A stretch of DNA of 63,787 nt, counting the filler, from Octopus bimaculoides (taxonomy: Eukaryota): assembly GCF_001194135.2 (NCBI RefSeq). It is 9 parts of 9 records of this genome, joined end to end, with 100 filler letters (N's around TTAATTAATTAA, not from the genome) between each part and the next. Parts side by side here need not be neighbours in the genome. Positions count along the whole stretch, not along the records: positions 49,526 to 51,406 come from NW_026432627.1; 8 more parts are not named here. The stretch is one strand, 5' to 3'. The position numbers and the translations under genes are program-made. Position 1 is the first letter of the stretch. Each line of letters begins with the position of its first letter. A model generated the notes under the pieces. That model was not told the origin of the DNA. It saw only the letters and a program-made list of their open reading frames with translations, and did no database searches. Of this stretch, positions 1 to 63,787 are shown one piece after another.

Positions 1-88
1 GTACCAATAATTGTTGGAGCCCTGGGAACAGTGAGTAAAAATCTCAAGAAGTACATGGAACAAATAGGGGCTGCAATAAGGGTGGAGC
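1..88 (+). mobile_element. 3' fragment of R4/Dong-type (restriction-like endonuclease, RLE) non-LTR retrotransposon
   Basis: Frame 1 reads VPIIVGALGTVSKNLKKYMEQIGAAIRVE, the typical R4/Dong C-terminal PxxVGALG motif. Followed by (AAT)n. Shares 27/28 nt with the piece near 42985-43010 (-). Confidence 0.7.
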
Positions 89-94
89 AAAGGA

Positions 95-125
<31 letters not shown>

Positions 126-184
126 GCAATAATAATAGCAACAACAACAACAACAATAATAATAATAATAATAATAATGATAAT

Positions 185-400
185 AATAATCCTTTCTACT
201 ATAGGCACAAGGCCTAAAATTTTTGGAGAGGGGACGAGTTGATTACATTGACCCCAGTACTCAACTGGTACTTAATTTATCGACCCTAAAATGATGAAAG
301 ACAAAGTCGACCCTAGTGGCGTTTGAACTCAGAATGTGAAGATAGATGAAATACCACTTAACATTTCACCCAGCATGCTAATGATTCTGCCACCTTGCCA
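185..400 (-). mobile_element. tRNA-derived SINE, family B
   Basis: Reverse complement has GGCAGAATCATTAGC...GAGTTCAAACGCC (A/B-box-like head), the body GGGTCGATAAATTAAGTACCAG and an (ATT)n tail. About 10 homologous copies in the window. Confidence 0.75.
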
Positions 401-464
401 GATAATAAAAATAATCCTTTCCACTAAAAGCAGAAGGCCTGGGATTCTGGGGGAGGGGGTGAAT

Positions 465-760
465 TGATTCCTTATGCTAGCAGAGTGGATACCAAAGAAA
501 TTGGAAAAAATGTGAAATAACAGGATCCAGTCGAAGAACTGAAGAGACTGTGGAAGACCAAGACAACAATTATTCCTGTAGTAATAGGTGCACTCGGCCA
601 CATCAACCAAAATGCTTCTTAAAAGACTGAAAGAGATCGGAATTGAAACTTGCATTGTCGATCTGCAGAAAAGTACCATTTTATATTCTGCAAGAATCTT
701 AAGAAAGATTCTGGAGGTTTGAGGAAACTTGTTGTCATCAAACCTCAGGATTATGTAACT
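465..760 (+). mobile_element. Degenerate R4/Dong-type RLE LINE 3' fragment
   Basis: Translates as PYASRVDTKEI...EELKRLWKTKTTIIPVVIGALG...DLQKSTILYSARILRKILEV*, with frameshifts. Confidence 0.7.
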
Positions 761-791
761 GCTAACTAAAGTAGCATTTAATAGTTATATA

Positions 792-1055
792 AAAAAATAA
801 ATAAATACGCCCTTTTTAAAGCCTAGCCAGGCTCATGGGCCCGGTTTCCCGGTTTCAATGGCTTATGTGTTCCCCAGCTGGACAGGACGCCAGTCCATCG
901 CAGCGTTACTCATTTTTGCCAGCTGAGTGAACCGGAGCAACGTGAAATGAAGTGTTTTGCCCAAGAACACAACACGTCGCCCGGTCCAGGAATCGAAACC
1001 ACAATCTTACGATCATGGTGCTGACACCCTAACCACTAAGCCACGCACCTCCACC
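792..1055 (-). mobile_element. Full-length tRNA-derived SINE, family D, with 13-bp TSD
   Basis: A box TGGCTTAGTGG and B box GGTTTCGATTCC on the minus strand. Direct repeat TAATAGTTATATA at 779-791 and 1056-1068. Confidence 0.85.
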
Positions 1056-1067
1056 TAATAGTTATAT

Positions 1068-1074
<7 letters not shown>

Positions 1075-1098
<24 letters not shown>

Positions 1099-1121
1099 AA
1101 TGATGATGATGATAATAATGA

Positions 1122-1167
<46 letters not shown>

Positions 1168-1210
1168 CGACGACGACGACGATGACGACGACGATGATGA
1201 TGATGATGGT
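1075..1210. repeat. Compound trinucleotide microsatellite (AAT/GAT/GAC)
   Basis: Read directly. Source of the poly-Asp, poly-Met and poly-Ile ORFs. Confidence 0.95.
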
Positions 1211-1214
1211 GATT

Positions 1215-1400
1215 TGGAGCATGAGAACAGTAGAGGTCATGCCTATAATAAATGGTGTGTTGGGAACTGTAAGCAAAGACATAGACAAGGGGATTGGAAT
1301 AGAAAGCTGTGTAGAACTCCTACAGAAAGTTTGTCTCTCTTAGGGACAGCAAGGATTATCAATCAGGAGGGTTCTAAGTGCTTGAAAGACTGCTGAAAAC
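1215..1400 (+). mobile_element. Third R4/Dong-type RLE LINE 3' fragment
   Basis: WSMRTVEVMPIINGVLGTVSKDIDK...VELLQKVC-LLGTARII. Flanked by (GAT)n and, about 90 bp downstream, (AAT)n. Confidence 0.65.
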
Positions 1401-2034
1401 TTGTGGATACCTAAGGTTACAGGGAGTAAACCTGCTGCTACCCACATAGATCCTACCAGGAATAGGACCGAACCTGAGCCAAACCAAAATAATAATAATA
1501 ATAATATTGATGATAGTGACAATGATGATGATGATGATGATAAAGAAACTCACTATAATAATGGCTGCTTCTCTATTTGCCACAAGGTCGATATATAAGA
1601 GTGGAACATTATTTAGAGATATTGAAAAAGATAAGAAATGTAACAAAACAACATAGAAATGAAAGAATTTATAAAAACAACAACAATAATAGTCAAAGGT
1701 ATAAAATATAACATTCTGATAAAGTTGTGGTGGTGGTGGTGGTGGTGGGGATGGCCTCTCTGGAAGAGACCAATCCATCAACACCATAGGATATCTTCAT
1801 TTCTAAAGGCTGTTTCTCGGTAGGGGTTCTTCGGAGTGGAAGCATGGAGAGAGGGTAACCCCATCCCCATGGGTGAGATCATTTGTGCAGCTGTCACCAT
1901 TCAATAACGAAGCCAAATGAGGGTGCTGCTATGTGGTTGCTGGACATCCCAGAAATAGCAACCAAATCTCTGCCTCAAATCTTATAACCCTGAATGGAAA
2001 TGTGTTCCTGGAGAGTTGGGTTCCCTGCCCGTGA

Positions 2035-2355
2035 AAAAAGTCAGGATGGCCAGAGACAGAGTGTCATTAGTAGGTGATAGCTCTGCTGAATCTTAACTAG
2101 CCTAGGGTTAAATAACAAGGAAGGACATGTTTTAAAATGCAATCCTAGATATACACTGTCTGAATAAAATACAGGATGGCCACAGGTGGGACATCTTTGA
2201 TTATGGACCCACTGGATCTGGACTCACCCAGGGTTAAACAACAAGAAGGAATGACACAGTAGATGATGCAGTCTTAGATACATTATGTCTAAATAAAAGA
2301 CAGGATGGTCATGGCTGGAACATTCTGCTGGATCTGAAACTGACCTGGGATTAAT
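2035..2355 (+). repeat. Three degenerate tandem copies of a ~125-bp unit
   Basis: AAA..CAGGATGG(C/T)CA...CTG(G/A)ATCT...GG(G/A)TTAA recurs at about 2035, 2164 and 2291. Confidence 0.6.
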
Positions 2356-3041
2356 GTAGTGGTGACGGTATGGCAATAGCAGCAGTAGTGCAGGTGGTGG
2401 TGATGATGGTAGTGGTAGAGGTGGTGGTGATGATGATGATGTGGATGATGATGATGGTTGTGAGAATGATAATGATGATGACGATGGTGATGACATTATG
2501 ATTCAACACCGCCACCATCACCACCACCACTACCATCATCATTGTCATCATCATCGTCATCATCTTCATCAACATATGCCTGCTCCCCCTTCCTGCTCCT
2601 CTTCCTCATCATACCCCCCTCCTCTTCCTCCTCCTCCTTCTCCTCCTCCTCATCATCATTACTACACCCCACCACCAGCACTGTTGCAGTGACCAACTAA
2701 CTTCTCCACTGCAGGCAACATAAACATTGTCTGCACCATCTTCAATGACAACAACAACAACAACAACAGTAAAAGAACAACAAACACAAAAAAAAAAAGT
2801 CAATCAACACGCACAAATTGTTACAGATCCTGTCACCACCAGATGTCACCAGCGCACAAGACGTTAACTGAATTTTAAAGCATTAAAATTGATATTATTT
2901 ATTAATGTTTAAACACAAACACACACACACACACACACACGTTCATATACGTTTACATACACAGACACATGCCAAGATATATATATATATATATATANNN
3001 NNNNNNNNNNNNNNNNNNNNNNNNNNNNNNNNNNNNNNNNN

Positions 3042-3053
3042 TTAATTAATTAA
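3042..3053. other. Assembly gap linker TTAATTAATTAA (also at 22211, 27168, 39410, 46910, 49470, 51451, 58864)
   Basis: Identical 12-mer inside about 44 N + 44 N (100 bp total) at 8 sites, with stop codons in all six frames. Technical, not biological. Confidence 0.95.
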
Positions 3054-3097
3054 NNNNNNNNNNNNNNNNNNNNNNNNNNNNNNNNNNNNNNNNNNNN

Positions 3098-3132
<35 letters not shown>

Positions 3133-3286
3133 AACGACGACAGCGACTTTGATAAAAAAAAAACAACCAAATAAATTAAAATACATAATTTAATAAAATA
3201 TATGTACGAATGAATGAATAAAAAAAAATATACAGAGAAATCATCAAAAAATTAATGTGTGCGTGTGAGTGAGAAGGGGAGAGAGA

Positions 3287-3328
<42 letters not shown>

Positions 3329-3684
3329 AAGTGTTTCTGTGCGCGTGTCTGCGTGCGTGTGCGTCTGCGTGTGTGTGAGAGTGTGAGTGAAAGCAAAGAA
3401 GATAAATATGAAATGCCTCCACCACCATCAACGCCACTTATCTTGTGACATTAGCAAAGTGATATATAAAGGAAAATGAAGGATAACGCGATAATTTGAT
3501 CGCCGTGCGATACTGTCGTGATAAAGATCCTTATAAATGTCTTCCTTTATACATGCATACATACATACATACATACAAACATACATACATGCATACATAC
3601 ATACATGCATGCATACATACATACATACATACATGCATGCATACATACATACATATACATATGTGTATGTATAATACAAGCATG

Positions 3685-3736
<52 letters not shown>

Positions 3737-5436
3737 CATATAAATAAATTCATATATATTATACATATATATTTAAAACATATACGCATATATATACACA
3801 CACAGAAAGGCAGATTCGTATTTACACACACAAACACACACACAAACACACACACGCATAAATATATATATATATACACATATACATTTATTTACATATA
3901 TATGCATTTCTTCATATCCACATATCTGTCTAACAATATATATGTATATATGTTTATATACATGAGTAAGTATTTGAGTGCATACGAACCTATATACATA
4001 TATATATGTGTGTAGATGCTTATGTGAAGAGTTATAGACGCGTGCGTATGCACGTGTGTGTGTATGTATGTGTGTGTGTTTGTATGTATGCGTGCTTGAG
4101 CTTATGTATGTACATTAACATATAAACACAATCGCAACGCAAACACGTGCGCATATTTTATGATATCTGCGATACTGCAGAGATACATGCGTATGGATGT
4201 TCTGTACTTGTTTAAGTATGTACCTGTGTGAGTGTACATATATATGCGCGGCTATGTACTCATGCAAGCACGCCTGTGCATGGTGTGTCTAAGTGTGTAA
4301 TCTATGGTTTGATAATCAGATCGTACGAAAATACTGACAACTGGGCGCACTCAGTAAAAAGATAAAAACCAATGATAATTAGTCTGAGATTAAACCATAC
4401 AATACAATCAAGAATCATAACAAAATGTTGTTATTTAAGGTGAAGACACACATATATTACACACCCACACAGATACATATATAATTGACGTGTGTACACA
4501 GTAGATTCATACATATGCATCTATGTTTAACAGCAACATACATACGTACATACATACATGCATCCATATATTACATGCATGTATTTGCTCATGTATTTGT
4601 CCGTGGTTCATAGATTACAAACTCTTTCGATGTGAATGGAAATGTATTTACATATATGTTTATAGATTATTATTTTATCTTACATTATTTTTTACCTTTT
4701 TTTTTCATTTCTATTGCATTTCATATACATATTTAATATACATATTTTATACAAACCATATGTACATATGGGAATAAGCATAGACATACATGTACACACG
4801 CGTACACATATACAAGCACATACACGCGCACATACACACGAACACGCACTTACACGCATACATGTATATTGATAGTGAGAGATAGACTGGGAATGAGAGG
4901 TAGAGGATATCAGTAAGGCTAGCAGTGACAGTCAGAGAATTAGATAGATAACAGACAAGGATAGATATATAGATACATACGTATTCATTAGCCTTAAATC
5001 AATGAAACTGCGCACTTCACTTTATCATATTTCCCTCCTACTTTACCTTCACTCACAAACTCATTCAAGATACATACAGTGATATTATTTATTTGTTTAT
5101 TTATGTATTAAAAGCAGCTTTAAAAAAAAAAAATAGAAAAGAAAAGAAAATACATATAAAAAAAATGAAGTGGTCTTTGCTGACTTTTACAGGCGTCAAA
5201 CTTCATTGAAACAATCCTCACTCGAATAAAATATGCGTGTTATGAATTCCCGCACGTATTGAGAAAAGGAAATCAGCCAACGAAACGTGAATATGTCTCA
5301 TCATTTCTACAAAGATAAATATCTAGATTGGTTAAATGGCCAATATTCAAGCGCTTTGCATGACAAAACGAAGAGAATTAGCAAGAACAACAACAGCAAA
5401 AAAGGCTACAACAACTGCAGCAGCAGCAGCAGCAGT

Positions 5437-5493
<57 letters not shown>

Positions 5494-6214
5494 AGATAAT
5501 AATGATGATGATGATGATTGTAATAATAATAATAATAAGGATAAAAAAAATAAATAGAAGTGGAGGAGGAGGAGGAAGAGGAGGAGGAGTAGGAGGAAGA
5601 GGAGGGGGAGGAGGAGGAAGAGGTGGAAGAAGTATAGCAGCAAGAACAGCTACTTCAACAGCACCAAGTGAAAATAGATAAAAATTAAATAACTAAAGCA
5701 ACAACAAGAAAACATTACGAGTAAAATTGTCGGGAATGGGGCGATAAATTGGATCGATGAGAAAAGAAGAGAAAGACAAAAGAGATTCAGAGAGACTTCA
5801 GAGGAAACAAACACGAAACAAGTATAAACAATGTAAAATAATAATAATGATAATAACAATAATAATAATAATAATAATAACAACAATAGTAATAATAATA
5901 GTGATGATGATGATGATGCTGATGATGATGATGATAATAAAGTTACGGTAGGAGGCAAGAAGAAATAAGGGGGGAAAAAAGCAAATAAACGAAGGTTGGT
6001 CTGAAAGTGAAAGTGAGGGTGACAGGCTGTTCATTTTGTAATCAGCATGGAATCATTGCTTTACTCCCGTTCAGCGTGATATAACCATGTTCCTGCTAAA
6101 TTTCGGTGAGATATGCATCTCTGATATTGAACATACACGGCAGAGAACAAGTACGGAAGACTCTACACACAGAAATTTCGAAAATAGAAACTCATTTATT
6201 CTTTTTTTTATTCT

Positions 6215-6374
6215 TTTACTTGCTTCAATCATTTTGACTGCAGCCATACTGGAGCACTGCTATGAAAGGTCAGTCTCTTGTGTCTAACCGCTATGTTGTG
6301 GGGACGTAAACACACCAACACCGATTTTGAAGCGTTGATGAGGGACAAACACGAACACAGAGAGACATACATGC

Positions 6375-6405
<31 letters not shown>

Positions 6406-6667
6406 NNNNNNNNNNNNNNNNNNNNNNNNNNNNNNNNNNNNNNNNNNNNNNNNNNNNNNNNNNNNNNNNNNNNNNNNNNNNNNNNNNNNNNNNNNNNNNN
6501 NNNNNNNNNNNNNNNNNNNNNNNNNNNNNNNNNNNNNNNNNNNNNNNNNNNNNNNNNNNNNNNNNNNNNNNNNNTATATATACAAACATATATATATATA
6601 TTTACATATACATACAAATACATATATATATACATATACATACATACAAACATATATATATATACAA

Positions 6668-6709
<42 letters not shown>

Positions 6710-6852
6710 GACGACCAATTCCACTTACAAGGCTTTACTCGGCCCGAGGCTATAGTAGAAGACACTCGGCCCGAGGCTATAGTAGAAGACACTCGGCCAA
6801 GGTGCCACTCAGTGGGACTGAACCCGGAAAGCATGCTTCTTACCACACAGCT
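6215..6852 (-). mobile_element. tRNA-derived SINE, family A, with internal (TA)n gap and a 27-bp internal tandem duplication
   Basis: Head GCTGTGTGGTAAG...GGGTTCAGTCCC and body AACTTAGCGGTTCGGC-like. ACTCGGCCCGAGGCTATAGTAGAAGAC is duplicated at about 6737-6790. Confidence 0.8.
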
Positions 6853-7042
6853 ATGCTTTCCTAGACTTTTTTTTTTCTTTTTTAATGGGGTCGATACTCA
6901 GAAATACAGTGACAACAATTTACATTATTCTGATTTATTTTATATTTGGTCTGAAATCCATTAATGTAATAAACTGGGAAGGGTCTTATGATTTACTGGG
7001 GTGTTATTTTATGTACAAACATAAAAAAAAATTGAATCAAAC

Positions 7043-7345
7043 AGGCGTAGGAGTGACTGTGTGGTAAGTAGCTTGCTTACCAACCACATGGTTCCCGACC
7101 CATTCCCATTGCGTAGCACCTTGGGCAAGTGTCTTCTACTATAGCCTCGGGCCGACCAAAGCCTTGTGAGTGGATTTGGTAGTCGGAAACTGAAAGAAGC
7201 CCTTCATATATATATATATATCTATATATACATATATATGTAGGTGTGTGTATATGTTTGTGTGTCTGTATTTGTCCCCCCAACATTGCTTGACAACTGA
7301 TGGTGGTGTGTTTACGTCCCCGTAACTTAGCGGTTCGGCCAAAGA
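7043..7345 (+). mobile_element. SINE family A, 3'-truncated; head-to-head with the previous copy
   Basis: AGGCGTAGGAGTGACTGTGTGGTAAG head, CORE-like CCTTGGGCAAGTGTCTT, internal (TA)n/(TG)n. Confidence 0.85.
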
Positions 7346-7454
7346 TTGTCACCAAGAATTGCTCAATTGTCGAAAAATCCTTAAAAAATGCATCTTACGA
7401 TAATTGTCATGTTCAGAGCACATAATACATTCACATTTGTAAACAAGCAATATT

Positions 7455-7662
7455 CTTTTGTACTCTAGGCACAAGGGTCGAAATTTCTGGGGTGGGGGCG
7501 ACTCGAATAGATCCACCCCAGTACGCTACTTAATTTATCGAACCCGAAAGGATAAAAGACAAAGTTGACTTCCACGGAATTTGAACTCAGAACGTAACGG
7601 CAGACGAGATAACGCTACGCAATTCGTCCCGGGCGCTAACGATTCTGCCAGCTCGCCGCCCT
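7455..7662 (-). mobile_element. SINE family B
   Basis: Reverse complement GGCGGCGAGCTGGCAGAATCGTTAGCG...GAGTTCAAATTCC. Confidence 0.8.
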
Positions 7663-7859
7663 GAAATGAAAATATATTAAGAATACTTATAGAACTTTGC
7701 TACATTGCAAGAGTTAACGTTTTTGGAACGAGCTAATGTTAATGGTTAACTAATTAGAAACCTTTTGCTTCTCTATGCAGATTATAAATTTATATTTGTT
7801 TCTTTTATCAGTTGATTGTGACACTGCATGTATACGTTGTAATCCACTTGAACTACCAT

Positions 7860-8243
7860 CGTGGCAATCCGTCGGTTACAACGACGCGGGTTCCAGTTGA
7901 TCCGATCAACAGAGCAGCCTGCTCGTGAAATTAACGTGCAAGTGGCTGAGCACTCCACAGACACGTTTACATTTAACGTAGTTCTCAGCTAGATTCTACG
8001 TGATACAGAGTGTGACAAGGCTGGCCCCTTTGAAATACAGGTATGACAGAAACAGGAAGAAAGAGTGAGAGAAAATTGTGGTGAAAGGGTACAGCAGGGT
8101 TCGCCACCATCCCCTGCCGGAGCGTTGTGGAGCATTAGGTGTATTCGTTCAATAAACACTCACAACGCCCGGTCTGGGAATCGAAACCGCGATCCTATGA
8201 CCGCGAGTTCGCTGCCCTAACCACTGGACCATTGCGCCTCCAC
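7860..8243 (-). mobile_element. tRNA-derived SINE, family C, near full length
   Basis: A box TGGTCCAGTGG and B box GGTTTCGATTCC. Imperfect flanking repeat TG..CTACCAT on both sides. Confidence 0.8.
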
Positions 8244-8916
8244 TGTTCTACCATATATTAATGCAAAAAGCTGTAGTCTTTCCATCAAAAATGAAGGTGA
8301 ATAATTAATATGGACTGTGTACTTGCAATCGATGACCGAAACAGTATTATTGCACAACTTTCATTTTGAATACATACATACACACACACACGCACACACA
8401 CGCACACACACACGCACATACATACATACATACATACATACATACATACATACATACATACATAACATACTCGTACATGTTTGGGTCTAACAAGAAAAAA
8501 TATGTACCGTCACAGAGGTCCTGCTGACGTGAATATCTCTTCGAAAAATTAATGAAATAGAAGATAACTATGGATAACTGCTTTGAAACCTCTTGTATTA
8601 TTACCCAAATTATAAATTCGGTTTTATACCAATAATAAGTGTGCATTTGGTTTTGCTAGTAAATGCATTATTAACAATGGGATAAGTTGGAGTTTATCCA
8701 GAAATCAGCCCTCTCACTCACGCATTGTAATTTTAATCTGTAAGTGGAACAGTAAAAATATGAAAGACTTACTCAATTTCAAAATATAAACTTGTCTTAT
8801 CTACATTTTAACAATGCAACTGTGTATAGTTGTTAAAATCTAATTTCTTCCTTAAAAGAAGGCATCAACTAATTAAACGAAGAAGACAGCATACAAACAT
8901 TCGTACATACATATAT

Positions 8917-8972
<56 letters not shown>

Positions 8973-9300
8973 NNNNNNNNNNNNNNNNNNNNNNNNNNNN
9001 NNNNNNNNNNNNNNNNNNNNNNNNNNNNNNNNNNNNNNNNNNNNNNNNNNNNNNNNNNNNNNNNNNNNNNNNNNNNNNNNNNNNNNNNNNNNNNNNNNNN
9101 NNNNNNNNNNNNNNNNNNNNNNNNNNNNNNNNNNNNNNNNNNNNNNNNNNNNNNNNNNNNNNNNNNNNNNNNNNNNNNNNNNNNNNNNNNNNNNNNNNNN
9201 NNNNNNNNNNNNNNNNNNNNNNNNNNNNNNNNNNNNNNNNNNNNNNNNNNNNNNNNNNNNNNNNNNNNNNNNNNNNNNNNNNNNNNNNNNNNNNNNNNNN

Positions 9301-9362
9301 NGACCAATGCCTTGTGAGTGGATTCGGTAGACGGAAACTGAAAGAAGCCAGTCGTATATATG

Positions 9363-9397
<35 letters not shown>

Positions 9398-9617
9398 TTG
9401 TGTATGTTTGTGTGTCTGTGTTTGTCCCCCTAGCATTGCTTGACAACCGATGCTGATATGTTTACGTCCCCGTAACTTAGCGGTTCGGCAAAAGAGACCG
9501 ATAGAATAAGTATTATGCTTACAAAAAATAAGTCCCGGGGTCGATTTGCTCGACTAAAGGTGGTGCTCCAGCATGGCCGCAGTCAAATGACTGAAACAAG
9601 TTAAAGAGTAAAGAGTA
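9301..9617 (+). mobile_element. SINE family A (5' part in gap)
   Basis: Body plus tail GGTGGTGCTCCAGCATGGCCGCAGTCAAATGACTGAAACAAG and (TAAAGAG)n end. Confidence 0.85.
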
Positions 9618-10455
9618 ATAAATACCAACCCCATCATAAATGCTACAACTATCAAACCTCTTAGATAACTGGATATTCTGATCAATTTCACTATAGAAAT
9701 CTATTACTGAACATCGTACGAATGTTGTTTCAAATCATGAATTTACCAAGGATAGAATCAAATTGCGACAGAGAATATGACTGGATATGACAGGGACATC
9801 AAAATCAAGGATAGACCAAAGAAAGATAACATTGAGAAAAACCGTATCTTTTGTTTGTACAACAAATGGAAATTGTATTTTACATTTTCTCGGAGATATG
9901 AATTCAATATTGAGATATGAAATCAATACTTCTTGAACGTCAGATGGATTTGTTGATAGTAATTTTCACCCATAAGCCCCTAAATAACAACACGCAATCA
10001 CATAGCGAAGATGACATCGAGTGTTACAACGATGGCACCGTGCGTTACAACGATATCTCACAGCAAAGTTGACCGTCATTTTCAAACTATTAGCGATTGT
10101 AGCAGTAATAGCGATAATCGCTGTGTAAGAGCCAAGAGTACGAACTTATAAAAAATGTAAACATCTGTAACGAATGTAATGAAATTTTATTTTAGTTTTA
10201 AAACTACCGCAACAACTCTATTATAGCGTTGAGACTCGGTGAGTCCTGACACCAGTGATTAATGATTGAGTCGAGGATTATTTACAACAGAGCAATGTCC
10301 TTTCATGTTGGCAAACAAACATCTTGCATGCCACATCATAACTGCCATGCATTATCTTAAAGATAGTAGTGAAATAAATTAATGATATATGATAAGAACA
10401 AAAAAAGAGAATTATACCATAATGAATTTGGGCAGCCATAATTATTTAACTAAAC

Positions 10456-10869
10456 ACTCTTTTACTCTTTTACTTGTTTCAGTCATTTTACTGTGGCCAT
10501 GCTGGATCACCGCCTTTAGTCGAACAAATAGACCCCAGGATTTATTCTTTGTAAGCCTAGTACTTATTCTATTGGTCTCTTTTTGCCGAACCGCTAAGTT
10601 ACGGGGACGTAAACACACCAGCATCGGTTTTCAAGCGATGTTGAGGGGACAAATACAGACACACAAGCATATACACAAACACATACATATATGTATACAT
10701 ATATTCGACGGGCTTCTTTCAGTTTCCGTCTACCAAATCCACTCACAAGGCTTTGGTCGGCCCGAGGCTATAGTAGAAGACACTTGCCCAAGGTGCCACA
10801 CAGTGGGACCGAACCCGGAACCATGTGGTTCGTAAGCAAGTTACTTACTACACAGTCACTCCTGCGCCT
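10456..10869 (-). mobile_element. Full-length SINE family A
   Basis: tRNA-like head with A/B boxes, CCTTGGGCAAG core, internal AT/GT microsatellite, CR1-like tail and (GTAAAAGA)n end. Confidence 0.9.
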
Positions 10870-11934
10870 GATCAATTTTCAGAACAGTTTCACTTTACAG
10901 CAAACATATACTATTCTGTATGTTTTGTTGTTGTTGTTATTGGTGACGTTACCGTTGTTTCTGCTGTTTTATTCCAAGCCAGACTTTGGATTGAACAGCT
11001 CCATGATTAAATGCATTTTAATCGTGACAATGTCGTTATTTGTCTATGCATAACGTACCTCAAGCTACATACTGCAACGTGTTCTTTTTTTTATTTTATT
11101 TTTAGAGGGTAGTGATAATTTGGGGTGGGGAGGGATATTTTACTGTCATTTTTATCTGGTAACATGACCATTTGACCATTTAGGCGTTCCCACTTCTCCG
11201 CCTAATGGTCCAAGTCCTTTGGGCTGAAGCATAATATAGAAGTGGTGGTAACATTGAAATCGCTCACCTCTCAGCTGCCCTCTCGGCATACTACCGAGCA
11301 AGTTCTAACTAGCAAGAATAAGCATTTCCATGGCTTATATATCAAAGATAACAGCAACTGCTTCTCACTACGAAACATCGAAGATCCTTCTATATGGTTC
11401 AACATCCAACTGGAAATAACAGATAATTTATTATATATTTTTATCTTTTTTAAGGAAGAAACGGGCTTATTGATTATCATTGCTATAACTTCGTCAATCT
11501 CTCGAACGCACATCTTTACAAATATCAAGCACTATGCCTATATATGTATTCTTATAACAGAGCAAAATAGGAGGAAAAACTCTCCTTTTATCGATTTGAA
11601 ATTACAAATCGATAATAAAAGAAAAATGTGAAAGATTCTAAAACAAAAACGAAAAAAAAAAAATTGTCATTCTAGTCACTTTCTATTATATGTCACATTG
11701 TGTCTGTATCACGCCAGTGGATGTAAATTAGAGAGATAAGATAAAGGAGGATAACAAACAGATAGAACTTGTGTCGTGATATCTAACCCCACAGCAGAAC
11801 ATTTCATTCTGTCACATGACTAAGAACTTTTCTTGTATATACTTAAATTAACTTAAGTGCAGTCAGAAAAAGTGGCAGATTTTTCAAATTCTTTTGGAAA
11901 CCATATATATCATATACCATATATATATATATAT

Positions 11935-11984
<50 letters not shown>

Positions 11985-13149
11985 GTATGAATGTGTGTGT
12001 ATNNNNNNNNNNNNNNNNNNNNNNNNNNNNNNNNNNNNNNNNNNNNNNNNNNNNNNNNNNNNNNNNNNNNNNNNNNNNNNNNNNNNNNNNNNNNNNNNNN
12101 NNNNNNNNNNNNNNNNNNNNNNNNNNNNNNNNNNNNNNNNNNNNNNNNNNNNNNNNNNNNNNNNNNNNNNNNNNNNNNNNNNNNNNNNNNNNNNNNNNNN
12201 NNNNNNNNNNNNNNNNNNNNNNNNNNNNNNNNNNNNNNNNNNNTATATATATATATACACACATAAATGTTCATATGCATAAATACACACGCACATACGT
12301 ATGTCTATATATATGAAAGTTCACTATAACTAACATGAATATTAACTTCACCTATGTGGTTGTATTATTGACTCAATGCAACATTGATACTTACTATAAA
12401 CGACAGACATTCTCTCAAAATACTGCCAAAACACAGCCGTGCCAGGTTGTTTAAAACTACTTCCAAAAAGAACATAATCAAACTGAAACGAATTCAGACG
12501 CATTTAAACCAGTTGGAAAACTCTAGACACTGTCTAGGCTTTAATTTACTAAATAGATTAACACGCCACTGACGCGATCCATAAATTTCTGTCTTCTTTA
12601 GCTGACAATATTACTTACTCTACATTCACTATAATTTTTTTTTTCCTTTCGGTCGCTGAAATCCTCCATTTTGTACATATTTGTATAGTAGACCACCCGA
12701 AGGTAATGCATTGTGTAAATTAGATTTGTGTATTTGTGTTTGCATATACTCTCAAACACACATTTAGATCATCATTCATATCTTTAAACACACGCATACA
12801 CACATACACATATCCGCACACACACACACACACAAACACAAGCACACACACACATACACGCACATACATATTTATATACATGTATTCATTCATTCACTCA
12901 TTCATTCATATAGGCATACATTGATAAACAATATTTGTATATTTATTTATGTTTCAACGAAACAAAGTTCATTTGACAATGTCTGAATGCCGCCAGGAAA
13001 TACTGTCAACTAATCGTCCTCGTTATATTACAAGCACTTATTGACTTCATAAGAATACGATTAAGAATAAGAACCTTACTACGCATTCTGACATGCATCA
13101 TTGACTTGCATGTGGTGCAGTGTTACAGTTTGGCAATATTGTACTCGCT

Positions 13150-13615
13150 ACACCGTCTATTCTCAGAATGTCTTGCAAACAACTCACACATGCAAGTGCT
13201 ACTAGTCAAGAACTCCGCATACCGGAAGCCAGCAAGTGTATGGGGTCATCAGGAGAGAATGCACGCCGTTTCGGGGCTTACCTCTCGACAGTATCAATGC
13301 GCACCGGCCCCCCTCACTGATATGAGGTCCCGCTTGCTAGATCAACTGGTTATTAAAAACAAAGCTCAATATTTCTCTAGCTATCACTCATCGTCTCGTT
13401 TTTAACCAAATCCAGTGACTTTTCCACTGTATTTTGGATATCGGTCATGGTGGTATTTACTTTACGATGAGTTAGGCCTAACGATAACAACAGTCATCTC
13501 ACACTGTGTCCAACAAACCCTCTACATCGACTTCGATTGGAAAATGCTCCGCTTTCCAGCCTGTGCCTTCGCGTTCCTCGAAGAGGTTTACATAACGGTC
13601 AATCTTTCAATGTTT
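13150..13615 (-). mobile_element. HERO-like RLE non-LTR retrotransposon 3' end, degenerate
   Basis: Minus strand with frameshifts: KIDRYVNLFEEREGTGWKAEHFPIEV-CRGFVGHSVR*LLLSLGLTHRKVNTTMTDIQNTVEK-SHWIWLK, matching the PIEVGCRGF...EKASxWxWxKR C-terminus. The 3'UTR boundary is approximate. Confidence 0.7.
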
Positions 13616-13764
13616 CTTGTTGTTACTTTAGATGTTACAGTTATTATTGTTGTTGTTGATGTTTACCAATATGTTAGCCATTACTGCATACATCCTATAA
13701 TTGATTGAGTTCTAGTTGTAGTTATGACTGCCACCTCGTTTGTATAAGGGTACTTTGTATATTA

Positions 13765-14075
13765 GGTACCTTATTTTATCAACCTCGAAAGGTGCTTATT
13801 TTATCAACCTCGAAAGGATGAAAGGCAAAGTCGTCCTCGGCGGAATTTGGACATAAAGACGAATGAAATACCGCTAAGCATTTTGCCCGGTGTGCTAACG
13901 ATTCTGCCAGCTTGTCGTCTTATAAGCATCCAAAATATTGATTTCAGGTTTTGACAAAAGGCCAGCAATTTTGGGACAGAGAATAAGACGATTACACGGA
14001 CTCCGGTACCCTACTGGTACATATATTGTATTGACCCTGGAAAGCTGAAAGGCAAAGGCGACCTTGAAGGAACTC
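13765..14075 (-). mobile_element. SINE family B fragments
   Basis: CTGGCAGAATCGTTAGCAC and CCTTTCATCCTTTCGAGGTTGATAAAATAAG segments on the minus strand. Confidence 0.7.
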
Positions 14076-14099
14076 AAAACGTAAAAATATTGGTGTATT

Positions 14100-14325
14100 C
14101 TTTTCTTTTATTCTTTTACTTGTTCCAGTCATTTGACTGCGGCCATGCTGGGGCACCGCCTTTAGTCGAGCAAATCAACCCCAGGACTTATTCTTTGTAA
14201 GCCTAGTACTTATTCTATCGATCCTTTTTGCCGAACCGCTAAGTTACGGGGATTAAACACACCAGCATTGGTTGTCAAACGATGATGGAGGGACAAACAC
14301 AGACACACAAACATATTCACACACA

Positions 14326-14363
<38 letters not shown>

Positions 14364-14537
14364 TACATACATACGACTGGCTTCTTTCAGTTTCCGTCTA
14401 CCAAATCCACTCACATGGCTTTGGTCGTCTCAAGGTAATAGTAGAAGACACTTAGCCAAGGTGCCACGCAGCGGGACTGAACCCGGAACCATGTGGTTCG
14501 TAAGCAAGCTACTTACCACACACCCACTTCTACGCCT
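14100..14537 (-). mobile_element. Full-length SINE family A
   Basis: Same structure as 10456-10869. Tail GGCGGTGCCCCAGCATGGCCGCAG at 14137-14160. Confidence 0.9.
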
Positions 14538-15394
14538 GCATCGTTTTAATTTAATATTTTAAAAAGAATTTAATTATTTAAAAATATTTTCTCACTTGTT
14601 TCTTTCTTCGTTCGTCATTTTTCAATTTGCCAATTTTCTATTTTGTCAGTTCCCCACGGTTTTCTCTCCTTTGCTTTACTCTACAATCTTTCACCTTTAG
14701 CCCTTGGTTTCCGCATCGATAAACCGCTATCCCTCATCCCACAAGTATCACCTCCTATCTTCTACTTGTTAATTCTTTCTTCCTTTCTCAACTTTACCTC
14801 TCTTAGCATATCACCCCTCTCTCACTATCCTACTACGGCGTCACCATATCACATCTCTCTGTACTAGATCAAAACGTAAAGTCGGACGAAATGTCGCAAC
14901 GCATTTTGTCCGGCAAACTAACGATTCTGTTAGCTCGCCGCCTTATAAGCATCCAAAATATTAAATAAGATAAATTCTTCAGTAGTACAGTAATCAAATA
15001 ACGGTTTAGGCTGCTTGAAGATTTATTTCATTTTTTACCCACGGCTATATATCTAAATATTTATACAAGCTCTCGCAAAACGACAAATATCACGACGTTC
15101 GTATTAGTATTATGGTTGTTGTTGTACATACACACATACACACACACATGCATACAAACTCACACTCACTAAGGAATTTACACATAAGCACACGTGCGCG
15201 CATATAATATATCTATACAATATATGCATGCAAGGAGCATTCATCACCTGACGTAATAATGTAATACGTATGTACTATGAGTGCTGAGTTTAATCATACA
15301 CTTTAATCATCACAATATTATAAAAATTGGAACATATAACTACCTTTACTTTAAGTAATCAACGATAATATGAGCAGTCTTTTGCAATGTTTAA

Positions 15395-15848
15395 TAGCAT
15401 TATTTAAGTAATATATAACTTTCGTATTTGGTATAGTTATTATTCTGCGTAAATCTGAGAGTTTGAAGTATTTTAGTATCATTAATCTTCAATAAACTTC
15501 TTTATTTTAGGTAGATTTTCTTTTTCGATATTTTCGTTATTATTTTAGTAATTATAATACGTATTTACCTCTGGTATTGGACGCCATGTTTATCACGTGA
15601 CTTTTCAGTATTAATTTTCATAGCAACATTTACGTACTATAGAATTTTCGTATGTGTATAGTTATTATTATGCGTTAATTTACCAGTTTAAGTGTTTTAG
15701 TATTTTTAATCCTCAAGAAACTTTTTATTTTAGGTAGATTTTCTTTTTCGATATTTTCGTTATTATTTTAGTAATTATAATACGCATTTACTTCTGGGTA
15801 ATAGACGCCATATTTATCACGTGACCTTTTAGTATAAATTCTATAGCA
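15395..15848. repeat. ~223-226-bp tandem duplication (2 copies)
   Basis: TTATTTTAGGTAGATTTTCTTTTTCGATATTTTCGTTATTATTTTAGTAATTATAATACG is identical at about 15502 and 15725. Confidence 0.85.
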
Positions 15849-17388
15849 CACTCATTTTGGTTTAATCTACAGTTACCCGCCGGCATATAAGTCATGTTTT
15901 CTAATTTTAATTTTCTAAACAAAATTGACATACGTCTTTTATTAACTTTATACACTAACATATTTTTTTACTATTATTTACTTATTCCATAATGTTTTAA
16001 CCTTGTTCACTATAATACTCTTTTTTGCAATATTTTTAGATTGTAACACTTAATAATTATATTAATACCGTTAATGTAGGGATTAGTTTACAGATTTTGT
16101 CTCTTTATATATTTTTTATTTCTCATCTTCATATTTATTGAATGATTTTAGGTATTTTCTTAGGGATTTGAGCTGAAGAGTGACTGATTTGGGGAGTAAA
16201 ATCATTTCGCCCATTCTAATGAACTTGGATATAATTTGTTTATGATTTAACGCACGTAGTCTATATACTAGCACTAACTTTTATACATCTATACCTTCAT
16301 ACTTTATATTATCGTATTAATTTTTACTGTCCATTTTATAAATTCAATTTTTAGATTTTTTTAAAATTAATATTTTTATGATGAATGTTCCTTTACATAT
16401 TTTATTTATGTGATATATTATTTAATTTAAAACTTTAGATTAAAATCTTAGATAAATATTAATATGGTACATGCCTCGCAGCATGGATTCGGACGGGTTC
16501 TGAGTTGACTGAGTTGTAGAGTGCTGGTTCGTCTCTAAATTAGTTATATACATATATATTATATATTACGAAACCCGGTGTAATACTATACCGAATTTTG
16601 CCTGTAAGGTTGGAATAAATTTTTATTCCCTAATATTATTACTATATATANNNNNNNNNNNNNNNNNNNNNNNNNNNNNNNNNNNNNNNNNNNNNNNNNN
16701 NNNNNNNNNNNNNNNNNNNNNNNNNNNNNNNNNNNNNNNNNNNNNNNNNNNNNNNNNNNNNNNNNNNNNNNNNNNNNNNNNNNNNNNNNNNNNNNNNNNN
16801 NNNNNNNNNNNNNNNNNNNNNNNNNNNNNNNNNNNNNNNNNNNNNNNNNNNNNNNNNNNNNNNNNNNNNNNNNNNNNNNNNNNNNNNNNNNNNNNNNNNN
16901 NNNNNNNNNNNNNNNNNNNNNNNNNNNNNNNNNNNNNNNNNNNNNNNNNNNNNNNNNNNNNNNNNNNNNNNNNNNNNNNNNNNNNNNNNNNNNNNNNNNN
17001 NNNNNNNNNNNNNNNNNNNNNNNNNNNNNNNNNNNNNNNNNNNNNNNNNNNNNNNNNNNNNNNNNNNNNNNNNNNNNNNNNNNNNNNNNNNNNNNNNNNN
17101 NNNNNNNNNNNNNNNNNNNNNNNNNNNNNNNNNNNNNNNNNNNNNNNNNNNNNNNNNNNNNNNNNNNNNNNNNNNNNNNNNNNNNNNNNNNNNNNNNNNN
17201 NNNNNNNNNNNNNNNNNNNNNNNNNNNNNNNNNNNNNNNNNNNNNNNNNNNNNNNNNNNNNNNNNNNNNNNNNNNNNNNNNNNNNNNNNNNNNNNNNNNN
17301 NNNNNNNNNNNNNNNNNNNNNNNNNNNNNNNNNNNNNNNNNNNNNNNNNNNNNNNNNNNNNNNNNNNNNNNNNNNNNNNNNNNNNNNN

Positions 17389-17420
<32 letters not shown>

Positions 17421-17459
17421 TACGCACACATATATGTATGTGTGTATACGTGTGTGTAG

Positions 17460-18692
17460 GGATAAGTCACAAACTGCGTGATCTCGGCATAGTTGGAAAA
17501 GTGAGAGAATGGCTTCATGACTTTCTGAAGGATAGAAGTCAGGTGGTAGTAACCAATGGGGCCACCTCCAATGATACACAAATAGTGAGCGGTGTTCCGC
17601 AAGGCACTGTTTTAGGACCACTACTGTTCATAATGGTCCTTTCAAACATTCCCTCAGCCACACAGAGAGCCACGGTCACAAGTTATGCAGATGATACTAA
17701 AGTCTCACATGTAATACAGAACCCTGAAGACACTATGTACCTGCAATGTGAACTGGATGAAATATACATGTGGGCTGAAAAGAATAACATGCAGTTTAAT
17801 GCTGAAAAGTTTCAAGCCTTGTGCTATCAGCATGCAAAACTAAATGTAGTACCCATTAAATACAATGGACCTGGAGGGACTGCAATCCCAGAAGCAGAGA
17901 CAGCGCGAGACCTGGGCATTTACATGAGTAATAATGCATCCTTTCATGTTCATGTTGCTAAATTGTCAGTGAAATGCATGCGACTGACCGGATGGATTCT
18001 TAGGACTTTTAGAACAAGAGATCAGGAAACCATGATGGTGCTCTGGAGGACACTTGTTCTAAGCCACTTTGACTATTGTTCTCAGCTATGGTCACCAACC
18101 AGTGTAAAATTAATCTCAGAACGTGAGGCAATCCAACGAAACTGTACGAAGAAGATAGCCTCTATGCAGCATATAAGCTATTGGGAAAGACTCAAGAGAT
18201 TAAGGCTCTATTCCTTAGAGCGCAGACGAGAAAGATATGCCATAATATACATCTGGAAGATCGTCGAAGGAATTGCCTCAAACTTTGGCATCGAAAGTTA
18301 CACAGATAAAAGAACTGGACGCTATTGCATAGTGTCAAGGACTCCAAGTTTGACATCAAGATGTAGGACAAGATACTGCAATAGCCTGGGTTTCAGAGGT
18401 CCACAGCTCTTCAATATCCTCCCGAAGGACCTGAGAGACCTGCATGCGGTGGATGTAGGTGTCTACAAGATAAGGCTGGACCTCTTCCTATCAGGTGTCC
18501 CAGATGAACCAACTTCACGGCAGGAGGTGCAGATGAGAGCAGCTGCATCAAACTCTCTCATGAACCAAATGTCAATTCCTGAAGTAAATTTCGTGAAGTA
18601 AAATTGTGTAGCAACACCAAATGGCGGTGCCCCAGCATGGCCACAGCTCATGAGCTGAAACTAGATAAAATGAATATGAAAATGAAATGAAT
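17460..18692 (+). mobile_element. 5'-truncated CR1-group LINE: RT C-terminal part, stop at 18601, and 3'UTR
   Basis: Open ORF with SGVPQGTVLGPLLF, YADDTK, WAEKNNMQFNAEKF, DLGIYMS, LRLYSLERRRERY. 3' tail at 18623-18692. Confidence 0.93.
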
Positions 18693-19515
18693 ATATATAT
18701 ATATNNNNNNNNNNNNNNNNNNNNNNNNNNNNNNNNNNNNNNNNNNNNNNNNNNNNNNNNNNNNNNNNNNNNNNNNNNNNNNNNNNNNNNNNNNNNNNNN
18801 NNNNNNNNNNNNNNNNNNNNNNNNNNNNNNNNNNNNNNNNNNNNNNNNNNNNNNNNNNNNNNNNNNNNNNNNNNNNNNNNNNNNNNNNNNNNNNNNNNNN
18901 NNNNNNNNNNNNNNNNNNNNNNNNNNNNNNNNNNNNNNNNNNNNNNNNNNNNNNNNNNNNNNNNNNNNNNNNNNNNNNNNNNNNNNNNNNNNNNNNNNNN
19001 NNNNNNNNNNNNNNNNNNNNNNNNNNNNNNNNNNNNNNNNNNNNNNNNNNNNNNNNNNNNNNNNNNNNNNNNNNNNNNNNNNNNNNNNNNNNNNNNNNNN
19101 NNNNNNNNNNNNNNNNNNNNNNNNNNNNNNNNNNNNNNNNNNNNNNNNNNNNNNNNNNNNNNNNNNNNNNNNNNNNNNNNNNNNNNNNNNNNNNNNNNNN
19201 NNNNNNNNNNNNNNNNNNNNNNNNNNNNNNNNNNNNNNNNNNNNNNNNNNNNNNNNNNNNNNNNNNNNNNNNNNNNNNNNNNNNNNNNNNNNNNNNNNNN
19301 NNNNNNNNNNNNNNNNNNNNNNNNNNNNNNNNNNNNNNNNNNNNNNNNNNNNNNNNNNNNNNNNNNNNNNNNNNNNNNNNNNNNNNNNNNNNATATATAT
19401 ATATATATATATTCATACATATATCTATATATATATGTGTGTGTGTATGAATATATACATAATATATGTCTAAATTATGAATACATACATACATACATGC
19501 ATATATATATATATA

Positions 19516-20675
19516 TAACAAATAATAAATGAGTATATGCATATATACGTACAGGTATGTGCATACCTACGTCTACCTGTATATATAGGTGCATATCTGG
19601 GTACAGGACATTGCAAACAAAACGTAGACAAGAAAATAATAATAACCAGAGTACAGAAAATACACAAGCCACATAGAGAACATTTTCCTTCATCAGCTAC
19701 CACCATATTAACACCGCGTTTCGAAGAGTTGGGCAGGACGCATCGTTAAAATGGCTCTTCCCAATTGTTGAAGTTTAAGTCAAGACAAACCTCAGAAGTG
19801 ATATACGTTATTATTTTGGAAATAAATTCACTGTCTTGCAACTGTTTCTGGGATAACCCAAAGTATAGGATATTCCGTCATCGGAGAGAAATAGGGAAAA
19901 TGTGAAAAGTATAGATGAATGAAACGGTGACACAGAAGACAGGAGAAAAGCAATAAAGAAATGAAGAAAAAGAAGACAGAGGAAGCATAAAAATTCACAG
20001 TTCAGCTTTCCGATTGTGTAGATGTTAGCTCATAAGTCCTTAGGTACAATTTTGTGTAAAGCCATGCATGGTTATAGGCTTAATAGTATAAATATCCAAA
20101 GATAAACGCGAACGAATTGAAGTTTCGTAAGAGAATTGTAGCGTAGGTGGCCACCATACTTTGTGATATCTCAGAAACAGCTGTAAGACTGAATGTTTCC
20201 AATAATTATAACGTATATGACTTGAGATGTTTGTCTTGCCTTAACGTCTGTTGTCCTCTTTAACAATTATATATCCGCTACATCGGATATCTTCAATGGT
20301 TCCATAACTTCCGTCTCTGCTATGACCTTGGAGCCCTGGTAATCCGTTACAGCACTTATCCAGCCGCCACTACATTCCTCCATGGCACAGGATTAATTTG
20401 CGTATACAAATTTAATTTGCGGTCCATGGGAAGAGCCGTTTTAACGATGCGTCCTGCCCAACTCTTCGAAACGCCGGTGTTAAAACGAGGGTAGCTGATG
20501 AAGGAAAATGTTCTCTATGTGGCTTGTGTGTTTTCTGTACTCTGGTTATTATTATTTTCTTGTCTACGTTTTGTTTGCAATGTCCTGTACCCAGATATGC
20601 ACCTATATATACAGGTAGACGTAGGTATGCACATACCTGTACGTATATATGCATATACTCATTTATTATTTGTTA
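19516..20675. repeat. 1.16-kb fold-back element with ~248-bp near-perfect terminal inverted repeats, inserted in (TA)n
   Basis: Arms 19516-19763 and 20427-20675 are reverse complements. A second, more diverged inverted pair lies at about 19773-19865 and 20155-20246. Confidence 0.85.
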
Positions 20676-20773
20676 TATATATATATATATATATTGAGAG
20701 AGAGAGAGAGAGAGAGACAGAGAGAGAGACAGAGAGAGACAGAGAGATTAGTGGTACAACAAGGCATCAATAC

Positions 20774-20842
<69 letters not shown>

Positions 20843-20959
20843 CATGAATTAACAGAATGCGATAAAAATCAAGGCTATGAGAGATTTCAGAACATTTATA
20901 AACAGAAAGTCTTATAGCTGTTTCCGAGATATTTTATATATCCCTTCATATATATATAT

Positions 20960-21975
20960 ACAACGGGCTTCCTTCAGTTTCCGTCCCCCAAATCCACTCA
21001 CAAGGCCTTGGTCGGCCCGAGGTTATAGTAGGAGACAATTGCCCAATGTGTCCCGTAGACGTAGTGGGATTCAACCCGGAACCATGTGCTTGGGAAGCAA
21101 ACTTCCTAACGCGCAGCCAATGTACACACATACATACACATATGTGTGTGTACATAAATATATATATGTGTGTGTATCACCAAATGCTCTCATAAGGCTT
21201 CGACTGACTCGGGGTTATACTTGACAACGTTGCTCAATATGTCATGCAGTGGGACTGAAACCAGGACCGTACGGGTGCGAAGCAATCCTTTTAACCACGC
21301 AGCCACGGCTTTATATACATACATGCATACATACATACATACATACGTACATACATACATACATACACACATACATACATACATACATACATACATACGT
21401 ACATACACACATACATACATATATACATACATATATACATACATACATACATATATACATACATACATACATACATACATACATTCATACATACATACAT
21501 ACATACATACACACATACATACATACATACATACATACGTACATACACACATACATACATACATACACACATACATGCACGCACATACACATACATACAT
21601 ACATACATACACTTTCGCACAAATGCATGTACTCTTTTACTTGGTTCAGTCATTTGACTGTGGCCAAGCTGAAGCACCGCCTTTATAGCCGTGCAAATCG
21701 ACCACAGAGCTTATTCTTTGTAAGCCTAGTACTTATTCTATCAGTCTCTTTTTGCCGAACCGCTAAGTTACGGGGACTTTAACACACCAGCATCGGTTGT
21801 CAAGCGATGTTGGGGGGGACAAACAGGCTTCTTTCAGACTCCATATACCAAATCCACTCACAAGGCTTCGTCGGCCCGAGGCTATAGTAGAAGATACTTG
21901 CCCAAGGTTCCATGCAGTGGGACTGAACACGGAACCATGAGGTTGGTGAGTAAGCTACTTACCACACAGCCACTC
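20960..21975 (-). mobile_element. Cluster of SINE family A copies around a long (TACA)n array
   Basis: Heads at about 20960-21117 and 21175-21305. Near-complete copy at about 21635-21975. Confidence 0.75.
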
Positions 21976-22134
21976 CTACACCTATATATATTTATTATAT
22001 ATTTTATTTCACTGGCAGCTCTTGCGTTTTATATCTCTTCCTGCTTTTGGTCTTTTCTTTCTCCGTCCTGTCTTCCTATCATTATAATCCCCTTAACTCT
22101 TCCTCCCATTCCCTCCTTCTTTCTCTCTCTCTCT

Positions 22135-22166
<32 letters not shown>

Positions 22167-22531
22167 NNNNNNNNNNNNNNNNNNNNNNNNNNNNNNNNNN
22201 NNNNNNNNNNTTAATTAATTAANNNNNNNNNNNNNNNNNNNNNNNNNNNNNNNNNNNNNNNNNNNNATGTCGCTAATCAAACTTTCTGAAATAACAGTCA
22301 ATAATCCCTTAAATTACTCCCTCTAGAGAAGCGTGGGGTAGACATTTGATAATATAAATCGAAATAGAAGACAGTAGGACGTCTTAGATATGAATAAAAC
22401 AATCGTAGGTTTCTTCACCATAAGACTCATCTTGGGCTAATCTTTTGATATTGTACTTGTTTCAGTCATTAGATTATGTGTGTATGTGTGCACGCACGCA
22501 CACACATACACTCACCACATACATACATACA

Positions 22532-22565
<34 letters not shown>

Positions 22566-23807
22566 CATCCATACATACACACACATATATATGTATAAAC
22601 ACACACAAATATGAACATACACACGTGTATGCATCTATATGCGTAAATATGTAAGTAAAGATCCATTGACTGCTATCTCAATAGTCAAACTTCCCAATTT
22701 GATTATAAGGAGCTGGCTGCTTTCCATTGATGGATATTTAATTGATATATTAGGCTGAAGGTTATATAGATAACAAAGCCAAAACGAGGGCTGCTCTCAC
22801 TTCGTGGTCTGCAGAGGAGCCAACTTTATTGTAATCGCGTTTTTCATACGGGCACCTGCACAAATCATTGTGTGTGTGTGCGTGTGTGTATATATGAGTG
22901 TGTATATATGTGTATGTATGTATGTATGTATGTATGAATGTATGTATGTATGTATGTATGTATGTATGTCTATCTATCTATATATATATATCATATATAT
23001 GAATTGGTAAAAACAGTATCTTTTCTTACACAAATCTGTTAAATGCGTAAATGAACGTGTGTTTCTTTCTGTGTATTAGCAATACTGTTGTAATATATTC
23101 TTTAAATTCCCATTTCTAAAAGAAAATAAGTTTTGACGCATGAAGACTCACTACAGTTCTACAGTTAGAGGAAAGACCTGGAAGAAATGACTACCATAAA
23201 TTCTGGTTTAACTGACGGTGTATTTTTCCTAAAATAAGTCTTCAAAATTTCTCTTGCATCCTTGAGGATGAAGGTTATACTTTCCATAAAACAATTTAAA
23301 CTTCAGGCAGGCTGTCAGTGTTAAAATTATCCTGTTCTCGTACACTGGGCATAAAAGAAAAGTTTATAGACCACACGTCTACAAAATCAACAGAAAGTGC
23401 ACGTAGCTAAATCAAAATAATGATAAAGGATGTGGATGTGTTGAGACCATGATGCAACTGGTTATTTACGCGGGTTCTCCGAAACATTCTTGGCTTTGAA
23501 TAAAAGAAAATACAGGAGGACCAGTTAATTATGATCTTATTCAGCATTCTCAGATTCACACACTTATTGCAGCAGTATATTTACATATATATATATATAT
23601 ATATATATATGTACTTTTACAAGATATTCATTTGCAGCTAAGTGACTGAAGCAATGTGATAGGAAATGCTTTGCTGAAGGACTTAATGCCTGTGTGGGAA
23701 TCGAAACTACGATTGCATGATCACGAATGCAACGAGTTAAGCACTAGTCCACGTACCTTCAAACACGCACACATACATACACGTGTGTCAATGTGTGTGG
23801 GGAGTAT

Positions 23808-23847
<40 letters not shown>

Positions 23848-24137
23848 TGTATGTGCACATGGTGTTTATGTAAGTAATAGATTAATATACGACGAATGAA
23901 ATAATTGATCCTAAGTCAGCAGGAAGTCGTGGACATAAGAGAATTTAACTAAAACTTGAAAGTACAGTAAACTATTTCTCTGTATATTTTCACGTTTAAT
24001 CATATTCAAATATACTTTGTAAGTACCGTGCTGAGAAGGAGCGTTGTAACTTTATACAGTACAATTCATAAAGAAGACTATATACGATCGGTCGATCTGT
24101 TGCAAATGACAGTCAAATGTTTTTCTAGCATGCCTTT

Positions 24138-24600
24138 TTAGAAAAAAAGATTAAGGCCAATCTACGGATTAAAGTAGCAGAAAGGTCTAGTGCCCCTATA
24201 AAATCCCTTGTCTGTAGAAGTTATCCGTTCGATAGGTCCTCATGTACGGAAAACAATTGTATTGCATGTAGGATGAACCCACAAGTTAGCTGTAACGTTA
24301 AGAATACAGTGTATAGCTACGATGTACTGAGAGACGATGCAGAAGCATGACAACTACTTACATTGTAGAGACAGCACGCAGCATAGGAGAGCGTAGAGGT
24401 GAACACTGGTTCAAAGAAGTCAAGGCTCGTCAGTGCTCTACCAACATGCTCAAGTAAAGCATAGAGGCTCAGTCAATAGCATAGAGGTCAAAGTATTATC
24501 AACGTATAAAACTGACAACTCTTAGACAGATCACAGAGGCTATACACATAGCAATAGACAGCCGAGAATCAACAGAAAACACGAATGGAACAATAACACC
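24138..24600 (+). mobile_element. Penelope-like element remnant: Cys-rich linker plus GIY-YIG endonuclease, frameshifted
   Basis: RIKVAERSSAPIKSLVCRSYPFDRSSCTENNCIAC...SCNVKNTVYS / CTERRC...TYIVETARSIGERRGEH / QHAQVKHRG...IEVKVLSTY / LRQITEAIHI / INRKHEWNNN. Not in the ORF track. Confidence 0.75.
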
Positions 24601-24735
24601 NNNNNNNNNNNNNNNNNNNNNNNNNNNNNNNNNNNNCACACACACACAACATGACGACTAAAGACTGATGGAAGAAAAAAAAACAGATATAAACAGCGTA
24701 ATACAATAGACATTTATGGTGCTACTAAGAAAATG

Positions 24736-24767
<32 letters not shown>

Positions 24768-25103
24768 GCACACACACACACATGTGCACACACACACACA
24801 TATGCACACACACACACACATTTGCACACACACACACACACATTTGCACACACACACACACACACAAACACAGACGCATGCGCATATAAGGATACATATC
24901 ATAGAAGAAAAGAATAGAATAAGCAGAACAAGAGCACACACGAAGTCGGAAAGTGTCACTGAGGTGGTCACAGATGTGTAACGAAGGATTTTCGAACAAT
25001 GGCCATGAGTTAGAATAAGAACAGTAATAATCGAGTGACGAACGATTATATACTACGTGTGCTTATTTGGCACAAAAAAAATGAACATCCCGAAATACAG
25101 CAG

Positions 25104-25195
<92 letters not shown>

Positions 25196-25528
25196 AATCT
25201 ATCTTACGTAACAAGGTGAGTTGAAATCTTCGATTAATAAGATTATCCATCCACATTGTCGACAAATTACCATCTATGAATATATAAAATTTAAAATGTA
25301 ACAAGCAAGGGACATAATTTCAATAAAGTGGATGAGTATAAAACTTAAACTCTATATGATAAAAAGTGCAATAAGGCAATGTATCTTGTATGTATAAAGC
25401 CAAATGGTGAAAGCAGATGACATGCTTCGGTCTAAATGGATCTATTCAGTGAGACATATTCTACTCATTTGACTCTACTAACAATAAATATGTACGTATG
25501 ATGAGAGATAGAGAGAAAGAGAGAGAGA

Positions 25529-25576
<48 letters not shown>

Positions 25577-27088
25577 GAGAGAGAGGGAGAGAGTAACAAA
25601 AGAAGAAAGGGAGAGAGGAAAAGAGGGAGAGAGCGTATGATGAAAGTATTTTCGATCAATCATTTTCCTGATATCTCTATGTAGTTGTATGAACACGTAA
25701 CTGGGTATAGAGTGAAAAACATATATAATTCCTACCCCCTATTTTATGTTTGTGTATGCGTGTATATATGTGAGTGAGAGAGAGAGAGTGAGATAGAGCG
25801 AGAGAGAGAGAGAGAGCGAGAGAGAGGGAAAGTGTGTATGTGTGTGTATACATGTGTGAGTATATATATGTATGCGTGTGTGTGCATATATATCCATGTT
25901 TGCATGAGTGTGTCTGTGTGTGCATGTGTCTCTATGTATGCAACTATAAAAGAATTTGAGCAACAGGTGCGCAGTTTTCATATAAGCTATTTATCTTTAC
26001 CTGGAATAGCTTTCTTCAGAGCTCTGCAGAATGCTTTTATTCCACAGCGAGTAGATTTTAGTTCCCTCGAGAATTATCACGTTTGAATATCAGTAATTCT
26101 CTTGGGAGACGCTTGAATGTCACAGCTTCGAGTTTGAGCATTCCCACAATATAATGCATTTGTAAAAGAATGTAGGTTGCTCTTGGTATATTGTATTACA
26201 CAGAAATATATTAAAAATATTTCATATAATAGAATTTGACTCGAGTTTTATTAGTAGATTTTATATCATTATCTATATATCTTATATTCTCCCGCTTTCC
26301 TCCTCTCCCGACATCCATATCTATATCAATGTATGTATGTATGTATGTATGTATGTATGTATGTATGTATGTATGTATGTATGTATCTATCTATCTATCT
26401 ATCTATATCTATTCATCTGTCTACATTTTTCTATCAAAATCTATGTATGCATATCTATTTATCTACTTATCTATATGAGCACACATACTCACGTATGTGT
26501 GTGTATGCATGTGTATGTTTGTGCAGGACCAATAAAGGGTGGATGGTAGTTTCAAATCGTAATACAACCAGAACATGATAGGATTTCAGGTAAGTTAAAC
26601 CACTGTGAGCATAAGACTGCCACCTGGATTGGACGCAGTTATTAAGAAGGTTAACTCCCATCTCCTATTGGTAATTATTTCCAGTGAAGTAACATAGACT
26701 GAAATAGTTTGCGTAATGACTCAGCACGGCATTCGATCAGGTAATCGAAGACTTGATCTTATGATCATGTGCTCGATTATCTGAGTTTAATAACTTAATC
26801 TCTAGACCATGTTGATCACTTAAAATACACGCGCACACATGGCTCAGATCGTAATAGCTTTCAGGGGACAGCTAATTGGAAGAAAGATAAACCCATGTGC
26901 TGTTCGTTGGACTTTCAGCCTATGCTTATATATACATAAATGCATGCATGCGTATATTTGTGTATACATCTATACATATAGAAACACATACATGCATGCA
27001 AACATACATACTTTCATATATATATACATATATATATATAAATATATATGCATATACATATACATATATATATATATATATGTATATA

Positions 27089-27123
<35 letters not shown>

Positions 27124-27238
27124 NNNNNNNNNNNNNNNNNNNNNNNNNNNNNNNNNNNNNNNNNNNNTTAATTAATTAANNNNNNNNNNNNNNNNNNNNN
27201 NNNNNNNNNNNNNNNNNNNNNNNTTTTTTTCCTCACAG

Positions 27239-27452
27239 GGGTCCAGATTTTGTTCTGCTTTGCATTCTGCCAGTAGACCGGAACCAGTCTGTTATGGTCA
27301 GCATTCAGCAGACTTTAGTTGAAGCGTTTTGTCGTGATAACGACATAAATCTTGTAAAAGTTGACAGCACTGACAAATTGGCAGCACTTGTCAGATACGA
27401 TGATCCAAATGACAACGAAGATTATCGCGATTACTGCTGTGTACTGGTGCAG
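27239..27452 (+). CDS. GADD45: GADD45-family protein, internal exon (equivalent to vertebrate exon 3)
   Basis: CCTCACAG acceptor and GTGAGA donor. GPDFVLLCILPVDRNQSVMVSIQQTLVEAFCRDNDINLVKVDSTDKLAALV...CCVLVQ matches DPDNVVLCLL...TLIQAFCCENDINILRV...HCVLV. Confidence 0.92.
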
Positions 27453-27725
27453 GTGAGAATTGTTTTTTTTAAATTTTTTTGTTGGTTTTTTTTTTTTTTT
27501 AATTGGTCTTGCCAGTAGCAGTAAATTTTAAAAAATAGAATAAAATAACCACGCTATCCTTGTTTAAATAGTCAACAGCATTGTTTTAAAGTTCCAATTT
27601 ATCTTTTATTGGTAACGGGTATAAAATTCGGAAGGCATCTAATATTGCTGGGGCTAAATTTTAAACTTTAGAAATTATTATTCTTCCAATTTCTTATATA
27701 CAATTTTGCCATTTTCTTATGACAG

Positions 27726-27845
27726 GCTCCAACTTCTTGTACCGAAAAATGTGAATTCCGCAAGTTGAACCAGTCAATTGTTGATTACTACAACTCTGTA
27801 TTTGTGGACTGGGACTCCGAGCCTATTATTGAACTGCCTGGCTGA
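27726..27845 (+). CDS. GADD45: GADD45-family protein, terminal coding exon
   Basis: TTATGACAG acceptor, phase 0. APTSCTEKCEFRKLNQSIVDYYNSVFVDWDSEPIIELPG*, compare vertebrate ...PVINLPER. Confidence 0.85.
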   Translation, partial: APTSCTEKCEFRKLNQSIVDYYNSVFVDWDSEPIIELPG

Positions 27846-27881
27846 TTCTTATAACCAATTTACTCCAAATCTATATTGCCT

Positions 27882-28247
27882 GTAAGTATTTTTGAATTCT
27901 TTGAATAAAAAAAAAAAAAATTCCATTTGCTTGGTACTCTAGTATAATCGTGGTAAAATGATAATTATTCCTGTGTTGGACTTCCTTTGTTAATACATAA
28001 GCATGTTTGCTTGCAGAATAATTTAGTTTATTACTATAGAGAGTTGGATTGAATTTATATAAAATATGTCTTAAGAATCTAGAAGCTTCAAGAGTCATGG
28101 AATGATTCAAAATAGTCAAAACTATAAATAATAGCATGTAATTATTGGGTTTAAAAAAAAAAACTCCTTTGAATAGAATAAAAGCTGTTTTTGTTTTGTA
28201 TCTTAGAATTTTTGGTGATATTGTAATATATTCCTTTTCTTTTTCAG
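27882..28247 (+). other. Putative 3'UTR intron of GADD45
   Basis: GTAAGT donor 36 nt after the stop codon and TTCCTTTTCTTTTTCAG acceptor. AT-rich interior, more GC-rich sequence after it. Confidence 0.55.
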
Positions 28248-28942
28248 AAAGTGGCATTCCCGCAAGAGCATGAAGAACCTGTTCTTTCGATCTCTTGGCT
28301 TGTTCTACTCCACTCTGGTAGACCAGTACTGGCTATCTGGCACAAAACCAGATAATATGACAAGAAAAAAAGTGAGATCCCTACCATGGCTCAGCTCTGC
28401 TTCAAAGCAAGTGACAATGCCAGTGTTCCCTCTTCTGTTTACGCTGGAGACTGTACTGGAAGATAAAACGGATACTTTTCTTCACTGGAAGAATACTGTT
28501 AGACTGTGACCAGGAATAGACTGTACAATATTTTACTGCTATGGAACTACTCTGTGCCTTTTGAGCATGTCCAAGATGAGCTTGGGAATAAATTTCTTAC
28601 ATTGAACTATAAAGGATTGAAGACTATCTCAGCATTTCTATAACTGACTATAGAGCATTTGATTTCTATATCTCCTTTAAAGCAATGATATTTTGTATTC
28701 ATGTTTTTAACAAGTTTACATCAACTGGAGTAATTTGGTTCTGAATAAATTTCTTTTGAAAATATTTTATCTTTTTTTTGTTTAAACATGTTGAGTCAAT
28801 ATGTATTGATGTAACACAATGGTCTTGAGATTATGATGTACTATTAACCACATGGTCTAGAGGTGTGTGTGAAACCTTGTGCTTTACTGAAATGTGAATT
28901 ATACTTGTCCCTTACAACTGAGAAGTCTCTAGTTGTCTAGCT

Positions 28943-29235
28943 CAGGGGTTTTCAAACTTTATAACTTGCAGACCCCTTTATATTTCAGGCTTTACCTTAG
29001 GTACCCCCTTATAAATGCTTATGAAATTTAATACATAAATATTTGCTTAAAATAACATTTTTACATTTATTTATTTAACAGTATTTAACAAATAGGTTTA
29101 TTGTCAATTATAAGATTTCAATTAAAAAACATTTATAAAATCAAATTGCCCATAAAAAGTATTTGCTGTCCACGGGTCCCTGTCTTGTCCTTGTGGACCC
29201 CCTGTGGTCTGCGGACCACAGTTTGAAAACCCCTG
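28943..29235. mobile_element. Non-autonomous hAT (Charlie-like) MITE, 293 bp
   Basis: Perfect 16-bp TIR CAGGGGTTTTCAAACT and perfect 8-bp TSD GTCTAGCT (28935-28942 and 29236-29243). Confidence 0.92.
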
Positions 29236-30573
29236 GTCTAGCTTACTAAAAAATAGGAATGAATGCCCCTCATACCTTTCTACATTAAAAATAATGAGTA
29301 TATGAAAAGACTGCATGGTCATTATTATAATGTTCATAGGTTGCTCCAGTCGAGTAATGAACAAGATTAATATCCAAGTCACTAAAATAGCATTTTCATA
29401 AAGTATGTGAAAGTGCAGATATTTTCACCTTATTTCTAAGTTTCAAGTCAAAAAAATTGGAATGTGTCCTCAGGAGATGACTTATTTTGTACAATAATTG
29501 GATCTTTTCAGTTTCACACACCAGATCTGATACTTTGGAAAAATTTCTGGATTCCTGCTGATTATGGAAGGTGATGTTTTTGGAGGGAGAAATTAAAATT
29601 ATAGGAAGTTCATTTGTATTTCAGCATACTAGAAATGGAAGCTACCATAAAAACTCATAACATATTGGCTTAAAATTTTAGCAAAAGGCCAGCAAGATTT
29701 GGGTGGGGGGTAGGTAATTCAATTACATCGAACCCTCCCCCGTTCTCAACAGGTACTTATTTTATTTAACCCCCACCACCAAAATGATGAATAACAAAGT
29801 TGACCTTGGCAGAATTTAAACTCAGAATATAAAGGACAATTTTGCCCAGTGTGCCACCTTAAAATTTCTATTGCATATTGAACAGCAAGCATTGACCTGA
29901 AACATTTAAACTAGTATAGCAAGACATAATGAGCAGTCCGGTTGAGAACTTGAAGTCTATGAAAACAGGATCAAGTGCTGTTTCCACAGGTCACTAGAAC
30001 CAAAGAATAGCTGCTGAAAACGGGGAAATGATTTCGATTATTGGAAGTGCCCAAAATATATATGTTTTGATATCTAAACCATCCTCAACGTCCTTTTTTC
30101 CCTGCTACTATAGATTGGCCGGCTTGATGAACTGGTAAGGCCACAAGATGCACCCAGTTCCATCGTCTGTTCTGGCTTGGTTTCTGTGGATGGATGCCCT
30201 TTCTAATGCCAACTACTCTAGTGTCCTGGGTGTTTTTAAAGTGATACCTTAGTTTTTTAGGATCTCAATTCCACTGTGGTGGATGAGTAACGTCAGTTTG
30301 AATGCATAACAATGTAAATGATTTAAGAGAAAAACTGAGGCATCAAATGTTGTGCCACATACCTCAGTCTTCCATCTTTGTAAGGTTCTCGTTCAATGGA
30401 TGTGTGTGTGTATATATATGTATGCACACAATAGGGTGTATTATAGTAATAAATTGTCACCACTGCTTGACAAGTTGGGAATTATGAAATAAGTCTTAAT
30501 ATTTGCTTTTGCATTACCCACTTTGGCTTAAGTGTTGCTTGTCATGGCTTCCCAATTGTGTTTCCAGCTACAA

Positions 30574-31150
30574 TTGAAAGAAAGGAAGCTAGCATGCACT
30601 GCTGGATGAGTAATGTCAGTGTGAATGCATAACAATGTAAATGATTTAAGAGGAAAACTAAGGCATCAGGTGTGCAAGAGAGAAGACTGCTGGTTTGGTC
30701 ATGCGATGAGGACAGCTGCATACAGAAGTGCTGAGCTCTAATTGTGGAGGGTACCTATGGAAGGGGTAGATCCAGGAAGACATGGAATGAAGTGGTAAGA
30801 AAGGATCTTCAGACGCTGGGCCTCGCTCAGGAAACAAGGGAGTGAGAGATGTGGCGATTTGTACTTAAGATATGTCAAGCTAGGTAAAATTGTCTTCCAC
30901 ACATGGGCTTGTCATTTCAGATGCCAGTGCTACATAAAAAGCATCCATGCAAGTGCTGTGTTAACACACCAGTGCTGGGGCTGTGTAAACGCACCCGTGA
31001 CAGTGACACATAAGTACTTAGCACATTCTGCAGTAGAAACCATTCCACAGCAGACAGTTGGAGTCCAGAAGGCTCCCTGCTAGCCAGCTCCATGTCAAAC
31101 CATCCAACCCATGCCATCATGGAGACCGGATGTTAACTGATGATGATGAT
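30574..31150 (+). mobile_element. RTE-clade LINE 3' end, degenerate
   Basis: IERKEASMHCWMSNVSV...NDLRGKL...GRGRSRKTWNEVVRKDLQTLGL, then a 3'UTR ending CCAACCCATGCC...(GAT)n. About 65 bp is duplicated at about 30284. Confidence 0.75.
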
Positions 31151-31492
31151 GTATCTAAAAGACAAGTACCTTCTATCTTGGCCTCAAGTTGACAAAATCT
31201 TGCGAAGGAAATGTGCTAAATGGTAACTGTTAGGTAGTACATCAAATGTATTTGTATGTCTTTAACAGATCACTTTTGCATTTTTGAACTAGTTCTCTTT
31301 TCTGAGTCTACACTGATACTATGCTAACAACTGCCGTAACCTATAAATCATTTCTAAGTTGATTGCTGGGAGGAAGAAACCAGCCTTCTGAGAATGGATG
31401 TCTTGGAGCTTATTACAGACAGTCGTTGCGCCACCAGATTTCTGCTTTCTAATTTGTCTCTAGTTAATCTAATTAACCACGACTTTATTATG

Positions 31493-32256
31493 TGGAAAAA
31501 TGTGAGCAAGAGAAATAATATTTTTAGGATTATAAACTTGGACAATTTATTACATCTGGTAAAGTACTGAACAAGAAAATTTTTACTTAAAATATTGCAG
31601 CTAAGGATAAAATTTCAAATAAAGTATTTAGATTTAGAAAATATTACCTTTTATTAAAACTAAAAATGTTATTACAAGTTATTACTTCTATTTGTTATTA
31701 CTTGTTATATGTTTTGTACTTTAAAAAATTCATTTTTTAATTATTAATCGATAATTAGAAATTTGAAAAATAATGGTAGTACATAATTAGTACAATAAAT
31801 AGAATAACACAAAAATTAGTTACGTATTACGGTAAAATCTATAACAAATTCACAGTTATCGCCTAAGTCATTGCCAAGTCTTCACATTTTTAGTCTTGAC
31901 CCAATACCTCTTTTTTTACATAATGAATTTGCCTACCAATATATACTGTTCTACTTTGCATAAAACTTTAGCTATATTGGTACTTCTGGCTTTCATTTTT
32001 CAAGTATTTTTATGTGTCAATATTTTAACAAAATGATGATACCTTTTTAATTATTTTAATTTGTAAATTAAAATCAAATAATTTTTGATATTCTAATTTA
32101 ATCCTTAACTGCAATCTTTTAAGTAAAAATTTTCTTGTTATGCACTTTACCAGATGTAATAACTTGTCCTGAAGTTTTCCAAGTGTAATAGCTAATCCTG
32201 TACTTTTCCATGTTTATAATCTTAAGAATATTATTTCTCTTGCTCACATTTTTCCA
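31493..32256. repeat. Inverted repeat pair (116 bp and 156 bp arms, ~490-bp spacer)
   Basis: TGGAAAAATGTGAGCAAGAGAAATAATAT...TTATTACATCTGGTAAAGT...AACAAGAAAATTTTTACTTAAAA at 31493-31608. Reverse complement at 32101-32256 with a ~40-bp extra segment. Confidence 0.8.
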
Positions 32257-34994
32257 TGTAATCCATGGTTTTTCCAGGCCATGCTATTATGCTAATTAAT
32301 AATGTGTCAATTAGTGGTGTCATTGATAATTTTTTCCTTACATCAATGATGCTGGTGACATTAAAAGTCCCCTAATATAACTATATCCATAAAAAAGTAT
32401 AGAACTATATTATCACCCTTACATTTGCGAAACAAACACTCATAACTTTTTTCTTTTAAAACTTCATTGCATGAGATTGATACCATGAAATTCCTCGAAT
32501 TGAGCTCTATCATTTAAGTTTAATTAAAATATAGTTTGTTTTTAAAATAAAGAAGTTCATTATATTTAAATCCAATTTTTGCTTTACTTATATTTTTCTC
32601 ATGATATTTTACCTCACAACTTTTTTGATACAAATTTTTGGTGCATTGGATCAAAACTATGAAGTTCTTCATGCTTTCTTCTATCAGCTAAGATAAATAT
32701 ATTTTGCTTTTAAAATAAGAAAAGTTATTTAAATCGAAACTTGATTGGAGGTGTTACTTATTCTCCAATAACGTTGTTACAAATTTTGAGGTAAACTTTT
32801 TTCTACTGAACCAAATTTCAGTTTTTTTTAATGCCAAAATGTAGCTAGGGACCAGTCCTCTTCAAAAATGTTTGGTTCAGTTTGGTTAAGAACTGAATTA
32901 GCGACAGGCTCTGAAAGATGCTGCGTGTGAGTAAATTGCAGCCTTAAGAATATTATTCAACTACTACTATAGTTGAATAATTGTTATTCTTTAACACAAG
33001 ACTTTCTGCATTATACGTTTTGTTCATTTTGTTAGCGGTAAAATGCTATAGATTAATTCAAATTCTATTTCCTAAATATTCACATCAGTACTGTAGTCCC
33101 TGTCCACCAGCTGTGTTGCCAGATATACAACTTCTTGTTGCCAAAGCGATGTTCTATAACTATGAACCAACAAAAGATCTACGTAATCGCTCGACTTGCG
33201 AGAAACAAATGAATTTCTTTCAAAGCAAACCAGACCACCATATAAATGAATACATTGATACCGAGTTCGATGTACATAAAAAGTGGTGATAGTCATAACT
33301 AGAATGCCTTTGACCACGGGTGTACTTTGAGTTAACCCAGGACGGGTCCCACCTGCGACATAGCAATGACAATCACATCTCTACACACGGTACATATTTA
33401 TAAGTAGATTCGTCAAGCCATTAATCTTTTTTAAAATTTTTCCTTAAATTATTATTTCTCAAGGACATAATGTAATGTCACTGGCTTGGTATGTAAATTC
33501 AATCGAAGAACAAGTAACGTTATTAATTCTGCCAGGTTCATTGTCTTAATGGCGATGTTATAATATTACTAATGTTTATTATATTGCTGGTAGATACAAT
33601 ATTAAAAACAGTTACGTCAGCTTCAATTTCACTCTGTAAACGCTAGTAAACAACGAAATGTTATCTGTTATTAGCAAAAGAAAACATGATGTATAACAAA
33701 TATCCTCGTTGCTTGTGGTTCACATACTTTACATATTTTCATTTATTTTATTTTATTTCATTTTCTAATATTCATTTATTGGACAGATTGTCAGGCTAGG
33801 CGTAGGAAGAGGTATTAGTGAGCTGATGATCTTTAGATGACAGTGAAACCTGGAAAATGTGTCAAACGACATTGTTTCCATTTTTTCTTTATTGTATGTT
33901 TTTTTTAATTTTTATTTTTTACTACAACCAAATAAAACAGACTCGGAACAAATGATCCTGTTGAGGCAGAATTGATATTGAAATATTTAATTCAAAACAG
34001 GCTAATTAAAATCTCTGCAAACCTGTTCAATAGTGCTTCTTTTTTTTTTTTTTTTTTTTTTTTTTGACAATAACCACAGAGCTTGTCAGAGGAAATCTAC
34101 CTAAATGAATTCAAACCCACTGAACATCCACCTCTTCCTCCTCCTCATCGTCGTCGTCGTCGTCGTCGTCATCATTTAATGTCCACTTTTCCATGCTGGC
34201 ACGAGTCAGACGGAATTTCTTCAGGCAGATTATCTACGGTTGGATGCCCTTCCTGTCACCAACTCTCACTTGTTTCCAAGCAAGGTAATATTTCCCCATA
34301 GCCAAACATGTTTTCACAGAAGACTGGAAACAAGCAGCCCCGCTTGTATGACAATAATACTCATCTACAACCATCACGTAATGTCAAGGATTTCTTTCAG
34401 TTTCTGTCTACCAAACCTCACAAAACTACAACTGGTTAGGTAATGTGTCGGCTATTGGCCTAAAAAATCTTCCCACAGAGAGGACAATCTGAAGAGCCCA
34501 ATGTTCTTTCAAATGTGTTAAATAACCGCTTAACACTATAAAAAATTAACTTCGACAATGCACCCCCACTGCACCAGATAATCGCGGTGGATCAGAGAAA
34601 AAACAATTATTTTTAAAGTGTTAATAAAACTGCAAATTTCGATTAGGAAGACAAATATGATAAGGTATATTTGATGATAAGAGTACGTGAAAGTTAAGTG
34701 GATCTTAGTCAGAGCAGAATAATGTGAAGCAGATAATAACACCAGATGTGTGATTATCGCCGTTCTCATGGTAAATGAACACGGTATTCACCTAGTGTTG
34801 GATACTTATCTTATTATACAGTCCCACCGAAGTCAAGAAACTAACTCTACTTGTAGAGTTGAGTTACGTGTATAAGAGACTCTGGTTTGAAGTTTAATTC
34901 CACAGGAAGGCCTGTAGTTCCATAGGAAGACCCAGAGGAAGAATACAAATTAGTACTGCTAACTGAAGACACACTTATTAAAGGACATTAAAAG

Positions 34995-35205
34995 CGACGA
35001 GCTGGCAGGATCGTTAGCATGCCGGGCGAAATGCTAAGCGGCATTTCGTCTGTCATCACGTTCTGAGTTCAAATTCCGCTGAGGTCCACTTTACCTTTCA
35101 TCCTCTCGAGGTCGATAAATTAAGTACCAGTAAAACACTGGAGTCGATCTAATCGACTGCCCCCACCCCACACAATTTCAGGCCTTGTACATTTAGTAGA
35201 AACGA
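34995..35205 (+). mobile_element. SINE family B
   Basis: GAGCTGGCAGGATCGTTAGC...GAGTTCAAATTCC...AATTTCAGGCCTTGT. Confidence 0.8.
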
Positions 35206-35564
35206 TTTATTAAGGGACATTGCCGCCTGTTTACAGTCGGGTAGACTGGTCATAAAATCTTGATCTTGTATACAACGCAGTGCTTATGAGAAGATACGAA
35301 CTAGCGACCTTTTGGACCAGAAAGGAAGACTGTTCATTCAATCAACTTCGATTGCCACGGTGCTGAACTCTGCTTTACTGCTTTCACCAATAATAATCAT
35401 GATAATTTCTAACATAGGCACAGATAATAACTAGAATTATTTTAATCGATCTCAGTATTCCACTGTTAATTCCCTTTACTGACCCAGAAAGGTTAAAAAG
35501 TAAAGTGGATTTCAGCGGGATCTGAGCTCAAAGCTAAATGCAATAATAATAATAAATGCCGTGA

Positions 35565-36075
35565 TGCAGTAACCAGGCAGTGGCTCTCATGGCTTCTGAT
35601 TGGAAGGTTTCTCATGTACATTGTTTTCTATTGGTATAAAAGATGGGCTACAGCAAATATTCTGTTCAATACCACAGATTTGCTTGTCAGTGGCTTGGCC
35701 TTAACCAGTTGAGCATGTCTCTTAGTGACTGACAATATGCACATCTCTGATCACGAGCAGAAGTAGCTGGGGAGCATCATAGCCACATATCGAGAGGAAT
35801 TCTATGAAGTTTAAATAATTCACCTCTGGAAATATGGGTGTTTTGTTCAACATCCTTAAACAATCCTTATTCAGGGACCACTTGAGCGGGATGGGCCACT
35901 CGACCTAAAGAAAATTTTAACTGGGCCACACATGCGAGGTCATGCGTTGTTTATCTTTATATGAGATCGCCATGTCGTGCACACATGGTTGTGATGCATG
36001 TGCCTGGTGTACCCTCTGGGCTTTATTTTAATCCAGTGTCACTTTGATGGCATGCACTGTTCTCTCACTCAGTAA
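35565..36075 (+). mobile_element. Probable interspersed repeat resembling a LINE 3'UTR
   Basis: GC-richer 500-bp block that starts after (AAT)n and ends CTCTCACTCAGTAATAAT. Family not identified. Confidence 0.4.
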
Positions 36076-37969
36076 TAATTTCTTTAATAAGCCACAGGGG
36101 CATAGATAAAGAGGACATCACAAGGATAGAAAACAATTTGTGTAAAGATTTACATAAGGGAGAAGGAGAAGAAATGGGAAAAACGTGATAATTCGAATGA
36201 TGCAGACCTCCTGATACAGGGGATACTCCAACTAGTGCCAATCAAGGAACCCAACAGATCTAGTTTTACCCTGACCATCAAAGGAACGAGCCCCCTTTCT
36301 TGCACTCCAATTAACAGATGCTTTCTTAGACTAGGGCCATTCGCTCTAACCACTTTTGCCACAGTGACCCATGTTTTCACAAATTCATTAGGATGTAGCA
36401 CTTCCCAACAACTTTATCAATATGTTGGCGCAGACATAGCTTTGTAGCTAAAAAGTTCGCTTTGCAACCATATGGTTTCGAATCTCATTGCGTGGTACCT
36501 CGGGAAAAAGTCTTCTACTATAGCTACGAGTCGACCAATGTTTGATGAGCAAATCTGGTTAACAGAAACTGTATAGAAGCCCGTCAAATATATATATATA
36601 CTAGCAAACGCACCCCACACGTCCAATGGAAGGTTTATATAGGTGAAGAGGGTTAACTTGGACGGTGTTAAGTTGCAGAGATGTTTGGTGATTGTATAGA
36701 GTCGTTACTTTTAGTTAGGGCATTAAAGATTCCTGAGACGTTAAAACTATTGACTATTTCTTCTAAATAAGGAAAATTGATTGATAGTGAATCTTAACAC
36801 AGTGAACTTTTTCAAAATTGTCATTAGGCCAATAAAATAAAGGAAAGCTGTTCAGCCCACAATATATACAACTTCCAGTGGAATCGGACATCGTAATTAA
36901 CCTTAAACTTTCTGCACTCAAACACTTTCACATTAAAGTTTGTTGTGGTCTAATATTTAAATCAACGTGAGACTGTATTTACAAATAGCAAGCTTTATTT
37001 ACATATATTAGTCATTTAAATGTGAAATCGTAGAAATGAATTGTTTAGAACGTCGGTTAATGAAAAGGATGGCGGAAGAAACAAGACAAAAAGATTACAA
37101 AAATAGCGATTCTCATCTTGAAACTGATAATTTTGAAAAATTTTTTAGATTACGAAACGCCCCGCTCTCTCATGTATCCAGCGCGATCGGATGAACAACA
37201 CTCAAGTTAAGCGCACAAATAACAGACAGACAGAATGGGATTTTGCAATAATTATCCTTTCTACTGGAAGTACAAAGCTTCAAATTTGGGGGAAGGGATT
37301 AAGTCGATTACATCGACCTCAGTGCGTAACTGGTACTTATTTAATCGACTCTGACAGGATGAAAGGCAAAATTGACCTCGGCGGAATTTGAATTCAGAAC
37401 ATAAAGACAGGCGAAATACCGTTAAGATATGTAGCAATGATTATAAGGATAGAAAATATGGAGACTGATACATCTTCAAAGTTGATTTCCTTTTGTTCTT
37501 TAATTTTACAATGTCATGCAGTATATTTTTATGGTTACGACGACTTACACATGTTTCCACTGCACTGAGTATGGGCAATTGAATGTGCAAATGGGAAATC
37601 GGAATAATTCTCTGTGCAGCTTCGTTCAGGGTGCAGCTTCATTCAATTAGTTGTGTATTATCCGTTGCCCGCACTTGTACCTCTAGATGCAATCCCATTG
37701 TTATTCATGACCGAAGGGGCTCATTACCCTTCTATCAGACCGGATAATGTATCCCTCTAAAATCATATTAATATATGTGTGTGTGTGTGTGTGTGTGAGT
37801 GTTTATGTACGAACGTACGTACGTATGCATGTATGTATGTATGTATGTATGTATGTATGTATGTATGTATGTATGTATGTGCTTGTCTCCTATCACTAGT
37901 GTTGGTTTGTTTAAGTCCCCGTAACTTAGTGATTCGGCAAAAGCGACTGATAAAACAAGTACCAGACTT

Positions 37970-38232
37970 GGATCTTGTTACATTTCTTCTAACTACTTGA
38001 AGTTTTAAAAATTTTTTCAGCAAATTATTTGCAAAAATTGTTGTTCTGGGGTAGTTTTGCATGCTAATGACAAAAGTCGCGTTCATTTTCCTTTTTTTCT
38101 TTTCTAGAAATTAATAATTAAGTAACAAACATCTAAATTTCTACGATTTTAGCCAATCGTATTTCCAGATTGTTCACATTGTGTCTGTGCAGACGAAACT
38201 TTTACGTAGATGAAAGAAATTTAACAAGATCC
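37970..38232. mobile_element. MITE with GG-terminal TIRs and 8-bp TSD, inserted into a SINE A copy
   Basis: TIR GGATCTTGTTA(C/A)ATTTCTT (18/19). TSD CCAGACTT / CCAAACTT (7/8). SINE A sequence resumes immediately after. Confidence 0.8.
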
Positions 38233-38335
38233 CCAAACTTAAAAAACAAAAAAAAACAAAAGTACCAGGATCGATTTGTTGCCCCAACATGGTCGTAATC
38301 CAATGACTAATAAATGCAAATATAACCGATAGCGC

Positions 38336-50842: not shown

Positions 50843-51406
50843 TTAACATTGACAATAACATTAAATATAACATGAGAAGTGAAGGATATTTCGAATTTTT
50901 TGGTGTATTCTTATCGATTTGAACAAGATACAAGATGTTTGATAAAAATATTGTCATTGCTAGAGAAACTTTCTCCCCTGACTCAGGAGGCAGAAGAAAA
51001 ACAAAAACAGTTAAAATAGTCATCATTACTGTCGGAATCAACATAGCTATGATTCCTACGGTGAGTTTACGTCGTAACTGCATTACCACTAATGCATAAC
51101 TGCATTCTTCGACTTTGCCATTTGCCTCACCAGAGAAATGAATATCCCACTTGTAGTTTTCTGCCAAATGCATATTCCTGTAATAGATTGTTTTTAATCG
51201 TGTTTCGTATGGATAATGTAAAGCAACACACATGTATATTTTACATTTCTGGTCATCAAATGGATACGTATAAGCGTTCACTTGGCAATAGGTTTCTATG
51301 TACTTAAGAGACCACAACTCCACTGTTCCTTTATAGTGAACGTATACTTCGCGATTGATATTCGAATCATCTTGCTCATTCACTGAATTACACATCATCA
51401 GAGATG
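50843..51406 (-). CDS. Partial atypical nicotinic-like Cys-loop receptor of the cephalopod chemotactile receptor (CR) family; ECD half plus M1-M3, both ends in gaps
   Basis: 187 open codons without introns. Cys-loop CQVNAYTYPFDDQKC (C-x13-C), pre-M1 LRRK, M1 AMLIPTVMMTILTVFVFLLPPES, M2 GEKVSLAMTIFLSNILYL, M3 YPSLLMLYLMLLSML. No vicinal loop C CC and no loop B Trp. Confidence 0.92.
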
Positions 51407-51506
51407 NNNNNNNNNNNNNNNNNNNNNNNNNNNNNNNNNNNNNNNNNNNNTTAATTAATTAANNNNNNNNNNNNNNNNNNNNNNNNNNNNNNNNNNNNNN
51501 NNNNNN

Positions 51507-51551
<45 letters not shown>

Positions 51552-51896
51552 TTGTGACATTTATGAAATGAATACTCTGATGAGCAAATTCTTGAAGTAG
51601 TATGTAATTTATACAGTTGGACAGAAGCAGTTGATTTTGGGAATTGTTTTAGCTGAATAAACTACTAATGATGTGTTTAAGAAATATAACGAGAAGCAAC
51701 ATCAGTGAAATGCACTAATTAGTCCTAACAAGGCAGCCTGTCTGCATGGAGTCTACGACTGATAAACACGCAAACACATTTGTGTATTTATGCATCTATG
51801 GGATGAATTTGTACACAAGAACACACATGTGCAGGGAAGATGTAAACACATACATACATGCATACATATGCATATACACACAACACACACATATAT

Positions 51897-51931
<35 letters not shown>

Positions 51932-52047
51932 GCAGACAATAGGAGGAAACAAATTGCAGTAGGTAAGTATGACCCTGGGATCCAAGTTTAGGAAGTGGTA
52001 TGCTTCAGGCATGTACACAGCTAGTGCAGATGACAAAAGGCTGACAA

Positions 52048-52925
52048 TCATCATCATCATCATCATCGTTTAACGTCCGCTTTCCATGCTAGCATGGGTT
52101 GGACGATTTGACTGAGGACTGGTGAAACCGGATGGCAACACCAGGCTCCAATCTAAATTTGGCAGATTTTCTACAGCTGGATGCCCTTCCTAACGCCAAC
52201 CACTCAGAGAGTGTAGTAGGNNNNNNNNNNNNNNNNNNNNNNNNNNNNNNNNNNNNNNNNNNNNNNNNNNNNNNNNNNNNNNNNNNNNNNNNNNNNNNNN
52301 NNNNNNNNNNNNNNNNNNNNNNNNNNNNNNNNNNNNNNNNNNNNNNNNNNNNNNNNNNNNNNNNNNNNNNNNNNNNNNNNNNNNNNNNNNNNNNNNNNNN
52401 NNNNNNNNNNNNNNNNNNNNNNNNNNNNNNNNNNNNNNNNNNNNNNNNNNNNNNNNNNNNNNNNNNNNNNNNNNNNNNNNNNNNNNNNNNNNNNNNNNNN
52501 NNNNNNNNNNNNNNNNNNNNNNNNCACTGGCAACGATCTCGCTCGAAAATCCTACGAAGGCCAGTCAGGCAGTACTGGCAACGGCCACACTCAAAATGGT
52601 GCATCTTATGTGCCACCCGCACAAGAGCCAGTCCAGGGGCACTGGCAACGATCTCACTTGGCTTGCCGGGTCTTCTCACGCACAGCACACCTCCAAAGGT
52701 CTTGGTCAGTAGTCATCGCCTCAGTGAGGCCCAATGTACGAAGGTCTTGCCTCACCACCTCAACCCAGGTCTTCCTGGGCCTACCTCTTCCACTCAACTA
52801 TTAGGGTGTGGCACTTTTTCACGCAGTTATCCTCATCCATTCTCACCACATGTCCATACCAGCGCAATCGTCTCTCTTGCACACCACAACTGATGCTTCT
52901 GATGTTCAGCTTTTCTCTCAAGATA
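52048..52925 (-). mobile_element. RTE LINE 3' end (coding plus 3'UTR, gap inside)
   Basis: LREKLNIRSISCGVQERRLRWYGHVVRMDEDNCVKKC...GRGRPRKTWVEVVRQDLRTLGL...LWRCAVREKT, ending in a (GAT)n tail. Confidence 0.88.
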
Positions 52926-53495
52926 CACTATATGTATTATACACACACACACACACACATTATATATATATATATATATTACTAAAAATAAGATAAATAT
53001 ATATATAGGGAAAAAAACCCCACATAGAGCAGAGGTCGGCAATGCCTGTGCTGAATTTTAGGTCCACTGAGGCTTGCGCAACACCTCATAGACCCTCTCT
53101 ACTTTATTGACATTATCCAGAGACAAGCCGGAGCAAGATGTCTGGTGCCTATACAAGTCGCAGGCGCAGCGATGTGGGAGCACCGTGATCTCTAGCACAA
53201 ACCAAAGATCCCCAAAATGTCCAATGCCATTCCCTGCATATTTGGTTTTATATCAGAGTGACCATCTCCTAGATACATGCTTCAACAAAAGCTGAGGAGC
53301 GCCTCACTCCCAGTGGTCTTTCAGCACGCCGGACACTATCCCGGAATTTCGGCGTACCCGTGCTATTGCTAGATAGCTGTTGTGCCTGCACTAGGTCCAT
53401 ACATACATACATACATCCATATACATATATATATACATACATACATACATATACATACATACACATACATAATACATACATACATACATACATAC

Positions 53496-53652
53496 ATATG
53501 GATCCCTAGATTCAGTCTTACCTGTGATGTTGGAACCTATAAGGAATATGAGGGGTTTAGATCTAAACAAATAGGTAAACTGAGTAAGTGCTATAGGTAG
53601 TCAACCGTTAAGTTCCAACATCAAAGTTAAGCCTGGATCTAGGGATCCATAT
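53496..53652. mobile_element. MITE-like element with 37-bp TIRs
   Basis: GGATCCCTAGAT.CAG.CTTA.CT.TGATGTTGGAAC at 53500-53536 versus 53612-53648 (33/37). ATAT on both flanks. Confidence 0.75.
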
Positions 53653-53697
53653 TATGGTTTCGTTATAGCATGTATATATTATGCTAGAGGAAAAGCT

Positions 53698-53814
53698 AAA
53701 ACCAAGGCAGAACGATTATCTCAAGTCAATTAGAACAATTTAATTAAGGTAAAGTCACCTTACCTTAATTAAATTATGCTAAATGACTTGAGATACTTGT
53801 TCTGCCTTGATTTT
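53698..53814. repeat. 117-bp hairpin: 55-bp arms (49/55 complementary), 7-nt loop
   Basis: Direct arm comparison of 53698-53752 with 53760-53814. Confidence 0.85.
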
Positions 53815-53848
53815 AATTTCAGCTCTAATCAAATATATATATATATAG

Positions 53849-53879
<31 letters not shown>

Positions 53880-54354
53880 AAAATGTGTACAGGACATTAC
53901 CAACTGTGCAAACAACATGAAATATGTAAACAAGAGAAAGAAATGAAAATAGGACAAATAAACACAGAGAAGGGACTCTTCATCACTTGTCAGCTATCTA
54001 TCTACTCCTCATTTCAAGCATTCAAAAACAATGAGTCTTCAAAGACAGTTGCTCCTATAAATTCTAAAGCAGTAATTGTTGGGCTATTTTTAGAAATGTT
54101 GTAAACAACATTTCTCAGCAATTTTTACATTTTAATTATCATCATCACCATTATCATCACATTTATTATTGTTGCTGTTTGAGGTGGTGGTGGTAGGTGT
54201 AGCTGTGGTAATAGAACTTTAAACCCAAAATAAGATTATTTTTACTGATTTTTTTTCTCTTGATTTAGCATGTATTGTCCTGCTATTGTCATCATGAGAA
54301 CCTTTAGTATTTTTGTTGTTGTTGTTGTTAGTGGTAGTGGTAGTGGCAGTAGAA

Positions 54355-54410
<56 letters not shown>

Positions 54411-54514
54411 NNNNNNNNNNNNNNNNNNNNNNNNNNNNNNNNNNNNNNNNNNNNNNNNNNNNNNNNNNNNNNNNNNNNNNNNNNNNNNNNNNNNNNNNNN
54501 NNNNNNNNATAGTA

Positions 54515-54700
54515 AGGCGGCGGGCTGGCAGAAATATTACCATGCTGGGTGAAATGCTTAGTGGTAATGGGAATATAAGTATTTCGTCTGCCGCTATGTT
54601 CTGAGTTCAAATTCCGCTGAGGTCGGCTTCGCCTTTCATGCTTTTGGGGTCGATTACATAAGTACCAGTTACGCACTGGGGTCGATATAATTGACTTAAT
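54515..54700 (+). mobile_element. SINE family B
   Basis: GGCGGCGGGCTGGCAGAAAT...GAGTTCAAATTCCGCTGAGG...GGGGTCGAT. Confidence 0.8.
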
Positions 54701-55574
54701 CCTTTTGTCTGTCCTTGTTTGTCCCGTCTATGTTTATCCTCTTGTGGGCAATAAAGAAATAAGACATGGTACCTCTGAGTATTAGTATTATTGTTTATTT
54801 AGCTTGGGTTGGAATCTATTAATGAAGTTCTTTTCTTTGGTTCTTCTCTCGATTTTACTTGGCCTGTGTAGTTTGTGGAATGAAAATATAAATATTTTCC
54901 GATCACATGTTGCTAGATGGTTACTCAAAGGTATCTGACGGACATCTGGGTCTCTAAGTTGCTGTCAGTGGACACATGAACGTTCTGATAATGCATTTCC
55001 AGTCTGACCTCCCCACTCCCCATACATATATTCAATGGGCTTCTTTCAGTTTCCATCTATCAAATCTACGGAGAAAGGTTTGGTAGACCTTAGCATATAG
55101 TAGAAGACATTTACCCAAAGTGCCATATAGTGAGACTGAACCTAGAACCATGTGGTTGGGAAGCAAACTTCTTACCACACAGCTACACCTGATCCCCCAT
55201 TGAACTGCATTTTCAAACAAGTATTTTCTGAAACAGTATTTGGAACGAGAGGAGGCTGGATAGCATGTGCTAATCTAATGATTACTCACTCACACACACA
55301 TACACACACTTACACATCTTATAAAAGAGAAGCTGATCTATGTTTATCAAACTGATCTGTCTAGAGAGAAAGAAGAAGAGGAGAAAAACTGTTATTGAGA
55401 GAGAAATACTGTGAGAGAGAAAGAGAGAGATAGTATGAAAGATAGATTAATAAGTAGTGTTGTCACCTTAGCAACTAACAAGTTTTCATTAAAAACGTGG
55501 GAATTTTAAGTGCAAGTCTGTCAATACATCATAGCACAGACTTCAAAAGAAGACTATATGTACGTTTATATATC

Positions 55575-55615
<41 letters not shown>

Positions 55616-55970
55616 CTGTATCTATATCTATCTATCTATATATGTATATANNNNNNNNNNNNNNNNNNNNNNNNNNNNNNNNNNNNNNNNNNNNNNNNNN
55701 NNNNNNNNNNNNNNNNNNNNNNNNNNNNNNNNNNNNNNNNNNNNNNNNNNNNNNNNNNNNNNNNNNNNNNNNNNNNNNNNNNNNATATATATATATATAC
55801 ACATACATATATACACACACACACATACATGCATATATACATATAAATATATATATAAATACACATACATATATATATATGGGAGAATATACAAATAATA
55901 ACAACAGACGAGGGCAGGTGGTGTAAATAACAAAAGTATATATTAGTATGACGCTCGGGAATACGGAAAG

Positions 55971-56007
55971 TCTTTGACGTTTCGAGCTACGCTCTTCAAC
56001 AGAAAGA
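55971..56007 (-). ncRNA. Minimal type I hammerhead-like motif with A6U core variant, in a Penelope-pLTR-like repeat (about 55880-56040)
   Basis: UCUUU-CUGUUGA-A-GAGC(GUA)GCUC-GAAAC-GUC-AAAGA. Stem I 5/5, stem II 4/4, palindromic ACGU stem III, GUC site. Confidence 0.6.
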
Positions 56008-56739
56008 ATACGGAGACAAGGAGAAAAACACGGAGAAAAAAAATTGAATAGTGTTCAGTCAACGGTCAATCATAATATATATATATATATATGTATGTAT
56101 ATATGTAATACAGTTACTTTTACTCTAGTTGTTTGTTCATGTGTCTGTGTCTGTGTATGCGTGTGCATGTATGTGTGTGTGTGTGTGTGAGTGTGCCCGT
56201 GTGCGTTTCGGTATGTCTTTCAACATATAGACAACAAAACACAGACTTTAAAAGAAGTCTTTCGCTTTGAACAATTTATGTAGCTACATGGGTATGATTA
56301 ACAAATATTTCTACCAACTGCGTAGCAATGAGTGACGACTTGTGTACATATAATCAGTGTTTAGACACTATAAATATATATCCACAGAAATCAATTGCTC
56401 AATTGTTTATCAAGTCATTAAACCTCAATATATCATTCTTCAATGTAATATCCATGACAATCATGAGTTTGGACAATGTTAAAATTGGTTGAAACAAGTG
56501 TTCTAAAAATATCCAGAACAGAAAACAAAGATTTGAAAGATATTTCAAAATGCCATAATGTCATTATTATATTCTACAACCATTCCCATGGTTCAAATGT
56601 AAACATTATCAAACGTATAAACCTTATAATTAATTTCAATGAGATGAATAAGCTAACTTATCAGGAATTGAAATATGAAAATTTAAACACTGTTCTTGTT
56701 TTAATTATGACACATGCAGGTGGTACGTAAAATACACCA

Positions 56740-57330
56740 TTTTGAGTGTGGCCGTTCCCAGTACCTCCTCACTGGCCTTCGTGCCGGTGGTACATAAAAG
56801 CACCAACTACACTCTCGGAGTAGTTTGCGTTAGGAAGGGCATCCAGCTTTAGAAACACTGCCAAATCAGATTGGAGCCTGGTGTAGCCATCTGGTTTCAC
56901 CAGTCCTCAGTCAAATCGTCCAACCCATGCTAGCATGGAAAGCGGACGTTAAACGATGATGATGATGATGACTTTATTTTCCTTCCTCTCAACAGGCCAA
57001 ACTTCAGCACCTTCCTTTCTGTCTTCCCCACTATATAACCCACTTCATCATCATCATTATTTAATGTCCATTTTCCATAGTGGCATGGGATTGATGGTTT
57101 AACTGGGGATTGGCAAGCCAGGAGGCTGCACCAGGCTCCAATCTAATCTGGCAATGCTTCTACAGCTGGATGCCCTTCGTAACGCCAACCACCCTGAGAG
57201 TGTAGTGGGTGCTTTTTACATGCCAGTCAGGCGGCACTGGCATCGGCCACATTCAGATGTTGCATTTTACATGCTACCGGCACAGGAGTCAGTTGGGGCT
57301 GGCATCGACCATGTTCAGATGGTGCTTTTT
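56740..57330. mobile_element. Two RTE 3'UTR copies, tail-to-tail inverted, ~80 bp apart
   Basis: 56740-56970 (+) and 57048-57330 (-) share AGGAAGGGCATCCAGCT-like and GATTGGAGCCTGGTG blocks and (GAT)n tails. Confidence 0.8.
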
Positions 57331-57724
57331 CCTTTTTTTTTTCTTATGAATGACTAGAGCCCAAAACGTCAAGACTATCCCTTCCTTTGAAGAGATTTAT
57401 CATTTACTAAGAAGAGATAGAGTCTTTCCGTTTCCATCTACAAGTTTTTGGTCAACAAAATTATAGTACAAGGTGCCACACAGTGGAACAGAATCTAGAA
57501 CAATGGGGTTGAGAAACAAGCTTCTTACCACACAGCCAAAGTCCCATGGAATAAATACACAAGTATATTCCTTAAAAGATTCTGTTTCTATTCTTTTAAT
57601 TATGGCATAAAATTGAATGCCATTCTTGAAGTAATTAGACAGAAATGGTAATGAATTACAGTGATGCCAGCAAAGTGGAGGGAATGTGAATATTATTCAG
57701 TAATGTAAAAAAATCCATGCTAAA

Positions 57725-58234
57725 ATACGATGATGGTGGTGGTGGTGGTGGTGGTGAGGATGAATGCAATGATGAGGAAGATGGTGTTGATGCTGACGAC
57801 AACGAAGACGAAAATGATGATGATGACGACAACGAAGACGAAAATGATGATGATGATAGTGGTGGTGAAGTTGATGCTGCTGATGATGATAATGATGCTG
57901 CTGATGATGATGAGGATGATGCTGCTGATGATGATGAGGATGATGCTGATGATGATGATAATGATGACGACGACGATGATGATAATGATGACGACGATGA
58001 TGATAATGATGACGACGATGATGATGATAATGATGACGACGATGATGATAATGATGACGACGATGATGATAATTACAACGATGGTGGTCATGATGATGAT
58101 GATTATGATGATGATAGTGGGGAGGATGGTGACGGTGGTGTTGATGGTGGTGGTGGTGATAGTAGTGGTGGCAGTGGTAGCATCAGTGACAGTGGAAGCA
58201 GCAGCAACAGTGGAGATGGTGGTGGTGATGGTGG

Positions 58235-58265
<31 letters not shown>

Positions 58266-58290
58266 GATGATGGCGATGATGATGATGGCA
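57725..58290. repeat. Long compound (GAT/GAC/GGT)n microsatellite region
   Basis: Read directly. Explains the 223-aa poly-Asp ORF. Confidence 0.9.
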
Positions 58291-58919
58291 CATGCATATT
58301 TGCTAATTCATTTTTCGTTAAGTTTTATGCTTTAGTTGATGCATTTTCTGGGATTGTTTTTGTTTTGTTTTGTTTAGTTTTGCTGTAGATTTTTGTTCCA
58401 CTTTTATGCATTTGTCAGAAAATAATTCATTTCTCACATAGTTGGGAAGTCTTCAAGACTAAAGAGAATCAGTAGGGAGAGAGAGAGAGAGAGAAATGGA
58501 TTGCAGGAAAAGATGGAGTGAGAAAGAAATGGTAGAAAAAAATATGAAATGGAATAGAGATAAAGAGAGAGAGGGGAGGAGTGAGAGAGAGCAAGAGAGA
58601 GAGAGAGACAGGCAGTGAAGAAGGGAGAGAAAGGAAGAGAGAAATGGGTGGCAGAAAAATGGAATGAGAAAGAAATGGTAGAAAAAATATGAAATGGAGA
58701 AGAGAGAGGGAGGGGAAGAGAGAGGGAGGGGGTGAGAGAGGCAGAGTGAGAGAGGAAAGAGAGACAGGAAGAGAAAGAAGAGAGAGAGAGAGGAAGAGAG
58801 AGAGAGGAAGAGAGAGAGANNNNNNNNNNNNNNNNNNNNNNNNNNNNNNNNNNNNNNNNNNNNTTAATTAATTAANNNNNNNNNNNNNNNNNNNNNNNNN
58901 NNNNNNNNNNNNNNNNNNN

Positions 58920-59089
58920 CCGCTGCCGCCATCAATGATTGCTTACAATAAGTCTAAAGAGGAAGTGAAAGTCTCTTCCGAACCACCAGTTTCCGTCAAA
59001 ATTTCAAATTACGAAATTCTTGATCATGAGCGGAAACGGAAAGTGGAACTTAAGTGCATGGAAATGCAAGAGCTGTTTGAAGAGAAAGG
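58920..59089 (+). CDS. SRRM2: cwf21-domain exon, SRRM2/CWC21-like spliceosomal protein (5' end in gap)
   Basis: PLPPSMIAYNKSKEEVKVSSEPPVSVKISNYEILDHERKRKVELKCMEMQELFEEKG then GTAAGT. Compare human DILDHERKRRVELRCLELEEMMEEQG. The donor splits the Gly codon in phase 2, as I recall for SRRM2. Confidence 0.8.
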
Positions 59090-60521
59090 GTAAGTTATAT
59101 TTCATTTCATTCGATTTGATTCCATTCCATTTGTACTGAATTTCTTACTAACCTACCTACCTCCATAATAACCTACCTTTCTTCCTTCTGAAGTCAGTCT
59201 CTTTCTCACTCATTCTCTCCTTTTCTATGTGTGAATGAGTGTGTCTCAGTGCTTATGAGAATCTGTGAGTGCATTTGTGTGTAGGATAGAGAGAGAGAGA
59301 GAGAGTGTATGAAAAAGTGTGTGTGTGTTTGTGTGTTTATAAGAATGTGTTTGCATGGCTATGTGGAAATTTCTGTGTATGTAAATGTAAGTGTATGTTT
59401 CTGCATGTATGTCAGCACAGGTTTGTGGGAGTGAATGGGTGTATGTGTTTGTGTGTGCATATGTGTACCTTTGTTTTTTGTTTTGCTTGTGTATGAATGT
59501 GTGTGTGTGTGTGTGTGTGTGTGTGTCTATGAAGCGTTATAAAGACATAATTTCATTTCCTTTCTGTGTGCCTTAAGTCTGATTCTTTCTGTTATAATGG
59601 TGTATTTCTTTATACTTTCTTTCTAAAAGCATTCTATAGAGATCAAAGCTTAAAGACACACATTCACATGAGTCACTCAAATACTCAACATCACAGAGGA
59701 ACACTGTACATATACATGCACAATCACAAATATGCACACACTCACACACACACATTAACAAATCCACAATTACTACACATACATGATCAATATTGCATAT
59801 AAACTAATTCCCAAACACTTCCATCCCTATATCACACCAAAATAATTTAATTTCCATTTTTATAGTTTTACAATTAATTTCGATATTTATCCCATCCCTG
59901 CTTTTCGTTTTGGTCCTTGAATTTTTTAGATAATTTTTTACCCACCCACTGTGATAAAATTGAGATCCTAAAACCAAGGTGCCACTTAAAAAGTATTGGT
60001 GTGGGTGGGTGCTGATGTCCCATAAAAGGCACTGGTGATGGTTCCATATACAAAGTGCTGGTGATGGTGTCACATACAAAGTGCTGGTGATGGTGTCACA
60101 TAAAAAGCACTGGTGCTTGTGCCATGTCAAGAGCATTGTTGATAGCACCATGTAAAACGCACTCAGTACACTTTGTAAAGTGGTTGGCATTAGGATGGGC
60201 ATCAAATCATAGAAACCAAGCCAAAGGAAATACCAATATTGATACAATTTATCAACCAGTAGATTACCGGACTAAAACGGTTTAGGTGATTTTGTTAAAA
60301 TTCTTCCTACTCTGAGTTTTTTTTCTCTTCTTTTGGTCTTAAATATTTAGGCACAGGCTTGGCTGTGTAGTTAAGATGCTCAATTTACAACCCCATGTGG
60401 TGTTTTGGGTTCAGTCCCAATGCATTGCACATTGAGCAAATGTCTTGTGCTGAAGATTCAGGCTGACCAATGCCTTGTGAGTGAATTAGGTTGAGAGAAA
60501 CTGAAAGAAGCGCAACATATA

Positions 60522-60977
60522 CAGGGTGCATAAGATATTTGAGGAGAGATTTATGTTTATAAAAGAAACAGATATATAATAACAGATAATAACTTTATTT
60601 ATCAAAAAAGGCTAGGAGGATAAAAATAAACATTCTTTTCTATAATGTTACTCAATAAAGCTACCTTCAGCTTCAACAACTGCTTCTATATGAGATCTAA
60701 ATCTTTTACATGCTCAAATCAAGGGGTCCTGGTTCATTTTCGACATTACTCTGACTATGGCAGCTTTCAAAGAATCTTTGGTGCTATGGACATATTCATT
60801 GACCACTCTCTCAACAACCCTCCACATGTAAACAGCATGCCTCTTCATTTCTTGAGTAAGCTGAGGGTCTGCTATTATTATTATTTTCTGAAATGAAGAT
60901 TATACAGAGTTTGCAAAAAATGCAACAATGACCCCCAAAGGGTAAAAGGTATGTCTTCAAATACATTATGCACCCTG
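60522..60977 (-). mobile_element. Internally deleted Tc1/mariner (maT-like) transposon, 456 bp
   Basis: TIRs CAGGGTGCATAA..TATTTGA.GA with TA TSD (60520-60521 and 60978-60979). Minus strand LTQEMKRHAV is fused to YMWRVVER...DSLKAAI...ACKRFRSHIEAVVEAEGSFIE*. Confidence 0.85.
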
Positions 60978-60991
60978 TATATATATATATA

Positions 60992-61105
60992 TTGGAAAAA
61001 ATAATAAGGTACTCAGATATCTGGATGGTTGTGTGACATATTAATAATAAAAATCTGTAAATGTACAACCATCCAGATATCTGAGTACCTTATTATTTTT
61101 TCTAA
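60992..61105. mobile_element. 114-bp TA-flanked MITE, 41-bp TIRs
   Basis: TTGGAAAAAATAATAAGGTACTCAGATATCTGGATGGTTGT versus its reverse complement at 61065-61105 (40/41). TA on both sides. Confidence 0.88.
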
Positions 61106-61279
61106 TATATAATTCATGTACATCACCTCCAAACCTTCCAATATATATATATGTATATATGAATGTGTGTGTTTGTGCATGTGTTTCCTCACCATTATTT
61201 GACAGCTGGTGTTGGTTTGTTTACATTCCTGTAATGACAGATAAAAAGATATGTACTTGGGGCAATTTGTTTGGCAGAA

Positions 61280-61470
61280 TTATCACGCTGGGCAAAAAGC
61301 TTAGTGGCATTTCGTCCATCTATATGTTCTGAGTTCAGATTCCATCAAGATTAACTTTGCCTTTCATCCTTTTGGGGGTCAATAAAATAAGTACCAGTTG
61401 TATACTGGATTTGATGCAATTGACTGTCCCCCTCCCCCAAATTTCAGGCATTGTGCCTATAATAGAAAGA

Positions 61471-61520
<50 letters not shown>

Positions 61521-61740
61521 GGTTGTGAGCTGGCAAAGTTGTTAGCATGCTGGGCAAGGTGCTTAGTGGCATTTTGTCCATCTGCCCGATCTGAGTTCAA
61601 ATTCTGCTGAAGTCGACTTCAGCTTTTATCCTTTGAAGGTTGATAAACTAAGTACCAGACAAGTACTGGGGTTGATGTAATCAACTGTCCCCTCCCCACA
61701 AATTTCTGGCATGGTGCCTACAGTAGAAAGGATTATTATT
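61280..61740 (+). mobile_element. Two tandem SINE family B copies separated by (ATT)n
   Basis: Repeated GAGTTCA.AT.C...CCTTT..GG..GATAAA..AAGTACCAG...AATTTC.GGCAT.GTGCCTA blocks. Confidence 0.75.
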
Positions 61741-62654
61741 GGCTGTCCCCTCCTGTACAATTCCTGACTTTGTGCCAAAATTTGAAACTAGTTTTATGAT
61801 TTATTCATCTCTATGTAAATGCCCACCATCCTTTGTCAGTGTATTGTCCTAAATATTTTGGTGGTCCTTGTGGCCAATAAAGAAAGAATTATTATTATTG
61901 ATAATAATAATTTTCTTTAATATAATTTTCAAATTTTGCTTTTTTTGCAGTTCTGTTTGAAACTAAATCTAAATAATAAATAAATAAATAGTTTTGAAAA
62001 TATAAAACTAAAAAAAAAAAAGCATAAATCAAAACAAGCAAAATAAATTCTTAAAAAACACTAAAATACATAAAAATAAATGTCTAATTAAAACTTTAAA
62101 ATAAACCTTAAAAGCATGAAAATTAAAAACAAAATTAGTAAAAAAAAAAAATTAAATATAATTAAAATAACGTAAGAAAAAAAGAAACCCTGATAAATTT
62201 TGAAATAAATCCCAAAGATGACATGGCAACATAATGGTCGTTTTTAATCCTGTGGAACTGTTGTCGTGCGCAAGTCTTTCTGTTAATACACGAGACATCT
62301 GTCACATACAGACATTTCAGTTCTGGTAGTGAAGTCTTTTTTTAAGTCTAAAATTTCTCAGGCTGTGTGTGTGTGTGTGTGTGTGTGTCTGTCGGTTTTC
62401 CTTTCTTATGATTTCGCCTTCCTTATTATCTCTGTCTGTGTCTCTGTTTTTTCTCTCTTCCTCTCTCTCTCTCTCTCTTTCTTTCTAATGGTCATATAGA
62501 ATGCTACATATGTACACACACACACAAGCATGTACATACATACACACACATGCACACATACATGCAAGCATATCATATTTCAATCTTCTTCACATAGATG
62601 TGTTCATTCATGCACATATACACATAAACCCATACATATACACACATACATACA

Positions 62655-62690
<36 letters not shown>

Positions 62691-62879
62691 GACAGAGAAA
62701 TTGATATAGATATACATATATACACAAGCAAATTTATCACATTTCAGTCTTGTATACATATATGTGTTCACATACACACATACATGTACACAATGATAAC
62801 ACATACTAACAAATGCACATATCTCTTAACCTGACACACATATCTTTATATATATATATCACAGTATCACAGTACTGAC

Positions 62880-63600
62880 CAGACCATCAGATGCTATTTA
62901 AAAGGCACTGGTCACAATGTGCTTCCAATTCTGTCTTGATTGCACCATTCTTTACCTTCTTGACCAAAATCGATTTACTAAATCGTCTTTTCATTGTCAT
63001 GGAAGCCTTTTCTCATCTCTTGGATAACAATTGGCCACTGCATAGGTGGAACTTGTGCTTTCGATATTCTGCAATCGCATTGTTCACTTCACTCCATTCT
63101 CAAAGTACAGTAATCTCTCGACTAACACAGGTGTTACATTCTAAAATCCCCCACAATAGGTAAAAATTCACAAAGTAGAAACAGTACTGTACTGTATATT
63201 TTTTAAAAAATTATTTTTATAATTTGTATAGATTTATTTTATTGTAAATGCAAAACAACACCACGGAGTAATCGACATAAGCTTAAATAATAAATTGCGA
63301 TAGAGGAACCATGATATGGCGGGGGATTACTGTATCTCATTTCAAATATGATTGTGTGCTAATTCTAGCCTGGATCTTTCCATGGCCTTTTGTCTCCTCA
63401 TTGCCGATTGATGTTTTCTCCTCTTCGTAGCAGCCCATGTCTAACTTGCATATAAGAGTGCAGGTAGGATGGTGCTATTGAAGAGTCTGGCACATTTGGT
63501 ATCGTCTGTCTTTGTCTTGAGCACATCTTTTATTGAAGTAAGCACTTTCCATCCTGCCCTTATTCTCTTTGAGATTTCAGCATCCATATCTTGGCACATT
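62880..63600 (-). mobile_element. Second RTE-clade LINE subfamily, C-terminal fragment, interrupted by a MITE
   Basis: DMDAEISKRIRAGWKVLTSIKDVLK...LFNSTILPALLYAS*TWAATK...AMERS...NE / NAIAEYRK. Confidence 0.8.
63108..63332. mobile_element. pogo/Tigger-like MITE, 225 bp
   Basis: TIR CAGTAATC(T/C)C(T/C)CG (11/13) and TA TSD at 63106-63107 and 63333-63334. Confidence 0.75.
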
Positions 63601-63676
63601 ATTCACTGTGTGCCGTAAAGTAGATATATTCCTTTATGAACCATATTTCATTGCTTCCCACCTCTATTCAGCTGTG

Positions 63677-63727
<51 letters not shown>

Positions 63728-63787
63728 ACGCACCCACACATATATATACATACATAAGTATACATACATACATACATATATACATAC

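What the first reader, a model, noticed from the sequence alone, without database searches (positions are those of the whole stretch)
50843..51406. Chemotactile-receptor-type Cys-loop channel exon, apparently isolated from a CR array
Seen: intronless open frame with Cys-loop YTYPFD, PPESGEK (-1' Glu, cation-type) and M1-M3. Loop B reads MCVALH instead of GSWTY, loop A reads MCNS instead of YN, and loop C has a single Cys (VEECSYA) rather than CC. Established: octopus CRs are diverged nAChR relatives that lack the ACh aromatic box, mediate taste-by-touch in suckers and are largely tandemly arrayed. Inference: a CR paralog with an unpaired-looking loop C Cys and possibly an extra CNS/CVA disulfide. 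No second CR is visible in 64 kb and the neighbours are GADD45 and SRRM2-like, so it is either a dispersed copy or a scaffolding misjoin (it lies between linker gaps 49470 and 51451).
Basis: partly seen in the sequence, partly recalled or inferred. Interest (0 to 1): 0.75.

Follow-up and report, generated by a model that had tools for sequence, protein, structure and literature searches.

The report
Octopus taste-by-touch receptor gene fragment
This is the middle third of an ordinary octopus chemotactile ("taste-by-touch") receptor gene sitting on a tiny gapped scaffold; it only looks isolated because the scaffold is short, and its one mildly interesting trait is a ligand-binding region that is a patchwork of its two closest sister genes.

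Summary
On the minus strand, window 50844-51404 is a 187-codon stop-free frame (chance about 5e-7). It is cut by the piece edge at the 5' end and by a 582-N gap at the 3' end.

It is a chemotactile receptor (CR), not a canonical nAChR. phmmer gives octopus CRT1 6e-77, squid CRB1 5e-21 and alpha7 nAChR 4e-14. It nests inside the octopus CR clade.

Its nearest relatives are two Octopus bimaculoides array genes, P0159 and P0163, each 86.6% identical in protein. No identical protein turned up in the incomplete searches available.

The whole 1.88-kb piece is colinear with the P0159 locus, and the 3' flank also matches the O. vulgaris orthologous locus. "Isolated from the array" is therefore a short-scaffold artefact, not a dispersed copy.

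The MCNS and CVALH cysteines are family-wide and co-vary perfectly, so they probably form a disulfide. The loop C Cys is one nucleotide from the Phe or Ser of its sisters and recurs in another octopod CR.

The coding sequence is a significant mosaic of P0159-like and P0163-like tracts, including loop C. This suggests gene conversion.

It is a new member of a known kind, of low to moderate interest.

The parts
50843..51406 (-). Contig B: the middle of a single-exon chemotactile receptor gene. Codons 1-187 are window 51404 down to 50844. They cover the second half of the extracellular ligand-binding domain, M1, M2 and the start of M3.
   Evidence: Stop-free translation. Pfam LBD and TM domains. 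CRT1 match at 6e-77, gapless over CRT1 residues 93-278. Nucleotide identity 92.9% to P0159 and 92.7% to P0163.
51390..51392 (-). Codon for C5 (MCNS). This is the loop A position that holds Tyr93 in alpha7 nAChR. It is the likely disulfide partner of C59.
   Evidence: Alpha7 alignment. Co-variation with C59: 32 sequences have both Cys, 5 have neither, none has only one.
51243..51287 (-). Cys-loop, C40-QVNAYTYPFDDQK-C54.
   Evidence: Both cysteines and the PFD motif are invariant in all 37 aligned sequences.
51216..51230 (-). Loop B, C59-V-A-L-H63. A61 occupies the position of the ACh-binding Trp149. A61 and L62 correspond to the CRT1 pocket residues A152 and L153.
   Evidence: Pocket residues are named in bioRxiv 10.1101/2025.10.28.685082.
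51091..51157 (-). P0163-like tract (coding nt 248-314) that includes loop C (GKVEECSYAL). There is 1 difference from P0163 and 14 from P0159. E100 is at the CRT1 L191 position. C101 (window 51102-51104, codon TGC) is at the CRT1 F192 position.
   Evidence: Site classes and tract counts. A run of 12 consecutive P0163-type informative sites gives a permutation P of 0.0017.
50985..51065 (-). M1 (LTVGIIAMLIPTVMMTILTVFVFLLPP).
   Evidence: Pfam Neur_chan_memb match to residues 121-184. Nearly identical to CRT1 M1.
50916..50975 (-). M2 pore helix with the -1' Glu (E144), 2' Ser, 6' Thr and 9' Leu. All pore-facing residues are identical to CRT1.
   Evidence: Alignment to CRT1 and alpha7. The Glu of PPES, E141, is invariant in all 37 sequences. 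The -1' Glu E144 is present in 34 of 37; three CRs have Lys there.
50844..50888 (-). First 15 residues of M3 (YPSLLMLYLMLLSML), cut off by the N gap.
50261..50842 (.). Scaffold gap of 582 N. By colinearity it hides about 509 bp: the last 309 nt of the gene (rest of M3, a short intracellular loop, M4 and the stop) plus about 200 nt of 3' flank.
   Evidence: Piece 1318-1881 matches L002 10856-10293 and piece 72-735 matches L002 12029-11365. The P0159 stop is at L002 11164.
49526..50260 (-). Contig A: non-coding 3' flank, colinear to its last base with the region 201-885 bp downstream of the P0159 stop codon. The proximal 326 nt (window 49935-50260) show 1 mismatch. The next 337 nt show 25 mismatches. 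A 51-nt insertion lies in a TG/CA-rich microsatellite at about 49547-49597.
   Evidence: The same flank matches the O. vulgaris P0162 locus at 87%. No Rfam family and no meaningful ORF.

Best explanation
The piece is a fragment of a genuine octopus chemotactile receptor (CR) gene. It carries the central 187 of roughly 390 codons plus 3' flank. It belongs to the young CR subclade that holds the O. bimaculoides array genes P0159 and P0163 and the O. vulgaris gene P0162.

The locus is homologous to the P0159 locus. It is one of three things:
- the P0159 ortholog in a very close relative of O. bimaculoides;
- a divergent allele of P0159;
- a very recent tandem duplicate of P0159.

**Inferred mechanism, from the family.** The full protein would assemble into a pentameric, cation-permeable ligand-gated channel in sucker sensory cells. 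Poorly soluble hydrophobic molecules would bind the flat, non-aromatic pocket at the subunit interface, formed by loops A, B and C. Binding would open a pore lined as in CRT1 (-1' Glu, 9' Leu).

**What is shown here.**
- Family membership.
- Loss of the ACh aromatic box.
- The likely loop A to loop B disulfide.
- The conserved pore.
- A ligand-binding domain that differs from its sisters mostly by non-synonymous changes.
- Alternating P0159-like and P0163-like tracts, most simply explained by gene conversion between array paralogs. The loop C tract carries Glu at the CRT1 L191 position and Cys at the F192 position.

**What is inferred.** Ligand class, expression site and intactness of the unseen two thirds of the gene.
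For: **Family.**
- PDB phmmer gives CRT1 6e-77, squid CRB1 5.5e-21 and alpha7 4e-14.
- Pfam finds both pLGIC domains.
- NJ tree bootstrap values: query+P0159 84%, trio 81%, with O. vulgaris P0162 87%, the surrounding 7-gene clade 99%, and the 26-sequence CR clade that includes CRT1 97%. A bona fide nAChR serves as outgroup.

**Locus homology.**
- Coding identity is 92.9% to L002 and 92.7% to L003.
- The 3' flank is 95.9% identical over 665 nt to L002 only, and colinear across the gap (509 bp in L002 against 582 N here) and to the last base of the piece.
- The O. vulgaris locus L006 matches the coding part at 87.2% and the flank at 87.4%.
- Synonymous divergence is 0.046 to P0159, 0.10 to P0163 and 0.15 to O. 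vulgaris.

**Array context of the relatives.** Nine CR genes lie in one orientation within 240 kb of O. bimaculoides CM046615.1.

**Mosaic.**
- There are 32 sites where the query matches only P0159, 31 where it matches only P0163, and 6 private sites.
- The tract at nt 248-314 has 1 difference from P0163 against 14 from P0159.
- The run test gives P = 0.0017 (12-site window) to 0.00085 (16-site window).
- A three-nucleotide Ser14 codon switch is shared with P0163.
- In the flank, divergence jumps from 1/326 to 25/337. The same proximal flank is 12% diverged from O. vulgaris, so it is not simply conserved.

**Pocket and pore.**. CRT1 contact residues come from bioRxiv 10.1101/2025.10.28.685082. 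CRs are described as intronless, hydrophobic-ligand-gated nAChR derivatives in PMC11526382, PMC13174522 and PMC10338036.
Against: - Only 48% of the expected coding length is visible. The N-terminal ~98 codons (including CRT1 pocket positions Y39 and Y58), the rest of M3, the intracellular loop and M4 are unseen. An inactivating lesion cannot be excluded.
- dN/dS against P0159 is about 1.8 on small counts (34.8 non-synonymous against 5.2 synonymous differences). That fits diversifying selection or conversion, but also relaxed constraint.
- No expression, ligand or species information is available.
- The source genome could not be identified.
- No identical protein was found in the searchable collections, but those searches were lossy.
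- The query could be one of the 26 published O. bimaculoides CRs that are absent from the NCBI annotation.
Confidence: 0.85

Rival explanations
1. It is a decaying pseudogene copy of a CR. It would be a dead duplicate whose visible part happens still to be open.
For: - dN/dS against the closest relative is at or above 1.
- The array does hold truncated copies, for example L001 9542-10534.
- Two thirds of the gene, counting the flanking parts, is unseen.
- It sits on a tiny unassembled scaffold.
Against: - 187 codons are open in 33% G+C DNA (P about 5e-7).
- Only 6-9 private nucleotide changes are present, against about 31 on each sister branch.
- All invariant family residues are kept: the Cys-loop, PFD, PPESGEK, 9' Leu and both disulfide cysteines.
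- The TM part is conserved (dN 0.03).
Confidence: 0.15
2. It is an assembly chimera. A short-read assembler would have threaded reads from the two paralogs P0159 and P0163 into one false contig.
For: - The sequence is a near-even mix of P0159-only and P0163-only states (32 against 31).
- It lies on a 564-bp contig in a gapped scaffold.
- The family is multi-copy.
Against: - Switch points are only 6-10 nt apart (for example sites 314 and 320, or 211 and 221). That is too close for a k-mer graph to cross between two sequences.
- Inside the P0159-like block at nt 43-247 the query still differs from P0159 at 14 sites.
- Nine sites match neither parent.
- The flank differs from L002 at 26 sites plus a 51-nt insertion.
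Confidence: 0.05
3. It is a dispersed copy, retroposed or translocated, lying away from the CR array.
For: [quoted passage not shown]
- No second CR lies on the piece.
Against: - The piece is only 1.9 kb, while CR genes in the array are 5-60 kb apart. No neighbour could be seen in any case.
- Homology to the P0159 locus runs to at least 885 bp past the stop codon and to the very last base of the piece. No poly(A) tract marks an end of homology.
- The same flank is shared by the O. vulgaris ortholog, and weakly (68%) by the neighbouring array gene P0164.
Confidence: 0.05
4. It is a canonical nicotinic acetylcholine receptor subunit or an AChBP-like protein, not a CR.
For: NCBI's automatic names for its closest relatives are 'acetylcholine receptor subunit beta-type acr-2-like' and '5-hydroxytryptamine receptor 3A-like'.
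Against: - The E-value gap is about 60 orders of magnitude between CRT1 and any nAChR.
- Loop A Tyr is replaced by Cys, loop B Trp by Ala, and there is no vicinal Cys pair.
- It nests in the CR clade with high support.
- It has transmembrane helices, so it is not an AChBP.
Confidence: 0.01

Closest known systems
Octopus bimaculoides CR array genes P0159 (NCBI name 'acetylcholine receptor subunit beta-type acr-2-like', 387 aa, CM046615.1 at 37,850,625) and P0163 ('5-hydroxytryptamine receptor 3A-like', 399 aa, at 37,808,365)
   Same: - Protein identity is 86.6% to each, and nucleotide identity about 93%.
- They share the same single-exon layout.
- The 3' flank is colinear with the P0159 locus.
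- The loop C tract is nearly identical to P0163.
   Different: - There are 25 amino-acid differences from each.
- Private residues are Y57, HYPYE, MHLAEN and C101.
- The query keeps the ancestral A61 in loop B, where P0159 has Gly and P0163 has Pro.
- No identical copy lies in the roughly 190 kb of the array that could be fetched.
Octopus CRT1 (chemotactile receptor for terpenes 1; PDB 8EIS, 9E6B)
   Same: - Identity is 64% over 186 gapless residues, at E 6e-77.
- It shares the Cys-loop, the MCNS and CVALH cysteines and the pocket residues W122, A152 and L153.
- M1 and M2 are nearly identical, including every pore-facing residue.
   Different: - Pocket positions differ: F124 is Leu, L191 is Glu and F192 is Cys.
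- L191 is a progesterone contact under diversifying selection (bioRxiv 10.1101/2025.10.28.685082). A different ligand profile is therefore expected.
- It belongs to a different CR subclade.
Octopus vulgaris P0162 (OX597828.1, 400 aa)
   Same: It is the orthologous locus. The coding part matches at 87.2% nt and 77% aa, and the 3' flank at 87.4%.
   Different: Its loop C is of the P0159 type (NDGISHTS). It carries an insertion of about 1 kb in the flank.
Canonical nicotinic acetylcholine receptors (e.g. alpha7, PDB 7KOO)
   Same: It shares the pentameric Cys-loop fold, the PFD Cys-loop motif, the -1' Glu and 9' Leu pore, and the M1-M3 topology.
   Different: - Identity is only about 25-30%.
- The loop A Tyr, loop B Trp and loop C Tyr-x-Cys-Cys are missing, and loop C is about 6 residues shorter.
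- The gene is intronless.

Membership tests
Cephalopod chemotactile receptors (CRs) | Pentameric Cys-loop channel subunit with a Neur_chan_LBD domain followed by a Neur_chan_memb domain. | tested here: met
   Pfam gives 1.2e-8 and 8.4e-10, both above their cut-offs. The Cys-loop C40..C54 and M1-M3 are present. Only the central 187 residues can be seen.
Cephalopod chemotactile receptors (CRs) | Falls in the CR clade, separate from bona fide nAChRs. | tested here: met
   CRT1 6e-77 against alpha7 4e-14. NJ bootstrap is 97% for the 26-sequence CR clade that includes CRT1 and 99% for the 7-gene subclade. The tree is distance-based and covers 187 columns only.
Cephalopod chemotactile receptors (CRs) | Loss of the acetylcholine aromatic box and of the vicinal loop C cysteines. 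| tested here: met
   The loop A Tyr93 position is Cys5 and the loop B Trp149 position is Ala61. Loop C has no CC pair and is about 6 residues shorter. The complementary-face loop D Trp lies in the missing N-terminus and was not seen.
Cephalopod chemotactile receptors (CRs) | Intronless (single-exon) gene. | tested here: inconclusive
   The visible 561 nt are uninterrupted. The closest relatives are contiguous ORFs in the genome: L002 1164 nt, L003 1200 nt, L006 1203 nt and L001 1212 nt. The 5' 294 nt and 3' 309 nt of this copy are not in the piece.
Cephalopod chemotactile receptors (CRs) | Located in a tandem array of CR genes. | tested here: inconclusive
   The piece is too short to hold a neighbour. 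Its flank is colinear with that of the array member P0159 and of the O. vulgaris ortholog. This points to an array-type locus but does not place it.
Cephalopod chemotactile receptors (CRs) | Cation-selective pore (-1' Glu ring, hydrophobic 9' gate). | tested here: met
   The SGEK motif has E144 at -1' and L154 at 9'. Pore-facing M2 residues are identical to CRT1. This is sequence evidence only.
Cephalopod chemotactile receptors (CRs) | Gated by poorly soluble hydrophobic molecules and insensitive to acetylcholine. | not testable with these tools
   This needs heterologous expression. The family property comes from PMC11526382 and PMC10338036.
Cephalopod chemotactile receptors (CRs) | Expressed in sucker sensory epithelium. 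| not testable with these tools
   No transcript identical to the fragment was found. No expression data could be queried.
Canonical nicotinic acetylcholine receptor subunits | Conserved agonist-binding aromatic residues. Alpha subunits also carry the vicinal Cys pair in loop C. | tested here: not met
   Cys, Ala and a single Cys or Ser stand at the Tyr93, Trp149 and Cys190-Cys191 positions.

The most novel reading that the evidence does not exclude
The fragment is a divergent allele or a very young duplicate of the array gene P0159. Its ligand-binding loops would have been rewritten by short gene-conversion tracts copied from the neighbouring paralog P0163.

Octopus taste-by-touch receptors would then diversify their binding pockets by shuffling loop cassettes between array members, in an MHC-like way. 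The divergence profile fits this:
- 10% in the extracellular domain;
- 2.7% in the TM part;
- 0.3% in the proximal flank;
- 7.4% in the distal flank.

I found no CR paper that reports gene conversion. The only hits for that term concern protocadherins or other receptor families.
Probability: 0.35. Interest if true: 0.5.

Novelty: new member of a known kind. Interest (0 to 1): 0.3.

Why it matters
CRs are a recently described sensory receptor family (first described in 2020, structures in 2023). In them an old neurotransmitter receptor was turned into a contact chemoreceptor. One more paralog adds little by itself.

Two things are useful to specialists:
- **A natural loop C swap.** The copy pairs a P0159-type backbone with a P0163-type loop C. 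It carries Glu and Cys at the two positions that in CRT1 are L191 (a progesterone contact) and F192. That makes it a ready-made experiment on ligand tuning.
- **A possible second diversifying mechanism.** The sharp mosaic in the coding sequence and the flank hints that gene conversion between array members contributes to pocket diversification, alongside point mutation under diversifying selection.

The case is also a caution for annotation. Array paralogs end up on tiny unplaced scaffolds, and only about half of the reported O. bimaculoides CRs appear in the NCBI protein set.

Tried and rejected
**Searches that led nowhere.**
- Single-sequence word-index search with the 187-aa fragment and a fragment-only profile both returned only P0001. 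They missed even the 86%-identical P0159 and P0163, so they say nothing about whether an identical protein exists. The full-length profile search was the one that worked.
- Exact look-up of the 187-, 185- and 184-aa forms found nothing in the collection.
The source contig and species could therefore not be identified.
- I looked for an identical copy in the O. bimaculoides array by fetching eight loci covering about 190 kb between 37.80 and 38.06 Mb of CM046615.1. None was found. Stretches at 37.862-37.879, 37.900-37.930 and 37.994-38.038 Mb, and many N gaps, remain unseen.
- The primary CR papers (PMC10228259, PMC7605239, PMC10262778, PMC11055638) are not held. Family features therefore rest on reviews and preprints.
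- Rfam finds nothing in the piece.

**Readings considered and rejected.**
- Loop C Cys as a relic of the ancestral CC pair. phmmer aligns C101 with alpha7 C190, but MAFFT aligns it with the Tyr195-equivalent position. All the closest relatives carry Phe, Ser or Ile there, so the Cys is derived.
- A uniform orthologous divergence of about 4% from P0159. The flank and coding divergence are strongly heterogeneous (Fisher P about 1e-7 and 2e-6).

**Steps not run.**
- Structure prediction. The 64% gapless identity to a solved structure makes it redundant, and the tool returns no coordinates to measure Cys-Cys distances.

Full report
**What is in the sequence.** The usable piece is window 49526-51406. 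It consists of contig A (49526-50260), a run of 582 N (50261-50842) and contig B (50843-51406). The finding's coordinates are exactly contig B. On the minus strand, window:50844-51404:- reads as 187 codons without a stop. The other five frames hold 7-19 stops. A random sequence of this composition would stay open that long with probability about 5e-7. Pfam finds the ligand-binding and transmembrane domains of neurotransmitter-gated channels above their cut-offs. The frame is cut off at both ends, by the piece edge and by the N gap. It is therefore a fragment, not a whole exon.

**Which family.** Against all solved structures the best matches are the octopus sensory receptor CRT1 (8EIS, 9E6B) at 6e-77, gapless over CRT1 residues 93-278. 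Squid CRB1 follows at 5.5e-21 and alpha7 or muscle nAChRs at about 1e-14. A full-length profile search recovered the octopod CR set. In a neighbour-joining tree of 36 relatives over the 187 shared positions, the query groups with O. bimaculoides P0159 (84% bootstrap). It then joins P0163 (81%), O. vulgaris P0162 (87%) and a 7-gene clade (99%), all inside a 97%-supported 26-sequence CR clade that contains CRT1. A true nAChR is the outgroup. Protein identities are 86.6% to P0159 and to P0163, 77% to P0162 and 64% to CRT1. It is a CR.

**Binding-site and pore features.**
- Aligned to alpha7, the loop A Tyr93 position is Cys5 and the loop B Trp149 position is Ala61. Loop C has no vicinal Cys pair and is about six residues shorter.
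- MCNS and CVALH also occur in CRT1. Across 37 aligned sequences the two cysteines are both present in 32 and both absent in 5, never one alone. There are at least two independent paired losses among CRs.
- CRT1's pocket residues are named in bioRxiv 10.1101/2025.10.28.685082. Mapped onto the query, W122, A152 and L153 are kept. F124 is Leu, L191 is Glu100 and the neighbouring F192 is Cys101.
- Cys101 has no visible partner. The fragment holds five cysteines and four are accounted for, and the N-termini of P0159 and P0163 have none.
- The Cys101 codon is TGC, one step from TTC (Phe, P0163) and from AGC (Ser, P0159). The same position is Cys in another octopod CR, P0174. It is a derived substitution, not a relic of the CC pair.
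- The pore-facing M2 residues, including the -1' Glu and 9' Leu, are identical to CRT1.

**Genomic context.**
The real context is 735 bp of AT-rich non-coding DNA downstream of the gene.
- This flank matches the region 201-885 bp past the stop codon of P0159 on O. bimaculoides chromosome CM046615.1 at 95.9%. The match is colinear across the gap (509 bp there, 582 N here) and runs to the last base of the piece. The only interruption is a 51-nt microsatellite insertion.
- The O. vulgaris P0162 locus matches both the coding part (87.2%) and the flank (87.4%).
- P0159 lies in an array of at least nine same-strand, single-exon CR genes within 240 kb, spaced 5-60 kb apart.
- A 1.9-kb scaffold could never show a second CR. 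"Isolated from the array" is an artefact of fragmentation, and a dispersed retrocopy is unlikely.
- No identical copy lies in the roughly 190 kb of the array I could fetch. Parts of the array and many N gaps remain unseen.

**The mosaic.**
- Over 561 coding nucleotides, 489 are identical in the query, P0159 and P0163. The query agrees only with P0159 at 32 sites and only with P0163 at 31. Six sites are private and 3 are three-way.
- The two kinds of site are clustered. Nt 1-42 and 248-314 are P0163-like, with 1 difference each from P0163 against 6 and 14 from P0159. Nt 43-247 and 315-561 are closer to P0159.
- A run of 12 consecutive P0163-type sites has a permutation P of 0.0017.
- With O. 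vulgaris as outgroup, 11 derived states are shared with P0163 and 6 with P0159. The shared states include a three-nucleotide serine codon switch.
- The P0159 loop C (GINSQSSHAS) resembles that of the O. vulgaris ortholog and of P0174. The query's loop C (GKVEECSYAL) is the P0163 type.
- Synonymous divergence is lowest to P0159: 0.046, against 0.10 to P0163 and 0.15 to O. vulgaris. Most differences from P0159 are non-synonymous, 34.8 against 5.2, giving dN/dS of about 1.8 on small counts.
- The flank is also heterogeneous. There is 1 mismatch in the proximal 326 nt and 25 in the next 337 (Fisher P about 1e-7). That proximal stretch is 12% diverged from O. vulgaris, so it is not simply conserved.
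- The simplest reading is a P0159-type locus that exchanged short tracts with P0163-type paralogs. A near-identical flank segment shows very recent shared ancestry with the reference P0159 locus.
- A simple assembly chimera is unlikely. Switch points lie only 6-10 nt apart, 9 coding sites match neither parent, and the P0159-like block still differs from P0159 at 14 of 205 sites.

**Source and status.** I could not identify the source genome. The fragment's exact sequence is not in the protein collection. Fragment-only searches were too lossy to be informative. The annotated O. bimaculoides CR set is incomplete: about a dozen proteins against a reported 26-member family (10.1101/2025.03.03.641191), and CRT1 itself appears only from UniRef/PDB. 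The O. bimaculoides chromosome assembly is the 2015 shotgun assembly re-scaffolded with Hi-C (PMC9068888). An unplaced shotgun scaffold of that species is therefore plausible, as is an assembly of a very close relative. The fragment may thus be an ortholog, a divergent allele or a young duplicate of P0159, and possibly one of the already catalogued CRs.

**How it most likely works.** By homology the full protein would form homo- or heteropentameric cation channels in sucker sensory cells. These would be opened by poorly soluble hydrophobic ligands bound at the loop A/B/C pocket (PMC11526382, PMC10338036, PMC13174522). Shown here are family membership, the remodelled pocket, the conserved pore and the mosaic history. 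Inferred are expression, ligand class and intactness of the unseen parts. Glu and Cys at the positions of CRT1's L191 and F192 predict a ligand profile different from CRT1's steroid and norharmane sensitivity.

**Verdict.** The "isolated copy" idea is an artefact, and the disulfide idea is right but not specific to this gene. This is a new member of a known kind, or possibly an already catalogued one. It is of low to moderate interest, with a modestly interesting hint of gene conversion shaping the ligand-binding loops.

Noticed in passing
Alignment of 37 CR/nAChR sequences; query C5 = window 51390-51392, C59 = window 51228-51230: The loop A Cys and the loop B Cys are both present in 32 sequences and both absent in 5: P0004 L/G, P0156 G/T, P0166 S/Y, P0178 F/G and nAChR alpha10 Y/G. 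None has only one. This points to a CR-wide disulfide linking loops A and B, lost as a pair at least twice.
   Followed up: partly
Proteins P0165 (O. sinensis), P0170 (Logan) and P0176 (O. bimaculoides), M1-M2 linker: These three orthologous CRs read PPESGKKV. They carry Lys instead of the -1' Glu that sets cation selectivity in this superfamily. They may have altered permeation or work only as heteromer partners.
   Followed up: no
L001 9542-10534 (O. bimaculoides CM046615.1, about 37.94 Mb): A truncated CR copy lies 5 kb downstream of the intact 403-aa CR P0154. It is annotated as the 177-aa P0001 and lacks the N-terminal part of the ligand-binding domain. It is probably a decaying tandem duplicate.
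   Followed up: no
L004 10001-15376 (P0164 gene model): The 459-aa model carries an N-terminal extension of about 70 aa joined by a predicted intron to an otherwise single-exon CR. The extension looks like a transposase-derived fragment, so the model is probably a gene-prediction fusion.
   Followed up: no
Window 49547-49597 and 49597-49656: A TG/CA- and TACA-rich microsatellite lies here. The piece carries a 51-nt insertion relative to the O. bimaculoides P0159 flank at this spot.
   Followed up: yes
Protein search results: CRT1 appears only as a UniRef/PDB-derived entry. Only about a dozen O. bimaculoides CRs appear as annotated proteins, against the 26 reported. NCBI names them acetylcholine or 5-HT3 receptor-like. 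The family is under-annotated and misnamed in public protein sets.
   Followed up: partly
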